Shown one piece after another: positions 1 to 36,681 of a stretch of 36,681 nucleotides of DNA. How positions within the stretch are numbered: position 1 is the stretch's first letter; the number at the start of each line of letters is the position of its first letter. Below the pieces are notes generated by a model. It was given only the letters and a program-made list of their open reading frames with translations, had not been told where the DNA came from and did no database searches. The stretch comes from Escherichia phage vB_EcoS-689R5. The translations under genes were made by a program, and so were the position numbers. The DNA lies in the sequence record ON470583; one strand, given 5' to 3'.

Positions 1-1263
1 CTATGGGATAAACTTATTTTTACCAATTGTATAAGGCGGTGCATAAGATTCTCGGCATGCTTCCAGATAATCCGACCACCACTGCATCATCGCTTTGCGG
101 GCTTCCAGGTGCTCTGCCTTATGAATATAAGCCATGCGCACGGTATTGCGCTCCTGATGACTCATCTGGCGTTCTACTGCGTCCTTTGCCCATAAACCCG
201 ATTCCATCAGCGCACTGCATGCCATTGCCCGGAAGCCGTGACCGCAGATATCCTTTTTCGTGTCGTAACCCATCACCCGCAGTGCCTTATTGACCGTGTT
301 TTCACACATTGGCTTATACGGGTTATGGTCGCCGGGGAAGATCAGTTCATTATTACCGGTGATATCCTTAATCTGTTTCAGAATGGCGATGGACTGTTCT
401 GAGAGGGGGACGATATGCGGCATTCGCATTTTTGCCCCGCGGCCGGAATAATGCACGCCAATAATGGGTTCTCGCGTCGCGGGTATCGTCCAGACTCGGT
501 TTGTGAAATCAATCTCTGACCAGCGGGCGAAACGCAGTTCACTGGAGCGAATGAACACATGCAGCATCAGCAGAACGGCATGCCGGGTCAGTTCACGGCC
601 CTGATGATATGCCCCAATACGTTCAAGCAGTTCAGGCAGCCGCTCCAGCGGCAGGGCAGGATAGTGCCGTCTGACAGGAGGTGTGGTCACGCCGCCAAGG
701 TTTGCTGCAGGGTTCGTATCGATTAACTCCTGATGGACCGCATGGCGTATTATGTTACTCAGGTGCTGCCGTGTGCGGGACGCAACCTCCAGCAGACCTT
801 TTTCCTCGATCCCTTTCTGCAGGTCAATGAAATGACGGGGTTTAAGTTCTGATACAGGTAGGTTCCCGATGACCGGAAAGATGTGATTGTTCAGGCTGGC
901 AAGCAGACGGTCGGCGGTGTTCTGCGACCATTTCCTGTTACTTTTATGCCACGCCAGCGCCACGTTTTTAAAAACTTTCTCCGGTGTTCGTGAGCCACGT
1001 ACAGCAGCCCGCTGCTGTACCGGGTTGATATTCAGCGCCAGCATTTTACGGATACCTTCACGTTGCTGTCGCGCATCAGACAGGGAGATGGCTGGATAGG
1101 CACCCAGCGCAATGCGGGATTCTTTACCGCTAATACGGTATTTGAGATACCAGTGGCGGGAGCCACCCGGCTTGACCCGCAGATACAGACTGTGAGAATC
1201 GGAGACTTTAAAGGGTTTATCAGAAGGCTTGAGGGTGCGGATTTTTGCGTCGGTAAGGGATAT
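1..1263 (-). CDS. P4-type tyrosine integrase, about 420 aa; the canonical start position reads ATA rather than ATG
   Basis: Continuous reverse frame 1263->1 translates ISLTDAKIRTLKPSDKPFKVSDSHSLYLRVKPGGSRHWYLKYRISGKESRIALGAYP... and joins the 347-aa track ORF (MLALNINP...), ending at TAG on bases 1-3. The ORF opens after TAA at 1279-1281 and has no ATG/GTG/TTG before Met at 1044. Confidence 0.8.
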   Translation of the reverse strand: MSLTDAKIRTLKPSDKPFKVSDSHSLYLRVKPGGSRHWYLKYRISGKESRIALGAYPAISLSDARQQREGIRKMLALNINPVQQRAAVRGSRTPEKVFKNVALAWHKSNRKWSQNTADRLLASLNNHIFPVIGNLPVSELKPRHFIDLQKGIEEKGLLEVASRTRQHLSNIIRHAVHQELIDTNPAANLGGVTTPPVRRHYPALPLERLPELLERIGAYHQGRELTRHAVLLMLHVFIRSSELRFARWSEIDFTNRVWTIPATREPIIGVHYSGRGAKMRMPHIVPLSEQSIAILKQIKDITGNNELIFPGDHNPYKPMCENTVNKALRVMGYDTKKDICGHGFRAMACSALMESGLWAKDAVERQMSHQERNTVRMAYIHKAEHLEARKAMMQWWSDYLEACRESYAPPYTIGKNKFIP

Positions 1264-1424
1264 ATGGGGGTCACTCCATTATCGAACTAACCCGACCCCA
1301 GATTTGACCACCAATTTTTCCCGATGCGTAGGGTAAAATCAAAATGCACCGAGAAGAGTTTTCACACTAACCTGTTGAATCAACATCAGATAAAGATTCG
1401 CAAGGATGCAAGAAAACAGAAAAT
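1..1424. mobile_element. Edge of an asn-tRNA-associated genomic island (P4-type integrase side); the island body lies left of the window
   Basis: P4-type integrase immediately 3' of tRNA-Asn on the same strand, the usual tRNA-island arrangement. Confidence 0.5.
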
Positions 1425-1500
1425 TGGCTCCTCTGACTGGACTCGAACCAGTGACATACGGATTAACAGTCCGCCGTTCTACCGACTGAACTACAGAGGA
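1425..1500 (-). tRNA. asnT: tRNA-Asn (anticodon GUU)
   Basis: Reverse complement reads UCCUCUGUAGUUCAGUCGGUAGAACGGCGGACUGUUAAUCCGUAUGUCACUGGUUCGAGUCCAGUCAGAGGAGCCA, a 76-nt cloverleaf. Which asn paralog is inferred from the mtfA neighbour. Confidence 0.93.
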
Positions 1501-1600
1501 ATCGTGAGAACGGGGCGCATATTACTTAGCGGTACCTTGTCTGTCAACACTAAATTTCATAAGCCATTTCAATTGGTTAATTAATCTGCAAAGTTGTTAA

Positions 1601-2398
1601 TTAATGAACATTCGTCGCCGAAAACGAGTCTGTATCATTAGCGTGATGCAGTCTCTGCAAAGGATCTTGTTGATAAAATTGGCAGAAACGTTGCCACAAT
1701 GAAGGGAAACGAGGAGCAAAAAGTTCTGGGGCGCTAAAGAAATATTCAGAAAGTACGGCAAAACATTCAGCAGGATCACTGGCAGCATAAGCATCGATGC
1801 TCGCCGCATTCTCGCCAACCAATTCGATTTCTTCCTGAATGTTGTTCATTGCAGCATGAAGATCGTGTTCCCAGCCAGCAACCTCACGCAACGGAATAAA
1901 GGGAACTCCGCTGGCGCGATCGCCGTTACGGGTGTCCAGCTTATGAGCGACTTCATGAATAATCAGGTTAAAACCAGAAGCATCAAAAGAATCTTGTATA
2001 TCCAACCAGTTCAAAACGATAGGCCCTTGCTGCCAGCTCTGACCTGACTGAACAATACGTTGGTTATGCACCAGACCGATATCGTCTTCCCATTCATCAT
2101 CGACCACAAATGGCGCAGGATAAATTAAGACTTCATGAAAACCATCCAGCCATTCCAGTCCTAACTCCAGAACGGGCAGGCAAAATAGAAGTGCTATCCG
2201 GCAGCTTCTTAATGAATTCAGCTCAAAGCCCTGTAAAGGAACAAGCCGTTTTTGCTGTAAAAAACGTTCGGCAAGAGTGACTAATTTGCTTTGTTCCTGT
2301 TCCGTCAGACACGTTAAAAGGGGGATCGATAGTGCTTCCTGCCAGGGAAGGGCAGTTTGATGTGCTGATTCTTGTACTTTCCAGGGCCACTTAATCAT
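1601..2398 (-). CDS. mtfA: MtfA (Mlc titration factor A), zinc-dependent peptidase
   Basis: Translation [20 protein letters not shown]... with HEVAH zinc-binding motif. Start taken at the second Met of the track ORF (265 aa). Confidence 0.88.
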
Positions 2399-2481
2399 CG
2401 TTTTGCTCGCAAACTCGTCACTTGAACAAAATTGCACGGACAGGGACTGTTAAAATGCCAAATTTCCTGGCATCATGGCAA

Positions 2482-2571
2482 CCATCTGAACGGAGAGATG
2501 CCGGAGCGGCTGAACGGACCGGTCTCGAAAACCGGAGTGGGGGCAACTCCACCGGGGGTTCAAATCCCCCT
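2482..2571 (+). tRNA. serU: tRNA-Ser (anticodon CGA); likely attachment-site tRNA for the adjacent prophage
   Basis: GGAGAGAUGCCGGAGCGGCUGAACGGACCGGUCUCGAAAACCGG...GGUUCAAAUCCCCCUCUCUCCGCCA, 90 nt with long variable arm and CGA anticodon loop. Confidence 0.92.
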
Positions 2572-2626
2572 CTCTCCGCCAAAATTCAATCACTTACACA
2601 TCATTAAGTCAGTGACAAAAATCACA

Positions 2627-2663
2627 CTTGGAATTACTTGGAATATTTTCTTGGAATATTTTC
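2627..2663. repeat. Tandem direct repeats (ttggaatattttc x2 plus a partial copy) inside the 3' end of int, near attL
   Basis: Read directly: cttggaatta / cttggaatattttc / ttggaatattttc; encodes ENIPRKYSK at the integrase C-terminus. Confidence 0.6.
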
Positions 2664-3659
2664 AGGTAACGGGACATCAAGTGTTGGTGAAACTTTAACC
2701 TTCCTGTCATAGATTAGCACTTGCCCTTCGGTTTTGTGACCAGAGAAAAGTTGCTTATCCCGGCTGCTTCCTTCATAGTCTGAAATTCCTTTCGCCTTCA
2801 GATCATGAAAGGTGAAGTCGGTTAAAATACCTGAAATTTTTCCAGCACGATTTCTTGCATCTACCCACATTTCGTTAAAGCCTTTGTACATATATCGGTT
2901 GCCGTATTGATTGCTGATCACATAGGCAGATTTTGGCAACTGTTTTGCTTTTTCGATCGCTGCCTGTAATCGTGGACTCCATGCTTTTATCTGTTTTTTT
3001 CCGGTTTTCCCTTGCTGGATGAATATCCCGTCGTTTCCAATCTGTTCCCATTTCAGCGATAACACATCGGAAACCCTCGCTGCACACAGATAGGCAATTT
3101 CCATTGCGATAAAAACAGGAAGAGGTGCAACGCTTAATACTGCCTGGTATTCTTTGTCGGTTACATATCGTTCGCGGTTTTTGGCCTTGAATTTACTTAC
3201 ACCTGCACATGGGTTAGCCTTCACGTACCCTCGCTCATACCCCCAACTGTAAACACGGGACATACTGCTTTTTTCATGGTTGGCTTGCGTTTTACTCTGC
3301 TCCCCTCTTTTGTCCATGTATCGACGGATGTGTTCTGGTTTTATGGAATCCGCTGGTACCTTACCGAATACGGCAAGCAACTTTTTTTGATGTTGCAGAT
3401 AATCTTTTTGTGTTCTTGGACTAAGGTCACTGTAATAGGCGCTGGCGAGGAATTTTTCCCACAAGCGACCGAATGTCATTGCACGATCGCGATTATTTAC
3501 AGTTTCCTCATACTTTTTCCATAAAGCAGCTAAACCATCCTTGATGGCGGTTAGTGTGACAGATTCTCTGGATGTTGGTTTCCATACATAACTATATTTA
3601 TTTGGGTATACATTTGGAGGTAATTTTTCGTGTTCAGGATTTTTCCTTCGTCTTCCCAT
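2634..3659 (-). CDS. Lambdoid tyrosine integrase
   Basis: 341-aa ORF adjacent to serU with an integrase-like C-terminal region (...FHDLKAKG...LFSGHKTEGQVLIYDRK) and an overlapping upstream xis-like gene. Confidence 0.88.
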   Translation of the reverse strand: MGRRRKNPEHEKLPPNVYPNKYSYVWKPTSRESVTLTAIKDGLAALWKKYEETVNNRDRAMTFGRLWEKFLASAYYSDLSPRTQKDYLQHQKKLLAVFGKVPADSIKPEHIRRYMDKRGEQSKTQANHEKSSMSRVYSWGYERGYVKANPCAGVSKFKAKNRERYVTDKEYQAVLSVAPLPVFIAMEIAYLCAARVSDVLSLKWEQIGNDGIFIQQGKTGKKQIKAWSPRLQAAIEKAKQLPKSAYVISNQYGNRYMYKGFNEMWVDARNRAGKISGILTDFTFHDLKAKGISDYEGSSRDKQLFSGHKTEGQVLIYDRKVKVSPTLDVPLPENIPRKYSK

Positions 3660-3862
3660 CAGATCGCACCAAAATTCGGCTCTACCTCGCGTGGTGGTAA
3701 AGTTTTATTGCAGGTAAATAGATCCCGGCTGACAATCGGTTTGCCACTACGATTGGTATAGAACGGAAGCCCGTTTTCCATTAACCATTTTCGCTGGTGG
3801 CTTGCATATTTGCAGCCCGTTAATATTAGCAATTCATCTTCGGTTAAAAATAAGCTGCTCAT
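3659..3862 (-). CDS. Excisionase-like small protein (DUF4224-type)
   Basis: 67-aa ORF; its stop overlaps the int start (TGATG); sequence MSSLFLTEDELLILTGCKYASHQRKWLMENGLPF... is typical of small proteins upstream of lambdoid integrases. Confidence 0.6.
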   Translation of the reverse strand: MSSLFLTEDELLILTGCKYASHQRKWLMENGLPFYTNRSGKPIVSRDLFTCNKTLPPREVEPNFGAI

Positions 3863-3920
3863 AGCTATATCTCATAACCGCCGCTAACTATATACGGTTA
3901 GCGGCAATTAGGGTTGAACA

Positions 3921-6362
3921 TTAAAAATCAGCCTGACTCGGGATCAGTTTTTGCCAGATAGCTGAAACGTATTTTGCCTGGTAACGAGCGTCATCAAGTG
4001 CATTATGGCGCTCACCTTCGAATGGAATAGCCGTTCTGGCATCGAAGTCTATGGCTTTCCCCAGCTCAACGATTGTGCGTACATCGCGATCGTTGTAGTA
4101 ACGCCACGGGCAGGGGATCCCCTGCCGTTCGTATGAACGGCGCAAAATCGTGTTGTCGAAGTTGGCTCCATTTCCCCAGACCTGAACAAAAAATTCACCG
4201 GAGTTTTCGTCGATAAATTCCCGCAATTGTAACAGTGCATCATCTAACGGGATTTCATCGGTCATAATGGCAGATTGCGCTTCGCGTGATTGCTTAAGCC
4301 ACCATTTAATGGTGTCCCGATCAATGACTCCGCCAGCAGTTTCCAGATCGATAGTCTTACTAAATTCCGGTCCCATATCTCCGGTTTGCGGATCGAAAAA
4401 TATTGCACCTATTGAGATGATCGGGGCATCAGGATTTTTTCCCATGGTTTCAAGGTCGATCATTAGATGGTCACACGTCCTGCTGGTGGATGTGATTTCT
4501 TGATGACCGTTCACCTTAATTGAGTGATCTGCCGTCTCGCCAGTTTCATTATCGCTATCGTGATGCTGATTGCCGCCAGTGTTCTCCTTGTGTGGATGTT
4601 CAGCGCCTTCCATTTCCTCCGGATCATCTTCCTGAACTTCAACCTGATACTCTTCATCGAATGTTTCCTGGTATGTTGCGTCGCCCATCACCGCGCCACA
4701 ATCAGGGCAGTTGCCGCCGCCGGTCTGACCGCAGGCGGTGCAGACTTTTTCCACTTCCTGTTGCGCCACTGGTTCGGATTGTTTCGTTTCTGGCTCGTTT
4801 TGTAACGCATTTGGGCTGTTTTGTTCCGCTTTTTGGTCGTTCCGTTCCGATTCATGCTGGTTCTGGTTCACAGAATCGCGAGTCTGGATCCCTTTGACCC
4901 ATTTCGGATCATTAGGGTCGCTAATCCCCTCAACAAATTCACCACGCGATACAGCAAGTAACTTATCGGCGTCAGGCTGGCTGATATTGGCTGCCTGCAT
5001 AATTTTGTTTACTTCGTCAGCGGTGACTTTTACTTGGTTAGCGGAACTCACCTGCGACTGAGCATCCAGCGACTGCGCGTTCTGGCCATGTTCAGTTGTA
5101 TCCGGTTCCATTGTTTCAGTTGTTGCCTGTTCACCTGCCATTGCGTCAGATGGTTGTGGTTTTTCTTCTTCTGTTTCACGCTCAGTAACCACCTCGCGGT
5201 TAATTTCTTCCAGGATATCTTTTTCCGGCGTATGCCGGGCAGCTGTGAGAGTTTCCTTGCTGGGGTTCTCGTGATCAGTTTCCGTCAAATAGGCGTTGAT
5301 ATACCCCTGAAGGCGTCCCGGGTAGTGATAAAATTCAGGGTGTGCGCTTCGGATAAGTGCAAAAATAGCGGCGCGGGAATAGTCCAGAATACCCGGGGTT
5401 GCACGAAGTGCTGCGGACCATTCTTTGAACGGACTTTCTTGGTTCAGGACTACTTCTTTTGCGCGACGATAAACGCTGCCCTGAATTTCATAAATATTAA
5501 AATCCATCGGAAGTGTGGCTGCTGCAATCTCCACATCCAGTGTGTCGAGGGTGTGTACTAAATTCGGATTGCGATCGGTTTTGTTCCCACCGCCAGCATT
5601 AGCACCGGAAGCCGTGCGGGTGATGCGTGAAACACGATTTCCTTTCATCCACTCTTTTGTCAGCAAACCCCGATCAGTGTAGTCAGCGTCTAGGTATGCT
5701 TCGAAAAAAGCAGTTATTAGTCCCAGGTCTGAATTACCAGGATTAGGGAAAACTTTGTCAGTGTCACGAACCAGTTTGTGGAGGTCGCGAATCTCCAGCG
5801 AGTCGAGCAGACTGGTTTTATGCGAAATAGCCAGGGCAGTAACAGCCGGTAGTTCTTCAGCCCGTGCAATGTGTAATGCCTGGAGTTCGTCGCGTGAAAT
5901 GTGCGTTACTGGTTTTTCGCTGCCGTGTTGAGCAAGCCAACGAATGGGCAGTTCCTGACCGGAGACAGGCAGAAGCATGCTCTCCTCAATCTCAGTCATG
6001 GCTTCGCCGTTGATGTTGGTATTGTCAGTGCTGGCTGGTTTGTCCTGAACAGAGGGGGAAGGGCCGATAAATGTCATTGTGATGCCATCTTTCCCGCCTT
6101 TTTCATAGCGATTGCAGAATTCAGTATCAAACACGCCTTCTGGCGGAAGGTCGTCAACAACGGGCAAATTGACGCGGACGGGTTTTTTAAAGTCGTCTTC
6201 ATCATAATCGTTGTCATCCATTGCGGTAATGCAGCGGGAGATTGCAACAGATAATTTTTTTGCTGTAGTCCAGTAAAAACCACCTTTAATTCCTAGGCGT
6301 TTTCTTACTTTGTCATTTTTTGCTTCGCAATATAGTGCAAATTCTTCTTTATCAGTGCTCAT
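3921..6362 (-). CDS. Large phage exonuclease-family protein (full-length ydfE-like) with C-terminal DnaQ-like 3'-5' exonuclease domain
   Basis: 813-aa ORF; C-terminal motifs [31 protein letters not shown] (DEDDh-like); central acidic low-complexity region and a CxxC...CxxC ribbon ([16 protein letters not shown]). Confidence 0.7.
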
Positions 6363-6455
6363 TATTGGTAAACCTCATCACAGATTTAAGGGTGAACAAA
6401 TCTCTGCCATTGCTGACATATAAGAATGAAACTGGATATTTATTACGGTGCTGTT

Positions 6456-6647
6456 TTAAAATCCTGCCGGGATTTCGTTATTATCCTGGTGAATAACTTT
6501 ATCGACCGGATAACAGTTGCCTGGAATTTTCTGTTCGGTTGCTGCTGCCATACATTCCTGCATTGTTCTGTGAACACTGACTGCAATATCAACTGACTCT
6601 CCGGAAACAAGAAAAACCGTCAGAATAAGTGCAAATACTGGATTCAT
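6456..6647 (-). CDS. ydfD: YdfD-like small lysis-associated protein (63 aa, N-terminal hydrophobic segment)
   Basis: MNPVFALILTVFLVSGESVDIAVSVHRTMQECMAAATEQKIPGNCYPVDKVIHQDNNEIPAGF; start overlaps the dicB stop (ATGA); sits where ydfD sits in Qin. Confidence 0.6.
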   Translation of the reverse strand: MNPVFALILTVFLVSGESVDIAVSVHRTMQECMAAATEQKIPGNCYPVDKVIHQDNNEIPAGF

Positions 6648-6832
6648 TGTGCACATCCTTTTGGCATCAGACGTAAACGGGCCAGCATTGAAACAATGCA
6701 TACTTTATTTAATAACTCCCGTTCGTGTTTTCTTTTGTTAATGGCATCTTCAGTAAATACAGGATTACTGATAGTGACACCAATTTCAAAACAACCTTCA
6801 GACGTATTAACGTTTGGTAATAACGTTTTCAT
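6644..6832 (-). CDS. dicB: Cell-division inhibitor DicB (62 aa)
   Basis: MKTLLPNVNTSEGCFEIGVTISNPVFTEDAINKRKHERELLNKVCIVSMLARLRLMPKGCAQ, immediately downstream of DicF. Confidence 0.8.
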   Translation of the reverse strand: MKTLLPNVNTSEGCFEIGVTISNPVFTEDAINKRKHERELLNKVCIVSMLARLRLMPKGCAQ

Positions 6833-7001
6833 TATCGCGCCCTCAACAATGAGTTTTGTGATGCGGTGCCTGGTGCCTCCAGGTGACGTTAACCAGTTAA
6901 CAATTAACGCCGGATACAGAGAATCCACCCATAACACTGTTTTTGGTTTTAACTGTTCCGCGTGCGCTTAGCCGCATTCACCGCATCACAAAATTCACTT
7001 T

Positions 7002-7059
7002 AAAAAGGGCGGCAGAGCAGTCACGGAGTAAAACTGATACCGCCAAACGTCACCAGAAA
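7002..7059 (-). ncRNA. dicF: DicF small RNA
   Basis: Reverse complement reads UUUCUGGUGACGUUUGGCGGUAUCAGUUUUACUCCGUGACUGCUCUGCCGCCCUUUUU with a terminal GC stem plus U-run, between ydfC and dicB. Exact processed ends not determinable. Confidence 0.8.
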
Positions 7060-7399
7060 ATTGATAACAGAGGGCGTTGCAGCGGGGTTGTCACTTAAGC
7101 GTATGGTCAACCTGACAACCCGGTGTCCTCAACGGGGAAGGAATAACCCCGCCATACTTACCGCCGCGCCATTTCGCGTAGTGCCACAACCGGAAGCGCA
7201 CGGTCGACGAAAATTTAACGACAGGCTATCTATGAACCAGCTACCTCGCCGTGCGCTTTCGCGTTATGGTCTGACTTTTCATGGAAATATCCTTTCAGTA
7301 AACTGTCAGTGCCGGATGCTCACCCGTGTCCGGCGCACGCACTCCACCTCACCCGTGGAGAACTCCTTAATTACCAACCTTAGCTTCGTTGGTTAGCTA

Positions 7400-7618
7400 T
7401 TAACGCTGGTATGTAATCATTCTGGCAATGCTTAATGCCGCTGCTTTTTCCAGCCTGGTGATATCCTGCTCCAGAGCGGACAGATTTTCAGCCTGCTTAG
7501 CCCTGGCTTCATTGGCCCATTTCAGATCCTGCGCTGCATTAATTTTCTGGCGCATCCACTCATAAAGTTCATCATCGGTATAGTCTGGCGCGATGATGAC
7601 GGGTTCTCGTTTCTGCAT
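7400..7618 (-). CDS. ydfC: YdfC-like small protein (72 aa)
   Basis: MQKREPVIIAPDYTDDELYEWMRQKINAAQDLKWANEARAKQAENLSALEQDITRLEKAAALSIARMITYQR in the dicB operon position. Confidence 0.6.
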   Translation of the reverse strand: MQKREPVIIAPDYTDDELYEWMRQKINAAQDLKWANEARAKQAENLSALEQDITRLEKAAALSIARMITYQR

Positions 7619-7647
7619 ACTGATTCCTCGCGGTGCTGCTTCGCTTA

Positions 7648-7776
7648 TCAGCCGTTAGATTTTGCCGAGCTGGAAAGCGCCTGTTTAAACTCACTGAAGC
7701 TGAGAGCTTCTTCGCCTTCGGTAAGGCCTTCGAAGTATTCTTCGTAAGCCTTTTTCATGATTGTGTCGAAATCCAT
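7648..7776 (-). CDS. ydfB: YdfB-like small protein (42 aa); absent from the supplied ORF track because it is under 60 aa
   Basis: Manual translation of the reverse strand: MDFDTIMKKAYEEYFEGLTEGEEALSFSEFKQALSSSAKSNG; start overlaps the upstream ydfA-like stop (TGATATG). Confidence 0.55.
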   Translation of the reverse strand: MDFDTIMKKAYEEYFEGLTEGEEALSFSEFKQALSSSAKSNG

Positions 7777-7777
7777 A

Positions 7778-7933
7778 TCACTCACCTGAGTTTCTTTCCA
7801 GCCAGCGACGGGCACCATTTTCGGTTTTAAACGTTTTGCTTTTGGTATACGTCATCGCGGTGAATGTGCCGTCCTGGTTGGGAAACACGCCGTACACCAG
7901 AGATTCGTTGTTGCCAAGATCGATAGTATCCAT
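7778..7933 (-). CDS. ydfA: YdfA-like small protein (51 aa)
   Basis: MDTIDLGNNESLVYGVFPNQDGTFTAMTYTKSKTFKTENGARRWLERNSGE; first gene of the leftward operon. Confidence 0.55.
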   Translation of the reverse strand: MDTIDLGNNESLVYGVFPNQDGTFTAMTYTKSKTFKTENGARRWLERNSGE

Positions 7934-8114
7934 GTTGACCTCATTTCCCCTTAACGCCGGGGTAGCGGAACAAAAACCTGCTGCATAGTTATTAAAGTTG
8001 AACCCTGCCGTCATGTTCTTACGCCTCGGGCTGGCTACTTAACCCCTGACCACTGCCTGGTAACTCGAAGTATTGCCCGGCGTTCTATGGGGCGGGGTGG
8101 GTTGGTATGCAATA

Positions 8115-8143
8115 AATCTAAAAGTATTTAGTTTTATAGTCAA
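8115..8143 (-). promoter_or_regulatory. pL-like leftward early promoter (TTGACT-17 bp-TAGATT on the minus strand) overlapping an operator-like motif
   Basis: Read on reverse complement; lies between the cI terminator and ydfA; the same ATCTAAAARTAYTTAG motif occurs in the cI-cro intergenic region. Confidence 0.5.
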
Positions 8144-8162
8144 GGGGAATCTAAATTAATTT

Positions 8163-8187
8163 AAAAAAAAGGTCGGCATAACCGACC
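8163..8187 (-). terminator. Rho-independent terminator downstream of the cI-like repressor gene
   Basis: Minus strand: GGUCGGUUAUGCCGACC hairpin followed by an 8-U tract. Confidence 0.7.
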
Positions 8188-8210
8188 TTAAGTTCAAGGA
8201 CATAGCAGGG

Positions 8211-8858
8211 TTATAGGTTGAACTGCACACCTTTTGCTACGGCAACAATTTTACACTCTGGCGTAAGCAAGGATGATTGATAGCGCGGATTGAGAGGGCT
8301 TAAATACACAAGTTTTCCATCAATAACTAATTTTTTTATAGTCATAGACGGTTCATTTGTAAGTGGATCTGGAACTATTACAGCGACGATACTGCCATTT
8401 TTATAACTCTCTCCTGGTCTTAGGATCACAGTGGCACCAACCGGGATACTTGGTGACCCTGAGGGGTTATGCATAGTGTCATCAGGCATTGAAACGGCAA
8501 AATCACCTTCCACTACATCAAAGAATGTGGTGATCCTATCGACATTTCCCATTGTTTTCTCTCCTTCTAAGATTAGGAAAGAAATCGCGTCACCCCACGA
8601 AAAGTAGGGGATCTTGGTGCCTGGATTGCTCTGCACAAAAGATAGTTCAGGAGACGATACTCCATACAGGAGATAGGACTCAGTAGTTCCTAATGCCTGG
8701 GCTAACTTACTTAGAGCTTTGCTGCCGGGTTCGTTTAGATCTTTCTCCCAGTACCCTATAGTAACCCCAGTCACGCCTGAAAGCTTACCCAGTTCTACTT
8801 GGGTGAGTCCCTTATCTTTTCTGAGTTTCTTAAGCCTGATGCCAAGGCTTTCCATCAT
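8211..8858 (-). CDS. CI-like prophage repressor (HTH-XRE N-terminus, LexA/S24-like C-terminus)
   Basis: 215-aa ORF divergent from cro; N-terminal LTQVELGKLSGVTGVTIGYWEK helix-turn-helix; C-terminal peptidase-like domain. Confidence 0.8.
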   Translation of the reverse strand: MMESLGIRLKKLRKDKGLTQVELGKLSGVTGVTIGYWEKDLNEPGSKALSKLAQALGTTESYLLYGVSSPELSFVQSNPGTKIPYFSWGDAISFLILEGEKTMGNVDRITTFFDVVEGDFAVSMPDDTMHNPSGSPSIPVGATVILRPGESYKNGSIVAVIVPDPLTNEPSMTIKKLVIDGKLVYLSPLNPRYQSSLLTPECKIVAVAKGVQFNL

Positions 8859-8897
8859 TTTCTCCCGCGAGTTGAATATAAATTATTTTAGATTGCA

Positions 8898-8940
8898 TTG
8901 ACCTAAAAAAAATTATCCTGTAATCTAAAAATACTTAGAT
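8898..8940 (+). promoter_or_regulatory. pR-like promoter (TTGACC-17 bp-TAATCT) with overlapping palindromic operator ATCTAAAAATACTTAGAT
   Basis: Consensus-like -35/-10 with 17-bp spacer about 30 bp upstream of the cro ATG; operator half-sites ATCTAA/TTAGAT. Confidence 0.6.
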
Positions 8941-8954
8941 TTTAGGAGAGTAAA

Positions 8955-9182
8955 ATGCGAGTTGATGAACTTGTTCAGTTTTTTGGCTCTGTTCAGAGGG
9001 TCGCTGATTTTTATGGGATAACCCGCGAAGCTATTTACATGTGGCGTAAGCGCCCCGGTGAAATAGTTCCGAAAGGGAGAGCTGCGGAAGCTGCTGCATA
9101 CTCCAAGGGAAAATTATCTTTGAACCCAGAGCTTTACAAAAAGAAGGATACCACCCGGGACAAAAGGAAGAGTGATTCATGA
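8955..9182 (+). CDS. Cro-like regulator (75 aa)
   Basis: Small basic ORF divergent from cI, preceded by AGGAGAG Shine-Dalgarno; stop overlaps the next start (ATGA). Confidence 0.7.
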   Translation: MRVDELVQFFGSVQRVADFYGITREAIYMWRKRPGEIVPKGRAAEAAAYSKGKLSLNPELYKKKDTTRDKRKSDS

Positions 9183-9604
9183 AAATCAAACATGAACATA
9201 TCCGCATGGCGATGAATGCCTGGGCGCATCCGGACGGCGAAAAAGTACCGGCTGCGAAAATTACCAAAGCGTATTTCGAGCTGGGAATGACGTTCCCGGA
9301 ACTGTATGACGACAGCCATCCGGAAGCCCTAGCTCGCAATACTCAGAAAATTTTCCGCTGGGTGGAGAAAGACACCCCTGATGCGGTTAAAAAAATTCAG
9401 GCGTTGTTACCAGCTATCGAAAAAGCAATGCCACCTCTGCTGGTGGCCCGAATGCGCAGTCATAGCTCAGCCTATTTTCGGGAACTAGTGGAGACGCGGG
9501 AACGACTGGTGAGAGACGCTGATGATTTTGTCGCAGTGGCGATCGCTGGTTTCAACCAGATGAATCGTGGTGGCCCTGCAGGAAATATTGTGGCTGTGCA
9601 TTGA
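9179..9604 (+). CDS. YdaT-family protein (proposed CII-like regulator)
   Basis: 141 aa, N-terminus MKIKHEHI... as in Rac YdaT; sits directly after cro where cII would be. Confidence 0.5.
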   Translation: MKIKHEHIRMAMNAWAHPDGEKVPAAKITKAYFELGMTFPELYDDSHPEALARNTQKIFRWVEKDTPDAVKKIQALLPAIEKAMPPLLVARMRSHSSAYFRELVETRERLVRDADDFVAVAIAGFNQMNRGGPAGNIVAVH

Positions 9605-9675
9605 CTCGCAATATTCATACCGGATCACTTCCGGCAATTTGTGAGTAAAAAGATTCGGTATCAAAAGAGGTGAGT

Positions 9676-10746
9676 ATGGCTAACGCCTGGCTCAGATTAT
9701 GGCATGACATGCCAAATGACCCTAAGTGGCGAACAATTGCCAGGGTGTCAGGGCAGCCAATTGCAACAGTGATGGCAGTGTATATCCACCTCCTGGTGAG
9801 CGCGTCACGAAATGTCACGCGAGGTCACATTGATGTCACGACAGAAGATTTGGCAAGTGCGCTCGACGTGACAGAAGAGGTAATTGATTCAATTTTGCAG
9901 ACGATGCAGGGGCGGGTACTTGATGGTGATTTAATCACTGGATGGGAAAAACGCCAGGTGCTTAAAGAGGACAACGGCAATATTTCGCAAACCGCAAAAT
10001 CTCCTGCAGAGCGCAAGAGGGCGCAGCGAGAGAGGGAAAGAAAGCGGGAACAAAATGGCGATTGTCACGGCGCGTCACGAAATGTCACGCACATGTCACG
10101 ACGAGTCACGACAGATAAAGATACAGATAAAGATACAGATCAAGAAGATCAAAACACTATGGTCCATGGCGTAAAAAACGCCACGAACCAGGCAGGGGAT
10201 GTTCAGACCGTCAATCCTGGTCAGCCAGCAGGCACGACACCGGAAGCCGATTCAGCGTATGCGCTGAAAGCCGATTCGGGCGCTGTGCAGCAGGTGATGA
10301 CCGCAAGGCCGGAGCAATCACACCAACTGCAGCAGCCTGAAGCCGATTCCGCCATTCAGCGGGAAGCCGATCGGGTAGTCCCGGAAAGCACCGGGCAGTC
10401 TGTGGGACGAGTGGATTATCCGGATGTGTTCGAACAGGTCTGGCGGGAGTACCCGTTGCGTGCCGGAGCAAACCCGAAGAAATCCGCTTTCAGTGCCTGG
10501 AAGGCCAGATTACGCGAGGGGGTGCCACCAGAGGCCATGCTGGATGGCGTGAGGCGTTACGCAAGATACTTGGCGGCTACCGGGAAAACGGGAACGGAAT
10601 TTGTTCAGCGAGCGACGACGTTTTTTGGACCGGACCGGAATTTTGAGAACCCCTGGTTGCTCCCGGTAAGCAGCACGAACAACCAGCGTTGTGTGAATCA
10701 TATTTCTGAACCGGATAACGAAATTCCGCCGGGCTTCAGGGGGTAA
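9676..10746 (+). CDS. Phage replisome organizer / replication initiator (O-like) containing the origin iterons
   Basis: N-terminal WLRLWHDMPNDPKW replisome-organizer motif; coding sequence holds two clusters of GTCACG iterons and an AT-rich repeat. Start taken at the ATG 5 nt after AAGAGG. Confidence 0.75.
   Translation: MANAWLRLWHDMPNDPKWRTIARVSGQPIATVMAVYIHLLVSASRNVTRGHIDVTTEDLASALDVTEEVIDSILQTMQGRVLDGDLITGWEKRQVLKEDNGNISQTAKSPAERKRAQRERERKREQNGDCHGASRNVTHMSRRVTTDKDTDKDTDQEDQNTMVHGVKNATNQAGDVQTVNPGQPAGTTPEADSAYALKADSGAVQQVMTARPEQSHQLQQPEADSAIQREADRVVPESTGQSVGRVDYPDVFEQVWREYPLRAGANPKKSAFSAWKARLREGVPPEAMLDGVRRYARYLAATGKTGTEFVQRATTFFGPDRNFENPWLLPVSSTNNQRCVNHISEPDNEIPPGFRG
9801..9840. repeat. 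Iteron cluster 1: four GTCAC(G/A) direct repeats at 10-11 bp spacing
   Basis: cgcGTCACGaaatGTCACGcgagGTCACAttgatGTCACG; the 20-mer cgcgtcacgaaatgtcacgc recurs exactly at 10071-10090. Confidence 0.75.
10061..10150. repeat. Iteron cluster 2 (five GTCACG repeats) plus AT-rich tandem acagataaag x3; probable ori
   Basis: attGTCACGgcgcGTCACGaaatGTCACGcacatGTCACGacgaGTCACGacagataaagatacagataaagatacagat. Confidence 0.7.
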
Positions 10747-10786
10747 GTGTTAATTTCTGGTCATGAGGTAATTTTCAGGAGGGCTT

Positions 10787-10984
10787 GTGGCAAAAGTTTT
10801 TACACAAGAAGAGCGGGAAAAAATTAAAGGGCAGGTTCTTGAACTCGTACGCCAGAGTGGACGCGAGACGTTACGACAACTGGAAGCTAAAACTGGGGCA
10901 ACAAGATATCTGATGAGCGTTCTGGCCAGAGAGCTGGTTGCCAGTGGCGATGTATACAACTCTGGTTACGGGTTATTCCCGTCT
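10787..10984 (+). CDS. Hypothetical protein, 5' fragment interrupted by the assembly gap
   Basis: ORF MAKVFTQEEREKIKGQVLELVRQSGRETLRQLEAKTGATRYLMSVLARELV... runs into the N run. Confidence 0.4.
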
Positions 10985-10994
10985 NNNNNNNNNN
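10985..10994. other. Assembly gap (10 N)
   Basis: Literal nnnnnnnnnn in the sequence; true length unknown. Confidence 0.99.
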
Positions 10995-10995
10995 G

Positions 10996-11211
10996 CGTAA
11001 GGATTGGCAAAATACCCGTAAAAAGCTCTCAAGGGCAAAGCTGAAGAAACCATCTGCGGTTGATCCGGACCTTATCTGGTCATTACCAGACGGAGAAATA
11101 CGCCGCTACGACAGGCGTCAGAACATAATCTGTCGCGAGTGCCGGAAGAGCGAAGCTATGCAGCGTGTGCTGGCGTTCTATCAGGGTAATTTTCAGGAGG
11201 TGATGGCGTGA
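10996..11211 (+). CDS. Hypothetical protein, 3' fragment after the gap (same or different gene as 10787-10984)
   Basis: Open frame ...RKDWQNTRKKLSRAKLKKPSAVDPDLIWSLPDGEIRRYDRRQNIICRECRKSEAMQRVLAFYQGNFQEVMA ending at TGA that overlaps the next gene start. Confidence 0.35.
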   Translation, partial: RKDWQNTRKKLSRAKLKKPSAVDPDLIWSLPDGEIRRYDRRQNIICRECRKSEAMQRVLAFYQGNFQEVMA

Positions 11212-11507
11212 GGGTGAGGATTTATATCGCTGGTCCGATGACCGGGTATAAAAATTTCAACCGTGAGGCGTTCCACGATGCGGAAGAGGAACTGAAACGG
11301 GAAGGGCATACAGTCTTAAACCCGGCAGTACTTCCGGACGGGCTGACACAGCCACACTACATGGATATTTGCATGGCAATGATTCGTTGTGTTGATGCGA
11401 TTTACATGCTGAAAGGCTGGCAGCGGTCAGCAGGCGCTAAGGCAGAACTGGCGCTGGCGGAGAAGCTGGGGCATGCAGTTATTTTTCAGGAGGCAAACAG
11501 TGAGTAA
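11208..11507 (+). CDS. DUF4406-family protein (nucleoside 2-deoxyribosyltransferase-like fold)
   Basis: MRVRIYIAGPMTGYKNFNREAFHDAEEELKREGHTVLNPA...; GTG start 7 nt after CAGGAGG. Confidence 0.6.
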   Translation: MRVRIYIAGPMTGYKNFNREAFHDAEEELKREGHTVLNPAVLPDGLTQPHYMDICMAMIRCVDAIYMLKGWQRSAGAKAELALAEKLGHAVIFQEANSE

Positions 11508-12036
11508 CCAATGGCGACCAGATATTTGCCCTATAACCGGACGTGCATTTTTCATGTGGATTGAGCATCCGACATTGGGAAATGTGCCGACGTATGGTGG
11601 CCCATTAGATAGCTACACCATCCCAACAAAGGACAGCGACGGTGAGTTTTCATGTGAGCGTTACGATCATGATTTCGGTGGCTGGGTAGAAAGCGAATGT
11701 CTTGGGTTATATCTGATTGATGATAAAGAACAATGCAGAGTCTACGAACTCGAGGAGCGCGTTAAAGAGCTGGAAGCGCGGGAAATAAAACCGGCCAAGG
11801 GCGAAGTTCTTGTCGTTGTATCTGGTTTTACTGGTTGCGGAAAAAGCGCCATTGCCGGGGAAATAGAAATCGCGATGAAGGCTATTGGTGTACCGGTTCA
11901 GTGGACTAATGGCGATGCAGAAAAGCGCATGACAGGAGCTGACTGGCTGACAGCAATTGAGATGTACAAACCAACTGTGCGCATTGTGGAAGTTAATGTG
12001 CCACGCGTCGCTGGCATTCGCATCAAAGGAGAGTGA
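11500..12036 (+). CDS. Hypothetical nin-region protein with a Walker-A-like motif (GFTGCGKS) in its C-terminal half
   Basis: GTG start overlaps the previous stop; motif VVVSGFTGCGKSAIAG. Confidence 0.5.
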   Translation: MSNQWRPDICPITGRAFFMWIEHPTLGNVPTYGGPLDSYTIPTKDSDGEFSCERYDHDFGGWVESECLGLYLIDDKEQCRVYELEERVKELEAREIKPAKGEVLVVVSGFTGCGKSAIAGEIEIAMKAIGVPVQWTNGDAEKRMTGADWLTAIEMYKPTVRIVEVNVPRVAGIRIKGE

Positions 12037-12037
12037 C

Positions 12038-12394
12038 GTGGAAATAAATCCAGAAGATGAGTTAAGCAATATCGTTTTATTTCCGGTAAAAGAGGATGAC
12101 CCACGTAATCAGGTTAATTTTCTTTATGAGCCATCGGAAAGACCATACTGCCATCACGCTTCTGTCCGGGTTGACGAAAAAGAGCGTCAGGTCCGCTGTA
12201 AAATCTGCGGTGCAGTTGTGGAGCCGTTTGACTGGATGCTCTCTGTGGCGAAAAGAGAAACCAGACTGGCAGATGATGTAAGGCTATTGCGCCAGGAGGA
12301 ACAGGAAAGGCGGAAAAATATAGAAAAGTTAATTCAGATTGAGCGTAACGCGAAAGCGCGGATACGCAGGGCGACAAAATCCAGAACTGAATAA
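12038..12394 (+). CDS. Hypothetical protein with a putative Cys/His zinc-binding motif
   Basis: GTG-initiated ORF MEINPEDELSNIVLFPV...CHHASVRVDEKERQVRCKICGAVVEPF...; basic C-terminus. Confidence 0.45.
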   Translation: MEINPEDELSNIVLFPVKEDDPRNQVNFLYEPSERPYCHHASVRVDEKERQVRCKICGAVVEPFDWMLSVAKRETRLADDVRLLRQEEQERRKNIEKLIQIERNAKARIRRATKSRTE

Positions 12395-12487
12395 TTAAAT
12401 TTAGCTCTGTTAAAAATTTAATCCTTAACCGGAGGGATTTCTGCACCTTCAGAACATCAGGAGGCCGCCCGAAAGGGCGGTAGTTAA

Positions 12488-12670
12488 ATGCGAAAGTTTA
12501 AAATAATTATTGAAACGGGAATAGCCGGTGGAGATTTCGAGGATGAATTCGAAGTGGATGATGATGCGACGCCTGATGAAATACATGACGAAGCAAAAGA
12601 TATTTTCTTTAACTACTGCAATTACTCATATCACGAAATAAAAGACGAAGAGGAAGAACAAAATGGCTGA
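12488..12670 (+). CDS. Hypothetical small acidic protein (60 aa)
   Basis: ORF MRKFKIIIETGIAGGDFEDEFEVDDD...; SD AGGAGG lies 5' of a GC hairpin that precedes the ATG. Confidence 0.45.
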   Translation: MRKFKIIIETGIAGGDFEDEFEVDDDATPDEIHDEAKDIFFNYCNYSYHEIKDEEEEQNG

Positions 12671-12839
12671 TTCTGGTTCAACTAAATATAACGCCAGTTT
12701 TGAAGAATGGCATGAACTGTTAATGGATTATGCAGAGTTACGCGGTGGAAGTGCCGCTGATGCTGAAGCATGGCGTGATGATTATGAAGCAGGGAAAACA
12801 CCGGTCGAAGCATATTGTGATGAGTGGGGCGATGAATGA
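12663..12839 (+). CDS. Hypothetical small protein (58 aa); absent from the supplied ORF track
   Basis: Manual translation MADSGSTKYNASFEEWHELLMDYAELRGGSAADAEAWRDDYEAGKTPVEAYCDEWGDE; start and stop overlap the neighbouring genes. Confidence 0.4.
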   Translation: MADSGSTKYNASFEEWHELLMDYAELRGGSAADAEAWRDDYEAGKTPVEAYCDEWGDE

Positions 12840-13195
12840 GCGAGATTAATTATCAGGAAGGGCATGAAAAGGCAGGGCAGGCAAAACCAGTGGCATGGCG
12901 ATATCGCTACGTGAAAAAAGGCGTTACAGACTTTCAGGGGAAGCAGTGGGTTGGTGACTGGAAATATGTCCCGACAAAAGAGGATTGCAACGACAGGCCG
13001 AGCTATGAGATTCAGGCCTTATTCACTGTCCCGCCTGTGCCACTGACACCAGAAGGATTGATTAAAGCAGTGCGTTTCTATGAACAGGTAAAGCGTGAGA
13101 ATCCGCCAGTCGAAACCGGAGCATGGAAAGACGCTGTTGACTGGGTGCTCAAAGAGGCTTGCCAGGCTGTAAACATTGGTACCAAAGGAGATTGA
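12836..13195 (+). CDS. Hypothetical nin-region protein (119 aa)
   Basis: ORF with start overlapping the upstream stop (ATGA). Confidence 0.5.
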   Translation: MSEINYQEGHEKAGQAKPVAWRYRYVKKGVTDFQGKQWVGDWKYVPTKEDCNDRPSYEIQALFTVPPVPLTPEGLIKAVRFYEQVKRENPPVETGAWKDAVDWVLKEACQAVNIGTKGD

Positions 13196-13196
13196 T

Positions 13197-13637
13197 ATGA
13201 CCACTTTTACCGACAAAGAACTGATTAAAGAAATCAAAGAGCGCATAGGCAGCTTGGACGTTCGAGACAATATTGAGCGCCGTGCTTATGAAATTGCTCT
13301 GGCATCGCTGGAAGCAGAGGCAGTTATGTTCTGTATATCAGGACAAAATGTAGATTCAGAAGAACATGTATCAACCAGCAAAGCGGTTGTTGATGCCTGG
13401 GTTGAAGAATGGAATCAGGTTGACGGAAGTCCTGGCGAACCACTGTACAAAACTATGCCACTCTACTATCACGCTGCCTTGCCAGCGCCGGTAGTGCCGG
13501 AAGAAGCAACTCCGGAAAACGTAGAAATGCTCTCTGGCTATGTTTCCACGTACAAATTAACCGATAGCGAGCGCGATATTGCTGCCGAAATATGGAACGC
13601 CTGCCGCGCCGCTATGCTTCATGGGAAAGGAGAGTGA
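13197..13637 (+). CDS. Hypothetical protein, member of the MTTFT...ALASLEAE paralog family (copy 1)
   Basis: MTTFTDKELIKEIKERIG...[15 protein letters not shown]...; ATG 7 nt after AAAGGAG. Confidence 0.5.
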   Translation: MTTFTDKELIKEIKERIGSLDVRDNIERRAYEIALASLEAEAVMFCISGQNVDSEEHVSTSKAVVDAWVEEWNQVDGSPGEPLYKTMPLYYHAALPAPVVPEEATPENVEMLSGYVSTYKLTDSERDIAAEIWNACRAAMLHGKGE

Positions 13638-13638
13638 T

Positions 13639-13902
13639 ATGGCAACTTTAACAAAAAAAGAACGGGCATGGTTGAACGAATTACAGGACGTTCTTGATCG
13701 CTGCCCATCACCGAAAAAAATTGGTTTTTACACCATTGGCGATAAAAGCATTTACCTGTATGACCTGCGCCGCATGGATGAAATCATGGAGGCTCTTGAT
13801 AATCGTTCGTCAATGGATTGGTGTGTTGCTGTCCATGATATGAATGCAGGGTTTGATGAAAAGATTTTGTTCCCCTCATCAGTTGAAAGCACTGCGGGTT
13901 AA
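13639..13902 (+). CDS. Hypothetical protein (87 aa)
   Basis: MATLTKKERAWLNELQDVLDRCPSPKKIGFYTIGDKSIYLYDL...; preceded by GGAGAG. Confidence 0.45.
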   Translation: MATLTKKERAWLNELQDVLDRCPSPKKIGFYTIGDKSIYLYDLRRMDEIMEALDNRSSMDWCVAVHDMNAGFDEKILFPSSVESTAG

Positions 13903-13912
13903 GGAGTAACAC

Positions 13913-14080
13913 ATGACCACTATTACCAAAGAACGTATTGAATTGTTCATTAAAAATCCGCTTGAAAACGGGCTTACCCGTGGTGAACAAATGGAACTGG
14001 CACGGATTGCGCTGGCATCGCTGGAAGCAGAGCCGGTTGTGTTCTGGTTTGAAAAATATCAAGAAGGGGCTACGGCATGA
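13913..14080 (+). CDS. Hypothetical small protein, MTTFT...ALASLEAE paralog family (copy 2, 55 aa); absent from the ORF track
   Basis: Manual translation [55 protein letters not shown]; AAGGAG SD. Confidence 0.45.
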
Positions 14081-14421
14081 CGACTTTTACCAGAGAGCAG
14101 TTAATAGCTCACGCAGAGGAGACTATTGAAGCACAGAGACTGTGCATACCGGGCACAATCGACCATGACATCATCCGCACATATAAGATGGATATTGCTG
14201 TTCTGGAAATCGCACTGGTATCGCTGGCAGCAGAGCCAGCCGGTAAATTGCATGAATACAAACCAGTGGGATATCAGCGTCTGGTCGATGAGTTAACCAT
14301 GCTGGTAAAGCAGTTAACCTGGCAACTGAGGAAAGCGAAGCCAGACTGCAAATTACCGGATAAGGCGATGAGTTATCTGGAGCGGAACGGACTGATAAGC
14401 GTGGAGGATATTTTACGATGA
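14077..14421 (+). CDS. Hypothetical protein, MTTFT...ALASLEAE paralog family (copy 3)
   Basis: [22 protein letters not shown]...[14 protein letters not shown]...; start overlaps the previous stop. Confidence 0.5.
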
Positions 14422-14711
14422 CTGGCCTGAGGCATTTACAACGGCAGGAATCGCAATGGCTGTGGCGCTGGTGGTGTATTCGATTTGCCGCTGGGGATAA
14501 AAACGGTTTGCGGGAAAAGGAGAGTTAAGTAGAATTGCAGCGGGTGCTTGAGGCTATCTGTCTCAGGCATGAACACCAAAAGGCAGATAGAGAAAAGCCC
14601 CAGTTAACATTACGCGTCCTGCAAGACGCTTAACATTAATCTGAGGCTCAATCTATGAACGGCAAATCTAGGTTAGCCTCTTACGTGCCGAAAGGCAAGG
14701 AGAAGCAGGCT

Positions 14712-14867
14712 ATGAAGCAGCAAAAGGCGATGTTAATCGCCCTGATCGTCATCTGTTTAACCGTCATTGTGACGGCACTGGTAACGAGGAAAGACCTCTG
14801 CGAGGTACGAATCCGAACCGGCCAGACGGAGGTCGCTGTCTTCACAGCTTACGAACCTGAGGAGTAA
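14712..14867 (+). CDS. hokD: Hok/Gef-family type I toxin (51 aa, hokD/relF-like)
   Basis: MKQQKAMLIALIVICLTVIVTALVTRKDLCEVRIRTGQTEVAVFTAYEPEE; the track ORF extends in frame upstream (MNGKSRLASYVPKGKEKQA), a possible mok-like leader. No relBE is seen upstream. Confidence 0.8.
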   Translation: MKQQKAMLIALIVICLTVIVTALVTRKDLCEVRIRTGQTEVAVFTAYEPEE

Positions 14868-15010
14868 GAGACCTGGCGGGGGAGAAATCCCTCGCCACCT
14901 CTGATGTGTCAGGCATCCTCAACGCACCCGCACTTAACCCGCTTCGGCGTTTTTTCCGTTGATTAACTCTAGTTATTAGAGAACCGAACTTTTATTGATG
15001 GGGCAGGGAG

Positions 15011-15403
15011 ATGAAGAAACTTGTTTTAGTCGCAGGTGTAATGATTGCAACAGTAATGTTGGGAGGGTGTGCAGCAAAGGTCGATCCAGCGTTGAAAGCA
15101 GAAGCAATGAAGCCACTAACATGTAATGATGAAAAGCAATGTGACTTTTATTGGAAACGAGCGCAATTCTGGTTGGCTAATAATTCCTCATGGAAAATTC
15201 AAACGGCGACAGACACGCTAATTTCCACTTATAATCCCTCTCCAAATAGTCCATTCCTCGCTTATCAAGTGAGTAAAATGCCAAATGAAGATGGATCCTC
15301 AAGAATTTTCATCAAGCCTTTTTGCGATAATATGTTTGGCTGTCAACCAAACCCCTATCAGGCAGTTGTTTCCTTTAAAAACTTCGTTAAAACAGGGCAG
15401 TAG
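15011..15403 (+). CDS. Predicted lipoprotein of unknown function (moron)
   Basis: Signal peptide plus lipobox MKKLVLVAGVMIATVMLGGC; AT-rich codon usage unlike neighbouring phage genes; followed by a strong terminator. Confidence 0.65.
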   Translation: MKKLVLVAGVMIATVMLGGCAAKVDPALKAEAMKPLTCNDEKQCDFYWKRAQFWLANNSSWKIQTATDTLISTYNPSPNSPFLAYQVSKMPNEDGSSRIFIKPFCDNMFGCQPNPYQAVVSFKNFVKTGQ

Positions 15404-15602
15404 TGTATAGCTTGGACGATAAATTATTAGTGAAAACGCCGTAAACCCTCACCCAATGTGGACTAAGTCTATCAAACATGACTGTGATGATTAGTCCGTA
15501 GTTGTTGCCTATGAAATCTGGATTGAGTCAGGGTTTAATCCAATAATTATTCTATCGTTCCTTTACAAGTCCGGTATATTACTTTCAGTTTGTTTTAGCA
15601 TA

Positions 15603-15627
15603 CCCGCTTCGGCGGGTTTTGTTTTTT
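15603..15627 (+). terminator. Rho-independent terminator after the lipoprotein gene
   Basis: CCCGCUUCGGCGGG hairpin followed by UUUUGUUUUUU. Confidence 0.75.
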
Positions 15628-15699
15628 CCTAGCATTCTGGTTTACAATTCGCACGCCAGCCTGAACAACTGGCACCTGCTGCGCCAGCAGAGACAACCG

Positions 15700-15978
15700 A
15701 TGGCGCACGATACCAAATTACACAATTCTGATGATTCTGCCGTCTTTGCCAGCAGGCACGGGCGGCGTTCCCGCACTTTCAAATCTGACTGGTTCCAGCA
15801 TGACCCATGTACTGAAGAACAGGCCGAATGGCTAATTCATAACTATCGCAGACGCGGATACGAGATTAAGAAAGCCCTCAGCCTCGATTATCGTCACTGG
15901 ATAATCTATGTCAGGCTCCCTTATTCCGAACGCCCACCGCGCCCATCCCGCACATACCAGCAACGGATCTGGAGGTAA
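15700..15978 (+). CDS. Rem-like hypothetical protein (about 92 aa)
   Basis: MAHDTKLHNSDDSAVFASRHGRRSRTFKSDWFQHDPCTEEQAEWLIHNYRRRGYEIKK...; start chosen at the first ATG clear of the upstream terminator. Confidence 0.5.
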   Translation: MAHDTKLHNSDDSAVFASRHGRRSRTFKSDWFQHDPCTEEQAEWLIHNYRRRGYEIKKALSLDYRHWIIYVRLPYSERPPRPSRTYQQRIWR

Positions 15979-15979
15979 C

Positions 15980-17035
15980 GTGCGGATATTACTTCGACCT
16001 GTTCTGGTACCGGAACTCGGGCTGGTGGTCCTTAGGCCGGGCCGTGAATCCATGCAAGTATTTCATAACCCTCGAGTGCTGGTGGAGCCTGAACCGAAAA
16101 GCATGCGCGGTCTGCCGTCCGGAGTCGTCCCTGCCGTTCGCCAGCCGCTGGCGGAGGATAAATCATTACTGCCATTTTTCAGCGATGAGCGGGTGATTCG
16201 TGCTGCTGGCGGCGCTGGGGCACTGTCTGACTGGCTGTTGCGTCATGTCAAATCCTGCCAGTGGCCTCATGGTGACTATCATCACAGTGAAATCGTCATA
16301 CATCGTTACGGTACCGGCGCGATGGTGTTGTGCTGGCACTGCGACAACCAGTTGCGTGACCAGACATCCGAATCACTCGGGCAACTTGCTCATCAAAACC
16401 TGTCAGCATGGATGATTGACGTCATACGCCATGCAATGAATGGCACGCAGGAGCGGGAATTGTCGCTGGCTGAATTATCCTGGTGGGCGGTCTGCAATCA
16501 GGTGGCGGACGCGCTTCCGGAGGCAGTATTACGTCGTTCTCTGGGGTTACGTGCGGAAAAAATCCGCTCCTTGTACCGCGAAAGCGACATCGTACCGGGA
16601 GAGCAGACCGCCACCAGCATACTGAAGCAGCGCACAAAAAATCTTGCGCCGTTGCCTCATGCCCACCAGCAAAACCCGCCACAGGAAAAGACGGTGGTCA
16701 GCATTGCCGTTGATCCGGAGTCACCGGCTCAGTATCTCCAGCGCCAGAAACCACAACGGGAAGAGATGCCTGTATACACGCGTTGGGTAAAAACGCAGAA
16801 ATGCATGACGTGCGGTAATCAGGCAGATGATCCGCATCACATCATTGGTCATGGACTGGGAGGGATGGGAACAAAGGCTGATGATTTGTTTGTTATTCCG
16901 CTGTGCCGTAAATGTCATAACGAACTGCACGCCGGGGTAAAAGATTTTGAAGAAAAACACGGCAGCCAGCTGTTGTTGCTGATTCGTTTTTTAATGCACG
17001 CGAGAAATTCGGGTGTCCTGAAGTGGAAAGCATGA
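15980..17035 (+). CDS. DUF968-family phage protein (YdfU-like) with C-terminal Cys/His motif
   Basis: GTG start after GGAGG; C-terminal CMTCGNQADDPHHIIGHGLGGMGTKADDLFVIPLCRKCHNELH. Confidence 0.65.
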   Translation: MRILLRPVLVPELGLVVLRPGRESMQVFHNPRVLVEPEPKSMRGLPSGVVPAVRQPLAEDKSLLPFFSDERVIRAAGGAGALSDWLLRHVKSCQWPHGDYHHSEIVIHRYGTGAMVLCWHCDNQLRDQTSESLGQLAHQNLSAWMIDVIRHAMNGTQERELSLAELSWWAVCNQVADALPEAVLRRSLGLRAEKIRSLYRESDIVPGEQTATSILKQRTKNLAPLPHAHQQNPPQEKTVVSIAVDPESPAQYLQRQKPQREEMPVYTRWVKTQKCMTCGNQADDPHHIIGHGLGGMGTKADDLFVIPLCRKCHNELHAGVKDFEEKHGSQLLLLIRFLMHARNSGVLKWKA

Positions 17036-17401
17036 ATGACTGAACGCATAGAATTTGTTTTGCCTTACCCGCCGACGGTGAATACCTACTGGCGACGTCA
17101 TGGCAATACGTATTTCATCTCGGAAGCCGGAAAGCGTTATCGCCGTGATGTGGCGCTAATTGTTCGCCAGCAGCGGCTGAAATTAAGCCTGTCCGGAAGG
17201 CTGGCGATAAAGATTATTGCAGAGCCACCGGATAAGCGCCGCCGCGACCTGGACAATATCCTGAAGGCACCACTGGATGCGCTGACGCATGCCGGACTAC
17301 TTATAGACGACGAGCAGTTTGATGAAATCAATATTGTGCGCGGTCAGCTCGTTCCTGGTGGGCGGCTGGGGATAAAAATCACAGAACTGGAGTGCGCATG
17401 A
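17036..17401 (+). CDS. rusA: Holliday-junction resolvase RusA
   Basis: MTERIEFVLPYPPTVNTYWRRHGNTYFISEAGKRYRRDVA...DLDNILKAPLDALTHAGLLIDDEQ. Confidence 0.85.
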   Translation: MTERIEFVLPYPPTVNTYWRRHGNTYFISEAGKRYRRDVALIVRQQRLKLSLSGRLAIKIIAEPPDKRRRDLDNILKAPLDALTHAGLLIDDEQFDEINIVRGQLVPGGRLGIKITELECA

Positions 17402-18087
17402 ATAACCAGTATTTACAGTTTGTGCGTGAGCAGCTCATTATCGCCACCGCTGATTTGAGTGGGGCAACAAAAGGTCAGCTTGAAGCCTGGCAAGAGAATG
17501 CCATGTTCGATACAGGGCGTTACAGGCGAAAAAAAATCCGGTACCGCGATGAAGTGACTGGAAAAATGATAACGCGGGATAATCCACCAATCCCGGGAAA
17601 GCAATCGCTGGCGAAGGGGACGTCAATTCCTCTGGTCAGTCCGGTTGAGTTTTCGACATCATCGTGGCGGCGGGCTGTTCTGTCTCTTGAAGAACATCAT
17701 AAAGCCTGGTTGTTGTGGTGTTACAGCGGGAGTATTTGTTGGGAATATCAGATCGCGATAACACAGTGGGCGTGGAATGAATTTAATACTCAATCCGGTA
17801 CCAGAAAAATTGCAGGGAAAACGCAGGAACGCCTGAAAAAATTAATCTGGCTGGCGGCGCAGGCAGTAAAAGCAGAACTTTTTGGTGGGGAAGGTTATGA
17901 ATACCAGGAGCTGGCATTACTGGCGGGAGTGACAACTAAAAACTGGTCCAAAACATTTACTCGTCACTGGGTTGCAATGAAACACATTTTTCACCGACTT
18001 GATAGTGAGGCTTTATTGTTTGTAATGAGAACACGTTCAAAACAAAAGGCGGCATTTTCAAAGCAAAGTGTTGCAAAAGTAGATTGA
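17398..18087 (+). CDS. Late-gene antiterminator Q family protein
   Basis: Follows rusA and precedes a promoter/short-terminator pair and the lysis genes; 230 aa. Confidence 0.7.
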   Translation: MNNQYLQFVREQLIIATADLSGATKGQLEAWQENAMFDTGRYRRKKIRYRDEVTGKMITRDNPPIPGKQSLAKGTSIPLVSPVEFSTSSWRRAVLSLEEHHKAWLLWCYSGSICWEYQIAITQWAWNEFNTQSGTRKIAGKTQERLKKLIWLAAQAVKAELFGGEGYEYQELALLAGVTTKNWSKTFTRHWVAMKHIFHRLDSEALLFVMRTRSKQKAAFSKQSVAKVD

Positions 18088-18099
18088 AAGGCATATATT
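18071..18099 (+). promoter_or_regulatory. pR'-like late promoter (TTGCAA-17 bp-TATATT), presumed Q-utilisation region
   Basis: Consensus-like hexamers overlapping the 3' end of Q, about 55 nt upstream of a strong terminator. Confidence 0.55.
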
Positions 18100-18154
18100 T
18101 CATGCAAATCTGATATTTTGCCGATTTTGTACGTGATGGCAAAAGCAAACAAAA

Positions 18155-18176
18155 CCCGCCCACAAGCGGGTTTTTT
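18155..18176 (+). terminator. tR'-like rho-independent terminator
   Basis: CCCGC-CCACAA-GCGGG hairpin followed by UUUUUU. Confidence 0.75.
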
Positions 18177-18281
18177 GTGCCACTTATCTCGGATAGACAT
18201 GGTTAATGCGTTAGTGGAGGAGATAAGGGTGATTTTTGAATGCTTGCAACATTGATTTCGTAACGTTATTATCCTGCGCTC

Positions 18282-18357
18282 GGCCCTTTAGCTCAGTGGT
18301 GAGAGCGAGCGACTCATAATCGCCAGGTCGCTGGTTCAAATCCAGCAAGGGCCACCA
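18282..18357 (+). tRNA. tRNA-Ile2-like (anticodon CAU; ileX/ileZ-type, could also read as tRNA-Met)
   Basis: GGCCCUUUAGCUCAGUGGUGAGAGCGAGCGACUCAUAAUCGCCAGGUCGCUGGUUCAAAUCCAGCAAGGGCCACCA; clean cloverleaf with CUCAUAA anticodon loop. Confidence 0.8.
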
Positions 18358-18358
18358 G

Positions 18359-18435
18359 CCGCCACTAGCTCATCAGGAAAGAGCGTCAACCCTTTAAGTT
18401 GAGTGTGCGAGGTTCGAGTCCCCGGTGGCGGTCCA
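18359..18435 (+). tRNA. Atypical tRNA-like gene (anticodon loop CCUUUAA; isotype uncertain, possibly UUU/Lys-like or a pseudo-tRNA)
   Basis: Perfect 7-bp acceptor stem (CCGCCAC/GUGGCGG), U8-A9, D arm, TUCGAGU T-loop and encoded CCA; but C at position 33 and one T-stem mismatch. Confidence 0.5.
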
Positions 18436-18437
18436 GT

Positions 18438-18513
<76 letters not shown>

Positions 18514-18516
18514 TAT

Positions 18517-18591
<75 letters not shown>

Positions 18592-18597
18592 GTTAGA

Positions 18598-18643
18598 GTC
18601 TTTCAGTCTGCGATGATGGGAAATCCCGGAGTGACTGAAAGAC
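18598..18643. repeat. Perfect 11-bp inverted repeat (gtctttcagtc / gactgaaagac) with 24-nt spacer
   Basis: Read directly from the sequence immediately 3' of the tRNA cluster. Confidence 0.8.
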
Positions 18644-18650
18644 GTTTAAG

Positions 18651-18722
18651 TTATGAATGATCGCTTTTTTTGCAAAATTGCTGTGCAGAAATACTAACCT
18701 TCGGGCAGGCGATCATTCATAA
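18651..18722. repeat. Perfect 14-bp inverted repeat (ttatgaatgatcgc / gcgatcattcataa) with 44-nt spacer
   Basis: Read directly; followed by a further 8-bp inverted repeat (agcactct / agagtgct, 18722-18774). Confidence 0.8.
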
Positions 18723-18796
18723 GCACTCTGCTTTTATTCCGATTAACTGTGGGTGGTTTGTTGGATAGAGTGCTTCCCTTACTGTATATATCGTTT

Positions 18797-18822
18797 CGCC
18801 CGCTTTTGCGGGTTTTTCTTTT
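18797..18822 (+). terminator. Rho-independent terminator-like hairpin just upstream of the holin gene
   Basis: CCCGC-UUUU-GCGGG followed by UUUUUCUUUU. Confidence 0.65.
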
Positions 18823-18882
18823 CAAATCCCTTTCATTTCTCAGTGTAAAACTACGCCATCCGTTATTTGCGGAGGTGAGGCT

Positions 18883-19098
18883 ATGAAATCCATGGACAAA
18901 ATTTCAACGGGCATTGCCTACGGCACCTCCGCAGGCAGTGCTGGCTACTGGTTTTTACAGTGGCTTGATCAGGTCAGTCCGTCACAGTGGGCTGCGATTG
19001 GTGTACTGGGGAGTCTGGTTCTGGGCTTCCTGACTTATCTGACAAATCTGTACTTCAAAATCAGAGAAGACAAGCGTAAGGCTGCACGGGGAGAGTAA
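18883..19098 (+). CDS. Pinholin (phage 21 S-type), dual-start motif
   Basis: [71 protein letters not shown]; two in-frame starts (M1, M4) and two TM segments. Confidence 0.8.
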
Positions 19099-19102
19099 TT
19101 CA

Positions 19103-19453
19103 ATGACTCAAAACTATGAACTGATTGTGAAAGGGATCCGCAATTTTGAGAATAAAGTTACGGTAACTTTAGCGTTACGGGACAAAAAACGCTTTGACGG
19201 CGAAATTTTTGACCTGGACATCTCGCTGGACCGTGTTGAAGGTGCCGCGCTGGAGTTTTATGAGGCAGCAGCCAGAAGGAGCATCAGACAGGTCTTCCTG
19301 GATGTTGCTGCCGGGTTATGTGAAGGGGATGAGCAGTCGCCGGAAAAGCGCCCCGTAATTTTAGAGGCGCAGAATGTGTGGATAACCTACAAAGGAAAGC
19401 TACCAGGAAGAATTACTGGTTCTCTGAAGACTCCTCCGGAATCACAACCTTAA
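19103..19453 (+). CDS. YdfR-like hypothetical protein inserted between holin and endolysin
   Basis: 116-aa ORF MTQNYELIVKGIRNFENKVTVTLALRDKKRFDGEIFDLD...; same position as ydfR between essQ and rrrQ in Qin. Confidence 0.5.
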   Translation: MTQNYELIVKGIRNFENKVTVTLALRDKKRFDGEIFDLDISLDRVEGAALEFYEAAARRSIRQVFLDVAAGLCEGDEQSPEKRPVILEAQNVWITYKGKLPGRITGSLKTPPESQP

Positions 19454-19516
19454 GTCACTGACCGGAACAGATAAACCTGTCCGTGGGCAGAAACCGATAA
19501 ATCCTGATAAATATCC

Positions 19517-20050
19517 ATGAACGCAAAAATCAGATACGGCCTGTCGGCTGCCGTTCTGGCACTGATTGCCGTCGGTGCGCCCGCGCCTGATATTCTCGAC
19601 CAGTTTCTGGATGAAAAAGAAGGTAACCACACAACGGCATACCGCGATGGTTCCGGCATCTGGACCATCTGTCGGGGTGCCACGATGGTGGATGGAAAAC
19701 CCGTTTTTCCCGGTATGAAACTGTCGAAGGAAAAATGCGACCAGGTCAACGCCATTGAGCGTGATAAGGCGCTGGCATGGGTGGAGCGCAATATTAAAGT
19801 ACCACTGACCGAACCACAAAAAGCGGGTATCGCGTCATTTTGTCCCTATAACATTGGCCCCGGTAAGTGTTTTCCATCGACGTTTTATAAGCGGCTGAAT
19901 GCTGGTGATCGTAAGGGCGCATGCGAGGCGATTCGCTGGTGGATAAAAGATGGTGGGCGCGATTGCCGCATACGTTCAAATAACTGCTATGGACAGGTTA
20001 TTCGTCGTGACCAGGAAAGCGCATTAGCCTGTTGGGGAATAGATCAGTGA
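19517..20050 (+). CDS. SAR endolysin (T4-lysozyme-like muramidase with N-terminal signal-arrest-release segment)
   Basis: N-terminal [17 protein letters not shown] hydrophobic SAR segment; E...D...T catalytic spacing in [16 protein letters not shown]. Confidence 0.8.
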
Positions 20051-20514
20051 GCAGAGTCGCCGCGATTATTTATGCTCTGGTTATCTGCATCATCGTCTGC
20101 CTGTCGTGGGCGGTCAATCATTACCGTGATAACGCCATCACCTACAAAGAACAGCGTGATAAAAAAGTCAGTGAGCTGAAGCAGCTGACCGCCACCATCG
20201 CTGACATGCAGCAGCGTCAGCGTGATGTTGCTGCGCTCGATGCAAAGTACTCGAGAGAATTAGCCAATGCGAAAGCTGAAAATGAAACTCTGCGCGCTGA
20301 TGTTGCCGCTGGTCGTAAGCGCCTGCGGGTCAATGCCAGTTGCTCCGCAGCCGTGCGTGAAGCCACCGGACCCACCAGCGTGGATAATGCAACCAGCCCC
20401 AGACTGGCAGACACCGCTGAACGGGATTATTTCACCCTCAGAGAACGGTTGATGACGATGCAGAAGCAACTGGAAGGGGCACAGCTATACATTCGTGAGC
20501 AATGTCTCAGATAA
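20047..20514 (+). CDS. Rz: Rz i-spanin
   Basis: GTG start overlapping the R stop; N-terminal TM ([20 protein letters not shown]) followed by coiled-coil-like sequence; Rz1 embedded. Confidence 0.75.
20267..20452 (+). CDS. Rz1: Rz1 o-spanin (outer-membrane lipoprotein) embedded in the +1 frame of Rz
   Basis: [61 protein letters not shown]; lipobox VSAC and proline-rich mature part. Confidence 0.85.
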
Positions 20515-20669
20515 AAACCGGCCAAGGATAATCCGCTAAAGATTCGCCGGTGGCGAAAGAGAGCCAAGGTGTCAACCTACGCTATTACTTATGATAATGC
20601 AACAGACGAAGCGGGACATATTGGCGCATAACAAATCAGTGCAGGCTAACTGCAGGAAGAACTTAGGGC

Positions 20670-20936
20670 GTGAACGTAGAAAACCTAAGTAACGCACATT
20701 ACATCTATAACGAGATGAAAGAGCTACAGCGACAGAAAGGTATACTGGAAAGTGGTGCAGGGCTTGGTGTGACAATCCAGTCTGCCTATCAATATAGTGC
20801 TTTTCTTGAGGCCATACGCCCGCATGCAGTTGCTGAACTTAACAGCCGTATTGAGGAAAAGAAATCCGCGCTGGTTAATTTGGGTGCTTCCTTCTCTATA
20901 TACGAGCATAATAAGGCGGGTTGGAAACCCGCCTAA
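20670..20936 (+). CDS. Hypothetical protein (88 aa), first gene of an AT-rich moron after the lysis cassette
   Basis: GTG-initiated ORF MNVENLSNAHYIYNEMKELQRQKG...; its 3' end forms a hairpin shared with the convergent gene. Confidence 0.4.
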   Translation: MNVENLSNAHYIYNEMKELQRQKGILESGAGLGVTIQSAYQYSAFLEAIRPHAVAELNSRIEEKKSALVNLGASFSIYEHNKAGWKPA

Positions 20937-20941
20937 AGCAC

Positions 20942-21481
20942 TTAGAAACTGCGTGGAGCTGTGGAAAGAATGGATGCCAGTTCTTCCTTCGATAAATCCC
21001 AGCTTCGATTTACAGCGTCAATTTTCTTAAACTCATCAAGCATTGCGTTATAGAGATGTTCTGTACGTGAATGAGTATTGGCAATGGGCTGTTTCTGTTC
21101 GGGGAAGCGATCAATTTTCTGATATGCCTCAATGATACTGAAGTAATCGCATTCATTATGACCGTCGAAACCTGGGAGCTGAATTTCCCCATCATGTATT
21201 TTTAGATGATGGTCACGGACTAATTCTTTTTGCTCGTCATCACTAAGTTTCCTGAAAGCATTGGAAAGTCCGCGGTACATATTCAAGACAGCAGTAACAA
21301 AATCACGATCTTCTTTACTTGGTTCATCAACATCCAAATGTGAATATTCGGCCTTCATAACCCAATCATTACCAGATGACACAGCATATTTTACAAGCTG
21401 TGGATCAATATCAGTTTCGATACCTAGGTGGATGGCAATGTCACATAACAAAATGGTATTGATTTTATCCTTAATATCCAT
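20942..21481 (-). CDS. YfbU-family (UPF0304)-like protein, reverse-strand moron
   Basis: 179-aa ORF with segments resembling YfbU (MYRGL..., LPGFDG..., THSRTEHLYNAMLDEF..., LSKEELASIL); about 40 percent GC against about 55 percent in flanking genes. Confidence 0.45.
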   Translation of the reverse strand: MDIKDKINTILLCDIAIHLGIETDIDPQLVKYAVSSGNDWVMKAEYSHLDVDEPSKEDRDFVTAVLNMYRGLSNAFRKLSDDEQKELVRDHHLKIHDGEIQLPGFDGHNECDYFSIIEAYQKIDRFPEQKQPIANTHSRTEHLYNAMLDEFKKIDAVNRSWDLSKEELASILSTAPRSF

Positions 21482-21619
21482 GAGTTAACCCTCTGAAGTA
21501 AAAAGTAATATCTACACCCGTTAGCTCATGAAGTCTATTGATCTGGCTCATATCAGCGGCAAATCTATTTCATGGAGATACTCAATGCAGGTCACTTTTG
21601 ATTTATATAAGGGCGAAAC

Positions 21620-21970
21620 ATGCCAGCACTAATCCCACGAGCCTGCCGTAAACGTGGATGTGCAGGTACAACCACAGACAGTTCTGGTTACTGCGATAAA
21701 CATCGTGGCGAAGGATGGGTACAGCATCAGCGCGGACTGAGTCGCCACCAGCGTGGCTATGGCTCGAAATGGGATGCCATACGTGCGCGCATACTGAAGC
21801 GTGATAATGATCTGTGTCAGAACTGCCTGCGCAATGGGAGAGCCGTTGAAGCCAGAACTGTGGACCACATCATTCCGAAAGCTCATGGTGGCTCGGATGC
21901 AGACAGTAACCTGCAGAGTCTGTGCTGGCCCTGCCATAAAGCAAAAACAGCGCGCGAACGCATCAATTGA
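21620..21970 (+). CDS. HNH endonuclease (terminase-associated)
   Basis: MPALIPRACRKRGCAGTT...VDHIIPKAHGGSDADSNLQSLCWPCHKAKT; directly upstream of terminase small subunit. Confidence 0.85.
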   Translation: MPALIPRACRKRGCAGTTTDSSGYCDKHRGEGWVQHQRGLSRHQRGYGSKWDAIRARILKRDNDLCQNCLRNGRAVEARTVDHIIPKAHGGSDADSNLQSLCWPCHKAKTARERIN

Positions 21971-22117
21971 TAACAGTTCCCATCTGTAGGGGAGGGGTGG
22001 GTCAAATCCCTGCAGCCCTGGCTGCTCAGTACCGCCGCCTGACCTTTCCTCGCATCGCCGCAGGTTCGAAAACTTTTTTTTGGAATGTGATTAAATGATT
22101 GATAGGTAAAACCGATT

Positions 22118-22600
22118 ATGTCTGGACCCCCGAAAATCCCGCCACGCCTGCATTTGATACGAGGCAACCCCTCAAAGCGGCCAGTTAAAGACCTCAAAAA
22201 AACCGCTAAAAAGGATGAAAAAGGTCTCCCTAAAATTCCGCAACATTTAGGGGCGCAGGGGAAGTACTGGTTCAGGCGAATGGCGGAAGAGCTGAATGCG
22301 GAAGGGATCATTTCTCAGCTTGATGCGCGTGCGCTCGAGTTACTGGTGGAAGCCTATACCGAATACCGGCATCACTGCGAAACACTCGATGTTGAGGGGT
22401 ACACCTACCGCTCGGAAACGCAGAACGGTGATGTGCTGATTAAGGCACACCCGGCTGCTGCGATGAAAGCGGATGCCTGGAAGCGGATCCGGGCGATGCT
22501 TGCAGAATTTGGTATGTCACCGGCAAGCCGGGCAAAAGTAAATACCGCCGGACCGGATAATGTTGATCCGCTGGCAGAGCTTTTAAAAGCGAGAGACTGA
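22118..22600 (+). CDS. Terminase small subunit (P27-like)
   Basis: 160-aa ORF between HNH and the large terminase; stop overlaps the TerL start. Confidence 0.75.
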   Translation: MSGPPKIPPRLHLIRGNPSKRPVKDLKKTAKKDEKGLPKIPQHLGAQGKYWFRRMAEELNAEGIISQLDARALELLVEAYTEYRHHCETLDVEGYTYRSETQNGDVLIKAHPAAAMKADAWKRIRAMLAEFGMSPASRAKVNTAGPDNVDPLAELLKARD

Positions 22601-24357
22601 TGGCAAAAGTGGCTGACGGGATCCGCTACGCCGAACGTGTTGTTGCAGGAGAAATTGTTGCTGGCGAATTTGTCCGCCTGGCCTGCCAGCGTTTTCTTGA
22701 TGATCTGAAGTACGGCGAAAAGCGGGGGATTTATTTCAGTGAACCCCGTGCGCAGCACATCCTGAATTTCTACAAATTTGTGCCTCATGTAAAAGGGGCA
22801 CTGGCAGGCCAGCCCATTGAGTTGATGGACTGGCATGTATTTATCCTCATTAATATTTTTGGTTTTGTCATTCCGCTGGTCAATGAAGAAACCGGGGAAG
22901 TTGTCATGCGCAGCGATGGCAGCGGACGTCCGGTGATGGTGCGCCGGTTCCGGACGGCGTACAACGAAGTCGCCCGTAAAAACGCAAAATCAACACTGTC
23001 ATCGGGTATCGGCCTGTATATGACGGGGGCAGATAGTGAAGGCGGAGCTGAGGTGTATTCAGCCGCAACCACGCGTGACCAGGCCAGAATCGTGTTTGAA
23101 GACGCCAAAAATATGGTCAGAAAAGCCCGGTCGACACTCGGGCGGTTGTTTGATTTCAACAAGCTGGCGATTTACCAGGAGCAGAGCGCATCAAAATTTG
23201 AACCGCTTTCCTCGGATGCAAACAACCTGGACGGTCTGAACATCCACTGCGCCATTATTGATGAGCTGCATGCACATAAAACCCGCGACGTGTGGGACGT
23301 TCTGGAAACGGCAACCGGTGCCCGTCTGCAGTCCCTGTTATTTGGTATCACCACGGCTGGCTTTAACAAGGAAGGGATTTGTTACGAGCAGCGTGATTAC
23401 GCCATCAAGGTATTGCGAGGCTATAACAGCGACGTGGAGGGCGCTGTAAAAGACGACTCTTACTTTGCGATCATTTACACGCTTGATGAGGGAGATGATC
23501 CGTTTGATGAAACGGTCTGGCAGAAAGCGAATCCTGGCCTGGGCATCTGTAAACGCTGGGATGATCTGCGTCGTCTGGCGAAAAAAGCGAAGGAGCAGGT
23601 CTCTGCGCGGGTGAATTTTTTTACCAAACACATGAATGTGTGGGTCACTGCCGAATCTGCCTGGATGGATATGATTAAGTGGGAGAAGTGCGAATACATT
23701 GCTCCACAACATGAGCTGAAAACATATCCCATGTGGGTCGGCGTCGACCTTGCTCATAAGATTGATATCTGTGCGGCGGCAAAACTCTGGCGAACCGATA
23801 ACGGACATGTTCATGCTGATTTTAAATTCTGGCTTCCGGAAGGACGGCTGGAACGATGCTCGCGGCAGCAGGCAGAACTTTACCGGAAGTGGGCGGAGAT
23901 GGATAAGCTCATCCTGACGGATGGTGATGTTATCGATCATGCACAGATAAAAAGTGACTTACTGGAATGGATTGGCGGTGAAAACCTCAGGGAACTGGGA
24001 TTTGACCCGTGGAGCGCAATGCAGTTCAGCCTGGCACTGGCTGAAGAAGGGATACCGCTGGTGGAGGTTCCGCAGACGGTCCGCAATCTGTCAGAGGCCA
24101 TGAAGGAAACGGAATCACTGGTTTATGCCGGGCGTTTCCATCACAGCAATCATCCGGTCATGAACTGGATGATGTCTAACGTTACTGTAAAACCGGACAA
24201 AAACGACAACATCTTCCCGAATAAATCCACGCCGGAAGCCAAAATCGACGGCCCTGTTGCGCTTTTTACAGCCATGAGCCGCTTTCTGGTAAATGGAGGG
24301 GGCGTGAATGACTTTCTGTCCACGCTTGATCCTGATGAGGACCTGTTAATTCTGTGA
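22600..24357 (+). CDS. Terminase large subunit
   Basis: 585-aa ORF in the canonical position before portal. Confidence 0.85.
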   Translation: MAKVADGIRYAERVVAGEIVAGEFVRLACQRFLDDLKYGEKRGIYFSEPRAQHILNFYKFVPHVKGALAGQPIELMDWHVFILINIFGFVIPLVNEETGEVVMRSDGSGRPVMVRRFRTAYNEVARKNAKSTLSSGIGLYMTGADSEGGAEVYSAATTRDQARIVFEDAKNMVRKARSTLGRLFDFNKLAIYQEQSASKFEPLSSDANNLDGLNIHCAIIDELHAHKTRDVWDVLETATGARLQSLLFGITTAGFNKEGICYEQRDYAIKVLRGYNSDVEGAVKDDSYFAIIYTLDEGDDPFDETVWQKANPGLGICKRWDDLRRLAKKAKEQVSARVNFFTKHMNVWVTAESAWMDMIKWEKCEYIAPQHELKTYPMWVGVDLAHKIDICAAAKLWRTDNGHVHADFKFWLPEGRLERCSRQQAELYRKWAEMDKLILTDGDVIDHAQIKSDLLEWIGGENLRELGFDPWSAMQFSLALAEEGIPLVEVPQTVRNLSEAMKETESLVYAGRFHHSNHPVMNWMMSNVTVKPDKNDNIFPNKSTPEAKIDGPVALFTAMSRFLVNGGGVNDFLSTLDPDEDLLIL

Positions 24358-24515
24358 AACAGCTTATTACTGATATGACCGGGCTGATCGGTTTCGGTTT
24401 GCTCACTGCTGGCGTTTATCTGTATGCAGGTCTGCCAGCGTCTCTGATGCTGTCGGGCTGTTTGTTGCTGCTTTATGCACTGGTGGTGTCCATGAGGAGA
24501 AAACATGCTTCTTGA
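24354..24515 (+). CDS. Small predicted membrane protein (53 aa, two hydrophobic segments) between terminase and portal; absent from the ORF track
   Basis: Manual translation MKQLITDMTGLIGFGLLTAGVYLYAGLPASLMLSGCLLLLYALVVSMRRKHAS; overlaps both neighbours by a few nt. Confidence 0.4.
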   Translation: MKQLITDMTGLIGFGLLTAGVYLYAGLPASLMLSGCLLLLYALVVSMRRKHAS

Positions 24516-25731
24516 TGCTCTGTTTCGCAGTGAGCCTCTGGAAAATCCCTCGGTTCCGGTAACCGGAGAGGCCGCTGAGACGGATAATATTTTTGCCCGG
24601 GATGTGTATGTCAGTCCGGAAACATCCATGAAGCTGGCTGCTGTCTATGCCTGTATTTATGTTATTTCATCCAGTGTGGCTCAGATGCCCCTGCATGTGA
24701 TGCGAAAAACGAATGAGCATGTTCAGCCGGCACGCGATCATCCGTTGTTCTGGCTCGTTCATGATGAACCTAATGCCTGGCAGACCAGCTATAAGTGGCG
24801 GGAACTGAAGCAGCGTCATGTGCTGGGGTGGGGCAATGGTTATACGTGGGTAAAACGTAATCGTCGTGGAGAGGTTACCAGCCTTGAATGCTGTATGCCA
24901 TGGGAAACCACGTTACTTAACACCGGTGGGCGTCATACTTACGGGGTGTATAACGAAGAGGGTGCATTTGCGGTAAGTCCGGACGACATGATCCATATCA
25001 GGGCGCTGGGAAACAATCAGAAAATGGGACTGAGCCCGATCATGCAGCATGCTGAAACCATTGGTATGGGAATGAGTGGCCAGCAGTATACCAGCGCCTT
25101 TTTTAACGGTAATGCCCGTCCTGCCGGTATTATTTCTGTGAAAAATGAACTGAACGAACAAAGCTGGGGCAGGCTTAAAAATATGTGGCAGCGGGCGGTG
25201 ACAGCGCTTCGCAGCCAGGAAAATAAAACCATGTTGCTGCCTGCGCAACTGGATTACCGCGCTCTGACAGTTTCTCCGGTGGATGCTCAGATCATTGATA
25301 TGACCAAGCTGAACCGGTCGATGATTGCCGGGATTTTTAATGTCCCGGCGCACATGATTAATGACCTGGAAAAAGCCACATTTTCGAATATTACGCAGCA
25401 GGCGATTCAGTTTGTTCGCTACACGATGATGCCCTGGGTTGCGAACTGGGAGCAGGAGCTTAACCGTCGCCTGTTTACCCGTACAGAACGGGCTGCCGGG
25501 TATTACGTTCGTTTCAACCTCACGGGGTTGCTCCGTGGGACCCCACAGGAGCGTGCGCAGTTCTATCACTTTGCCATTACAGATGGCTGGATGAGTCGGA
25601 ATGAAGCCAGGGCATTTGAGGATATGAACCCGGTTGACGGTCTGGATGAAATGCTGGTCAGCGTAAATGCAGCAAATCCGTTGAATAACTTTAAAGATAC
25701 GAAAGGCAAAGAGGAAAAGAACGATGAATGA
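24505..25731 (+). CDS. Portal protein (HK97 family)
   Basis: 408-aa ORF after the terminase, followed by prohead protease and major capsid. Confidence 0.85.
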   Translation: MLLDALFRSEPLENPSVPVTGEAAETDNIFARDVYVSPETSMKLAAVYACIYVISSSVAQMPLHVMRKTNEHVQPARDHPLFWLVHDEPNAWQTSYKWRELKQRHVLGWGNGYTWVKRNRRGEVTSLECCMPWETTLLNTGGRHTYGVYNEEGAFAVSPDDMIHIRALGNNQKMGLSPIMQHAETIGMGMSGQQYTSAFFNGNARPAGIISVKNELNEQSWGRLKNMWQRAVTALRSQENKTMLLPAQLDYRALTVSPVDAQIIDMTKLNRSMIAGIFNVPAHMINDLEKATFSNITQQAIQFVRYTMMPWVANWEQELNRRLFTRTERAAGYYVRFNLTGLLRGTPQERAQFYHFAITDGWMSRNEARAFEDMNPVDGLDEMLVSVNAANPLNNFKDTKGKEEKNDE

Positions 25732-26323
25732 CCGTGAAACGCGCTGTTACAGCGGGGAGGTGCGGGCGGAACAATATGATAATGCCCCGACCCACATTCT
25801 GGGGTATGGCTCGGTATTTAACAGTCGTTCAGAACCTCTGTGGGGATTTCGTGAAATCATCAAGCCGGGGGCTTTTGATGATGTACTGAATGATGATGTA
25901 CGTGGCTTGTTTAATCATGATCCTAATTTCATTCTCGGACGAAGTTCTGCCGGCACGTTGTCATTGTCGGTGGATGAACGCGGTTTACGTTATGACATTG
26001 TTGCACCGGATACTCCGACTATTTGTGACCTGGTGCTGTCTCCAATGTTGCGTGGTGACATTAATCAGTCCTCGTTCGCGTTTCGTGTCGCCCGTGACGG
26101 AGAGAGCTGGTATGAAGACGACGAGGGGATTGTTATCCGGGAAATCACGCGCATTTCTCGTCTGTATGACGTCAGCCCGGTGACATATCCGGCCTATCAG
26201 GACGCAGACTCTGGTGTCCGCTCAATGAAAGCCTGGCAGGAAGCGCGGGCGAGTGGTGCGCTGAAGAAAGCTGTTAACGAACGAATGGCGCGTGAGCGTC
26301 TTTTGACCCTTCTTAATGCATAA
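25724..26323 (+). CDS. Prohead maturation protease (HK97 family)
   Basis: 199-aa ORF between portal and major capsid. Confidence 0.8.
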   Translation: MNDRETRCYSGEVRAEQYDNAPTHILGYGSVFNSRSEPLWGFREIIKPGAFDDVLNDDVRGLFNHDPNFILGRSSAGTLSLSVDERGLRYDIVAPDTPTICDLVLSPMLRGDINQSSFAFRVARDGESWYEDDEGIVIREITRISRLYDVSPVTYPAYQDADSGVRSMKAWQEARASGALKKAVNERMARERLLTLLNA

Positions 26324-26337
26324 GGATACTACTGACG

Positions 26338-27555
26338 ATGAAACTTCATGAGATGAAGCAAAAACGAAACACCATTGCAAAGGATATGCGTGCACTGCAT
26401 GAAAAAATTGGTGATAACGCATGGACTGATGAGCAACGGGCAGAGTGGAACAGGGCGAAAGCTGAGCTGGATGCGCTGGATGAGCAAATCGCCCGTGAAG
26501 AAGAGTTGCGCCGTCAGGATCAGGCATATGTGGATGAGTCCGGGCCGGAAGAGCGCCAGAATAATGAGGCGGAGAACGGGAAAAAGGCGGTGGAAGAGAA
26601 GCGCGCTGCGGCATTTAACCGTTTTCTGCGTGCCGGATTTGCAGAACTGAATGCTGAAGAGCGTAATCTGATGCGTGAACTGCGGGCTCAGAGTGTAACA
26701 ACGGATTCTCAGGGCGGATATACGGTGCCCACGCAGATGCGTAACAAAATCATTGACACCATGAAGGCTTATGGCGGGATTGCCAGTGTGGCGCAACTTC
26801 TGACCACATCAACCGGGCAGGATATCACCTGGTCAACGTCTGATGGCACGACTGAAGAGGGCGAACTGCTGGCGGAAAATACAGCCGCAACGGAACAGGA
26901 TGTGACGTTCGGGACCGCTATTCTGGGGGCTAAAAAGCTGTCATCAAAAATAATTCGTGTGTCCAATGAGCTGCTCCAGGACAGTGGGGTGGATATTGAA
27001 TCTTATCTGGCAAACCGTATTGCCCAGCGTATTGGTCGTGGAGAGGCAAAATATCTGGTTCAGGGGACCGGAACGGGATCACCGTTACAGCCAAAAGGGC
27101 TGGCAGCGTCGGTGACGGGAACCATCCAGACTGCAGCCTCTGCCGCTTTCACCTGGAAAGAAATGAATGCCCTGAAACATGCCATTGATCCGGCATATCG
27201 TGGTGGGCCGAAATACCGCTGGGCATTCAATGATGCCACATTGCAGACTATTGAAGAGATGGAGGATGGGCAGAAACGCCCGTTATGGCTGCCGGATATT
27301 GCAGGCGGTACGCCGGCTACTGTGCTGGGGATCCCTTATGTTATTGATCAGGCTATTGACGGGATTGGTACCGGAAAAAAATTCATTTTCCTGGGGGATT
27401 TCAACCGCTTTATCATTCGCCGCGTTACTTATATGGAACTGAAACGTCTGGTTGAGCGTTATGCTGAGTTTGATCAGGTGGCATTTCTGGCTTTCCATCG
27501 TTTTGACTGTGTGCTGGAAGATGTGGCAGCCATCAAGGCGCTCACTGGCAAATAA
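26338..27555 (+). CDS. Major capsid protein (HK97 fold) with N-terminal delta/scaffold-like coiled coil
   Basis: 405-aa ORF; charged coiled-coil N-terminus (residues about 1-100) then the capsid domain; strong terminator downstream. Confidence 0.85.
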   Translation: MKLHEMKQKRNTIAKDMRALHEKIGDNAWTDEQRAEWNRAKAELDALDEQIAREEELRRQDQAYVDESGPEERQNNEAENGKKAVEEKRAAAFNRFLRAGFAELNAEERNLMRELRAQSVTTDSQGGYTVPTQMRNKIIDTMKAYGGIASVAQLLTTSTGQDITWSTSDGTTEEGELLAENTAATEQDVTFGTAILGAKKLSSKIIRVSNELLQDSGVDIESYLANRIAQRIGRGEAKYLVQGTGTGSPLQPKGLAASVTGTIQTAASAAFTWKEMNALKHAIDPAYRGGPKYRWAFNDATLQTIEEMEDGQKRPLWLPDIAGGTPATVLGIPYVIDQAIDGIGTGKKFIFLGDFNRFIIRRVTYMELKRLVERYAEFDQVAFLAFHRFDCVLEDVAAIKALTGK

Positions 27556-27576
27556 CCACTCGTTGTTCAGTTACAG

Positions 27577-27598
27577 ACCGCGCCGACGCGGTTTTTTT
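27577..27598 (+). terminator. Rho-independent terminator after the major capsid gene
   Basis: CCGCG-CCGA-CGCGG followed by UUUUUUU. Confidence 0.75.
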
Positions 27599-27631
27599 AT
27601 GCCCGCACAGTGTTGCGGGCAGGAGTTTCTG

Positions 27632-27949
27632 ATGGCAGCAATAGTGGAAAAACTCAGGGCGCAGTGCCGTATTGATACAGATGATGCAACTGATGATGAG
27701 TTACTGATGCTGTATTTCCGGGCTGCCTGCCGCAAGGCAGAAAATTTTATCAACCGTAAGCTTTATGAGGAGACGGTGCCGGAAGGTGATCCTGAAGGGG
27801 TGCTTATAGCTGATGATGTTTTGCTGGCGCTCATGTTGCTGGTCGGGCACTGGTACGAAAACCGGGAAAATTCCTCAGATGTCAGCAAGGCACCAGTCCC
27901 GTTTGGTTTTTCTTCTCTGCTGGAGCCTTATCGTTTTATTCCTTTGTAG
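27632..27949 (+). CDS. Head-tail connector (gp6-like) protein
   Basis: 105-aa ORF MAAIVEKLRAQCRIDTDDATDDELLMLYFRAACRKAENF...; ATG after AGGAG. Confidence 0.65.
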   Translation: MAAIVEKLRAQCRIDTDDATDDELLMLYFRAACRKAENFINRKLYEETVPEGDPEGVLIADDVLLALMLLVGHWYENRENSSDVSKAPVPFGFSSLLEPYRFIPL

Positions 27950-27957
27950 GAGGAGAC

Positions 27958-28296
27958 ATGCAGGCGGGCAGATTACGTGATCGCGTAATTATTCTGAATG
28001 TCACCACCGCCCGCTCTCCGTCAGGGCATCCGGTGGAGACGGTGACGGAGGGAGCTACCGTATGGGCAGAAGTTAAGGGTATCAGCGGGAGGGAGATAAT
28101 CTCAGGCGGAGCAGAAACCGCTCAGGCTACGGTCAGAGTCTGGATGAGATTCCGGCGCGATGTGACAGCGACTTCACGTCTGAAAGTGCTGACCGGTGCA
28201 TTTAAAGGGGCCATTCTGGGTATAGAAGGTCCACCAATACCGGATGCACGCGCTACCCGGCTTGAAATACTCTGCAGCCTGAAGGGGAATGTGTGA
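27958..28296 (+). CDS. Head closure / head-tail adaptor protein
   Basis: 112-aa ORF in the conserved position. Confidence 0.65.
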   Translation: MQAGRLRDRVIILNVTTARSPSGHPVETVTEGATVWAEVKGISGREIISGGAETAQATVRVWMRFRRDVTATSRLKVLTGAFKGAILGIEGPPIPDARATRLEILCSLKGNV

Positions 28297-28742
28297 TGGA
28301 TTTCAGTCTTGATTTTTCCGGCCTGGCGGATATTGCACGGGATCTGGAGACGCTCAGCAGGGCAGAAAACAATAAGGTTCTGCGCGATGCCACCCGTGCC
28401 GGTGCTGAAGTTATGCGGGATGCAGTTGTTGAACGTGCGCCGGAGCGAACCGGGAAACTGAAGAAAAATGTGGTTGTTCTCACTCAGCGTTCAAAGCGTC
28501 GGGGGGAAATTATCTCGGGTGTCCACATTCGCGGACGGAACCTGCGAACCGGAAACAGTGATAACAGCATGAAAGCCAGCGATCCCCGAAATGCATTTTA
28601 CTGGCGCTTTGTGGAGCTGGGAACGATAAACATGCCCGCGCATCCATTCATTCGCCCGGCTTTCGATACGACAGAGGAGCTGGCGGCGCAGGTTGCCATA
28701 CAGCGAATGAATCAGGCTATTGATGAGGTCTTAAGTAAATGA
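28293..28742 (+). CDS. HK97 gp10-family tail component
   Basis: 149-aa ORF with ...NMPAHPFIRPAFD... motif. Confidence 0.65.
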   Translation: MMDFSLDFSGLADIARDLETLSRAENNKVLRDATRAGAEVMRDAVVERAPERTGKLKKNVVVLTQRSKRRGEIISGVHIRGRNLRTGNSDNSMKASDPRNAFYWRFVELGTINMPAHPFIRPAFDTTEELAAQVAIQRMNQAIDEVLSK

Positions 28743-29083
28743 GGGAGGGCACACTGTATTCCCTGTTGTCTCAGCTGGCCGGAGGACAGGTTTATCCTTA
28801 TGTGGTCCCGCTGACGGAGGGAAAGCCTGCGGTATCTCCGCCGTGGCTGGTGTTTTCTGTGGTGTCTGACACGGCATCTGATGTGCTTGATGGGCAGGCT
28901 GAATCCAGAATTACCGTGCAGATCGATGTCTGGGCGACAGTACCTGATGACGCAGATGATATTCGTGAGCAGGCGCTTGATGCAGTAAGGAAACTGGCAC
29001 CCTCCGTTATTTCTAAAACGCAGGGGTATGATCCTGACTCCCGTCTGAGCAGAGCCACGCTTGAATTTCAGGTAATAGCCTGA
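28739..29083 (+). CDS. Tail completion protein (DUF3168-like)
   Basis: 114-aa ORF preceding the major tail protein; terminator downstream. Confidence 0.55.
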   Translation: MREGTLYSLLSQLAGGQVYPYVVPLTEGKPAVSPPWLVFSVVSDTASDVLDGQAESRITVQIDVWATVPDDADDIREQALDAVRKLAPSVISKTQGYDPDSRLSRATLEFQVIA

Positions 29084-29104
29084 GGTCGTTAATGATTTTA
29101 CCCA

Positions 29105-29126
29105 CCCGCCGCTGGCGGGTTTTTTA
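29105..29126 (+). terminator. Rho-independent terminator-like hairpin upstream of the major tail gene
   Basis: CCCGCC-GCU-GGCGGG followed by UUUUUUAUUUU. Confidence 0.7.
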
Positions 29127-29142
29127 TTTTCAGGAGACGAGT

Positions 29143-29847
29143 ATGTCCTCTAATTTTGAGCGTTCGCAACTGACGAAAATTATGATTTCGTCTGCACCGG
29201 TAACAGCAGAAACCCTGGATTCTGCCAGCTATCTTGGCCTGAGCTGTACAATCAAAGAGGTGCAGTTTACTGCAGGACAAAAGCAGGATATTGATGTCAC
29301 CACGCTGTGTTCTGTTGAGCAGGAAAATATTAACGGCCTTGGTGCTGCTTCAGAGATTTCCATGTCAGGCAACTTTTACCTCAATGCTGCCCAGAACGCG
29401 TTGCGCAGTGCCTATGACAATGACACCACGTATGGCTTTAAAGTTATTTTTCCGTCAGGCAACGGATTTACCTTTATGGCAGAGGTGCGTCAGCATACCT
29501 GGTCTGCAGGAACCAATGGTGTTGTGGCTGCAACGTTTTCTCTGCGCCTGAAAGGTAAACCTGTGCTGACGACAGAGCCGCTGAAAGTGAAGGTCGATTT
29601 AAAAAGCACGCTGCGGGTTGCTTCCGGATCGAAACTTGAAATGGCGGTTGAGGCTGCGGGTGGTGTGCCGCCTTATTCTTATGTCTGGAAGAAAGGTGGT
29701 TCTCCTGTTTCCGGACAGACGGCGGCAACGTTCAGTAAGGCATCGGCAGTATCCGGTGATGCGGGTGCATATACCTGCGAGATTTCTGATTCAGCAAGCC
29801 CGGTTAACAAAGTGACCTCTACTTCCTGCACTGTTACCGTCAGTTAA
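29143..29847 (+). CDS. Major tail protein with C-terminal Ig-like domain
   Basis: ATG after CAGGAGACGAGT; C-terminal approx. 90 aa (...LEMAVEAAGGVPPYSYVWKKGGSPVSGQTAATFSKASAVSGDAGAYTCEISDSASPVNKVTSTSCTVTVS) has Big_2-like character. Confidence 0.75.
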   Translation: MSSNFERSQLTKIMISSAPVTAETLDSASYLGLSCTIKEVQFTAGQKQDIDVTTLCSVEQENINGLGAASEISMSGNFYLNAAQNALRSAYDNDTTYGFKVIFPSGNGFTFMAEVRQHTWSAGTNGVVAATFSLRLKGKPVLTTEPLKVKVDLKSTLRVASGSKLEMAVEAAGGVPPYSYVWKKGGSPVSGQTAATFSKASAVSGDAGAYTCEISDSASPVNKVTSTSCTVTVS

Positions 29848-29861
29848 TGAGGATAGATGTG

Positions 29862-30233
29862 ATGACTAAAAATATCCGTAATCTGGCACTGGCAACGATG
29901 TCGGGGTTTCGCCATAAAACTGTTGATGTGCCTGAATGGGAAGGGGCAACGGTTGTATTACGGGAACCTTCTGCAGAAGCCTGGTTGCGCTGGCAGGAGA
30001 TCGTTAAAGCAAAAGATGATGAGACACCGTTATCCGTTGCGGAGCGCGCCCGCCGAAATCTGGAAGCGGATGTTGAACTGTTCATCGATGTTCTGTGTGA
30101 TACCGGACTGCAACCTGTATTTTCAGAGGATGATCGTGAACAGGTGATTGCCGTGTATGGCCCGGTGCATGCGCGGCTTCTTCGGCAGTCTCTGGAACTA
30201 ATCAGTGATGCCGGCGAGGTTAAAAAAAAGTAG
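29862..30233 (+). CDS. Tail assembly chaperone G
   Basis: ORF ending at TAG just after the slippery run; start placed at the ATG 8 nt after GAGGA (track start 29847 is an alternative). Confidence 0.7.
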   Translation: MTKNIRNLALATMSGFRHKTVDVPEWEGATVVLREPSAEAWLRWQEIVKAKDDETPLSVAERARRNLEADVELFIDVLCDTGLQPVFSEDDREQVIAVYGPVHARLLRQSLELISDAGEVKKK

Positions 30234-30535
30234 CGCTTCCGGGGATGCGTTTTCTGATGATGCTGGCGCTCAGGATGGGGCGCACATTGTCAGAGTTACG
30301 CCGGGAAATGTCCGCATCAGAAATCATGATGTGGGCAGAATTTGACAGGTTCAGCCCGCTGGGGGACGAACGGGCTGATATCCGGGCTGCCCAGATTGTT
30401 TCAGCTGTTTACGGTGCGCAGGGGGTCAAAGTGCCACTGAATGATGCGCTTCTTCAGTGGGAGAAGGAGCAGACAGAAGGCGTATCAGATCCATTTGCCG
30501 GACTGGAAAACGCGCTTTTAATAGTGTCTCAGTGA
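30224..30535 (+). CDS. T-frame extension of the G-T tail assembly chaperone, reached by -1 frameshift at A AAA AAG
   Basis: Slippery heptamer at 30224-30230; -1 frame continues ...VALPGMRFLMMLALRMGRTLSELRREMSASEIMMWAEFD... to TGA at 30533-30535. Confidence 0.7.
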   Translation, partial: KKVALPGMRFLMMLALRMGRTLSELRREMSASEIMMWAEFDRFSPLGDERADIRAAQIVSAVYGAQGVKVPLNDALLQWEKEQTEGVSDPFAGLENALLIVSQ

Positions 30536-30540
30536 GTCAA

Positions 30541-30566
30541 CATAACCGCTTCGGCGGTTTTTTTTC
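30541..30566 (+). terminator. Rho-independent terminator-like hairpin between T and the tape measure gene
   Basis: ACCGC-UUCG-GCGGU followed by UUUUUUUU. Confidence 0.65.
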
Positions 30567-30575
30567 GTCCGGAGA

Positions 30576-33500
30576 ATGAGTGTGGCGACATTACGTGAAC
30601 TGATTATTAAAATCTCGGCAAATTCCCGGTCATTCCAGTCAGAGATCTCCCGGGCTTCGCGTATGGGGCAGGATTACTACCGTACCATGCAGAACGGAGG
30701 CCGACAGTCCGCTGCTGCATCCCGTGAAATGCGGCGTGCACTGGCAGAAGTGACGGATCAGATAAATACAGCTAAATCTTCGGCACTGAACATGGCGGGG
30801 GCATTTGCCGGGGCTTTTGCTACCGGTCATCTTATTTCTCTCGCCGATGAGTGGAATTCAGTAAATGCCCGTCTGAAGCAGGCCTCACAGTCCAGTGATG
30901 ATTTTCAGTCATCACAGCGTGAATTAATGGCGATCAGCCAGAGAACGGGGACGGCGTTTTCTGATAACGCCAGCCTTTTTGCCCGTTCTGCAGCTTCCAT
31001 GCGGGAGTATGGTTACAGTTCTGAGGAGGTACTGAAAGTCACCGAGGCGATCTCCACGGGCCTGAAATTATCCGGTGCCAGTACAGCAGAAGCCAGTTCG
31101 GTGATCACGCAGTTCAGTCAGGCACTGGCGCAGGGAGTGCTGCGCGGTGAAGAGTTTAACTCGGTGAATGAGAACGGCGATCGTGTTATTCGTGCGCTGG
31201 CTGCGGGAATGGGGGTTGCCCGTAAGGATCTGAAGGCCATGGCGGATAACGGAAAACTGACCGCCGATAAGGTTGTTCCTGCACTGATTAGTCAGCTTGG
31301 GGCGTTGCGTGATGAATATGCAGCAATGCCTGATACGGTTTCATCCTCTGCAACCAAAGTTGAAAACGCCTTTATGGCCTGGGTTGGTGGTGCGAACGAG
31401 GCAAGCGGAGTGACGAAGACGCTCTCCGGTGTGCTGAATGGTATTGCAGGCAATATTGACACCGTGGCAACCGCTGCTGGTGCTCTGGTTGCCGTCGGGG
31501 TAGCCCGATATTTTGGCAATATGGCGTCTTCTGCTGGATCTGCAACTGCCGGATTAATTACTGCAGCCAGAAACGAAGTGGCTCTTGCTGAAGCGCAACT
31601 TCGGGGGACACAGATAGCAACCGCCAGGGCGCGTGCGGCGGTTTATCGTGCGCAACAGGCGGTTGTTGCTGCTCGCGGTACCGAAAGGCAGGCCGCAGCA
31701 GAAGCGAAGCTGACAGCTGCTCAGGCGTCACTTACCCGTAATATTGCGGCCAGAACAGCGGCACAGACAACGCTGAATACTGTCACGTCAGTGGGGAGTC
31801 GTCTGTTAAGTGGTGCGCTGGGGTTGGTTGGTGGTGTGCCGGGACTCGTCATGCTGGGGGCGACGGCCTGGTACACGATGTATCAGAATCAGGAGCAGGC
31901 CAGAGAATCTGCACGCCAGTATGCCGCAACAATCGACGAAATTCGCCAGAAAACGTCGGCAATGTCGCTTCCTGAAGCGTCAGATAATGAGGAAAAGACG
32001 CGGCAGGCACTTGATGAGCAAAACAGGTTAATTGACGAGCAGAAAAGTAAGATTAAATCCTTACAGGAAAAAATTGCTGGCTATCAGTATGTGCTGGCAA
32101 ACCCGGGCTGGACAACCGATAACGGTTTTATGATTAACCACATGACGTCGGTAAAAACTGTCACAGAAGGGCTTGCAGAAGCAACAAATCAACTGGCAGT
32201 TGAACAGTCCCGTCTCACACAAATGCAGGGCAAAGCGCAATCCATTCAGGATGTGCTTGCCGGGCTGGAGGAGCGACGGGTGGCGTTGATCCGTCAACAG
32301 GCCGCGGAACAAAACAAAGCGTATCAGTCCCTGTTGATCATGAATGGGCAGCATACCGAGTTTAATCGCCTTCTCGGGCTCGGTAATGAATTACTTCAGC
32401 AGCGACAGGGGCTGGTGAATGTACCGTTACGGCTACCACAGGCAACCCTGGATGATAAACAGCAGACTGCACTGAATAACAGCGAGCGCGAACTGGCTCT
32501 GTCCCGCCTGAAGGGGGAAGCCCGTGAGCGTGCCCGCCTGGGTTATGCTGCGGATGATCTCGGCTTTGTGGGAGAGGCGTATCAGACAGCCAGACAGAAT
32601 TATATCAATAACTCACTGGATGCCTGGCGAAATAACCAGGCAAATAAACCCAAAGCGCATAAAAAGACCGAAGCGGAAAAAACAGAAGATATTTATAAAC
32701 GGCTGATTAAACAGCAAAAAGAACAAATAGCACTGGCAGGGCAGAATACTGAACTGGCTAAGATGAAATATCAGGTCAGTCAGGGCGAATTATCAACCCT
32801 GTCAGAAGCGCAGAAAAAAACGCTTTTGCAGAATGCAGCACTCATCGACCAGAAAAAGATTCGTGAGCAGCTTGCTGCGTATGAAAGCAGCCTGGCGGAC
32901 AGTAATGCCAGTGCCCGGGCATCTGACGACGCGCAGTTACTGGGATATGGTGAAGGCTCACGGATGCGTGAACGACTCCAGGAAATGTGGAGTATCCGGC
33001 ATGAGTTTGAGCAGAAAAATAACGAGCTGCTGAGACAGTATCAGGCCGGAGAAATTGAAGAAGCCCTGTGGAAACAGGAGAAAGAACTGAATAAAAAATA
33101 TCTGGAAGAGCGTCTCAGCGATCAGCAGGATTATTATGCAAAGGCCGATGCTTTACGTAATAACTGGAATGCAGGACTCCAGGAGGGGCTGACCAACTGG
33201 GCAGACAGTGCCACCGATTATGCTTCGCAGGCGGCAGATGCTGTCGTTTCCACTATGGACGGACTGGTATCAAATATTTCCGATGCACTGGCCGGAAATG
33301 TTGTGGACTGGAGAAACTGGGGGAGTTCAGTTCTCCGGGAAGTTTCAAAAATTCTGATGAATGCGGCCATTGTTAACGGACTGAAGTCACTCTCCGGTGC
33401 CGGAGGGTGGCTTGGTACGGTCGGCGGATGGATTTCGGGGGCGGTGGCAAACGCAAAAGGTGGTGTTTACACATCGGCAAATCTGAGTGCTTACAGTAAC

Positions 33501-33809
33501 ACTATTGTGGATACACCGACGTATTTTGCTTTTGCGAAAGGTGCCGGGCTGATGGGCGAGGCCGGGCCTGAAGCTATCATGCCACTGACACGGGCAGCGG
33601 ACGGCTCTCTTGGGGTCAGAGCCATTGGCAATGTGAATAGTGGCGGGGGGGTTGTTTATTCTCCCGTGTATCACATCAGCATTCAGAATCAAGGGAGCAA
33701 TGGCGAGATAGATGCGCGCTCAGCCAGGGGACTGGTGGATCTGATCGACAGCAGGGTTGTGTCAATTATGCAGTCATCGCGTCGGGATGGAGGATTGTAC
33801 AGTGCCTGA
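30576..33809 (+). CDS. Tail tape measure protein
   Basis: 1077-aa ORF, Ala/Gln-rich coiled-coil segments, directly after the G/GT chaperones. Confidence 0.9.
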   Translation: MSVATLRELIIKISANSRSFQSEISRASRMGQDYYRTMQNGGRQSAAASREMRRALAEVTDQINTAKSSALNMAGAFAGAFATGHLISLADEWNSVNARLKQASQSSDDFQSSQRELMAISQRTGTAFSDNASLFARSAASMREYGYSSEEVLKVTEAISTGLKLSGASTAEASSVITQFSQALAQGVLRGEEFNSVNENGDRVIRALAAGMGVARKDLKAMADNGKLTADKVVPALISQLGALRDEYAAMPDTVSSSATKVENAFMAWVGGANEASGVTKTLSGVLNGIAGNIDTVATAAGALVAVGVARYFGNMASSAGSATAGLITAARNEVALAEAQLRGTQIATARARAAVYRAQQAVVAARGTERQAAAEAKLTAAQASLTRNIAARTAAQTTLNTVTSVGSRLLSGALGLVGGVPGLVMLGATAWYTMYQNQEQARESARQYAATIDEIRQKTSAMSLPEASDNEEKTRQALDEQNRLIDEQKSKIKSLQEKIAGYQYVLANPGWTTDNGFMINHMTSVKTVTEGLAEATNQLAVEQSRLTQMQGKAQSIQDVLAGLEERRVALIRQQAAEQNKAYQSLLIMNGQHTEFNRLLGLGNELLQQRQGLVNVPLRLPQATLDDKQQTALNNSERELALSRLKGEARERARLGYAADDLGFVGEAYQTARQNYINNSLDAWRNNQANKPKAHKKTEAEKTEDIYKRLIKQQKEQIALAGQNTELAKMKYQVSQGELSTLSEAQKKTLLQNAALIDQKKIREQLAAYESSLADSNASARASDDAQLLGYGEGSRMRERLQEMWSIRHEFEQKNNELLRQYQAGEIEEALWKQEKELNKKYLEERLSDQQDYYAKADALRNNWNAGLQEGLTNWADSATDYASQAADAVVSTMDGLVSNISDALAGNVVDWRNWGSSVLREVSKILMNAAIVNGLKSLSGAGGWLGTVGGWISGAVANAKGGVYTSANLSAYSNTIVDTPTYFAFAKGAGLMGEAGPEAIMPLTRAADGSLGVRAIGNVNSGGGVVYSPVYHISIQNQGSNGEIDARSARGLVDLIDSRVVSIMQSSRRDGGLYSA

Positions 33810-34143
33810 GCCTGAAGTTTTTAACTGGATCCCCCGTGAGGGGATGGAGACGACACGAAAGCCATCAGTTATTACGGTAAAGTTTGGTGACGGATATGAA
33901 CAGCGACGGGCTGGTGGTCTGAATGCGGATCTGAAAACGTTTAAACCGGTATTTCGTGTCACAGATGAATATTCCCGTGCCGCGCTGGACAGTTTTTTAT
34001 CCCGTCATGCCGGGATTCGTGCTTTTTTGTGGCGTCCGCCAAAACACAACAGGACTGTCCGGGTTGTCTGCAGGGAGTGGAGCATTTCGGATAATGCCAT
34101 GTATACCGATTTTAACTGTACCTTTGAAGAGGTCACTCACTGA
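33787..34143 (+). CDS. Minor tail protein M (lambda gpM-like)
   Basis: ...VKFGDGYEQRRAGGLNADLKTF...FLWRPP... as in lambda M; start overlaps the tape measure 3' end. Confidence 0.8.
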   Translation: MEDCTVPEPEVFNWIPREGMETTRKPSVITVKFGDGYEQRRAGGLNADLKTFKPVFRVTDEYSRAALDSFLSRHAGIRAFLWRPPKHNRTVRVVCREWSISDNAMYTDFNCTFEEVTH

Positions 34144-34841
34144 TGCAGGATATACAGCAGGAAACACTCAATGAGTGCACTAAAACGGAGCAATCCGCGC
34201 TGATCGTGCTCTGGGAAGTCGATCTGACAGAGGTCGGCGGAGAACGTTATTTTTTCTGTAATGAGCAGAACGAAAAAGGTGAGTCGGTCACCTGGCAGGG
34301 GCGACAGTATCAGGCGTACCCTATTCAGGGAAGCGGCTTTGAGATGAACGGCAAAGGAGCCAGTGCAAGACCAACGCTGAAAGTCTCTAACCTGCACGGC
34401 ATGGTCACCGGGATGGCGGAAGACCTGCAGAGTCTGGTCGGCGGAACGGTGGTCAGGCGTAAGGTTTACGCCCGTTTTCTGGATGCGGTGAACTTCGTCA
34501 ACGGAAACAGTGACGCCGATCCGGAGCAGGAGGTGATCAGCCGCTGGCGCATCGAGCAGTGCAGCGAACTGAGCGCGGTCAGTGCCTCCTTTGTGTTGTC
34601 CACACCGACGGAAACGGACGGTGCCGTTTTTCCGGGGCGCATCATGCTGGCCAACACCTGCACCTGGATCTACCGCGGCGATGAGTGCGGTTATGATGGC
34701 CCGGCTGTCGCGGATGAATATGACCAGCCAACGTCCGATATCACGAAGGATAAATGCAGCAAATGCCTGAGTGGCTGTAAGTTTCGCAATAACGTCGGCA
34801 ACTTTGGCGGCTTCCTTTCCATTAACAAACTTTCGCAGTAA
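34143..34841 (+). CDS. Minor tail protein L (lambda gpL-like)
   Basis: 232-aa ORF with C-terminal cysteine cluster (CTWIYRGDECGY...CSKCLSGC). Confidence 0.85.
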   Translation: MQDIQQETLNECTKTEQSALIVLWEVDLTEVGGERYFFCNEQNEKGESVTWQGRQYQAYPIQGSGFEMNGKGASARPTLKVSNLHGMVTGMAEDLQSLVGGTVVRRKVYARFLDAVNFVNGNSDADPEQEVISRWRIEQCSELSAVSASFVLSTPTETDGAVFPGRIMLANTCTWIYRGDECGYDGPAVADEYDQPTSDITKDKCSKCLSGCKFRNNVGNFGGFLSINKLSQ

Positions 34842-34846
34842 ATCCC

Positions 34847-35590
34847 ATGACAGAGACAGAATCAGCGATTCTGGCGCACGCCCGGCGATGTGCGCCAGCG
34901 GAGTCGTGCGGCTTCGTGGTGAGAACGTCGGAAGGGGAAAGATATTTTCCCTGCGTGAATATCTCCGGTGAGCCGGAGGAGTATTTCCGGATGTCGCCGG
35001 AGGACTGGCTGCGGGCAGAGATGCAGGGTGAGATTGTGGCGCTGGTCCACAGCCACCCCGGTGGTCTGCCCTGGCTGAGTGAGGCCGACCGGCGGCTGCA
35101 GGTGCATAGTGATTTGCCGTGGTGGCTGGTCTGCCGGGGTGAGATTCATAAATTCCGCTGTGTGCCGCATCTCACCGGGCGGCGCTTTGAGCACGGGGTG
35201 ACGGACTGTTACACGCTGTTCCGGGATGCTTACCATCTGGCGGGGATTGAGATGCCGGATTTTCATCGTGAGGATGACTGGTGGCGTCACGGTCAGAATC
35301 TCTATCTGGATAATCTGGAGGCAACGGGGCTATATCAGGTGCCGTTGTCAGCGGCGCAGCCGGGCGATGTGCTGCTGTGCTGTTTTGGTTCATCGGTGCC
35401 GAATCATGCCGCCATTTACTGCGGCGACGGCGAGCTGCTGCACCATATTCCTGAACAACTGAGCAAACGAGAGAGGTATACCGACAAATGGCAGCGACGC
35501 ACACACTCCCTCTGGCGTCACCGGGCATGGTACGCATCTGCCTTTACGGGGATTTACAACGATTTGGCCGCCGCATCGACCTTCGTGTGA
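34847..35590 (+). CDS. Tail assembly protein K (JAB/MPN plus NlpC/P60-like); overlaps I by 103 nt
   Basis: ...AESCGFVV...HSHPGG...DCYTLFRDAYHLAGIEMP...; the lambda-annotated shorter start would be the ATG at 34991. Confidence 0.85.
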   Translation: MTETESAILAHARRCAPAESCGFVVRTSEGERYFPCVNISGEPEEYFRMSPEDWLRAEMQGEIVALVHSHPGGLPWLSEADRRLQVHSDLPWWLVCRGEIHKFRCVPHLTGRRFEHGVTDCYTLFRDAYHLAGIEMPDFHREDDWWRHGQNLYLDNLEATGLYQVPLSAAQPGDVLLCCFGSSVPNHAAIYCGDGELLHHIPEQLSKRERYTDKWQRRTHSLWRHRAWYASAFTGIYNDLAAASTFV

Positions 35591-36135
35591 AAACGGGGGC
35601 CGAAGCCATCCGGGCGCTGGCCATGCAGATCCCGGCGTTTCGTCAGAAACTGAGTGACGGCTGGTATCAGGTACGGATTGCCGGGCGTGATGCAGGTGAA
35701 ACCGAATTATCTGCCCGTCTTAATGAGCCGCTGGCAAATGGTGCCGTGATCCACATCGTTCCGCGTCTGGAGGGGGCCAAAAGTGGCGGTGTGTTTCAGG
35801 CGGTGCTGGGTGCGGCGCTGATTGCGGTGGCATGGTGGAACCCTGTGGGCTGGCTGGGGGCCGCGGCTGTATCGGGTATGTATGCAGCAGGGGCCAGTAT
35901 GATCCTGGGTGGTGTGGCGCAGATGCTGGCACCGAAAGCCCGGACGCCCACGGCAGCCAGTACAGATAACGGCAAACAGAACACGTATTTCTCGTCACTG
36001 GATAACATGGTTGCCCAGGGCAATGTTCTGCCCGTTCTGTACGGTGAAATGCGTGTGGGGTCGCGAGTGGTATCTCAGGAGATCAGCACGGCAGATGAAG
36101 GTGATGGTGGTCAGGTTGTGGTGATTGGTCGCTGA
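35488..36135 (+). CDS. Tail assembly protein I (lambda gpI-like)
   Basis: MAATHTLPLASPGMVRICLYGDLQRFGRRIDLRVKTGAEAIRALA... and C-terminal ...NGKQNTYFSSLDNMVAQGNVLPVLYGEMRVGSRVVSQEISTADEGDGGQVVVIGR. Confidence 0.9.
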   Translation: MAATHTLPLASPGMVRICLYGDLQRFGRRIDLRVKTGAEAIRALAMQIPAFRQKLSDGWYQVRIAGRDAGETELSARLNEPLANGAVIHIVPRLEGAKSGGVFQAVLGAALIAVAWWNPVGWLGAAAVSGMYAAGASMILGGVAQMLAPKARTPTAASTDNGKQNTYFSSLDNMVAQGNVLPVLYGEMRVGSRVVSQEISTADEGDGGQVVVIGR

Positions 36136-36154
36136 TGCAAAATGTTTTATGTGA

Positions 36155-36178
36155 AACCGCCTGCGGGCGGTTTTGTCG
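36155..36178 (+). terminator. Terminator-like hairpin between I and J
   Basis: CCGCC-UGCG-GGCGG followed by UUUUGUCGUUU. Confidence 0.5.
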
Positions 36179-36195
36179 TTTATGGAGCGTGAAGA

Positions 36196-36681
36196 ATGGG
36201 TAAAGGCAGCAGTAAGGGGCATACCCCGCGCGAAGCGAAGGACAACCTGAAGTCCACGCAGCTGCTGAGTGTGATCGATGCCATCAGCGAAGGGCCGGTT
36301 GAAGGTCCGGTGGATGGATTAAAAAGCGTGCTGCTGAACAGTACGCCGGTGCTGGACAGTGAGGGGAATACCAATATATCCGGCGTCACGGTGGTGTTCC
36401 TGGCCGGTGAGCAGGAGCAGACACCGCCGGAGGGATTTGAATCCTCCGGCTCCGAGACGGTGCTCGGTACAGAAGTGAAATATGACACGCCGATCACCCG
36501 GACCATCACGTCGGCAAACATCGACCGTCTGCGTTTTACTTTCGGCGTGCAGGCACTGGTGGAAACCACCTCAAAGGGGGACAGGAATCCGTCGGAAGTC
36601 CGCCTGCTGGTTCAGATACAGCGTAACGGTGGCTGGGTGACGGAAAAAGACATCACCATTAAGGGCAAAACCACCTCGCAG
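36196..36681 (+). CDS. Central tail fibre / tip attachment protein J, N-terminal 162 codons (runs off the window end)
   Basis: Manual translation MGKGSSKGHTPREAKDNLKSTQLLSVIDAISEGPVEGPVDGLKSVLLNSTPVLDSEGNTNISGVTVVF...; open to the window end. Confidence 0.85.
   Translation, partial: MGKGSSKGHTPREAKDNLKSTQLLSVIDAISEGPVEGPVDGLKSVLLNSTPVLDSEGNTNISGVTVVFLAGEQEQTPPEGFESSGSETVLGTEVKYDTPITRTITSANIDRLRFTFGVQALVETTSKGDRNPSEVRLLVQIQRNGGWVTEKDITIKGKTTSQ

Follow-up and report, generated by a model that had tools for sequence, protein, structure and literature searches.

Integrases of the yersiniabactin island (HPI) and of ICEKp share a three-domain P4-type architecture, a position at the 3' end of an asn tRNA gene, a 17-bp core, a conserved leader and linked ybt genes. 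The 17-bp direct repeat of the HPI has been described (PMC2801613), and HPIs of E. coli that lack the right-hand repeat have been described as fixed (PMC2606025; PMC8209727). The fixed E. coli HPI at asnT (Schubert et al. 2009, PMC2606025; PAI IV536) has the layout asnT-int-ybtS...fyuA with its right border deleted, and loss of PAI IV536 (HPI) was never detected experimentally (PMC3202238). A 347-bp deletion in intB, from bp 124 to 470, is known in other lineages (PMC2801613). The integrase of the pks (colibactin) island at asnW/asnV/asnU is a paralogous P4-type enzyme that targets asn tRNA genes, and that island has both direct repeats (PMC8209727).

Here we describe an integrase gene at the beginning of a 36,681-nucleotide stretch of DNA from sequence record ON470583 (Escherichia phage vB_EcoS-689R5). 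We call this whole stretch the window. The gene resembles the HPI/ICEKp integrases in all of the features named above, and its product is 97-98% identical in amino acid sequence to the Raoultella and K. pneumoniae copies. It differs from them in its ATA start and in six substitutions at invariant or near-invariant positions, and the island differs in that the right-hand repeat is missing in genomes with the identical integrase. Compared with the fixed E. coli HPI, the layout is identical and there is no structural difference; the papers on that island give right-border loss and the 347-bp intB deletion. The pks integrase has a near-identical leader and N-terminus, but it shows only ~80% DNA identity and starts with ATG. 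No mention of a start-codon mutation of the HPI integrase was found in a literature search to which the older HPI literature did not belong; the texts checked for an ATA start included PMC2606025, PMC2801613, PMC8209727, PMC3202238, and PMC7545054.

We consider it likely that the window gene is a relic integrase disabled at its start codon and translated weakly at most. It would be nearly silent, any trace product would probably be impaired, and it would have no attR partner. On this reading it would be an unremarkable case of mobility-gene decay; neither the element nor its immobility is new, and RefSeq already lists the allele with ATA as its start.

The integrase frame and its attachment site

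The integrase is encoded on the minus strand at 1263..1 of the window, as 420 uninterrupted codons followed by a TAG stop at 3..1, the same extent as in the PGAP protein WP_024193699.1. The codon at the initiator methionine position of the family (1263..1261) is ATA and is followed by SLTDAKIRTLKPSD; relative to the homologues, its third base has changed from G to A. Upstream, the frame extends as far as 1278, where it meets an in-frame TAA (1281..1279) five codons before the ATA. The in-frame stretch from this TAA to codon 74 contains no ATG, GTG or TTG; its near-cognate codons are limited to ATA, ATC, CTG, and ATT. Codon 74 itself, an ATG at 1044..1042 (Met74), is the first canonical start in the frame, and a 347-aa product made from it would lack the arm-type DNA-binding domain. 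The first-pass annotation had described the frame as open from 1278 to the stop at 1-3 and otherwise intact, with ATA in place of the expected ATG and with no ATG, GTG or TTG before the methionine at 1044, and the sequence bears out this description.

A Shine-Dalgarno-like GGAG lies at 1276..1273 on the same strand with a 10-nt spacer to the ATA, and it is kept in nearly all homologues. We also considered an upstream mini-ORF, ATG-GAG-TGA (1279..1271), as a device for translational coupling. It was rejected, as most homologues have GAC-GGAG-TGA and the ATG is not conserved.

Pfam identified Arm-DNA-bind_3 at residues 3-87 (E = 4e-23), Phage_int_M at 98-191, and Phage_integrase at 224-384 in the 420-aa protein. 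Because of these three domains, the predicted product is assigned to the P4-type tyrosine integrases. The arm-type DNA-binding domain is encoded only if translation begins at the ATA. All of the six catalytic residues checked (R239, K278, H342, R345, H369, and Y379) are kept; five of them (R239, K278, H342, R345, and Y379) are invariant across 78 homologues, and H369 is within the motif MSHQERN.

As in P4-type island integrases, the gene adjoins the 3' end of its target tRNA gene together with an att core. The target is asnT, a tRNA-Asn (GTT) gene at 1425..1500 on the minus strand, which is annotated as tRNA-Asn in the RefSeq relatives and is located 161 nt upstream of the ATA. The 17-bp core, CCAGTCAGAGGAGCCAA, occupies 1424..1440 (minus strand) at the 3' end of asnT and corresponds to the left direct repeat (PMC2801613). 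The 161-nt leader between the tRNA gene and the integrase (1264..1424, minus strand) is the island-side arm of attL. In a cross-species comparison of 79 species, the leader was as conserved as the coding sequence. Such conservation is consistent with an attP arm region containing regulatory or binding sites. The conserved leader includes GTTCGAT..GGAGTGACC.CCA directly before the integrase start. Upstream of asnT, a sigma-70-like promoter, TTGACA-17-TAATAT, was predicted from a consensus match at 1519..1547 (minus strand). Read-through from this promoter presumably transcribes the integrase while the island is integrated; the passage of PMC8209727 that cites Rakin et al. says that the integrase is thought to be transcribed in this way from the asnT promoter.

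The window ends at the integrase stop codon, and linkage to ybt, irp, and fyuA was read from genomes identical to it at this locus. At least 30 RefSeq E. coli chromosomes are 100% identical to the window over the 1520 nt that run from the integrase stop past asnT. Downstream of the integrase, these genomes carry ybtS, ybtX, ybtQ, ybtP, ybtA, irp2, irp1, ybtU, ybtT, ybtE, and fyuA, and on the other side they carry asnT, mtfA, and serU as the window does. In NZ_CP030768.1 and NZ_CP144885.1, for example, the identical integrase is followed by ybtS, ybtX, and ybtQ. Given its domain content, catalytic residues, tRNA-Asn context, and ybt linkage, the window gene is identified by sequence as an HPI (yersiniabactin island) integrase and a member of the HPI/ICEKp family.

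Public annotations of this DNA are inconsistent. PGAP gives an ordinary 1263-nt CDS that begins at ATA and has no pseudogene flag, while several submitters give a 347-aa protein that begins at Met74 (e.g. AKA90986.1 of strain VR50). Each of the two forms is found on at least 1000 contigs in the protein collection. The practical relevance of the allele lies mainly in this inconsistency (420 aa vs 347 aa) and in how island mobility is judged, and it opens no new question.

Origin and frequency of the ATA allele

Homologues were collected from one genome per bacterial species, which gave 80 loci with 68-98% amino acid identity. All 80 loci adjoin the 3' end of an asn tRNA gene. In 79 of 79 loci with the start present, the aligned start codon is ATG, and the protein begins with MSL(T/N/S)D.KIR. 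Since every one of these loci from other species has ATG at the aligned codon, sequence comparison identifies ATA as the derived state. The first-pass annotation had suggested alignment with homologues as a way of finding out whether the conserved start lies elsewhere, and it lies at exactly this codon.

Alleles within E. coli were counted as exact haplotypes of a 71-nt probe centred on the start, which matched 2211 of 5426 complete genomes. E. coli is polymorphic at this position, with both ATA and ATG alleles present. The ATA haplotype of the window was found in 41 complete genomes, and an ATA haplotype with one upstream SNP, that of SE15 and Nissle 1917, was found in 801 and is the commonest start-region haplotype. 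Two ATG haplotypes, L006 and L004, were found in 537 and 76 complete genomes, respectively. ATA is therefore present in at least 842 of the 2211 genomes with the start region (at least 38%). These amount to ~15% of all complete E. coli genomes, in which RefSeq shows an intact 420-aa HPI integrase despite the lack of a canonical start. Surveys that take an 'intact integrase' as a proxy for mobility would misclassify the ATA strains. The allele is also present on 42 metagenome contigs.

These counts bear on whether the A might be a sequencing or assembly error, the true base being G and the start a normal ATG. The single base does differ from all cross-species homologues, as would be expected of an error. 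However, at least 842 complete E. coli genomes, each sequenced independently, share this A with the 42 metagenome contigs, and at least 30 genomes are 100% identical over 1520 nt. An error that hides an ATG, which the first-pass annotation had named as a possible refutation, is thus excluded for practical purposes.

Non-canonical start codons can be functional in E. coli. The AUU starts of infC and pcnB are conserved among orthologues and are regulatory. Like these genes, the integrase has a near-cognate AUN codon at its start behind a Shine-Dalgarno sequence. Unlike them, its ATA is restricted to one intraspecific lineage and is found in no orthologue. On this comparison the window integrase does not belong to the class of conserved non-canonical starts.

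Mobility of the island and probable decay of the integrase

As the window reaches no further than the integrase stop codon, the right border was examined in two relatives with the identical integrase, NZ_CP030768.1 and NZ_CM136152.1; the latter also has the adjacent prophage of the window. In both relatives, ~650 bp of AT-rich DNA separate fyuA from a yeeJ-type remnant, beyond which lie chromosomal genes. The 17-bp repeat is absent between fyuA and the yeeJ remnant in both genomes, even with up to 3 mismatches allowed, and the core is found in these genomes only inside asn tRNA genes. No excisionase gene is annotated by fyuA in either of them. Two features of a working HPI integration module are thus missing, namely a canonical integrase start in the window and the right-hand repeat in the relatives.

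The first-pass annotation had proposed that the ATA codon bears on whether the asn-tRNA island is still mobile. The lesion is real, but it does not decide mobility, because the right-hand repeat is already missing in the relatives. The ATA adds a further lesion to an element that could no longer move. It joins right-border loss and the 347-bp intB deletion among the recurrent routes by which the yersiniabactin island of E. coli has lost its mobility module.

To examine selection on the coding sequence, we compared an ATA-lineage set with the consensus of the ATG alleles, leaving out the start codon. The set comprised the window, SE15, and 24 gap-free full-length metagenome copies (26 sequences, 12 haplotypes), one metagenome copy having a premature stop. 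Among 31 variable sites, 22 were nonsynonymous and 9 synonymous (dN/dS ~0.77), and the nonsynonymous fraction of 0.71 is close to the 0.76 expected under neutrality (binomial p = 0.53). Nonsynonymous and synonymous changes in neighbouring genes on the same contigs numbered 13:13 in mtfA (dN/dS 0.28), 8:8 in ybtS (0.32), and 12:8 in ybtX (0.55); pooled, these genes differ from neutrality (p = 1e-4). The nonsynonymous excess of the integrase over its neighbours was not significant (Fisher p = 0.09-0.12). The integrase copy of K. pneumoniae, where the element is mobile, showed ~10 nonsynonymous and 17 synonymous changes, and the four E. coli ATG alleles sampled also had a nonsynonymous bias (~8:2). 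Relaxation specific to the ATA lineage was therefore not established, as the ATG alleles of E. coli look relaxed too and the contrast with the neighbouring genes falls short of significance. Relaxation probably dates from the immobilisation of the island, ATG>ATA being one of several decay routes.

Several of the substitutions affect conserved residues. In the window protein, G25S, L149Q, M172I, and R271H alter columns that do not vary among 78 homologues, and L29R and E88V alter columns with 92-95% conservation. Other ATA haplotypes have L61Q, L121R, G156D, L204P, R244L, and L295P at invariant columns. In the ATA lineage as a whole, 10 of 21 nonsynonymous changes are at invariant columns, while 33% of columns are invariant, and thus such changes are not depleted. 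Further lesions were found in 7 of the 31 full-length ATA metagenome contigs. One has Q394*, two have deletions (of 10 nt and of 1 nt), and two are rearranged; the other two have low coverage and may contain assembly artefacts. The ORF is still intact over 420 codons in the window and in 24 of these 31 copies. In the STEC genomes NZ_AP027181.1 and NZ_CP025753.1, the HPI integrase starts with ATG but is 347 nt shorter and is flagged as frameshifted. The shortening matches the bp 124-470 intB deletion and represents an independent route of inactivation.

The following history would account for these observations. The island would earlier have lost its right-hand attachment repeat, and no recombination directionality factor would adjoin fyuA. 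With neither of them, the integrase would have no substrate in cis and would be unselected. Within E. coli, a G>A point mutation would then have turned its ATG into ATA, and the ATA allele would have been inherited and spread together with the island. Full-length integrase would be made at trace level at best, because AUA is poorly read by the initiator tRNA and no canonical start precedes codon 74. In E. coli reporters, AUA initiation reached 0.02-3% of AUG (bioRxiv 10.1101/063800), and it is from these published data that we infer low translation of the integrase. Loss of recombinase function would likewise be expected. The open frame would survive only because too little time has elapsed, and the integrase would be gathering changes at otherwise invariant positions, with frameshifts or a stop in some members of the lineage. 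Some active protein may still arise from leaky AUA initiation, since the frame and the six catalytic residues are kept.

The first-pass annotation had offered three outcomes: a translationally silenced gene, initiation at a non-canonical codon, or an N-terminally truncated protein lacking the arm-binding domain. These three cover the logical possibilities correctly, and the evidence agrees best with the first two. Initiation at AUA could be more than leakage if a low level of translation were kept by selection, with the rare start serving to tune expression. One benefit might be that a little Int acts in trans on other asn-tRNA islands without destabilising them, and some carriers, such as Nissle 1917 with its pks island, do have a second asn-tRNA island integrase, started by ATG. 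The intact ORF with all its catalytic residues, the retained GGAG, the choice of ATA as the start by PGAP, the measurable AUA initiation in the reporters, and the very high frequency of the allele are all compatible with such a hypomorph. On the other hand, all 79 family members compared start with ATG, dN/dS is ~0.77 with invariant columns changed at or above the chance rate, and the ATA lineage contains extra disabling lesions. Hitch-hiking with ybt genes under selection, together with the clonal composition of the genome collection, accounts for the high frequency. We therefore regard a functional hypomorph as unlikely. A stronger form, in which ATA is a selected, host-beneficial 'domestication' switch that attenuates expression and has spread through E. 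coli, is very unlikely; if it were true, trace HPI Int would be retained because full expression would destabilise co-resident asn-tRNA islands with two repeats, e.g. pks/colibactin.

It is highly improbable that the real product is instead an N-terminally truncated integrase from Met74 (window 1044) with only the core-binding and catalytic domains. The Met74 codon is the first canonical in-frame start, the 347-aa product includes Phage_int_M and Phage_integrase, and several GenBank submitters have annotated it. However, the only Shine-Dalgarno-like element is a poor AAGG 11 nt upstream of the ATG, and 54 of 78 homologues have Leu at this position. Moreover, the commonest ATA allele, that of SE15 and Nissle 1917 (801 genomes), carries M74I (ATG>ATA), which argues against selection for the truncated product. 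Met74 was thus rejected as a conserved internal start. In integrases of the lambda/P4 type, intasome assembly for attL x attR and attP x attB recombination depends on arm-type binding, and therefore an arm-less protein would not move the island. The SE15/Nissle 1917-type allele has neither the normal start nor the first internal ATG. A start-codon-disabled relic that is weakly translated at most remains the preferred reading.

Neighbouring elements and a possible pks integrase fusion

On one metagenome contig (OGOU01001349.1, ~13200-14681), an HPI-type leader, ATA, and the initial ~55 nt of an HPI integrase are fused in frame to the pks integrase, with clbS/clbQ/clbP beyond it. In Nissle 1917, the pks integrase starts with ATG. 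The fusion either arose by gene conversion between the integrases of the two asn-tRNA islands or is a chimera made in assembly. As it is a single metagenome contig and possibly chimeric, we did not accept it as a second ATA-bearing integrase.

The rest of the window, from 2582 to 36681, is a lambdoid prophage integrated at serU (tRNA-Ser, 2492-2581). It encodes an exonuclease, dicB, cI/cro-like genes, the Q antiterminator, lysis genes, terminase, and an HK97-type head. The prophage integrase ORF (2634-3659, minus strand) is flagged 'frameshifted' by PGAP in near-identical RefSeq genomes, and it is possibly a second decayed integrase, 1.3 kb from the HPI integrase. Just downstream of the Q antiterminator gene, the prophage carries a tRNA cluster at 18282-18591 (CAT, Lys-TTT, Thr-TGT, and Gly-TCC). 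The CAT tRNA was called Met by ARAGORN, and the equivalent gene is annotated by PGAP as Ile (lysidine type).

Follow-up and report, generated by a model that had tools for sequence, protein, structure and literature searches.

The replication-initiator gene of Escherichia phage vB_EcoS-689R5 (record ON470583) carries two arrays of a six-base repeat, and comparison with homologous loci shows that the two-array layout, far from being an accident of one genome, is a conserved design whose arrays change sequence together. We think it probable that the region is a bipartite replication origin embedded in the initiator gene and composed of a core array, an unwinding element, and an auxiliary array. 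Positions refer to the window, by which we mean the whole 36,681-nucleotide stretch of DNA that was analyzed, and the features discussed below are collected in Table 1.

Table 1. Features of the initiator gene and its candidate origin (window positions; amino acid positions where marked aa)
Feature	Position	Strand	Details
Replication-initiator ("phage replisome organizer") gene	9676-10746	+	356 aa
Initiator domains			winged-helix N-domain, aa 1-90; basic helix, aa 110-126; disordered linker, aa 128-244; helical C-domain, aa 250-316; DnaT-like tail
Array 1	9804-9840	+	GTCACG at 9804, 9814, and 9835 and GTCACA at 9824; spacing 10/10/11 bp
Tenth, inverted hexamer copy	9867-9872	-	CGTGAC on the + strand; 27 bp after array 1
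Array 2	10064-10110	+	five GTCACG, at 10064, 10074, 10084, 10095, and 10105; spacing 10/10/11/10 bp
21-bp exact duplicate	9800-9820 and 10070-10090	+	GCGCGTCACGAAATGTCACGC; two hexamers plus spacer
AT-rich, purine-rich tract	10111-10159	none	ACAGATAAAGAT x2.9 (10111-10145), then CAAGAAGATCAAAACAC
Imperfect inverted repeat (hairpin) bordering the AT tract	10160-10190	none	13-pair stem
DnaT-like C-terminal tail of the initiator	10681-10743	+	near-identical to the E. coli DnaT C-terminus, SEPDNxIPPGFRG

The gene is assigned as an initiator because of its position, downstream of both cro- and cII-like genes, and because a profile search matched it over its full length (residues 1-356 of 356, E = 1.8e-256) to PHROG 3729, "replication initiation protein". 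Its 90%-identity cluster comprises 5786 member sequences named "phage replisome organizer" at NCBI, and a more remote PHROG link leads to phrog_4880, "replisome organizer" (E = 5.5e-6). Pfam returned no family at E <= 0.01, whether Phage_rep_O (PF04492), PF09681 of the SPP1 G38P-type organizers, or any plasmid Rep family, and the G38P-type model TIGR01714 scored 15.4 bits (E = 0.016), far under its cutoff of 49.8. In the structure model, the N-domain consists of one winged-helix domain only, which resembles the N-terminal domain of DnaD and is not the WH1-WH2 fold of plasmid Rep proteins. At the other end of the protein, tail residues 336-356 match residues 76-96 of DnaT in the crystallized fragment 6aep_A (E = 0.005) and, in addition, model positions 157-179 of NF002770 DnaT; we infer that the tail is a handle for recruitment of the host replisome. 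A 2026 preprimosome paper does not state the contact partner of the DnaT C-terminal tail. No helicase or loader gene, of the P type or otherwise, was found 3' of the initiator, where the next genes are DUF977/Ren-like, deoxyribosyltransferase-like, and unknowns; phage Tritos likewise has no loader gene directly downstream of its initiator.

The first-pass annotation of this DNA had described four GTCAC(G/A) repeats and five more downstream, at helical periodicity, and this description is borne out, with successive hexamers 10-11 bp apart. The repeats are strongly clustered: 9 of the 46 plus-strand GTCAC occurrences in the window fall inside 310 bp, where 0.32 are expected (Poisson P ~6e-11). 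An exact duplication between the arrays had also been reported and is present, although its length is 21 bp and not 20. Both copies encode A-S-R-N-V-T, and the same two-hexamer unit is found in both arrays of homologues; moreover, the five bases ACAGA follow the last hexamer in both arrays (GTCACGACAGA). Array 1, which lies ~230 bp upstream of array 2, encodes aa 43-55, that is, the end of helix 3 and a low-confidence loop of the N-domain (pLDDT <50 at residues 47-51 in the structure model). The inverted copy encodes a DVT turn between helices 4 and 5, and array 2 encodes aa 130-145, within the disordered linker. The hexamers occupy codon phases 3,1,2,1 in array 1 and 2,3,1,3,1 in array 2 and are therefore a repeat of DNA, not of peptide. 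What lets the arrays lie inside a gene is that the codons they occupy specify a flexible loop (aa 46-55) and the disordered linker.

Directly after array 2 comes the AT-rich tract (gene nt 436-484), which we take to be a DNA-unwinding element. The earlier reading of its repeat as a 10-mer present three times has to be replaced by a unit with a period of 12, in 2.9 copies with 95% matches. Across 10100-10180, GC content drops to 0.35, and AT skew reaches +0.5 to +0.6. In 55 of the 60 homologues with a clear array 2, the AT content of the 60 nt past the last iteron exceeds that of the gene by 8 points or more (mean +16), and most of these tracts carry (GATAAA)n, (GATACA)n, or (GAGAAG)n, with all three reading frames used across different phages. 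No strong AT tract follows array 1. The hairpin bordering the tract folds as DNA at -8.7 kcal/mol (z = -3.1) and was the one signal above shuffles in a promoter and terminator scan of 8800-11300; we include it in the origin tentatively. A short C-run/G-run inverted repeat often occupies the corresponding position in homologues, yet only 5 of the 60 beat shuffles, and we do not retain the hairpin as a family-wide feature. A near-DnaA-box at 9782-9790, picked out by eye, was dropped after it proved not to be conserved in homologues.

The conservation of this arrangement was assessed in 79 homologous loci, drawn from a scan of one genome per species. Three or more periodic hexamers form an array at the array-2 position in 60 of the 79, and 51 of these 60 also have array 1, such that a two-array gene, called unusual in the first-pass annotation, is common within the family. 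Nor are the repeats absent from near-identical homologues, an outcome that had been raised as counting against the annotation: both arrays are kept in 26 of the 28 GTCAC-class loci. Arrays within one phage always share their hexamer, whereas clades differ in it. The same core was found in both arrays of 56 loci and discordant cores in none, with 10 loci having array 2 only, and the observed concordance was reached in 0 of 10000 permutations; these counts are not phylogenetically independent, as the cores seen fall into only five classes (GTCAC, GAACG, GTAAC, GTGAC, and GCAAC), hence few switches. When a 6-mer was defined de novo from array 2 and sought in the 110-nt array-1 zone, 43 of 58 loci had two or more copies; flanking DNA of roughly 3-5 kb, counted on both strands, had a background of 0-10. 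Prophages of closely related hosts differ in their hexamer, with GTCACG in E. coli, GTAACG in Enterobacter, and CGTCAC in Erwinia; both arrays read GCAACG in Ralstonia phage Hennie and GAACGC in MW202785. The inverted copy is at the same place in many GTCACG-class loci, and it reads CGTTGC in the GCAACG-class Ralstonia phage and CGTCAC in GTGACG-class loci.

The positions of the arrays are as conserved as their identity. In Aeromonas phage pAEv1818 and Pseudomonas phage P7869, at ~70% amino acid identity, both arrays sit at the same codons, and the same is true of phages from different bacterial classes whose proteins are 34-70% identical; both arrays are retained in prophages of Escherichia, Aeromonas, Pseudomonas, Ralstonia, and many others. 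Third-codon positions are nearly frozen inside the hexamers, with an entropy of 0.33 bits versus 1.44 outside (p = 2.8e-5; 24 sequences with a mean of 67% nucleotide identity). Taken as a comparative result, both hexamer arrays and the AT tract are shown to be under selection as DNA, and wide retention, concordance, and frozen synonymous sites all favor the bipartite origin that the first-pass annotation had put forward as one of two options. Ten loci, mostly alphaproteobacterial and the most divergent of the set, have array 2 and the AT tract without array 1, which is therefore not indispensable.

The two arrays also keep a common helical register. Its strength was R = 0.63 at a period of ~9.85-10.0 bp, not 10.5, a value of R reached by 0 of 5000 random-offset controls, and the inter-array gap modulo 10 is 8, 9, 0, or 1 for 27 of 34 distinct values; shared ancestry together with gain and loss of edge iterons could be a partial cause of this register. 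Across the loci compared, it is the winged-helix N-domain, and not the C-terminal one, with which the hexamer type is inherited: loci of the GTCAC class have C-termini from 12 different clusters, and these clusters are also found in loci of other classes. Outside the loop, class-specific N-domain residues could not be separated from clade structure, and no clear determinant of specificity emerged.

In the bipartite origin that we propose, the N-domain would oligomerize along one face of the helix as it binds the 6-bp repeats, which have ...ACG in common and differ at bases one to three. Array 2 and the adjoining AT tract would form the core origin, where bound initiator and supercoiling would open the tract as in lambda ori and SPP1 oriL, and the C-terminal domain with its DnaT-like tail would then bring in the host helicase machinery. 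Array 1 and the inverted copy would serve as an auxiliary array in ~10-bp register with array 2. Initiator bound to array 1 would contact initiator on array 2, with the intervening DNA looped or wrapped, and the contact would stabilize a larger origin complex and raise the local initiator concentration; occupancy of array 1 may, in addition, make transcription of the initiator gene slower. We note that the comparative data do not fix the role of array 1 as positive, negative, or regulatory. In the searchable literature, we found no binding, unwinding, or origin-mapping experiments on the initiator's family and no account of this module's origin, and the Stx-phage "Eru" paper does not mention iterons.

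The alternative that survives best, although we consider it unlikely, is that array 2 and the AT tract are the entire origin and array 1 is a control site outside it. Initiator on array 1 might block RNA polymerase and so autorepress, a role in keeping with where the array lies, within an initiator gene that is transcribed and that follows the cro- and cII-like genes. Array 1 might also pair with array 2 and inhibit firing by "handcuffing" or looping, as the control iterons P1 incA and F incC do, and the identical specificity of the two arrays fits this version. Either version is consistent with a dispensable array 1 in lineages that do not dispense with array 2 and its tract, and with the lack of a strong AT tract behind array 1. 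However, the comparative data are compatible with positive or negative action alike, and the conserved register suits any looping model of either sign; it is also less obvious why a temperate phage, which must replicate fast after induction, should need to restrain its copy number as a plasmid does. The bipartite origin is the reading we prefer.

It is very improbable that the hexamers are sites of another protein, such as a host factor or the YdaT/cII-like or Cro-like regulator encoded upstream. Their assignment to the initiator comes from sequence comparison, which gives this explanation some room, but the hexamer varies between prophages of closely related hosts and tracks the clade of the initiator's N-domain, the upstream genes vary among phages that have GTCACG in common, and the cI-cro intergenic region contains no cluster of the motif. 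Still harder to accept is a second array that arose by recent internal duplication or gene conversion and has no function of its own, a recent accident being one form of the duplication that the first-pass annotation had offered as its other option. The exact 21-bp identity and the ACAGA shared by the array ends would be expected of it, but arrays at the same codons in such distant phages, frozen synonymous positions in array 1, and array sequences that switch together in five classes would not; an old duplication followed by selection is possible, and a neutral recent one is not. The last explanation, that the DNA repeats are a by-product of a needed peptide motif (S-R-N-V-T / R-V-T-T), is scarcely credible: ASRNVT is indeed encoded in both arrays, but the 10-11-bp period shifts the codon phase of successive hexamers, the residues concerned belong to a loop modeled with low confidence and to the disordered linker, codons are fixed more tightly than the amino acids demand, and other clades encode quite different peptides there while keeping periodic hexamers.

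The first-pass annotation was right to see a lambda-like layout, with iteron-like repeats in the initiator gene followed by an AT-rich tract. The position of array 2 (gene nt 389-435) is comparable to that of the O iterons (nt 349-433 of O). Lambda ori and the origin proposed here both fall at the junction of a DNA-binding N-domain and a recruiting C-domain, both run from an array to an A-rich or AT-rich coding-strand tract in the same orientation and then to an inverted repeat, and both phages have the gene order cI - cro - cII-like - initiator - ren-like. Read as homology, the term "O-like" fails, with no Phage_rep_O match and an hhalign probability of 0.07 for the N-domain alignment. Lambda has four annotated 18-bp iterons ~20-24 bp apart, each an inverted repeat, whereas here a 6-bp core repeats directly every 10-11 bp and no ~18-19-bp dyad iteron is found. 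Lambda also has one array and a P gene, whereas genes of this family hold a further array where the N-domain is encoded, together with an inverted copy, and this phage has no loader gene.

SPP1 G38P is a non-AAA+ replisome organizer whose gene 38 holds its own binding repeats (AB boxes) and an AT-rich unwinding element, and a second G38P site, oriR, lies at a distant locus (PMC5737612). As in SPP1 oriL, repeats and a predicted unwinding element are embedded here in the organizer gene itself, array 2 corresponds in position to the single central, mid-gene repeat zone of gene 38, and labels at NCBI and PHROG group this initiator with "replisome organizers". In contrast to the distant oriR, the additional array here is phased and ~230 bp off inside the same gene, and SPP1 encodes its own loader and helicase, whereas this phage encodes neither. 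Sequence similarity to G38P was not detectable (hhalign probability 0.14), and hhalign and BLASTP gave no sign of homology to either lambda O or G38P.

Satellite phage P4 replicates with the help of two sites, ori and crr, that carry the same initiator-binding repeats. These sites lie kilobases from each other, and the P4 initiator is a primase-helicase, whereas the arrays here are ~230 bp apart inside the gene of an initiator that has no enzymatic domain. Iteron plasmids (P1 incC/incA, F ori2/incC, RK2 oriV) combine helically spaced direct repeats, a winged-helix initiator, and an adjacent AT-rich unwinding element with a second array of the same repeats near the rep gene that acts by pairing or looping. 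Plasmid iterons are 17-22 bp long and lie outside coding sequence, their Rep proteins are WH1-WH2, and their control arrays restrain copy number; here, by contrast, 6-bp cores lie inside coding sequence. What this region shares with iteron origins in general is direct repeats about one turn apart, an adjacent AT-rich element, and repeats co-inherited with the DNA-binding domain.

These comparisons give a testable origin map of core array, unwinding element, and auxiliary array, along with a hexamer "code" of five specificity classes in which specificity would move together with the N-domain and the C-domain that recruits helicase is freely exchanged. Such a code may be of use in predicting prophage replication, incompatibility, and cross-activation in polylysogens and in building orthogonal phage-derived replicons, and the phased second array could be a simple natural model of auxiliary initiator sites that act at a distance. 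A more specific version of the bipartite origin, which we put forward tentatively and hold to be possible but not the likelier case, is a phase-locked two-array origin whose auxiliary array occupies codons for a flexible loop in the domain with which the initiator itself binds DNA. In GAACGC-class loci, the codons for conserved E-R-G residues fall on the iteron itself. If the phase-locked version is true, a change of specificity must alter at once two arrays, an inverted site, and a portion of the protein that recognizes them, a self-referential coupling between a binding site and its own binding protein, and the family would offer a natural system for the evolution of replicon specificity and incompatibility.

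The module, which includes no phage-encoded helicase loader, occurs in isolated phages (Tritos, Evi, and vB_Eco phages), in which it works, and in prophages across Proteobacteria. It was found in 2078 of 5426 complete E. coli genomes, more than one-third, including O157-type variants. Among E. coli variants, a 7-aa insertion at array 1 adds two iterons.

The window is a lambdoid prophage of E. coli, and its bases 9600-10800 are 97-98% identical to those of the isolated phages vB_EcoM-606R7, Tritos, and Evi. Its 356-aa initiator, named "phage replisome organizer" by NCBI, has no Pfam match and matches PHROG 3729, "replication initiation protein", over its full length (E = 1.8e-256). The module is present in 2078 of 5426 complete E. 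coli genomes, a prevalence that gives it practical weight; the predicted origin described here would be of moderate interest to phage-replication specialists.

Features discussed in the text (window positions)
Feature	Position	Strand	Remark
tRNA-Asn gene	1425-1500	-	close to left end
tRNA-Ser(cga) gene	2492-2581	+	close to left end
DicF antisense RNA	7007-7058	-	76.7 bits (Rfam)
S24/HTH cI-like repressor	8211-8858	-	
P22-Cro-like gene	8955-9182		
YdaT-like gene	9179-9604		cII position
Initiator gene	9676-10746	+	356 aa
Array 1	starts 9804, 9814, 9824, 9835		GTCACG or GTCACA
Inverted hexamer copy	9867-9872		
Array 2	starts 10064, 10074, 10084, 10095, 10105		GTCACG
Imperfect hairpin	10160-10190		directly after AT tract; z = -3.1
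36-nt direct repeats	10240-10275, 10336-10371		96 bp apart; disordered linker ("PEADS...")
DUF977/Ren-like gene	10787-11044		next after initiator
sok-type antitoxin RNA	14542-14717	+	112.4 bits (Rfam)
tRNA genes (Met, Lys, Thr, Gly)	18282-18591	+	clustered within prophage

The first-pass annotation had reported repeat clusters in the replication-initiator gene, and these are confirmed by the hexamer positions and by the chance level: 9 of the window's 46 plus-strand GTCAC fall within 310 bp, where 0.32 would be expected (P about 6e-11). The AT-rich repeat after array 2 is also present, not as acagataaag x3 but as 2.9 copies of ACAGATAAAGAT with a period of 12 at 10111-10145, immediately 3' of the array, and the duplicate noted between the clusters is exact, with a length of 21 bp (9800-9820 and 10070-10090) in place of 20. 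Across 10100-10180, GC falls to 0.35 and the A-over-T skew rises to about +0.55. At the place of the hairpin that follows this AT tract, a short inverted repeat of a C-run and a G-run (ACCCCC...GGGGGT) occurs in many homologues; in the corresponding zone of homologous loci, about 20-140 nt past the last array-2 hexamer, shuffled controls were exceeded in only 5 of 60. Several E. coli initiator variants lack exactly 32 aa at the 36-nt direct repeats, consistent with recombination between them.

Comparison with homologous replisome-organizer genes, a check proposed in the same annotation, showed that the two-array layout is kept and that the arrays covary. By tblastn, the N-terminal 175 aa are about 70% identical in Aeromonas and Pseudomonas phages, about 47% in metagenomic Caudoviricetes, and 38% in Ralstonia phages. 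The Aeromonas and Pseudomonas genes carry four GTCAC at the same codons as array 1 and, about 230 bp downstream, 3 or 4 more followed by GATAAAGAT repeats; both arrays are GCAACG in the Ralstonia gene, with an inverted copy CGTTGC, and GAACGC in MW202785. When the N-domain alignment was run against a single genome for each species, 80 loci came up, from Gamma-, Beta-, and Alphaproteobacteria plus some other taxa; 79 of them could be used to compare the dominant core of the array-1 zone with that of the array-2 zone. The cores were concordant at 56 loci (GTCAC, 26; GAACG, 18; GTAAC, 5; GTGAC, 4; GCAAC, 3) and discordant at none, and 10 had array 2 only; shuffled pairing gave a mean of 16 and reached 56 in 0 of 10000 trials, with the caveat that five classes imply few switches and that the counts therefore lack phylogenetic independence. 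Every class switch altered both arrays, plus the inverted copy wherever present, and the class consensuses have ...ACG in common and vary in the three bases before it. In 43 of 58 loci, the 110-nt array-1 zone contained two or more copies of the 6-mer found from array 2 alone, the background being 0-10 copies per roughly 3-5 kb flank on both strands.

At the position of array 2, three or more periodic hexamers were present in 60 loci, and in 55 of them the 60 nt after array 2 showed an AT gain of at least 8 points over the gene (mean +16), an enrichment that persists in GC-rich hosts; most of these AT tracts are (GATAAA)n, (GATACA)n, or (GAGAAG)n. At least two array-1 copies were found in 51 of these 60 loci with a clear array 2, and the loci without array 1, mostly alphaproteobacterial and the most divergent, encode a plain AS...ERG loop there. 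Because the AT tract is found in 55 of 60 loci and array 1 is missing from some, array 2 with the AT tract would be the core of the predicted origin, and array 1 is an added, widely conserved element. The two arrays share a register (R = 0.63, period about 9.85-10.0 bp, 44 distinct arrangements) that 0 of 5000 random-offset controls reached; their phase difference is about 10 degrees at a period of 10.0, and the inter-array gaps of 168-319 bp fall modulo 10 in {8,9,0,1} for 27 of 34 distinct values. The register period matches neither 10.5 bp nor the within-array mean, which is about 10.25 bp. Part of the register could stem from common ancestry and from hexamers gained or lost at the array edges; the register is suggestive of looping or wrapping between the arrays.

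Between the bipartite origin and the internal duplication that the first-pass annotation had offered, the conserved, covarying arrays make a predicted bipartite origin the best-supported reading. Array 2 and the unwinding element would form its core; array 1, together with the inverted copy and in register with that core, would be auxiliary, and one initiator domain would bind both parts. The main rival keeps the same layout and core but assigns array 1 a negative or autoregulatory role; it would fit the sequence data as well as the auxiliary-array reading does. All functional roles given here to the arrays, the AT tract, and the initiator are predictions. A recent neutral duplication is contradicted by the conservation and covariation of the arrays and by frozen third-codon positions: among 24 non-redundant homologues with the GTCAC core (mean pairwise nucleotide identity 67%), third-codon entropy was 0.33 bits in array-1 hexamers versus 1.44 elsewhere in the first 90 codons (Mann-Whitney p = 2.8e-5). 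A peptide repeat is contradicted by these same positions and by the mixed codon phases of the hexamer starts (3,1,2,1 in array 1 and 2,3,1,3,1 in array 2).

The hexamer arrays are thus a signal at the DNA level rather than a repeat in the protein; the purine-rich AT motifs 3' of array 2 use all three reading frames among different phages. In AlphaFold models, array 1 (codons 43-55) corresponds to the last part of helix 3 and to a loop whose pLDDT is below 50, and array 2 (codons 130-145) lies within a disordered linker, residues 128-244. The E. coli initiator variants tolerate several changes at this loop and linker: 7 extra aa in the loop, which produce two more hexamers, 11 extra aa in array 2, and a varying number of TDKD units. 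In one rare E. coli variant of 302 aa (P0020), a deletion removes the three final hexamers of array 2 along with the entire AT tract and some of the linker; the variant is probably from an origin-deleted, replication-defective prophage.

A site for a different protein is contradicted by the hexamer class, which tracks the N-terminal domain of the initiator: C-terminal sequences of 12 different clusters are joined to the GTCAC class, and these clusters also occur with other classes. Downstream of the homologues lie a small loader-like "replicative helicase" gene (Aeromonas phage), a primase-helicase (Pseudomonas phage), or dnaB (Ralstonia phage); neither in the window (including 10787-13195) nor in Tritos is the initiator followed by a helicase or helicase-loader gene. 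The last 21 aa of the initiator (10681-10743, plus strand) are a near-copy of the E. coli DnaT C-terminus, SEPDNxIPPGFRG. Taken with the missing loader gene, this tail suggests mimicry of a host primosome protein and a putative direct recruitment of host primosome or helicase-loading proteins. The initiator is of the classical modular kind: its N-domain is co-inherited with the iterons, and a swappable C-domain would recruit the helicase.

The lambda-like ori inside O that the first-pass annotation had recognized holds as a likeness of functional layout, to lambda ori/O and also to SPP1 oriL/G38P, and not as homology, tests of which failed for both the lambda O and SPP1 G38P families. Array 2 and the AT tract match the gene position of the annotated lambda iterons (nt 349-433 of O) and of the one repeat zone in the middle of SPP1 gene 38; in SPP1, G38P binding to AB boxes beside an unwinding element was shown to drive replication (PMC5737612). 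Lambda has four annotated 18-bp sites about 20-24 bp apart, whereas the present repeats are 6-bp direct repeats with 10-11 bp spacing; unlike lambda and SPP1, this phage has a second, phased array within the codons of the DNA-binding domain and is missing a loader gene. P4 ori/crr is an analogue for a two-site design, as are the arrays of P1 and F, which pair an origin with a control array. No published account of an origin for this initiator family was found in the literature searched, whose journal coverage was incomplete.

In the GAACGC class (e.g., gene nt 122-150 of homologous locus L003), GAA CGC GG. encodes the conserved loop E-R-G, so that the iteron overlaps these codons; lineages without array 1 retain ERG via other codons, and the overlap may hint at the origin of array 1. 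In a Serratia MAG (L049) and Pantoea (L070), the N-domain is joined to a different middle segment (gene nt about 320-690; YVYYV...VGIS.NPW.R, GIY-YIG-like by eye), in which CTACG/CGTAG repeats at two separate places replace the usual arrays. Within the prophage, the DUF977/Ren-like gene contains a 10-N run at 10985-10994, an assembly gap or masking that translates as XXXX. The DicF and sok RNAs are typical accessories of Qin/Rac-like lambdoid prophages, and the tRNA-Asn and tRNA-Ser(cga) genes may mark the integration site.

Follow-up and report, generated by a model that had tools for sequence, protein, structure and literature searches.

Three small genes (A, B and C) of Escherichia phage vB_EcoS-689R5 (sequence record ON470583; the whole stretch of 36,681 nt that was analysed is referred to as the window) are most probably separate mosaics which were assembled from a large pool of phage modules and shuffled in frame at conserved linker DNA. 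We have demonstrated that their N-terminal parts are homologous, that the junctions are chimeric, that breakpoints are clustered and that the modules occur in diverse combinations. The part shared by the three proteins is a 40-55-aa N-terminal module (N-module), which is also found in P22 EaA, in E. coli YfdT and in many DUF550/DUF551 'Eaa' proteins.

Organization of the locus

The region 12400-14700 was found by nucleotide comparison to be 100% identical to many E. coli chromosomes, e.g. MLI109 and several ST131 strains, and the window is an E. coli prophage. According to the RefSeq annotation, the MLI109 prophage adjoins tRNA-Ser and mtfA. The prophage carries in this order an integrase gene (frameshifted), a RecE-like exonuclease gene, dicB/ydfC, repressor/cro, YdaT and replication genes, then several small ORFs in a row, followed by hokD, DUF968, RusA, Q, four tRNAs, lysis genes and HK97-type head genes. 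Genes A, B and C lie within the small-ORF run, with the replication genes on one side and hokD/RusA/Q on the other. In position, this run corresponds to the nin region of lambda, and naming it so in the original prediction was fair. The three ORFs were found at the coordinates that had been given for them, and the same starts are used in the RefSeq annotation of the 100%-identical MLI109 locus. The main features are the following:

12836-13195, + strand: upstream ORF (119 aa), matching phrog_660 positions 34-143 (E 2.9e-45)
13184-13199, + strand: gene junction AAAGGAGATTGATATG (RBS, upstream-ORF stop codon, A start codon), from direct-repeat families D2-D4
13197-13637, + strand: gene A (146 aa), YfdT-type N-module followed by modules M2 and M3 and ending in ...HGKGE and the stop codon (phrog_5117)
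13639-13902, + strand: ORF D (87 aa), an interleaved, unrelated cassette (phrog_1714, E 9.6e-51)
13913-14080, + strand: gene B (55 aa), EaA-type N-module and the 3' end of an HNH gene, from identity to P22 eaA and ArgO145
14077-14421, + strand: gene C (114 aa), long N-module, linker and terminal module, from the AF2 model and the N- and C-terminal stretches of phrog_660

The upstream ORF consists of an Ead/Ea22-type start (MSEINYQ), a 'PVAW...PPVPLTPE' module and a 'GLIKAVRFYEQVK...AVDWVLKEACQAVN' module, and its C-terminus (...KGD and stop) falls within the RBS/stop/start junction. It had zero Pfam matches and thus no Ead_Ea22 domain. Its M3-type module also stands behind A-like bodies in P0215-P0226 and P0278, and the ORF is drawn from the same module pool as A, B and C. 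Relatives of the junction at 13184 were found by the repeat search at 12025, 13626, 13900 and 14516, the conserved form AAAGGAGAGTGAnATG being present at 12025, 13184, 13626 and 14516, and various upstream junction types pair with various N-module types. Apart from the junction and the first ~8 codons (MATLTKKE), ORF D has nothing in common with its neighbours; repeat D2 in its start region is 82% identical to the start region of A, homology-block edges lie at 13626/13635, and a MATLTKEE start was found on a C-type module in P0452. A scan for promoters and terminators gave nothing above the shuffled expectation. A and C do not conserve the sole hairpin-like match in the motif region (14020-14037), for which reason a regulatory-RNA reading of the motif was set aside.

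Homology of the shared start and motif

The window contains three copies of the 15-nt sequence ATGACnACTWTTACC, which start at 13197, 13913 and 14077, as against 0.01 expected from shuffling. Similarly, the 24-nt motif GCNCTGGYATCGCTGGMAGCAGAG, which encodes (I)AL(A/V)SL(E/A)AE, occurs three times (at 13296, 14009 and 14212; 0.00 expected), and both repeat families were recovered by a repeat search. The matching DNA repeats that had been described are therefore present, although two of the positions proposed for them (about 14010 and 14210) were off by 1-2 nt. The motif, which had been placed about 40 residues in, occupies residues 33-41 in A, 32-40 in B and 45-53 in C:

13293-13319, + strand: motif copy 1, IALASLEAE, putative recombination joint (repeats; HSP starts 13292/3, HSP ends 13318-13333)
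14006-14032, + strand: motif copy 2, IALASLEAE, putative crossover point of the B chimera (repeats; 72 HSP ends at 14022-14046)
14209-14235, + strand: motif copy 3, IALVSLAAE (repeat search and motif count)

The N-termini of A, B and C all matched the same independent PHROG profiles (phrog_3323, 60, 660 and 5117). The matches included phrog_5117 for A (E 1.3e-43, covering residues 1-144), phrog_3323 for B (E 1.3e-19) and phrog_660 for C (E 8.2e-43). An HMM of 15 N-module types, which was built with relatives of all three genes included, detected exactly the A, B and C sites in the window (E 2e-14 to 3e-16). The profile and alignment check (PHROG, HMM) thus confirmed that the shared N-terminus is a matter of true homology, not of chance, and the C-termini of the three proteins do differ as had been claimed. 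All three proteins match the N-terminal part of PHROGs 660, 5117, 3323 and 60, A spanning phrog_5117 and C matching both ends of phrog_660; these PHROGs are, however, automatic clusters which mix shuffled modules and hold no functional information.

Modular composition of genes A, B and C

Gene A could be divided into three modules separated by conserved stretches:

13197-13319, + strand: A N-module (aa 1-41), two predicted helices (megablast blocks, YfdT sequence, AF2)
13320-13478, + strand: module M2 (AVMFCISGQNV...PLYYHAA), from homologue comparison; the AF2 model is poor here
13479-13505, + strand: linker LPAPVVPEE, putative second joint (HSP starts 13481/2, HSP ends 13505)
13506-13625, + strand: module M3 (ATPENVEML...IWNACRAAMLHG) (HSP starts 13592/3, HSP ends 13621)
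13593-13625, + strand: putative third joint WNACRAAMLHG, within M3

Dozens of E. coli megablast matches span exactly 13197-13318, i.e. from the ATG to the motif end, and lie under yfdT/DUF551 genes, so that this N-module stands out as a discrete unit; in yfdT and DUF551 genes elsewhere, the A-type N-modules are 87.7-98% identical in nucleotide sequence. In YfdT of the cryptic prophage CPS-53/KpLE1 (101 aa), residues 1-42 correspond to the N-module of A (87.7% nt identity over 13197-13318), whereas the YfdT tail (DEREAYELFMEKRF...) is unrelated to the A body, and this YfdT-specific tail is absent from A. At least 12 other N-module types, as well as Ead/Ea22-type N-domains, were found to precede the A body (from AVMFCISGQNV on). 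Both M2 and M3 have alternatives among the homologues, and every M2 alternative terminates in (Y)AAPPAPVVPE. In P0195, P0125 and P0210, the A sequence past ...WNACRAAML runs on into DUF551 instead of reaching the KGE stop. Gene A is an intact three-module product without the DUF551 end that is present in its relatives. The exact A protein is encoded on at least 999 contigs, 2641 homologues with modular variants were found, and the PGAP call for A comprises codons 1-42 only and is flagged as a pseudogene.

In gene B, the N-module (aa 1-40, 13913-14032) is followed by 15 last codons derived from an HNH gene (14033-14077). The DNA identity to P22 eaA sets in ~18 nt before the ATG and ends at 14032, and the identity to ArgO145 begins at about 14022, spans the HNH 3' end and continues through the C orthologue, immediately upstream of which the HNH gene sits in ArgO145. 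The ArgO145 HNH endonuclease (ARW58326) ends in exactly the same 15 residues as B, and B residues 31-54 match the C-terminal part of the phrog_2118 HNH profile. The HNH catalytic core is absent in B, where nothing more of the ArgO145-type HNH gene than its last 15 codons is left. The N-module of B shows 86-95% aa identity to EaA residues 1-40/44. On these identities, B is a chimera of the EaA N-module and the tail of an HNH gene; recombination would have kept the EaA N-module alone and joined it to the last 15 codons of the HNH gene. In strain MS20645, an EaA-like ORF of 282 aa with a DUF551 end begins at the same gene start, and RefSeq shows DUF551 pseudogene fragments there. Although it is widespread (at least 1000 contigs), B is most likely non-functional or an N-module-only leftover.

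Gene C consists of an N-module of 53 residues (aa 1-53, 14077-14235) and, after the linker, of the terminal module ELTMLVKQL...LISVEDILR (14290-14418), and its product is 99% aa identical to the phage ArgO145 orthologue. The C tail was also found behind other N-modules (P0466 with a B-type N-module, P0471 and P0484) and closes Eaa-type proteins of 190-200 aa, while the C N-module also opens the DUF551 proteins P0499 and P0501. C is thus an N-module joined to a terminal module which ends longer proteins elsewhere.

Spread, diversity and predicted structure of the N-module

A tblastn search found the module at the start of EaA, HkaE, 'DUF551 domain-containing' and 'DUF550 domain-containing' genes in 99 phage records, whose hosts are Salmonella, Escherichia, Yersinia, Edwardsiella and Enterobacter. 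In a set of 1.84 billion representative proteins, the profile recovered 350 module-bearing clusters at the 50% identity level. The module-bearing proteins were 53-457 aa long; of the 150 clusters listed, 146 had the module from residue 1 on and four had it from residue 2 or 8 on. A scan of genome contigs confirmed at least 5 loci. Scans of A, B and C showed that the N-module has no Pfam or NCBIfam model.

At least 15 types of N-module, 40-68 aa in length, were distinguished. They have only the first ~8 and the last ~9 residues in common, i.e. MTT(F/I)T(K/R)E in the first 5-8 codons and (I)ALASLEAE followed by proline at the end, and their centre is hypervariable. Among 123 representatives with the B-type N-module, dozens of unrelated continuations begin directly past SLEAEP; DUF551 is present in 34 of the 123 and the dATP/dGTP pyrophosphohydrolase domain in 15. 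A few joins lie some residues off the motif, e.g. SLEREQ|IRHEH and SLAAVS|DERAAY.

The structure prediction that had been suggested as a check was carried out. The AlphaFold model of C (mean pLDDT 81) contains an antiparallel two-helix hairpin (helices 6-23 and 30-51, pLDDT 83-95), whose second helix stops at the motif and is followed by proline. The AF2 model of A is poor (pLDDT 52.8) and contains the same two helices (6-19 and 26-39) at low confidence. PDB was searched at the sequence level with C and with the profiles of the A family and of the N-module, and nothing significant was obtained. A Foldseek search of PDB and BFVD with the C model returned only generic alpha-hairpins, none at E <= 0.001, so that the hairpin was not placed in any fold family. 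With low confidence, it might be supposed that the hairpin serves the variable C-terminal parts as a handle for oligomerisation or docking. The conserved ends could alternatively come from structural need (helix start, helix C-cap and proline) together with recent common ancestry.

Breakpoints at conserved linkers

The window was compared with 90 related loci to locate the edges of homology blocks. In gene A, the HSP edges lie at 13292/3 and 13318-33 (motif), at 13481/2 and 13505 (LPAPVVPEE) and at 13592/3 and 13621 (WNACRAAMLHG). Elsewhere, they were found at 13626/13635 (RBS-stop-start junction) and at 13898-13913 and 14022-46, the two edges of the B module. Adjacent homology blocks overlap by 23-27 nt on conserved stretches, which is expected from homologous crossovers within them. 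Moreover, the identity of synonymous codon pairs among the centre types was 0.71 in the motif, as against 0.33 expected from the codon usage of the window, and 0.68 as against 0.35 expected in the first 7 codons, with only 6 module types available for this test and with codon conservation at the 5' end possibly reflecting a translation-initiation constraint. This excess means that the DNA itself is conserved beyond the need of the protein sequence. The idea that the repeats could drive recombination is thus supported by the position of breakpoints on conserved linkers and by the synonymous over-conservation: the repeated DNA coincides with the breakpoints, recombination being deduced from this pattern. 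The conserved DNA is probably the recombination substrate itself.

Such shuffling probably proceeds as follows. The module pool is shared among enterobacterial temperate phages and includes P22 EaA, HK620 HkaE, YfdT, the DUF550/DUF551 'Eaa' proteins and Ead/Ea22-like proteins. The conserved N-module ends, LPAPVVPEE, WNACRAAML and the conserved junction would provide short in-frame stretches of DNA homology, inside which phage or host recombination would cross over repeatedly. Because these stretches are in frame, modules would be swapped and the reading frame would remain intact. This is in agreement with the relaxed homologous (Rad52-like) recombination of lambdoid phages, which exchanges small fragments flanked by short, partly conserved sequences and which the sizes and overlaps of the blocks observed here fit. 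Short diverged sequences are efficient substrates for the Red, RecET and Erf systems of phages, the exchanged fragments have a median length of about 400-500 bp, and among lambdoid phages and defective prophages the exchange of small gene fragments is more frequent than that of whole functional modules (PMC3945230). The present locus differs from ordinary lambdoid mosaic exchange in that the joints lie inside reading frames with the frame kept, so that protein modules and not whole genes are shuffled. As to a recombinase in the window, the RecE-like 'exonuclease' is annotated and a RecT-type annealing protein was not identified.

The conserved stretches might also be explained by protein constraint only, i.e. 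the hairpin would need its conserved ends (N-cap, C-cap), random illegitimate joins would be sorted by selection and the repeats would have no mechanistic role. The confidently predicted helical hairpin with the second helix ending exactly at the motif before a proline, the almost always strictly N-terminal position of the module and the joins which fall a few residues off the motif all agree with this explanation. We nevertheless consider it unlikely, since the conservation of synonymous codons in the motif is about double the level predicted from codon usage, the 23-27-nt overlaps of block edges lie exactly on the conserved stretches and the conservation reaches into the non-coding RBS/stop junction.

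Relation to known systems and possible function

The three genes belong with the mosaic accessory genes of the EaA, YfdT, Ead-Ea22 and DUF551 kind, which is already known; their sequences are common in E. coli and they do not constitute a new system. Residues 1-40 of P22 EaA (NP_059588, 317 aa) are nearly identical to residues 1-40 of B. The EaA-type N-terminal module of ~40 aa is thus present in B by sequence and in A and C at the profile level. Both EaA and the genes studied here are early, non-essential accessory genes, but EaA lies in the pL 'ea' region whereas A, B and C lie between the replication genes and Q. EaA runs into dATP/dGTP pyrophosphohydrolase (DUF550) and DUF551 domains, neither of which A, B and C have: no Pfam match to the former (PF04447) was found in them at E <= 0.1, and DUF551 (PF04448; present in YfdS and at the EaA C-terminus, DGWISCSERMP...HWMPLPEPP) was also absent according to Pfam. 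However, the relatives P0195, P0499 and P0501 of A and C, which have the same upstream modules, do have DUF551.

Ea22 of lambda and Stx phages (ead/Ea22-like, PF13935) has likewise a common N-terminal part and swapped C-terminal domains including DUF551; the family has been described as mosaic and DUF551 as a portable domain (PMC10834534). Ead/Ea22 N-domains ending in ...LLxxLEAE are even joined to the very body of gene A (P0203, P0278). On the other hand, Ea22 has a long coiled coil, whereas the N-module of A, B and C is a short predicted hairpin, and no Pfam match to the Ead_Ea22 domain was found in A, B, C or the ORF at 12836-13195. The pro-lysogenic role of Ea22 is not transferable to A, B and C.

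The suggestion that the genes belong to a host-interaction or immunity-type family found no direct support. Neither Pfam nor NCBIfam gave a match for A, B, C or ORF D, and no defence, toxin or immunity signature was found in the PADLOC scan. The locus resembles polymorphic toxin cassettes in architecture only, having a constant N-terminus, a demarcation motif and a variable C-terminus. A toxin domain with a cognate immunity gene was not found here (Pfam, NCBIfam, PADLOC), and the N-module is a predicted hairpin of 40 aa without a signal or delivery domain. A polymorphic-effector system could still be imagined, in which the constant N-module would act as an adaptor on one host or phage hub and carry interchangeable C-terminal effectors (anti-defence or host takeover), with the motif in the role of the VENN-type demarcation motifs of polymorphic toxins. 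The sharp demarcation between the constant N-terminus and dozens of unrelated C-termini, one enzyme domain included, would suit such a system, as would the location of the genes in early accessory regions and the fact that yfdS or yfdT is needed together with yfdQ and yfdR for the multicopy inhibition of chromosomal replication initiation (PMC4776307). YfdT did not bind DnaA (PMC4776307). In view of the missing defence, toxin and immunity signatures, the absent secretion or delivery domain and the hypervariable centre of the N-module, which fits poorly with one common hub, this explanation appears quite improbable.

It is also conceivable, if rather doubtful, that the N-module and the in-frame joints form a selected cassette-exchange architecture, in which a docking or oligomerisation hairpin presents swappable effectors and the linker DNA is kept for rapid reshuffling. 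If true, this would be a phage counterpart of polymorphic-effector systems, with in-frame reshuffling taking place at co-infection or prophage encounters.

As an instance of gene shuffling in phages the locus is clear but ordinary, and it offers a compact example of the shuffling of protein modules at conserved in-frame linkers in lambdoid phages. A very common prophage N-module of 40-55 aa without a Pfam or NCBIfam model matters for annotation and comparative genomics. Since this model is missing, pipelines mislabel intact mosaics such as gene A as 'DUF551, partial' pseudogenes and count leftovers of recombination, B among them, as genes. The unmodelled N-module and the sharply defined in-frame joints are therefore worth recording for annotation and recombination studies, and the breakpoints are sharp enough for the design of recombination experiments.

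Origin of the three copies

According to the original prediction, the three genes arose by tandem duplication in situ followed by C-terminal diversification, i.e. one ancestral gene was triplicated in the prophage and the C-termini then diverged. Three same-strand copies within 1.2 kb with a common start and common motif DNA could be taken in this way, as could a 41-nt stretch that is 90% identical between A and B. The nearest-relative comparisons contradicted this origin. Among the N-modules of A, B and C, the identity is only 36-49% at the protein level and 57-67% at the DNA level, whereas each of them has 88-100% identical DNA copies on other gene bodies elsewhere in other phages, and thus the three copies are not mutually closest relatives. 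The C-terminal parts are not diversified versions of one sequence: they are unrelated modules with homologues of their own elsewhere, which were probably acquired by recombination, that of B from the 3' end of an HNH gene.

The copy-number survey that had been suggested also counted against local tandem duplication. In 80 IMG/VR loci, which were selected for the presence of the B-type module, 51 had one copy, 21 had two and 8 had three, always on one strand and in differing combinations, and the gene in the 'A position' bears different N-modules in different loci. Taken together, these results make tandem duplication very improbable. Chance similarity among short low-complexity helical peptides can be dismissed as practically excluded: pairwise BLASTP of A, B and C was weak (E 2e-4, 0.024 and 1e-5), but zero start or motif matches were expected in the shuffles, independent PHROG profiles matched all three genes and the HMM E-values were about 1e-14 to 1e-16.

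Mutual exclusivity of N-module types within one phage was ruled out as well, since locus L028 has two B-type modules.

Mobility and mosaicism of the cassette run

The Stx phage ArgO145 carries the same cassette run as the window at 12488-14421 (the DUF7167 gene, the 58-aa ORF and so on to gene C) in its early-left 'ea' region, and the P22 gene eaA also lies within the ea region. In contrast to both phages, the cassette run of the window is found in the early-right, nin-like region. It follows that this cassette block has changed places between the early-left and early-right accessory regions. Within and around the run, one gene junction is recurrent:

12025-12043, 13184-13199, 13626-13644 and 14516-14534: junction AAAGGAGAGTGAnATG

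It encodes a ...KGE* C-terminus, the RBS and the start codon of the next gene. After the copy at 14516 no gene is evident; this copy is possibly a relic.

Two or three copies of the N-module, the 40-55 aa N-terminal module common to genes A, B and C, occur within a single reading frame in P0330 (186 aa) and P0359 (332 aa), two of the representative proteins from the N-module profile search. These proteins are apparently read-through fusions of neighbouring module-bearing genes, and similar fusions, of B with C, were found in P0437 and P0438. Mosaicism may also bear on the annotation of gene A (13197-13637). The PGAP call at 13197-13323 (NL412_RS10885, in the RefSeq-annotated locus L001) covers only codons 1-42 and was designated a pseudogene 'missing C-terminus'. 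The gene A ORF is unbroken (146 aa) and its phrog_5117 match is full length. Mosaicism seems to have misled this pseudogene call, since the N-module is the only part over which the best protein evidence aligns.

Flanking region and prophage context

The +1 frame past gene C holds, at 14419-14508, what is left of a small hydrophobic peptide (...AFTTAGIAMAVALVVYSICRWG*). The peptide is joined to C-like proteins in P0446 and P0464, and its end (YSICRWG) directly follows the conserved motif closing the N-module in P0114, a pattern that points to additional deletions or frameshifts here. Two other features lie downstream of gene C:

14542-14867: hok/sok type I toxin-antitoxin locus, directly 3' of gene C
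18282-18588: four tRNA genes, flanked by the Q antiterminator and the lysis genes

The former pairs a Hok/Mok-like ORF (14655-14867), annotated as hokD in RefSeq, with the sok RNA (Rfam RF01794 match of 112 bits). The tRNAs are assigned in RefSeq to Ile, Lys, Thr and Gly. According to the L001 annotation of window 1-3659, the prophage integrase is frameshifted and the immunity region contains dicB, ydfC, ydfB and DUF1391 genes similar to those of Qin/Rac-type cryptic prophages. On the basis of the frameshifted integrase and these immunity genes, the prophage element may be defective.

Two contigs binned into a Segatella copri MAG (JAJXBQ010000377 and JAJXBQ010000292) encode gene B as well, with 100% identity. 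The contigs are most probably E. coli prophage DNA that was binned in error.

What the first reader, a model, noticed from the sequence alone, without database searches (positions are those of the whole stretch)
14500..15627. Hok toxin with in-frame upstream leader, no relBE, and an adjacent low-GC lipoprotein moron
The 51-aa Hok/Gef-type toxin is at the hokD position of Qin-like prophages, but relB/relE are absent upstream and the track ORF extends in frame 19 codons upstream, unlike the out-of-frame mok in classical hok/sok. A Sok-like antisense RNA would be expected in about 14520-14720 but cannot be defined by eye. Between hok and rem sits a 130-aa lipoprotein (LGGC lipobox) with AT-rich composition and its own strong terminator, a candidate Cor/Bor-like exclusion or envelope factor.
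Basis: partly seen in the sequence, partly recalled or inferred. Interest (0 to 1): 0.5.

Follow-up and report, generated by a model that had tools for sequence, protein, structure and literature searches.

The report
Ordinary hok/sok locus plus uncharacterised lipoprotein
This stretch of an E. coli prophage holds a complete, textbook hok/mok/sok toxin-antitoxin module, followed by an inserted gene for a small outer-membrane lipoprotein whose widespread family has no known function; neither is a new kind of system.

Summary
Most of the "unusual" readings are wrong.

**hok/mok/sok (window 14530-14955).** This is a canonical, complete locus:
- The Hok protein is 100% identical to K-12 HokD.
- The DNA is 91% identical to hokW-sokW of phage 933W/Sp5, which has been tested experimentally.
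- The 19-codon in-frame extension is Mok. R1-type hok, K-12 mokC/hokC and 933W mokW/hokW have exactly the same arrangement.
- Sok maps to 14663->14593 on the minus strand, with the same promoter sequence as sokW.
- Lacking relBE is the norm. The intact leader-hok junction occurs in 4022 of 5426 complete E. coli genomes, and the relE-hokD junction in 1165. K-12 hokD is the copy truncated at its 5' end.

**Lipoprotein (15011-15403).**
- It is a real, conserved, low-GC insertion. Phage Evi lacks it.
- It has no Pfam or NCBIfam match and is not a Cor or Bor member.
- Its family is large (1134 clusters), and some members carry a C-terminal PDZ domain.
- Close homologues outside E. coli sit mostly between lambda-like tail-tip genes.
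- A superinfection-exclusion or receptor-masking role is plausible but untested.

**Terminator and neighbours.**
- The "own" terminator is a copy of the hok terminator.
- The copy between hok and the lipoprotein gene has lost part of its stem.
- The next gene downstream is not Rem.

The parts
14508..14535 (+). Inferred hok mRNA promoter: TTGCGG, 16-nt spacer, -10 TAGAAT (14530-14535)
   Evidence: The -10 aligns with the TATAAT of K-12 hokC in alignment A1. The weak -35 is read from the sequence. The consensus scan did not pick it up. Inferred.
14542..14717 (+). hok mRNA 5' leader, including the tac element (GCGGGTGCTTGAGG from 14540), the Sok target and the mok and hok ribosome-binding sites
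   Evidence: Rfam RF01794 'sok', 112.4 bits (gathering score 59), E=5e-25, full model 1-157. The match is on the + (hok-sense) strand.
14593..14663 (-). Sok antitoxin RNA (about 71 nt): 14-nt single-stranded 5' tail, long hairpin, U tail
   Evidence: Position mapped from the sokW annotation of phage 933W. 64/71 nt identical to SokW. Folds at -30 kcal/mol, z=-5.6. The 3' end is taken from that annotation and was not measured.
14670..14698 (-). Sok promoter: -35 TTGCCT (14698-14693), 17-nt spacer, -10 TAACCT (14675-14670), start at 14663
   Evidence: Identical in sequence to the 933W sokW promoter region and aligned with R1 TTGCGC-17-TATCCT. sokW promoter activity was shown by mutation in PMC8621323. 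Below the threshold of the consensus scan.
14655..14867 (+). mok: 70-codon frame that starts 19 codons upstream of hok, in the same frame, with the same stop
   Evidence: ORF list. Same architecture as mokW, mokC and R1-type mok. The four Mok sequences are compared.
14712..14867 (+). hok toxin gene, 51 aa, identical to HokD (RelF)
   Evidence: Pfam HOK_GEF E=3e-23. 100% identical to K-12 HokD. 47/51 identical to HokW. PGAP names it hokD.
14917..14931 (+). fbi (fold-back inhibition) element, CCTCAACGCACCCGC, complementary to the 5' tac
   Evidence: In the minimum-free-energy fold of 14541-14955 the first ~13 nt pair with this segment. -163.6 kcal/mol, z=-5.8.
14937..14955 (+). Weakened copy of the terminator hairpin (ACCCGCTTCGGCG then T6). 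The 3' arm of the stem has lost its Gs. This is the left junction of the insert.
   Evidence: Direct repeat D1 with 15602-15620. Folds at only -4.5 kcal/mol, no better than shuffles. The same lesion is in 55 E. coli-type IMG/VR loci. Intact in Evi, K-12, Pantoea and Enterobacter.
14956..15601 (+). Inserted low-GC block (39% GC), absent from phage Evi
   Evidence: Evi aligns to 14523-14955 and 15602-15800 with a 19-nt overlap. GC values.
15011..15403 (+). Lipoprotein gene, 130 aa: lipobox LGGC, Ala at +2, four further conserved Cys
   Evidence: PHROG 16082, E=3e-84, function unknown. Homologues 66-85% identical in Enterobacter, Pantoea and Phytobacter. 1134 family clusters. AF2 model pLDDT 83. 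55/130 third-position against 32/260 first+second-position differences from the Enterobacter gene.
15404..15601 (+). AT-rich non-coding tail of the insert (36% GC), of unknown role
   Evidence: No Rfam match at E<=1. No homology to the other cassette contexts. 15450-15518 is missing in phage 606R7.
15602..15627 (+). Intact rho-independent terminator ACCCGCTTCGGCGGGT + TTTTGTTTTTT. It is the original hok-type terminator.
   Evidence: Terminator scan. -13.1 kcal/mol, z=-3.1. Matches the hok terminator of Evi and K-12 hokD.

Best explanation
Two independent accessory modules lie side by side in the early-right (nin) region of a Qin-like lambdoid prophage. The prophage is 100% identical to one in ST131 E. 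coli.

**(1) A complete type I toxin-antitoxin locus, hok/mok/sok.**
- A weak promoter makes a roughly 415-nt hok mRNA. Its 5' end (tac) pairs with the 3' fbi element and keeps the mRNA inert.
- After 3' trimming, ribosomes start at mok. Hok translation is coupled to mok translation.
- The 51-aa Hok then depolarises the inner membrane.
- The ~71-nt Sok RNA is made from the opposite strand. It pairs with the mok start region and blocks translation.
- By analogy with hokW-sokW, the closest tested relative, the module probably helps lysis and phage release on induction, and/or stabilises the prophage.
- Shown here: every sequence and structure element is present and homologous. Inferred: that the locus is active.

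**(2) A low-GC insert encoding a 130-aa lipoprotein.**
- Ala at position +2 predicts sorting to the outer membrane. The conserved cysteines suggest two disulfide bonds in a periplasm-facing alpha/beta domain.
- Both ends of the insert are copies of one terminator-hairpin sequence. Whether recombination at that sequence produced the insertion is my inference.
- In all E. coli copies examined, the hairpin between hok and the lipoprotein gene is weakened and no promoter was detected. The gene may therefore be read through from the hok transcript. This is inference.
- The most likely role is superinfection exclusion or receptor masking expressed in the lysogen, working like T5 Llp or Cor. I put this at about 0.35-0.4. 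It rests on context only.
For: **hok/sok**
- Pfam HOK_GEF and Rfam RF01794 at 112 bits.
- 91.4% DNA identity over 522 nt to 933W mokW/hokW/sokW, which carry explicit annotation.
- Alignment of all elements with R1-type hok, hokC and hokW.
- Sok hairpin at -30 kcal/mol, z=-5.6. End-pairing fold of the mRNA, z=-5.8.
- hokW-sokW toxicity, the sokW promoter, and a halved phage release without the locus are published in PMC8621323.
- hok is enriched in prophages (bioRxiv 10.1101/2025.08.07.668861).

**Lipoprotein**
- Insertion relative to phage Evi, with low GC.
- Conserved lipobox and cysteines. Substitution pattern typical of purifying selection. Confident model, pLDDT 83.
- Weak fold resemblance to the outer-membrane lipoproteins BamC-N and Flpp3, and to KA1 domains.
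- Close homologues lie at four different junctions of the lambda-like tail-tip cluster: H|M, M|L, K|I and I|J.
- One homologue lies directly after parDE near sieB. Another overlaps a repressor-like HTH gene by 4 nt.
- The same hairpin sequence opens the cassette in Pantoea and Enterobacter.
- The weakened hairpin occurs in 55 E. coli-type IMG/VR loci.
Against: - No expression or activity data exist for this locus.
- Chromosomal hok/sok loci of K-12 and other strains failed to mediate post-segregational killing (cited).
- The weakened terminator could disturb the 3' processing on which hok activation depends.
- For the lipoprotein, no family with a known function matches. Pfam, NCBIfam and PADLOC give nothing. 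The Cor PHROG matches only the signal peptide.
- Location among tail genes may only reflect intergenic sites that tolerate insertions.
- The hairpin is a common GC-stem/UUCG design, so its recurrence could be convergence.
- No promoter for the lipoprotein gene was detected.
Confidence: 0.6

Rival explanations
1. The lipoprotein is a host-fitness or virulence factor expressed from the prophage, comparable to lambda Bor/Iss (serum resistance) or another envelope-stress factor. On this view it does not exclude phages.
For: - It is predicted to be an outer-membrane lipoprotein.
- It is carried in 249/5426 complete E. coli genomes, including clinical ST131 blood isolates.
- Chromosomal relatives fused to PDZ domains point to a general periplasmic protein-binding role.
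- The fold resembles BamC-N and Flpp3.
Against: - There is no Bor/Iss Pfam match.
- The recurrent placement inside tail-tip gene clusters, next to the receptor-binding J gene, is more typical of exclusion genes.
- No phenotype data exist either way.
Confidence: 0.25
2. The hok/sok copy is a silent chromosomal relic, and the lipoprotein insertion has further disabled it. With the terminator weakened, the mRNA no longer ends just after fbi and cannot be activated by 3' trimming.
For: - The left hairpin folds no better than shuffled sequence, and this lesion is fixed in E. coli copies.
- Chromosomal hokA/B/C loci did not mediate killing (cited).
- The Sok -10 (TAACCT) and the hok -35 are poor matches to consensus, and one search found neither promoter.
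Against: - Every regulatory element is intact and perfectly conserved with the functional hokW-sokW promoter region.
- The hok ORF is intact and identical to HokD.
- The tac-fbi pairing is preserved.
- The locus is held at >=99% identity in 1891 records.
Confidence: 0.2
3. The lipoprotein works together with the neighbouring toxin-antitoxin module. It might be an accessory or immunity factor that modulates Hok action at the envelope, making hok-lipoprotein one operon with one purpose.
For: - Two of the three non-tail contexts are immediately downstream of a TA module: hok/sok here and parDE in Yersinia.
- The terminator between hok and the lipoprotein gene is weakened in 55 E. coli-type IMG/VR loci.
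- No separate promoter was found.
Against: - Most homologues have no TA neighbour.
- Most hok/sok loci, including functional hokW-sokW and phage Evi, have no such lipoprotein.
- hok/sok (type I) and parDE (type II) are mechanistically unrelated.
Confidence: 0.08
4. The lipoprotein ORF is a spurious or decaying reading frame in AT-rich junk DNA.
For: It is annotated only as a hypothetical protein, with no Pfam or NCBIfam hit.
Against: - Homologues 66-85% identical occur in other genera, with an invariant lipobox Cys and four conserved Cys.
- The family has 1134 clusters.
- The substitution pattern is biased to third codon positions.
- The AF2 model is confident, with pLDDT 83.
Confidence: 0.02

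Closest known systems
hokW-mokW-sokW of Stx phages 933W / Sakai Sp5 (Takada et al. 2021, PMC8621323)
   Same: - 91.4% DNA identity over 522 nt.
- Same architecture: 70-codon mok in frame with a 51-codon hok, and a 71-nt Sok.
- Identical Sok promoter region and hairpin.
- Both are prophage-borne.
   Different: - Hok differs at 4 of 51 residues, all C-terminal.
- Six of the first 10 nt of the Sok 5' tail, and hence the mok start region, differ. This may separate the two loci into different specificity groups (inference).
- In 933W the locus lies at a different genome position and is followed by a YgiW/YdeI-like gene, not this lipoprotein.
hok/sok (parB) of plasmid R1
   Same: All named elements align: tac, mok 19 codons upstream in frame, the Sok promoter with a 17-nt spacer, the hok Shine-Dalgarno sequence and fbi.
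   Different: - Sequence is highly diverged outside the conserved elements (alignment A1); the published HokW-R1 Hok identity is 44% (PMC8621323).
- The Sok hairpin here is 16 nt longer (alignment).
- It sits in a prophage, not a plasmid.
relB-relE-hokD (relF) of the K-12 Qin prophage
   Same: - Identical Hok protein, and 98% DNA identity from window 14698 to 14955.
- Same place in the prophage map, upstream of the DUF968 (ydfU)-Q block.
   Different: - K-12 has relBE in place of everything upstream of 14698. It therefore lacks the Sok -10, Sok, the mok start and tac.
- The window has the intact locus and no relBE.
- K-12 has rem in the slot where the window has the lipoprotein.
Phage outer-membrane exclusion lipoproteins Cor (phi80/N15/HK022) and Llp (T5); lambda Bor
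   Same: - All are small lipoproteins with a lipobox, encoded by temperate-phage accessory genes.
- Homologues of this protein often lie next to tail or receptor-binding genes. cor and llp do too, from my own knowledge of those phages.
   Different: - There is no sequence membership. The Cor PHROG matches only residues 1-44, the signal peptide, at E=0.007. No Bor Pfam hit was found.
- The protein is larger (110-aa mature domain) and has two probable disulfides.
- Its function is untested.
BamC N-terminal helix-grip domain / Francisella Flpp3 (DUF3568) / KA1 domains
   Different: - Sequence identity is 5-15%.
- Foldseek E-values are all above 0.01.
- The fold is common, and nothing about function carries over.

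Membership tests
[quoted passage not shown] | Small hydrophobic Hok/Gef-family toxin | tested here: met
   Pfam PF01848 E=3e-23. PHROG 251 E=8e-33. Identical to HokD.
[quoted passage not shown] | mok reading frame that starts upstream of hok, overlaps it, and is covered by Sok | tested here: met
   ATG 14655 lies 19 codons upstream in frame. The layout is the same in R1-type, mokC and mokW. GAGG lies 9 nt upstream of the ATG (read).
[quoted passage not shown] | cis-encoded Sok antisense RNA with its own promoter, a single-stranded 5' tail and a terminator hairpin | tested here: met
   64/71 nt identical to the annotated SokW. Hairpin z=-5.6. Promoter TTGCCT-17-TAACCT is identical to sokW. All of this is in silico; transcription was not measured.
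[quoted passage not shown] | Conserved hok mRNA leader structure | tested here: met
   Rfam RF01794 at 112.4 bits against a gathering score of 59.
[quoted passage not shown] | 5' tac / 3' fbi end-pairing of the full-length mRNA | tested here: met
   The minimum-free-energy fold of 14541-14955 pairs the 5' end with 14917-14931, z=-5.8.
[quoted passage not shown] | Toxicity of Hok and its neutralisation by Sok | not testable with these tools
   Shown only for the relative hokW-sokW (PMC8621323).
relBE-hokD operon (K-12 Qin) | relB and relE immediately upstream of hokD | tested here: not met
   tblastn finds no RelB or RelE match below E=0.4 in the window. Homology to K-12 begins at 14698.
Cor superinfection-exclusion lipoprotein (PHROG 1119) | HMM match over the mature protein | tested here: not met
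   E=0.0071, covering residues 1-44 only, which is the signal peptide and lipobox.
Lambda Bor / Iss (Pfam Lambda_Bor) | Pfam match | tested here: not met
   No Pfam family at E<=0.01 for the protein, or for the lipoprotein domain of any of 46 relatives.
T5 Llp | Sequence or fold similarity to Llp | tested here: inconclusive
   No PHROG, PDB-sequence or fold hit named Llp appears in the listed matches. I did not verify that Llp is in the structure libraries.
Bacterial lipoprotein (signal peptidase II substrate) | Positive n-region, hydrophobic h-region, and a lipobox ending in an invariant Cys | tested here: met
   MKK, then LVLVAGVMIATVM, then LGGC. C20 is invariant in 46 sequences, and most relatives have LSGC. 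No SignalP or LipoP was available. Outer-membrane sorting is inferred from Ala at +2, using the E. coli +2 rule.
Moron (Hendrix-type phage accessory cassette) | Extra DNA between genes that are adjacent in related phages, with deviant composition | tested here: met
   Absent in phage Evi, with a 19-nt junction overlap. 39% against 50% GC.
Moron (Hendrix-type phage accessory cassette) | Own promoter and terminator | tested here: inconclusive
   A terminator is present at 15602-15627, but it is the hok-type one. No sigma-70-like promoter was found upstream of 15011.

The most novel reading that the evidence does not exclude
The lipoprotein founds an undescribed family of phage outer-membrane lipoproteins that exclude superinfecting phages by masking a receptor.

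- The cassette moves between tail-tip gene junctions and toxin-antitoxin loci, perhaps by recombination at a portable terminator hairpin.
- In E. coli it has become fused to hok/sok transcriptionally through a weakened terminator. A toxin mRNA would then also serve as the messenger for an exclusion protein.
- The same domain, fused to PDZ in chromosomal lipoproteins, would point to binding of an outer-membrane protein from the periplasmic side.
Probability: 0.2. Interest if true: 0.55.

Novelty: new member of a known kind. Interest (0 to 1): 0.25.

Why it matters
The hok/sok part changes nothing. It is a correctly formed copy of a locus already annotated in thousands of genomes and already tested in a 91%-identical relative. 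It does show clearly that K-12 hokD is the truncated copy and that this arrangement is the intact one.

The lipoprotein is the only part that could repay work:
- The family has more than 1000 sequence clusters and no Pfam model, structure or known function.
- It recurs in temperate phages of several enterobacterial genera, usually next to host-recognition genes.
- It is carried by about 5% of complete E. coli genomes, including ST131 clinical isolates.

If it blocks phage entry, it would add to the small set of known receptor-masking lipoproteins. That would matter for phage-therapy host-range predictions in ST131.

Tried and rejected
1. **Out-of-frame mok.** I extracted an R1-type hok locus from a plasmid and listed all frames. 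The only ORF spanning the hok start is in frame. Rejected.
2. **relBE elsewhere in the window.** None found.
3. **Consensus promoter scan.** It found neither the hok nor the Sok promoter, nor any promoter for the lipoprotein gene. The Sok promoter was placed by homology instead.
4. **Family searches for the lipoprotein.** Pfam, NCBIfam and PADLOC gave nothing. The PHROG hits have unknown function.
5. **Profile search of PDB sequences.** It matched only through the PDZ part of long relatives.
7. **tblastn against GenBank phages.** Only one record was found, phage 606R7.
8. **Literature search for the RefSeq accession.** Nothing found.
9. **Permissive Rfam scan of 14300-15800.** No second RNA was found, and nothing in the 198-nt non-coding tail.
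10. **Names of distant homologues.** All are "hypothetical protein".
11. **Rem as the downstream gene.** Rejected.
Full report
**Where the window comes from.** Region 14400-15700 is 100% identical to chromosomes of many human E. coli isolates, including O25b:H4-ST131. In strain 4993 it lies in a lambdoid prophage next to tRNA-Ser and mtfA. That prophage has dicB, ydfB/C and a DicA/C-like immunity region upstream. Downstream it has DUF968, RusA, Q, a tRNA cluster, lysis genes and HK97-like head and tail genes. Rfam also finds DicF at 7007-7058. "Qin-like prophage" is therefore a fair description.

- The ORF at 14655-14867 encodes 70 aa. Its last 51 aa (14712-14867) match Pfam HOK_GEF at E=3e-23 and are identical to K-12 HokD.
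- No RelB or RelE homologue exists anywhere in the window.
- The 130-aa ORF at 15011-15403 starts MKKLVLVAGVMIATVMLGGC.
- The inserted block is 39% GC against 50% for the window.
- A strong terminator-like hairpin sits at 15602-15627.

**The in-frame extension is canonical Mok.** I tested this directly.
- In phage 933W, mokW and hokW share a stop, and mokW is 57 nt longer.
- In K-12, mokC (16751-16960) and hokC (16751-16903) do the same.
- In an R1-type plasmid locus encoding the classical 52-aa Hok, the only ORF that spans the hok start is in frame, from an ATG 19 codons upstream.
- The four extensions are all 19 codons long and alignable: MSDNIRIASYRALRKEKKA, MNGKSRLASYVPKGKEKQA, MLNTCRLASYVPKGKEKQA and MLNTCRVPLTDRKVKEKRA.

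**Sok and the mRNA elements.**
- Rfam RF01794 matches 14542-14717 over its full length at 112 bits. The match is on the hok-sense strand, so it confirms the leader rather than Sok itself.
- The 933W record annotates sokW on the opposite strand. Transferred through the 91.4%-identical alignment, Sok runs from 14663 to about 14593 on the minus strand.
- That RNA has a 14-nt free 5' tail, a long hairpin (-30 kcal/mol, z=-5.6) and a U tail, like SokW and SokC.
- Upstream on the minus strand lies TTGCCT, a 17-nt spacer, then TAACCT (14698-14670). This is identical to the sokW region and aligned with R1's TTGCGC-17-TATCCT.
- The simple consensus scan missed this promoter because the -10 matches only 3 of 6 positions. 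Mutating the sokW promoter abolished antitoxin activity, and sokW RNA was detected by Northern blot (PMC8621323).
- The full mRNA (14541-14955) folds with its 5' end paired to CCTCAACGCACCCGC at 14917-14931, the fbi element, at z=-5.8.
- A -10 TAGAAT at 14530-14535 aligns with the TATAAT of hokC.
- All defining elements of hok/sok are therefore present.
- The only notable difference from SokW is that 6 of the first 10 nt of the 5' tail differ. This may give a separate recognition specificity; that is inference.

**Absence of relBE is the common state.** K-12 hokD aligns to the window only from 14698 onward, at 98% identity. Upstream of that point K-12 has relE. The breakpoint falls in the Sok -35, so K-12 hokD lacks Sok, the mok start and tac. 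A 161-nt probe across the intact leader-hok junction is covered at 80% or more in 4022 of 5426 complete E. coli genomes. The equivalent relE-hokD probe is covered in 1165. A recent survey also reports that hok is enriched in prophages.

**The lipoprotein is an insertion.**
- Phage Evi aligns to 14523-14955 and then directly to 15602-15800, with a 19-nt overlap. The overlap is the direct repeat ACCCGCTTCGGCG... at 14937 and 15602.
- The right copy is the intact hok-type terminator, as in Evi and K-12 hokD. The left copy has lost the Gs of its 3' arm and folds no better than shuffled sequence.
- The homologous cassettes in Pantoea and Enterobacter prophages begin with nearly the same hairpin, CCCGCTTCGG(C/T)GGGTTTT. 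This suggests recombination at a shared terminator sequence, although convergence of a common hairpin design cannot be excluded.
- Of 56 E. coli-type copies in IMG/VR, 55 have hok/sok directly upstream and the same weakened hairpin.
- The combined hok-lipoprotein arrangement is in 249 of 5426 complete genomes.
- K-12 Rem has no homologue in the window. The K-12 rem gene occupies the same hok-to-DUF968 slot. The ORF at 15700-15978 belongs to PHROG 1212, of unknown function.

**What the lipoprotein is.**
- It has no Pfam, NCBIfam or PADLOC match. It belongs to PHROG 16082, of unknown function. The Cor PHROG matches only the signal peptide.
- Close homologues, 66-85% identical, occur in Enterobacter, Pantoea and Phytobacter, and a 57%-identical one in Yersinia. 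The lipobox Cys is invariant and four further Cys are conserved. Substitutions are biased to third codon positions.
- A profile search of 1.84 billion representatives finds 1134 clusters at E<=1e-3.
- Eleven of 46 sampled members, all of about 220-280 aa, carry a C-terminal PDZ domain. One of these sits in an ordinary chromosomal context.
- The AF2 model (pLDDT 83, pTM 0.70) shows a helix, a four-stranded sheet and a C-terminal helix.

**Context as the main functional clue.** Outside E. coli the gene lies:
- between the tape-measure gene and gpM;
- between gpM and gpL;
- between gpK and gpI;
- between gpI and gpJ;
- after an antirepressor just before gpI and gpJ;
- directly after parDE near sieB in Yersinia;
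- overlapping a repressor-like HTH gene by 4 nt in a small integrative element.

Repeated independent placement next to host-recognition genes, or with lysogeny-expressed genes, is what one sees for exclusion genes such as cor and llp. That comparison rests on my own knowledge of those phages. I therefore favour a receptor-masking or superinfection-exclusion role at about 0.35-0.4. A Bor-like host-fitness role is the main rival. None of this has been tested. The window's own tail-tip genes (33865-36681) carry no second copy.

**Verdict.** The toxin-antitoxin half is already known and ordinary. The lipoprotein half is a new, uncharacterised member of a known kind of element, the phage accessory lipoprotein. 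I score overall interest as low to moderate.

Noticed in passing
window 14850-14855: TACGAA, containing hok codon Tyr47 (TAC), is invariant across all six hok loci aligned: window, 933W, Evi, R1-type, hokC and hokD. A 2026 preprint states that TadA A-to-I editing recodes the equivalent Tyr to Cys in hokC/D/E mRNAs. This copy probably keeps that editing site.
   Followed up: no
window 15700-15978, and K-12 locus L005 4652-4903: The gene after the lipoprotein is not Rem. K-12 Rem has no match in the window. The 92-aa ORF is PHROG 1212, of unknown function. K-12 rem sits in the same hok-to-DUF968 slot, which therefore looks like a recurrent insertion site.
   Followed up: partly
window 13176-13637, 13913-14080, 14077-14421: Three ORFs just upstream of hok share an N-terminal pattern, MTTFT/ITKE ... 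[10 protein letters not shown]. They look like tandem paralogues or domain-shuffled nin-region genes. The last one matches PHROG 660, of unknown function.
   Followed up: no
loci L018 (6001-6834); proteins P0120, P0179, P0181: The lipoprotein domain occurs fused to a C-terminal DegP-like PDZ domain in proteins of about 220-280 aa. One is in a chromosomal context next to der/engA and a YfgM-like gene. The domain itself has no Pfam model.
   Followed up: partly
loci L015-L017 (Yersinia enterocolitica), 5314-6402: A 57%-identical homologue lies about 135 bp downstream of a parD-parE pair, in the early region of three different prophages, near sieB. This is a second case of the lipoprotein gene following a toxin-antitoxin module.
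   Followed up: no
loci L022/L023, 4579-5387: A 46%-identical homologue overlaps the stop of an HTH_3 repressor-like gene by 4 nt. The host is a small element with a VapE-like primase and an integrase, resembling a phage satellite. This suggests co-transcription with the repressor.
   Followed up: no
window 14655-14672 / Sok 5' tail 14663-14650: The mok start region and the Sok 5' tail (ATGAACGGCAAATCTAGG) differ at several positions from the version shared by hokW, phage Evi and hokC (ATGCTGAACACATGTAGG), while the rest of the locus is conserved. This may be a specificity switch that avoids cross-talk between co-resident hok/sok loci.
   Followed up: partly
window 7007-7058 (-), and 18282-18591 (+): A full-length DicF sRNA is present (76.7 bits). 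A cluster of four tRNA genes lies just downstream of the Q antiterminator gene. ARAGORN calls them CAT (Met), Lys, Thr and Gly. PGAP calls the CAT tRNA Ile in the identical ST131 prophage.
   Followed up: no
window 15404-15601: A 198-nt stretch of 36% GC non-coding DNA lies between the lipoprotein stop and the terminator. It has no Rfam match and no homology to the other cassette contexts. 69 nt of it (15450-15518) are deleted in phage 606R7. Some phage records annotate a short minus-strand 'mobile element protein' ORF at or just downstream of this region, around the terminator, which is probably spurious.
   Followed up: partly

Follow-up and report, generated by a model that had tools for sequence, protein, structure and literature searches.

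The window, i.e. the whole stretch of DNA analysed here, comprises 36,681 nucleotides of Escherichia phage vB_EcoS-689R5 (sequence record ON470583). Its gene for antiterminator Q lies at 17392-18087 (Pfam PF06323) and is followed by a late-promoter candidate with a tR'-like terminator after it (18151-18177), by four tRNA genes on the + strand (18282-18591) and finally by the gene for a phage 21-type holin at 18883-19098 (Pfam PF04971). The tRNA genes, found with ARAGORN and the Rfam tRNA model, are Met/Ile2-like CAT, Lys UUU (weak score), Thr UGU and Gly UCC. A sequence-only reading had placed a structured non-coding region at 18592-18882, between the tRNA cluster and the holin, and both flanks were found as it had annotated them. 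One tRNA-like gene of the unit has an anticodon loop that varies wildly between loci.

A consensus scan gave a candidate sigma-70 promoter for the tRNA operon on the + strand at 18244-18272 (TTGCAA, 17 nt, TATTAT and a G+C-rich discriminator), the -10 of which ends 9 nt before base 1 of the first tRNA. The hexamers, their spacing and the 9-nt distance are kept across loci with differing spacer and upstream sequence. At this fixed distance about 40 of 65 distinct contexts score at least 8/12, and 23 of the 65 score at least 9/12, compared with 2.3% of random 70-nt windows. We infer that the promoter is active. Phage HK639 has no such promoter; the first tRNA there begins 8 nt beyond the first terminator that follows Q, and the RNA would arise mainly in lytic growth.

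tRNA-Gly is followed on the + strand by an A/U-rich linker, GUUAGA (18592-18597), that is single-stranded, being unpaired in the consensus fold. In relatives the linker reads GUUAGA, GUUUAA, GUUAAA or GUAAAA. Three hairpins, P1, P2 and P3, come next, and then an intrinsic terminator found by a terminator scan (18798-18822, + strand): GCCCGC-TTTT-GCGGGT at 18798-18813, with its stem at 18798-18803 / 18808-18813 and a UUUU loop, followed by the U-tract TTTTCTTTT (a U5-C-U4 tail). This terminator had been described as standing right before the holin start; it in fact ends about 60 nt upstream of the holin ATG at 18883. Of the 25 full-length representatives with enough downstream sequence, 20 have a terminator, unrelated in sequence, 7-22 nt past the P3 end mark, which was itself set some 10 nt after the final base pair of P3; in some window-type copies the terminator stem is weakened. 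The terminator at 18798-18822 presumably sets the 3' end of the RNA when Q is absent and insulates the lysis genes.

A repeat search recovered the 11-bp perfect inverted repeat I2 (18598-18608 / 18633-18643, 24 nt between the arms) and the 14-bp perfect inverted repeat I1 (18651-18664 / 18709-18722, 44 nt between the arms) where the sequence-only reading had put them, and the position that it gave for the terminator hairpin was likewise reproduced. The third repeat, I7, is present too, as a perfect 9-bp repeat at 18721-18729 / 18767-18775 rather than the claimed 8 bp at 18722-18774. The three had been called nested: they stand side by side, with a 2-nt overlap between the arms of P2 and P3, and the nesting that does exist is that of sub-hairpins inside P2 and P3. 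The claim that such palindromes are beyond chance is borne out by fold energy and by conservation in relatives. The + strand RNA has a fold energy of -83.2 kcal/mol; 200 dinucleotide shuffles gave -58.0 +/- 4.2 (z = -6.1), and none of them was as good. The a-priori chance of a perfect 14-bp repeat with a loop of at most 60 nt in 300 nt is ~7e-5, a figure that is our own estimate and not the output of a tool.

The view that the region holds no credible ORF also stands, as frames on either strand are not kept among relatives. The start of a 32-codon TTG-started frame (18670-18768) is lost in 5 of 23 relatives, and at least 8 have stops or frameshifts; a 43-codon frame on the minus strand has stops in most relatives. 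A small protein was therefore rejected for both strands.

Conserved structure

P1 (18598-18643, + strand), built on repeat I2, consists of an 11-bp lower stem, a kink-turn-like internal loop, a UGGG/CCCG cap and a variable tetraloop. Its helices 1-2 are 97.5-98% paired, and 9 of their 17 pairs change on both sides. In the internal loop a C-stem (G18610·U18632 and C18611-G18631) is followed by the bulge GAU (18612-18614) and the tandem pairs G18615·A18630 and A18616·G18629. Of 64 distinct P1-carrying sequences, 50 have exactly the core GUCUGCGAUGAUGGG / CCCGGAGUGAC, and all but 2 of the remainder keep the tandem GA/GA. The sequence pattern agrees with the established kink-turn consensus of a Watson-Crick C-stem, a 3-nt bulge, tandem G·A/A·G and an NC stem (UGGG/CCCG), and is nearly invariant; what variation there is occurs where the motif tolerates it, at L1, at L3 and at 3b·3n (U·G, U·U, A·G). 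The internal loop of P1 thus fits the consensus for a kink-turn-like motif.

P2 is a three-way junction on the + strand at 18651-18722, based on repeat I1 and the minimum-energy fold. Its outer stem pairs 18652-18666 with 18707-18721 and encloses P2a (18667-18674 / 18684-18691), whose loop, AAAUUGCUG (18675-18683), does not vary, and P2b, a CC-UUCG-GG hairpin at 18698-18705. Pairing stands at 98.2% in helix 3, where 9 of 15 pairs change on both sides, and at 99.7% in helix 4, where 7 sequences have exchanged a U-A pair for C-G; in alignment A2 neither the loop nor the junction bases of P2 show any variation.

P3, a long hairpin on the + strand at 18721-18775 (repeat I7), has an outer stem (18722-18730 / 18766-18774), a 7-nt A/U-rich bulge (18731-18737), an inner stem (18738-18748 / 18755-18765) and the loop GUGGGU. 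The loop and 3' strand GGGUGGUUUGUUGGAU (18751-18766), which are G/U-rich, are invariant. This strand is base-paired in the predicted fold, which would be unusual for a base-pairing seed. In helix 5, 7 of 8 pairs change on both sides. In helix 6, 4 of 10 pairs do so and 5 vary on one side only, by A-U/G·U and C-G/U·G alternation; such one-sided alternations are valid on the + strand only and so point to a + strand RNA.

Over 78 distinct sequences the proposed pairs are standard ones in 97.8% of cells, compared with 38-46% when the partners are slid. Both-side changes occur in 30 of 58 pairs (9-16 with slid partners), and the covariation score of 0.250 (at most 0.083 with slid partners) was reached by 0 of 500 shuffles. 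Since much of this covariation is a difference between two main clades, it represents fewer independent events than the counts of cells imply. An independent MAFFT alignment gave the same picture. The stems covary around the invariant loops AAAUUGCUG and GGGUGGUUUGUUGGAU and the near-invariant K-turn core. The check by folding and covariation that had been proposed thus showed that the palindromes are conserved among relatives as RNA structure, and, of the functions that had been suggested for them, a structured RNA is strongly supported by the covariation and the strand-specific G·U pairs. Such pairs fill 13.8% of pair cells, and on the minus strand just 84% would be paired. A G·U pair becomes an A·C mismatch on the other strand and is mismatched in duplex DNA, so the structure is that of the + strand RNA. 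As judged by comparison of the sequences, then, the three hairpins P1-P3 are a conserved, non-coding + strand RNA of about 185 bases.

The same observations bear on a DNA-level origin of the repeats (a site for protein binding or recombination, a mosaic joint, or inert leftover palindromes). In the window copy the repeats are perfect, and the locus is a hot spot for mosaic exchange: its domains are reshuffled, P3 of one locus (L078) is interrupted by an IS element and the Fels-1 element is split by an ORF. The proportion of G·U/U·G cells weighs against such a site, which the sequence-only reading had listed as an option, and so do the changes, which are compensatory and do not preserve the palindromes. 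Moreover, the HK639-type stems are imperfect as DNA palindromes, and conservation extends across genera of Enterobacteriaceae. We regard a DNA-level explanation as hardly credible.

Occurrence in other genomes

Homologues were found in 536 of 5,426 complete E. coli genomes, with at most three copies per genome, and also in phage HK639 and other Enterobacteriaceae, the sequence being conserved across genera. Carriers include APEC O1, UPEC 26-1, EAEC 042, ETEC TW10598, Shigella flexneri and, with PhiR47_1, ECOR13; E2348/69 is without the element. The window and HK639 types are 79% identical from inside tRNA-Gly to the end of P3, and their flanks are unalignable, limits that speak for a functional unit.

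In every locus examined the element is placed between Q and the lysis genes, on the same strand. Around it are the usual genes, DUF968, RusA, Q, holin, DUF1327, endolysin and Rz; the types of Q and of holin differ between loci, and HK639 is without DUF1327. No consistently co-occurring protein partner was seen among the neighbouring genes of these loci. tRNA-Gly(UCC) is directly upstream, with P1 beginning 4-7 nt past its CCA, in 69 of 97 distinct contexts, and where P1 is missing P2 begins even nearer the upstream CCA end. This spacing makes a further option that had been raised, that of a processing site for the tRNA precursor, plausible in part. The P2-P3 module, however, is also found after ORFs, without an upstream tRNA, and so processing is not the whole explanation. 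The combination of domains varies by locus (P2-P3 without P1, P1-P2 without P3, P1 alone), and in view of this shuffling the three hairpins may not work as one molecule. One locus (L140) has a plain 18-bp hairpin in place of the P2 junction.

Relation to known RNAs

The Rfam search that had been proposed as a check returned no catalogued family: in Rfam 15 nothing at 18592-18882 reached a gathering threshold. At E <= 10 the window copy gave chance-level matches only (ceN44 15 bits, anti-hemB 14 bits, STnc540 13 bits), and the HK639 homologue gave sub-threshold matches only, to istR (26 bits, threshold 45) and isrB (22.5 bits, threshold 35). The sub-threshold matches to istR, isrB and rsmX were rejected, as their alignments are confined to a generic UUCG terminator. 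A literature search by topic and by exact sequence strings found no description of the element, and no annotation was found either. The element is thus an undescribed RNA outside the catalogued families, and would be a further case of the small RNAs that prophages carry between Q and holin.

Among its closest counterparts is STnc100/PasD (~200 nt, Salmonella and pathogenic E. coli), which it resembles in niche, strand, size, multi-hairpin fold and possession of its own intrinsic terminator. STnc100 is an Rfam-catalogued sRNA, and its relative PasD is expressed and Hfq-stabilised in EPEC (PMC8550237; bioRxiv 10.64898/2026.05.13.724894). The two share no homology of sequence or structure, and the element differs in its kink-turn-like loop and in being usually fused to a tRNA 3' end. 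The STnc100 model RF02076 (gathering score 47 bits) has no match in the window, even at E <= 10. It scores 52.6-138 bits on neighbouring cassettes in HK639, Fels-1 and two further loci (L005 and L075), which shows that the search works in this context; identity with STnc100/PasD was therefore rejected. STnc100 cassettes adjoin the element in HK639, Fels-1 and L005.

PasA and PasC are 84-nt Hfq-dependent sRNAs of EPEC/EHEC encoded directly upstream of the holin, with a 5' end cleaved from a longer transcript (bioRxiv 10.64898/2026.05.13.724894). The element is like them in lying just upstream of a class II holin gene, in ending at a terminator and in its proposed processing from a longer transcript, but it is more than twice as long and far more structured. 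Pas sRNAs are reported to be over-represented in EPEC/EHEC, whereas the carriers of the element span another range of strains. At the pas loci of E2348/69, located by coordinates from the PMC8550237 supplement, blastn gave chance matches only (E >= 0.001, at most 36 nt) and our covariance model R1 found nothing at E <= 1, PasD2 included; identity with PasA, PasC or PasD was rejected. As is proposed for the element, lambda 6S RNA, IsrK and StxS are small RNAs of the lambdoid late region, upstream of the lysis genes, and are made in lysogens. They differ in that they begin at the late promoter and end at its first terminator; a candidate for such a late leader is present in the window as well (~18103-18177, with weak isrK/isrJ matches), separate from the element and 415 nt upstream of it.

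The element occupies the position of a tRNA-operon 3' external transcribed spacer, with tRNA-Gly ending at 18591, the element at 18598-18775 and the terminator at 18798-18822. The 3'ETS-leuZ RNA of the E. coli glyW-cysT-leuZ operon likewise lies between the last tRNA and the terminator and is released by tRNA maturation, as is proposed for the element. 3'ETS-leuZ is ~50 nt long and acts as a sponge via an unstructured seed; the trailer considered here, by contrast, is ~230 nt and highly structured, and its P2-P3 part also occurs without a tRNA. Phage T4 species 1 and 2 (rnaC/rnaD) are stable RNAs within a tRNA cluster, cotranscribed with the tRNAs and derived from the same precursor. They belong to an unrelated phage group and lie inside the cluster rather than forming a terminal trailer. 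As regards the traits of Hfq-dependent sRNAs, the element has the U5-C-U4 terminator tail, and its invariant stretches are a hairpin loop (AAAUUGCUG) or paired (GGGUGGUUUGUUGGAU). No sites complementary to the invariant strands were found beyond chance elsewhere in the window.

The kink-turn-like loop invites comparison with box C/D RNAs: the bulged strand of P1, AUGAUG, resembles box C, and the other strand is CGGA or, in 2 sequences, CUGA (= box D). The element is without the terminal box C/D arrangement and without a guide region, and snoRNA matches to it in Rfam are sub-threshold only (15 bits, E = 5). A box C/D guide RNA was rejected, the fit being limited to the K-turn part. The kink-turn is a motif, not a family, and occurs also in ribosomal Kt-7 and in SAM-I, lysine and T-box leaders. 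A T-box was rejected as well; the likeness is that of GGGUGG only, the K-turn stands atop a short hairpin and not at the base of Stem I, and there was no model match. A supposed 10-nt identity between P1 and a GcvB hairpin was dropped, the Rfam GcvB model giving no match, and a hammerhead or other small ribozyme was rejected because the CUGANGA/GAAA cores misfit by eye and Rfam gave no match.

Interpretation

On balance we favour the reading that the element, as the 3' trailer of the prophage tRNA operon, is cut out as a stable non-coding RNA and probably acts in trans. The conserved promoter at 18244-18272, of the stable-RNA type, would drive transcription in the lysogen, and in lytic growth Q-modified polymerase coming from the late promoter would add to it. 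The transcript would cross the four tRNAs and then the element, and without Q it would halt at the intrinsic terminator, which would in this way keep the constitutive tRNA promoter from the lysis genes. Maturation of the 3' end of tRNA-Gly would cut the linker and free an RNA of ~230 nt with three independently folding domains, which would accumulate as a stable species and act in trans, its invariant loops and K-turn binding a protein or another RNA. That the linker is the cleavage site releasing the trailer is presumed from the established E. coli pathway of tRNA 3' maturation, and trans action is proposed on the model of the other Q-to-holin small-RNA cassettes (STnc100/PasD, PasA/C and IsrK/StxS). 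The conserved promoter, the spacing behind tRNA-Gly and the terminators of differing sequence beyond P3 speak for a transcription unit. The comparisons show the structure, its strand, its conservation, its context and the lack of a coding frame; we infer the promoter activity, processing and accumulation in this scheme and, above all, the trans function and its partner. The kink-turn-like motif suggests a protein partner; E. coli is not known to encode an L7Ae-family protein.

The element might instead be a purely cis-acting module without a trans product, its hairpins shielding the 5' end that excision of the tRNAs would leave on the lysis mRNA from decay by RNase E, guiding the maturation of tRNA-Gly or reinforcing termination. 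The placing of P1 4-7 nt after the CCA, and of P2 closer still where P1 is missing, agrees with this, a hairpin that near a 5' end having the geometry that blocks 5'-end sensing by RNase E. So do the varied combinations of domains, as expected of interchangeable structural modules, the plain hairpin that replaces the P2 junction in L140 and the position of the element between a constitutive promoter and the holin gene. For protection, however, stems alone would suffice, yet loops, junction and K-turn core are invariant over 16-19 nt. P2-P3 also follows ORFs, where there is no tRNA to excise, and the cassettes usually have their own terminator, so that without Q the RNA would not be joined to the lysis mRNA. 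We consider a purely cis-acting module rather unlikely. Distinctly less probable is an RNA-only accessory operon of lambdoid prophages (promoter, tRNAs, the variable tRNA-like gene and the K-turn RNA) directed against RNA-targeting systems of the host or of rival phages, in which the tRNA-like RNA would counter anticodon nucleases as a decoy or replacement and the K-turn RNA would be a specific protein-binding decoy or inhibitor.

Three forms of control over transcription into the lysis genes were also considered. A Q read-through element, as the sequence-only reading had suggested, is not supported: the tR'-like terminator is about 415 nt upstream of the element, the conserved tRNA promoter, which is separate from the late promoter, is about 320 nt upstream of it, and there is no conserved alternative pairing with the terminator that follows the element. 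A riboswitch or attenuator, in which a three-domain aptamer for a ligand or a tRNA would set the terminator at 18798-18822 and so gate Q-independent lysis expression, has in its favour a riboswitch-like layout, with a complex conserved fold (K-turn and three-way junction) followed by an intrinsic terminator and then by genes; GGGUGG in the P3 loop resembles the T-box sequence, and a tRNA is just upstream. The terminator, though, is outside the fold, beyond an unconserved spacer of 7-22 nt. By RNAduplex the 5' arm of each terminator pairs with its own element no better than shuffled arms do (0.05-1.0 of the shuffles being as good or better) and at inconsistent positions, no Rfam riboswitch or T-box model matched even at E <= 10, and constitutive read-through into holin and endolysin would kill the lysogen. 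This makes a riboswitch very unlikely. Scarcely tenable, finally, is a cis-acting processive antiterminator like the put RNAs of HK022. The element does have several hairpins, with a promoter before it and terminators after it, and it is present in HK639, which reportedly uses RNA-mediated antitermination in its early operon. But every locus examined has a Q antiterminator gene, antitermination from the constitutive tRNA promoter would express the lysis genes in lysogens, and the terminator immediately downstream is usually kept, so that termination there is apparently selected.

Between Q and the lysis genes, lambdoid prophages have a known nursery of regulatory RNAs that rewire the host, among them StxS, AgvB, AsxR, PasA-D and STnc100. 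To this set the element would add another RNA family, unusually well structured and with strong covariation, and a candidate for a new Rfam family, that is coupled to a phage tRNA operon with its own candidate promoter of the stable-RNA type. Should it be merely a stabiliser or insulator, it would be a clear example of how a constitutive tRNA operon is reconciled with lethal lysis genes a few hundred bases downstream; should the accessory operon be real, the element would represent a new class of phage RNA that sequesters proteins, not a base-pairing sRNA. It is carried by about a tenth of complete E. coli genomes, including those of extraintestinal, enteroaggregative and enterotoxigenic strains, and also by Shigella.

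Structure and conservation

The region between the tRNA genes and the holin gene had been noted, from its sequence alone, for nested perfect inverted repeats. Two of these were confirmed exactly: 11 bp at 18598-18608 / 18633-18643 and 14 bp at 18651-18664 / 18709-18722. The third is present but has 9 bp (18721-18729 / 18767-18775), not 8, and the repeats lie next to one another and are not nested. The terminator-like hairpin described ahead of the holin gene corresponds to a terminator with a T-run at 18798-18813. The palindromes had been judged unlikely to arise by chance and folding of the + strand RNA bore this out (-83.2 vs. -58.0 ± 4.2 kcal/mol for shuffles, z = -6.1); the complementary strand folds less well.

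The element consists of three hairpins. P1 (18598-18643) has an 11-bp stem, an internal loop, a UGGG/CCCG cap and a variable tetraloop. The strands of the internal loop, 5'-GC-GAU-GA-UGGG and 5'-CCCG-GA-GU, match in sequence the kink-turn consensus of a Watson-Crick C-stem, a 3-nt bulge, tandem G·A/A·G pairs and a non-canonical stem, and from established knowledge of the motif we take the loop to be kink-turn-like. The P1 core is identical in 50 of the 64 distinct P1-bearing sequences, and its changes fall at positions that kink-turns tolerate (L1 G to A; L3 U to A; 3b·3n as U·G, U·U or A·G). In P2 (18651-18722) three helices meet at a three-way junction: a 15-bp outer stem, P2a, the loop of which (AAAUUGCUG) is invariant, and P2b, which is CC-UUCG-GG. 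P3 (18721-18775), a long hairpin, carries an A/U-rich bulge and an invariant loop and 3' strand, GGGUGGUUUGUUGGAU; half of the pairs in its inner stem change on one side only, in a wobble-compatible manner (A/G opposite U, C/U opposite G).

RNAalifold predicted 58 pairs from an alignment of 23 non-redundant sequences, and 13 of these pairs show compensatory double changes. Standard pairs filled 97.4% of pair cells, as against 41-48% when partners were slid by 1-3 columns, and the covariation score was 0.244, as against at most 0.095. A wider set of 94 matches (78 distinct), aligned by a covariance model built from the first alignment, gave 97.8% paired cells, changes on both sides in 30 of 58 pairs (9-16 when slid) and a score of 0.250 (at most 0.083 when slid), values reached by none of 500 shuffles; the model itself shaped this alignment, however, and a large part of the covariation signal distinguishes two main clades. 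G·U pairs made up 13.8% of pair cells and the complementary strand would be only 84% paired. The small ORFs of the region are not retained in relatives, in agreement with the earlier view that it holds no credible ORF. With stems that covary, pairing conserved in related phages and G·U pairs specific to one strand, the structured-RNA interpretation, one of several in the sequence-only reading, was upheld, and it is very probable that an RNA structure on the + strand has been under selection. As segments of 9-19 nt in loops and strands stay fixed amid these covarying stems, the pattern points to specific contacts, beyond mere stability.

Distribution and modular organisation

A 209-nt core of the element occurs in 536 of 5,426 complete E. 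coli genomes, some of them with as many as three copies, and these carriers have no annotation over it. It is also present in phages PhiR47_1, phi467 and vB_EcoM-606R7. The copy in phage HK639 is 79% identical to that in the window; their homology extends from a point within tRNA-Gly to where the third hairpin ends, between unrelated flanks. About 140 loci, in about 80 distinct versions, came from two exact-pattern scans of viral contigs. In one scan with one genome per species, true matches were confined to Enterobacteriaceae (E. coli, Shigella flexneri, Enterobacter hormaechei, Phytobacter ursingii, Yokenella regensburgei and Citrobacter sedlakii).

The element lies between the Q gene and the lysis cassette, on the same strand, in all 51 loci with enough flanking DNA; two types of Q gene are the most frequent beside it. 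In 69 of 97 distinct contexts tRNA-Gly(UCC) ends 4-7 nt 5' of it, while a few others have a different tRNA upstream and the rest have none. The commonest combination of domains is P1-P2-P3. P2-P3 without P1 also occurs, directly after CCA or after a small ORF, and in some loci P1-P2 is fused to an STnc100 cassette or P1 stands on its own; in one variant a plain hairpin replaces the P2 junction. Salmonella phage Fels-1 has a split, degenerate copy (locus L188, 1178-1341 and 1780-1932) with three flanking STnc100 copies: P1 and a decayed P2 are followed by ORF STM0906.1n and then by a well-preserved P2 that lacks a recognisable P3. Of the 25 representatives with downstream sequence, 20 have a terminator after P3, and these terminators are unrelated in sequence (e.g. 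GCCCGC-UUUU-GCGGG, GCCUCGC-UUCG-GCGAGG and GGCUGCC-AUAU-GGCGGCC).

In E. coli NCTC 13148 (locus L005, 993-1490) an HNH endonuclease ORF (1029-1454) is flanked on one side by tRNA-Asn and, just ahead of the ORF, a 5' tRNA-like half, and on the other by a 3' tRNA fragment running into P1. A homing endonuclease may have inserted here into a tRNA gene.

A probable tRNA operon

The window, a lambdoid prophage from E. coli, encodes in rightward order a DUF968 protein (15908-17035), RusA (17036-17401), antiterminator Q (17392-18087, PF06323), four tRNAs (Met/Ile2-like CAT, Lys UUU, Thr UGU and Gly UCC; 18282-18591), the structured element, a phage 21-type holin (18883-19098, PF04971) and then a DUF1327 protein, lysozyme and Rz. 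Between Q and the tRNAs are a late-promoter candidate (18071-18099), a strong, bidirectional-looking hairpin terminator 3' of it (18151-18177) and a second promoter-like site (18244-18272). The segment at about 18103-18177 gave weak, sub-threshold Rfam matches to isrK and isrJ (24.5 and 22.7 bits), and in one homologous locus (L179) isrJ is matched in full at the equivalent position; the segment is probably the short late-leader RNA, a counterpart of lambda 6S, IsrK and StxS.

Clusters in which the CAT tRNA comes first are preceded by TTGCAA, TTGCAG or TTGCGT, a gap of 17-18 nt and TATTAT or TATCAT, exactly 9 nt from tRNA base 1, with a G+C-rich discriminator 3' of the hexamers. These promoter-like features are kept in many prophages despite differing spacers and upstream DNA, and a site scoring at least 9/12 was found in 23 of 65 contexts, as against 2.3% of random windows. 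The comparative evidence argues for an operon of promoter, tRNAs, element and terminator that would be Q-independent, and suggests that prophage tRNAs may be expressed in lysogens without need for Q. HK639 departs from this: its tRNA starts 8 nt past the terminator that comes first after Q.

Second in the cluster is a tRNA-like gene (18359-18435) that scores weakly (44 bits) and was not annotated by PGAP in strain 042. Its acceptor, D and T arms are kept and the anticodon stem-loop is hypervariable from locus to locus (including L010, L013, L020, L023, L039, L089, L131 and L140), with Lys UUU, Arg UCU, Phe AAA, Leu CAG, Leu UAA, an ochre-suppressor-like UUA and non-canonical loops of 5-6 nt; the other three tRNAs are constant. 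Such variation might reflect either diversification of the anticodon or decay. At its 3' end (18560-18591) the prophage tRNA-Gly(UCC) has 32 nt that are identical to a chromosomal tRNA-Gly in 5,419 of 5,426 E. coli genomes, and several mosaic joints among phages fall inside this gene. HK639 (L001, NC_016158) has at 2455-2535 a pseudo-tRNA-Gly, uncalled by ARAGORN, with a 3' half identical to that of the window's tRNA-Gly and a diverged 5' half.

Comparison with known RNAs

The leader between Q and the holin gene is a known site of prophage sRNAs: PasD/STnc100 lies downstream of Q, PasA and PasC directly precede the holin gene, the former as a processing product of a longer transcript (PMC8550237; bioRxiv 10.64898/2026.05.13.724894). 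The Rfam search that the sequence-only reading had suggested gave no match to the element among the families of Rfam 15. The pas loci of E2348/69 had no similarity to it, by blastn or with its covariance model, and its identification as a Pas sRNA was rejected. STnc100 adjoins the element in HK639, NCTC 13148 and Fels-1 but is distinct from it; the HK639 homologue (52.6 bits, L001 2795-3000) is unannotated and lies between two of the four annotated leader terminators. A paper library, queried both by topic and with exact sequence strings, gave no description of the element. In view of these results it would seem to be a family not yet described, in a niche already known: a widespread, covariation-supported RNA with a kink-turn-like motif, suited to experiment.

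Possible mode of action

The best-supported model overall, in which we place slightly more belief than doubt, is a stable, trans-acting RNA of about 230 nt from the tRNA operon. Maturation of the 3' end of tRNA-Gly would free this RNA, the terminator would form its 3' end, and it would act in trans through the kink-turn and the invariant loops; the terminator may also shield the lysis genes from the putative constitutive promoter. That a discrete, processed RNA species exists seems reasonably probable, while its action in trans falls a little short of an even chance. The main rival, itself rather unlikely, is a purely cis-acting stabiliser, processing module or insulator. This would account for hairpins that start directly after CCA and for the interchangeable modules but leaves the invariant loops unexplained.

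A riboswitch or attenuator is unlikely, as no conserved antiterminator pairing was found; a put-like antiterminator is likewise unlikely, being disfavoured by context, and the Q control element envisaged earlier was not supported. A DNA site, also raised in the sequence-only reading, is contradicted by the G·U pattern.

Other features of the prophage

A perfect 10-bp inverted repeat (18868-18877 / 18924-18933) would pair the Shine-Dalgarno region of the holin gene (TGCGGAGGTG) with holin codons 14-17. The holin N-terminus, MKSM, is a dual-start motif, and the repeat looks like the start-site-choice hairpin of the S genes of lambda and phage 21. Full-length Rfam matches were obtained for the DicF sRNA (77 bits, 7007-7058, - strand) and for the sok antitoxin RNA (112 bits, 14542-14717, + strand), the latter implying a hok/sok module in the prophage. 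Close to the left end of the window are tRNA-Asn (1425-1500, - strand) and tRNA-Ser (2492-2581, + strand) genes, which may mark the integration site of the prophage.

Follow-up and report, generated by a model that had tools for sequence, protein, structure and literature searches.

In lambda, bor follows Rz/Rz1 in antisense orientation, and lysogens express it. The iss gene is the homologue of bor; Bor and Iss are outer-membrane lipoproteins of about 97 aa that confer serum resistance. Morons in the definition of Juhala and Hendrix occur in some phage genomes but are missing from others that are otherwise homologous. Their composition is unlike that of their surroundings, and a promoter and a terminator of their own allow expression from a repressed prophage. 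The crystal structure of YfbU (UPF0304) has been available since 2004, and we know of no molecular function for this protein.

Kamadhenu (locus pUCCL624_130, BioProject PRJNA1086404) is a single-gene, Abi-like antiphage system found on Lactococcus plasmids (Grafakou et al. 2024, PMC11381338). It consists of one YfbU-domain protein of 180 aa that elicits an abortive-infection-like phenotype (PMC11381338), as assayed from a high-copy vector (PMC11381338; Mosterd et al. 2025, PMC12184496). Escape mutants map to a Sak-like single-strand annealing protein of the phage, and DNA replication, transcription and translation of the phage are unaffected (PMC12184496, PMC13064643). Kamadhenu is the sole YfbU-domain protein with a tested role in a mobile element. 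According to a single study, yfbU is required for DNA-damage-triggered death (PMC2646832). This report and the lactococcal plasmid homologue of 2024, which blocks phages, are the only functional links of YfbU.

The DNA analyzed here, referred to as the window, comprises 36,681 nucleotides of Escherichia phage vB_EcoS-689R5 (ON470583) and carries a reverse-strand gene for a YfbU-like protein behind the lysis cassette. The protein resembles Kamadhenu in its YfbU domain, its size (179 versus 180 aa) and its single-gene layout on a mobile element (here a prophage, with no second gene in the cassette), a likeness that does not rest on sequence kinship. Kamadhenu belongs to a Gram-positive plasmid, whereas the gene of the window is located in the late region of an Enterobacteriaceae prophage. 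E. coli YfbU (PDB 1WPB, 4LR3) is of the same family and fold, but it is a core chromosomal protein of 164 aa, in contrast to the accessory, phage-borne protein of the window, to which it is 17% identical. With lambda bor and ColV-type iss the gene shares the insertion site, the antisense orientation, a GC content lower than that of the surroundings, and presence/absence polymorphism. Unlike Bor and Iss, its product is a cytoplasmic, helical protein of the YfbU family that lacks a signal peptide and a lipobox. Sequence comparison indicates that enterobacterial prophages recurrently carry genes of a distinct YfbU clade as optional cargo, antisense beside the lysis cassette. An earlier note on this DNA had called the locus the best candidate of the window for undescribed accessory biology, which was overstated, given the publication of Kamadhenu in 2024 (PMC11381338); the prophage clade with YfbU-like proteins, however, was not described in the literature searched.

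An optional block between the lysis and packaging genes

The left flank of the locus contains lysozyme and the Rz i-spanin gene (20032-20514, plus strand; PF03245, 167.8 bits; phrog_13), in which an Rz1-like ORF (20267-20452) is embedded. On the right follow an HNH endonuclease gene (21620-21970, plus strand; PF01844, 60 bits), the gene for a P27-type small terminase, TerS (22118-22600; PF05119, 88 bits), and that of the large terminase. Between the flanks are an 88-aa ORF with a GTG start (p88; 20670-20936, plus strand) and, convergent to it, a 179-aa ORF with an ATG start (20942-21481, minus strand). RefSeq gives the same coordinates for both on identical DNA and lists them as a 'hypothetical protein' (WP_001100260.1, 88 aa) and a 'YfbU family protein'. 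Neither is a lysis or structural gene. The GC content of 20515-21620 is 42.0%, compared with 49.8% in the whole window, and only 0.3% of windows of equal length have a lower value. The lysis genes (50.9%) and the region from HNH to TerL (51.8%) contrast with the 88-aa gene (45.3%), the 179-aa gene (39.3%) and the upstream region of the latter (38.4%), such that the drop is mainly due to the reverse-strand gene. Within 20300-21800 no Rfam match was found.

The earlier note had read these ORFs, their convergence on a GC hairpin, the sharp fall in GC and the non-structural, non-lytic character of both genes correctly, and the block that it had placed at 20515-21620 is real, but its extent has to be corrected. 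The variable block proper spans 20485-21619, its left edge lying inside the last 10 codons of Rz, which from about position 20485 onward are part of the block. Homology to prophages with an empty site or with iss at the site ends at 20484/20477 and restarts exactly at 21620. The left junction (20485-20600) encodes a variant Rz C-terminus with its stop codon and occurs only in near-identical (at least 97%) copies of the block; it has no match in empty-site, iss-site, Chris1 or diverged YfbU-block loci. The right junction (21584-21619) extends to the HNH start codon. A search for attachment-site-like repeats at the edges of the block yielded only short chance matches.

The site is the lambdoid cargo site after the lysis cassette, as had been proposed, since sibling prophages are either empty there or carry iss. 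In one sibling, which shares its holin and YdfR accessions with the prophage of the window and whose Q gene and downstream tRNA genes are close relatives, Rz and HNH are joined across 42 nt; in another, iss is inserted in antisense orientation where the window has the block. Synteny bears out the suggestion that the block is variable: it is present in 224 of 5,426 complete E. coli genomes (about 4%), and in 183 genomes the two flanks are adjacent. Two different prophages carry it, one at serU and one at ybhC. Strains 4/4 (NZ_CP023826) and 50579417 (NZ_CP033884) are examples of lysogens. The assignment to a serU prophage holds for the window, whose prophage is integrated at tRNA-Ser beside mtfA, adjoining the yersiniabactin island.

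In relatives, the gap between p88 and HNH accommodates many other small, low-GC cargo genes, almost none of which have Pfam or PADLOC matches. Among their products are transmembrane proteins, and a link between these and the transmembrane partner of distant YfbU-like genes was considered and rejected (hhalign probability below 1%). The same site in other phages carries iss and glycosyltransferase genes, which are not defence genes, so that defence cannot be deduced from the position by itself. The block is best explained as a mosaic insertion of two unrelated modules at a lysis-packaging cargo hotspot of an HK97-like/lambdoid prophage.

The YfbU-family protein and its cassette

The 179-aa protein matches PF03887 with 44.1 bits (cut-off 25; E 3e-11) over residues 47-172, and precomputed annotations assign PF03887 to most of its full-length (at least 170 aa) homologues. 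A profile of 27 homologues matches the YfbU structures 1WPB and 4LR3, and the fold search agrees, so that the YfbU-like similarity proposed from the letters, described there as patchy, has been substantiated. The protein has the two-domain helical fold of YfbU (PDB 1WPB). It matches phrog_6084 over its full length (E 2.9e-82). With the YfbU equivalog NF003936/PRK05445 it reaches only 33.8 bits, below the cut-off of 90. From these values and the low identity with the E. coli protein (1WPB), the 179-aa protein is judged to be a divergent paralogue and not yfbU. The gene is under purifying selection (dN/dS 0.07-0.14), and the family comprises 909 representative clusters with invariant motifs, among them PGFDGNNE and N-T-H-S.

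Two other matches were discarded. A PDB search with the single sequence returned only a spurious match to stathmin repeats, hence the need for a profile, and a Pfam match to the Cfr10I/Bse634I restriction endonucleases reached 17.7 bits against a cut-off of 27, with no nuclease similarity in the fold search. PADLOC, which the earlier note had recommended, yielded nothing: neither the 88-aa nor the 179-aa protein has a match at E<=1 in PADLOC-DB v2.0.0, a release that predates Kamadhenu. As Kamadhenu is reported to be absent from PADLOC and DefenseFinder (PMC13335696), this result is uninformative.

The two genes converge on a hairpin, AGGCGGGTT-gga-AACCCGCCT, with a 9-bp GC stem at 20914-20934. 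Local 66-nt folds have energies of about -18 kcal/mol (z -1.8 and -2.3 versus shuffled sequences). The hairpin falls in the final 7 codons of the 88-aa ORF, and 7 nt separate it from the stop codon of the 179-aa gene. On the minus strand, but not on the plus strand, it is followed by a weak U-rich tail (UUAUUAU). In a related locus (L093), where p88 has an intact stop codon, the hairpin persists downstream of that codon. A scan for consensus terminators did not flag 20914-20934; nevertheless, its features suggest that the hairpin is likely the intrinsic terminator of the minus-strand gene. At the other end, the gene is preceded by a conserved 5' region (21482-21583, minus strand), which includes a likewise conserved Shine-Dalgarno sequence, GAGGG (21489-21493). 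In an alignment of seven upstream regions the blocks GATATTA (21506-21512) and TAGACT (21532-21537) are invariant, and homology to diverged cassettes extends from the stop codon to 21538-21583, i.e., 60-100 nt upstream of the ATG. A promoter of the 179-aa gene is presumed to lie within 21482-21583. A consensus sigma-70 scan found no minus-strand site upstream of the gene and two plus-strand sites at chance level, and inspection of the TAGACT and GATATTA blocks by hand disclosed no convincing -35/-10 spacing. The upstream region, the 179-aa gene and the hairpin are best explained as one self-contained, low-GC, antisense cassette, as far as can be judged from the DNA.

Distribution and possible functions of the YfbU-like gene

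All loci on viral contigs with recognizable neighbours (47-100% identity) have the YfbU-like gene in antisense orientation, with lysis genes on one side and HNH/terminase on the other, and their backbones differ in lysis and terminase modules. The antisense place next to lysis genes is also that of relatives in unrelated prophages, to as little as about 30% identity. Of five distant representatives that were looked up, four (P0159, P0162, P0163 and P0164) are antisense in prophage late regions, and the fifth is on a 2.6-kb contig with no recognizable neighbours. YfbU-like genes also occur on plasmids of Kosakonia, Raoultella and Acinetobacter, and on more than 140 Enterococcus plasmids. With the 179-aa protein and the Enterococcus YfbU as tblastn queries against PLSDB, no Lactococcus was among the matches listed, nor was any of the 10 representative clusters named from Lactococcus. 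A homologue search started from the Enterococcus protein gave only enterococcal and metagenome sequences among the matches shown.

Because Kamadhenu alone among YfbU-domain proteins has been tested in a mobile element, the 179-aa gene is tentatively regarded as a defence gene expressed in the lysogen, an analogy whose chance of being correct we place not far below even. In the lysogen, a promoter of its own would drive transcription of the cassette, opposite to the silent late operon, in the manner of lambda bor and iss at this site. The 179-aa protein would act alone, in an abortive-infection-like defence against superinfecting phages on the model of Kamadhenu. A recombination or ssDNA intermediate of the phage may be the trigger, by analogy with the Kamadhenu escape mutants and the report on yfbU-dependent death; as an outcome, infection would be blocked late or the cell would die. 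The more specific proposal is more doubtful: that the protein corresponds to Kamadhenu in E. coli prophages, as a sensor-effector with a YfbU fold that works by itself, recognizes recombination proteins or ssDNA intermediates of phages and then aborts the infection.

Alternatively, the gene might serve lysogenic conversion and affect host physiology, for example survival or death upon DNA damage or stress, together with or in opposition to chromosomal YfbU and by a logic like that of bor/iss. Such a role would agree with the presence of iss at the same site in sibling prophages, with the link of chromosomal yfbU to DNA-damage-induced death (PMC2646832), with the listed carrier genomes, which are mostly human clinical isolates, and with the neighbouring yersiniabactin island. 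It is made unlikely by the cytoplasmic nature of the protein and its distance from YfbU in identity and equivalog score, by a clade that is associated not with pathogens but with phages of diverse hosts and with plasmids from unrelated bacteria, and by the antiphage activity of the one member tested in a mobile element (PMC11381338).

The strict conservation of the place beside lysis and packaging genes across very different phages could also point to a benefit for the phage itself. The protein would then be a factor in counter-defence or host takeover, for example a decoy that poisons oligomeric host YfbU and stops host death at induction, or a factor in the passage from lysis to packaging. 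The PDB entries of host YfbU contain 16 chains, and YfbU is said to form a large complex (PMC11381338). Several observations render this role rather improbable. In all cases the gene runs antisense to the late operon and is therefore not co-transcribed with the late genes. About half of the late regions that are otherwise near-identical lack it, and in one relative it is interrupted by an IS; it is thus dispensable for the phage. It is also plasmid-borne and is nearly missing from isolated phage genomes (3 of 50,697 records; one fold match in BFVD).

If the gene functions in defence, the Kamadhenu type would extend to Gram-negative prophages, a genetically tractable host and phage set would be available for studies of the mechanism, and the junction between lysis cassette and HNH/terminase would be a hotspot rich in candidate immunity genes that lack annotation. 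If the protein is indeed the Kamadhenu counterpart, the phage-borne antisense clade would constitute a widespread, unrecognized class of prophage immunity genes, and E. coli would offer a route to the role of the YfbU/UPF0304 fold, including that of the chromosomal 'death gene'. Should it have no part in defence, the gene adds one more uncharacterized moron.

p88 and its relation to the YfbU cassette

The protein encoded by the forward gene (20670-20936) matches phrog_5415 (E 2e-38) over positions 1-76 of 76, and its 276 homologues typically have 76 aa. The ORF of 88 aa is real, but the length given in the earlier note results from a lineage-specific read-through of the 76-aa protein: the core ends at 20897, the stop codon has been lost, and a 12-aa tail that is absent from phrog_5415 continues into the adjoining hairpin. 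The start codon, GTG or ATG, keeps its position and has GAAGGAG upstream, and dN/dS values of 0.14-0.35 indicate purifying selection. No match to p88 was found in Pfam, NCBIfam, PADLOC or PDB. An AF2 model (pLDDT 77) has two long helices, so a helical hairpin is predicted, and a BFVD fold search with the model retrieved only other uncharacterized helical hairpins (E >= 0.13). phrog_5415 and phrog_6084 both carry the label 'unknown function'. Many enterobacterial phages have a p88-type gene after their lysis genes, and the family is widespread among temperate as well as virulent phages, in most cases with no YfbU-like gene. p88 is a small forward gene of the late operon; therefore, of the 'two-gene moron' that had been postulated, only the reverse gene fits the definition. 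What stands is the optional AT-rich cargo, with presence/absence polymorphism and deviant composition; what does not stand is its unity, for it consists of two modules with separate histories.

By DNA homology the block separates into two parts, a p88 module (20601-20896) and the YfbU cassette (20942 to about 21583), which by this comparison are independent. Where the YfbU-like protein is at least 89% identical to that of the window, a convergent p88 homologue always adjoins it, as would be expected of a functional pair in which, for example, p88 is a late self-immunity factor or antitoxin that silences the prophage's own effector at induction. Some distant YfbU-family proteins, moreover, have an N-terminal extension resembling the ribbon-helix-helix typical of antitoxin regulators, although the match is below threshold. 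Yet in several of these same loci the identity of p88 (68-86%) is decoupled from that of the YfbU-like protein (89-99%). A YfbU-like gene is missing from 48 of 57 diverged p88 loci, and p88 is missing wherever the YfbU-like gene has an identity of 82% or less (47-82% and beyond). Homologues of p88 are also encoded by virulent T5-like, Guernseyvirinae and Erwinia phages. The genes are convergent, and neither the consistent co-occurrence nor the co-transcription of a two-gene toxin-antitoxin or defence pair was found. Together with the separate module boundaries, these data make a functional pair highly improbable; the adjacency is attributed to a preference of both modules for the same hotspot.

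The ragged junctions of the block (a left edge that cuts Rz, a truncated 45-aa ORF, a lost p88 stop codon) and the IS in one relative might suggest functionless, hitch-hiking DNA acquired by illegitimate recombination. This explanation is hardly credible and was already disfavoured, since neither ORF is broken, purifying selection acts on both over synonymous divergence that reaches saturation, and the YfbU-like family is large and retains invariant motifs. The truncated ORF itself can be traced in related phages. It encodes 33 aa (20591-20692, plus strand) and is what a 5' truncation has left of a conserved 45-aa ORF, which in those phages overlaps the start of p88. It aligns in frame with the 42-45-aa ORFs of five relatives (L006, L007, L097, L123 and L101); its first 12 codons have been replaced, and the residues QTKRDILAHN.SV..NC have been kept.

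The insert between Rz and the HNH endonuclease gene

The block at 20485-21619 is flanked on the left by the lysozyme gene and Rz, with an Rz1-like ORF embedded in it, and on the right by genes for an HNH endonuclease, a P27-type small terminase and the large terminase, as an earlier note made from the sequence alone had placed it. The two ORFs named there are both present: a forward ORF with a GTG start at 20670-20936, encoding an 88-residue protein (p88), and a reverse ORF at 20942-21481, encoding a 179-residue YfbU-like protein. Identical DNA is present in two E. coli chromosomes, where RefSeq has both ORFs at corresponding positions, the first as 'hypothetical protein', the second as 'YfbU family protein'. 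The sharp drop in GC content was confirmed, with 42.0% at 20515-21620 compared with 49.8% window-wide and a lower value in only 0.3% of the windows of equal length. Most of the dip stems from the reverse gene, at 39.3%, and from the region upstream of it, at 38.4%; the p88 gene has 45.3%. The 3' ends of the ORFs meet, as had been claimed, at a GC-rich hairpin with a 9-bp stem at 20914-20934 (AGGCGGGTT-gga-AACCCGCCT), which overlaps the last seven codons of the p88 ORF and has a U-rich tail on the minus strand only. Consensus scans flagged no terminator at the hairpin and no promoter in front of the YfbU-like ORF.

A synteny comparison, as recommended in the earlier note, revealed that the block is variable. 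The holin and YdfR proteins of the sibling prophage L002 have the same accessions as those of the window's prophage, and its Q gene and the tRNA genes downstream are closely related as well; in L002 the Rz-to-HNH junction measures 42 nt and lacks the block. In a second sibling, L003, the same place is occupied by iss, a bor homologue, in antisense orientation. Homology to both ends at ~20484, within the last ten codons of Rz, and restarts exactly at 21620, the HNH start codon. The whole block occurs in 224 of 5,426 complete E. coli genomes, and its flanks are adjacent in 183 of them; among 50,697 deposited phage records it is present in a single one. The block is found in at least two prophages whose early regions differ: the window's own, located at tRNA-Ser with mtfA and the yersiniabactin island as neighbours, and another at ybhC. 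The Rz-HNH site is a cargo hotspot and the block is optional; lambda bor occupies this same site. That the block is junk DNA is hardly credible and is contradicted by the purifying selection under which, judged by dN/dS, both genes stand (0.14-0.35 for p88, 0.07-0.14 for the YfbU-like gene).

Separate modules for p88 and the YfbU-like protein

DNA comparison divides the block into four parts. The left junction (20485-20600) is confined to near-identical (at least 97%) copies of the block. The p88 module (20601-20896) is 86% identical to Citrobacter phage Chris1 and stops exactly after codon 76. It is followed by a short spacer that includes the hairpin (20898-20941) and by the YfbU cassette (20942 to ~21583), which is 72-78% identical to diverged cassettes, its homology beginning exactly at the stop codon and taking in 60-100 nt upstream of the ATG. 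The YfbU-like gene is absent from 48 of the 57 viral-contig p88 loci (below 95% identity), YfbU-like genes of 47-82% identity occur without p88, and the two lie side by side in loci whose YfbU-like gene reaches 89% identity or more. The two-gene moron postulated earlier thus resolves into separate DNA modules, whose adjacency is best explained by a preference of both for the same hotspot. A functional pair formed by the two proteins is contradicted by their independent distributions and is very improbable.

The p88 family (phrog_5415) comprises 276 homologous clusters with a usual length of 76 residues and a C-terminus ...LGxSFS. In the window lineage the stop codon has been lost, resulting in a 12-codon read-through into the hairpin; the relative L093 retains it, with the same hairpin behind it. 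The start codon, GTG or ATG, stands at a conserved position, with an upstream GAAGGAG-type ribosome-binding site. In relatives a conserved 45-residue ORF overlaps the p88 start; what is left of it in the window, truncated at the 5' end, is the 33-residue ORF at 20591-20692. Homologues of p88 come after the lysis genes in Citrobacter, Klebsiella and Salmonella prophages, and their presence also in virulent T5-like, Guernseyvirinae and Erwinia phages may point to a phage-side accessory role. The predicted structure, a two-helix hairpin (pLDDT 77), and the sequence of p88 yielded no informative structural or family match.

Family and position of the YfbU-like gene

The YfbU similarity noticed earlier was borne out by profile searches, in which the protein scored 44.1 bits against Pfam YfbU (threshold 25) and matched phrog_6084 over its full length. 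These matches make it a genuine, if divergent, YfbU-family protein, in agreement with the existing RefSeq label. Orthology to chromosomal yfbU was rejected, based on 33.8 bits against the 90 of the NCBIfam equivalog. The motifs RDF...YRGLS, IQxPGFDGNNE..Y and NTHS.T..Y are invariant in the subfamily, and GFD..E..Y is also present in E. coli YfbU and distant members. The family comprises 909 representative clusters at E<=1e-3 and only seven at E<=1e-30. Some members (P0170, P0173 and ~15 others of 226-242 residues) have an N-terminal extension of ~50 residues. In P0170 and P0173, two of ten proteins scanned, it lies just below the Pfam RHH_1 cut-off (18.7-20.4 versus 20.5 bits), which hints that the YfbU domain can couple to antitoxin-like, DNA-binding autoregulation.

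In all 51 viral-contig loci with recognisable neighbours (47-100% identity), the YfbU-like gene is antisense to the late operon and lies between the lysis genes and HNH/terminase, in backbones that differ in holins, endolysins, spanins and terminases. Five more distant representatives were looked up (profile E-values 1e-22 to 1e-32) and four behave likewise: P0159 lies between a DUF2514 spanin and a Terminase_2 gene, P0162 between Q/methylase genes and holins, P0163 between the Q antiterminator region and a lambda-type GpA terminase, and P0164 beside a Hendrixvirinae small terminase. The fifth, P0167, is on a 2.6-kb contig with no recognisable neighbours. The position is conserved far beyond the sequence. 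In one viral contig, IMGVR_UViG_2711768076_000009 (L065, ~3405-5000; L102, 4271-6010), an IS with a 326-residue transposase splits the gene, an occasional inactivation of cargo, and the phage can therefore do without it. A phage-benefit or counter-defence role would fit the conserved position but not the antisense orientation, the dispensability and the rarity in isolated phages, and is considered quite improbable.

Family members also reside on Kosakonia, Raoultella and Acinetobacter plasmids and on more than 140 Enterococcus plasmids. On Enterococcus faecium plasmid p3 (L018, 3998-5035; more than 140 similar), a 172-residue YfbU-family gene, very common on enterococcal plasmids, is followed after 7 nt by a co-oriented gene for a 170-residue hypothetical protein, close to resolvase, Fic and IS1216 genes; the two may form a separate two-gene accessory module. 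In a distant branch (25-30% identity) from Pseudomonas, Psychrobacter, Thauera, Alteromonas, Arcobacter and others (L159, L162-L164, L168, L176, L179, L181, L183, L188, L191, L192, L196, L200, L210; ~4378-4983 each), a conserved gene ~20-50 nt upstream encodes a ~166-residue protein that belongs to no Pfam or PADLOC family and has a hydrophobic N-terminal stretch, which probably forms a transmembrane helix. The two genes appear to constitute a conserved, undescribed operon.

Candidate function and other cargo

The YfbU-like gene has the anatomy of a moron: it is optional, compositionally foreign and antisense to the silent late operon, and it comes with a conserved 5' region of its own and with a hairpin at the 3' end. 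Of the YfbU-domain proteins on mobile elements, only Kamadhenu has had its function tested: a single gene on a Lactococcus plasmid, encoding 180 residues, makes cells resistant to phages in an abortive-infection-like manner (PMC11381338). Escape mutations lie in the phage's Sak-like single-strand annealing protein, and phage DNA replication, transcription and translation are unaffected (PMC12184496, PMC13064643). E. coli yfbU has been reported to be necessary for death after DNA damage (PMC2646832). Because of the moron anatomy, the Kamadhenu precedent and the yfbU report, we tentatively favour a defence gene that would be transcribed in the lysogen and whose product would act against phages on its own, probably triggered by phage recombination or ssDNA intermediates. 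Kamadhenu and the YfbU-like gene are likened by domain, size and layout only; that they work alike is a hypothesis. PADLOC returned no match for the YfbU-like protein or p88, a result that is uninformative since Kamadhenu is reported to be missing from PADLOC and DefenseFinder (PMC13335696). A conversion gene acting on host physiology, in line with iss at the same site and the link of yfbU to stress death, is unlikely, as the YfbU-like clade tracks phages and plasmids of many hosts. The literature searched contained no paper on this prophage clade, its fixed antisense position or either protein's accession. As a defence candidate the YfbU-like gene is sound and experimentally tractable in the best model host, though not surprising in kind.

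In a Superficieibacter-type prophage (L012/L013, 6990-8488 and 10538-11170), a YfbU-like gene of 62% identity adjoins a PP2C phosphatase and Ser/Thr kinase pair, and a HicA/HicB pair directly precedes the holin; the lysis cassette thus has several accessory modules grouped around it. The p88-to-HNH gap in L096-L149 (p88 homologue at ~4001-4228) is 243 nt to 3.5 kb long; the cargo genes in it are numerous, varied and low in GC, with hardly any Pfam or PADLOC matches. In three cargo proteins (L106:4306-4869+, L118:4264-4944-, L149:4306-4920-) an R-x4-H motif recalls HEPN RNases; the last of them has a weak PADLOC CARF_HEPN match (E 0.004). Candidate immunity genes seem to be concentrated in this gap, a hotspot as yet unexplored. 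In some relatives the same hotspot harbours a family-2 glycosyltransferase of 485-497 residues (PF00535, borderline score), followed by a conserved 196-206-residue protein (L116:4914-6943, L136:5662-7706, L129:5126-7748), which together may form a surface-polysaccharide (serotype-converting) module. In the window, another classic lambdoid cargo position, between the Q antiterminator and the holin, holds four tRNA genes (18282-18591) in the order CAT anticodon (Met by ARAGORN, Ile in RefSeq), Lys-TTT, Thr-TGT and Gly-TCC. GC minima as deep as that of the block (37.6% and 38.7% in 540-nt windows) at ~6180-6400 and ~15030-15150, the latter in what the corresponding RefSeq annotation gives as a hypothetical gene just downstream of hokD, are possible further morons of the early region.
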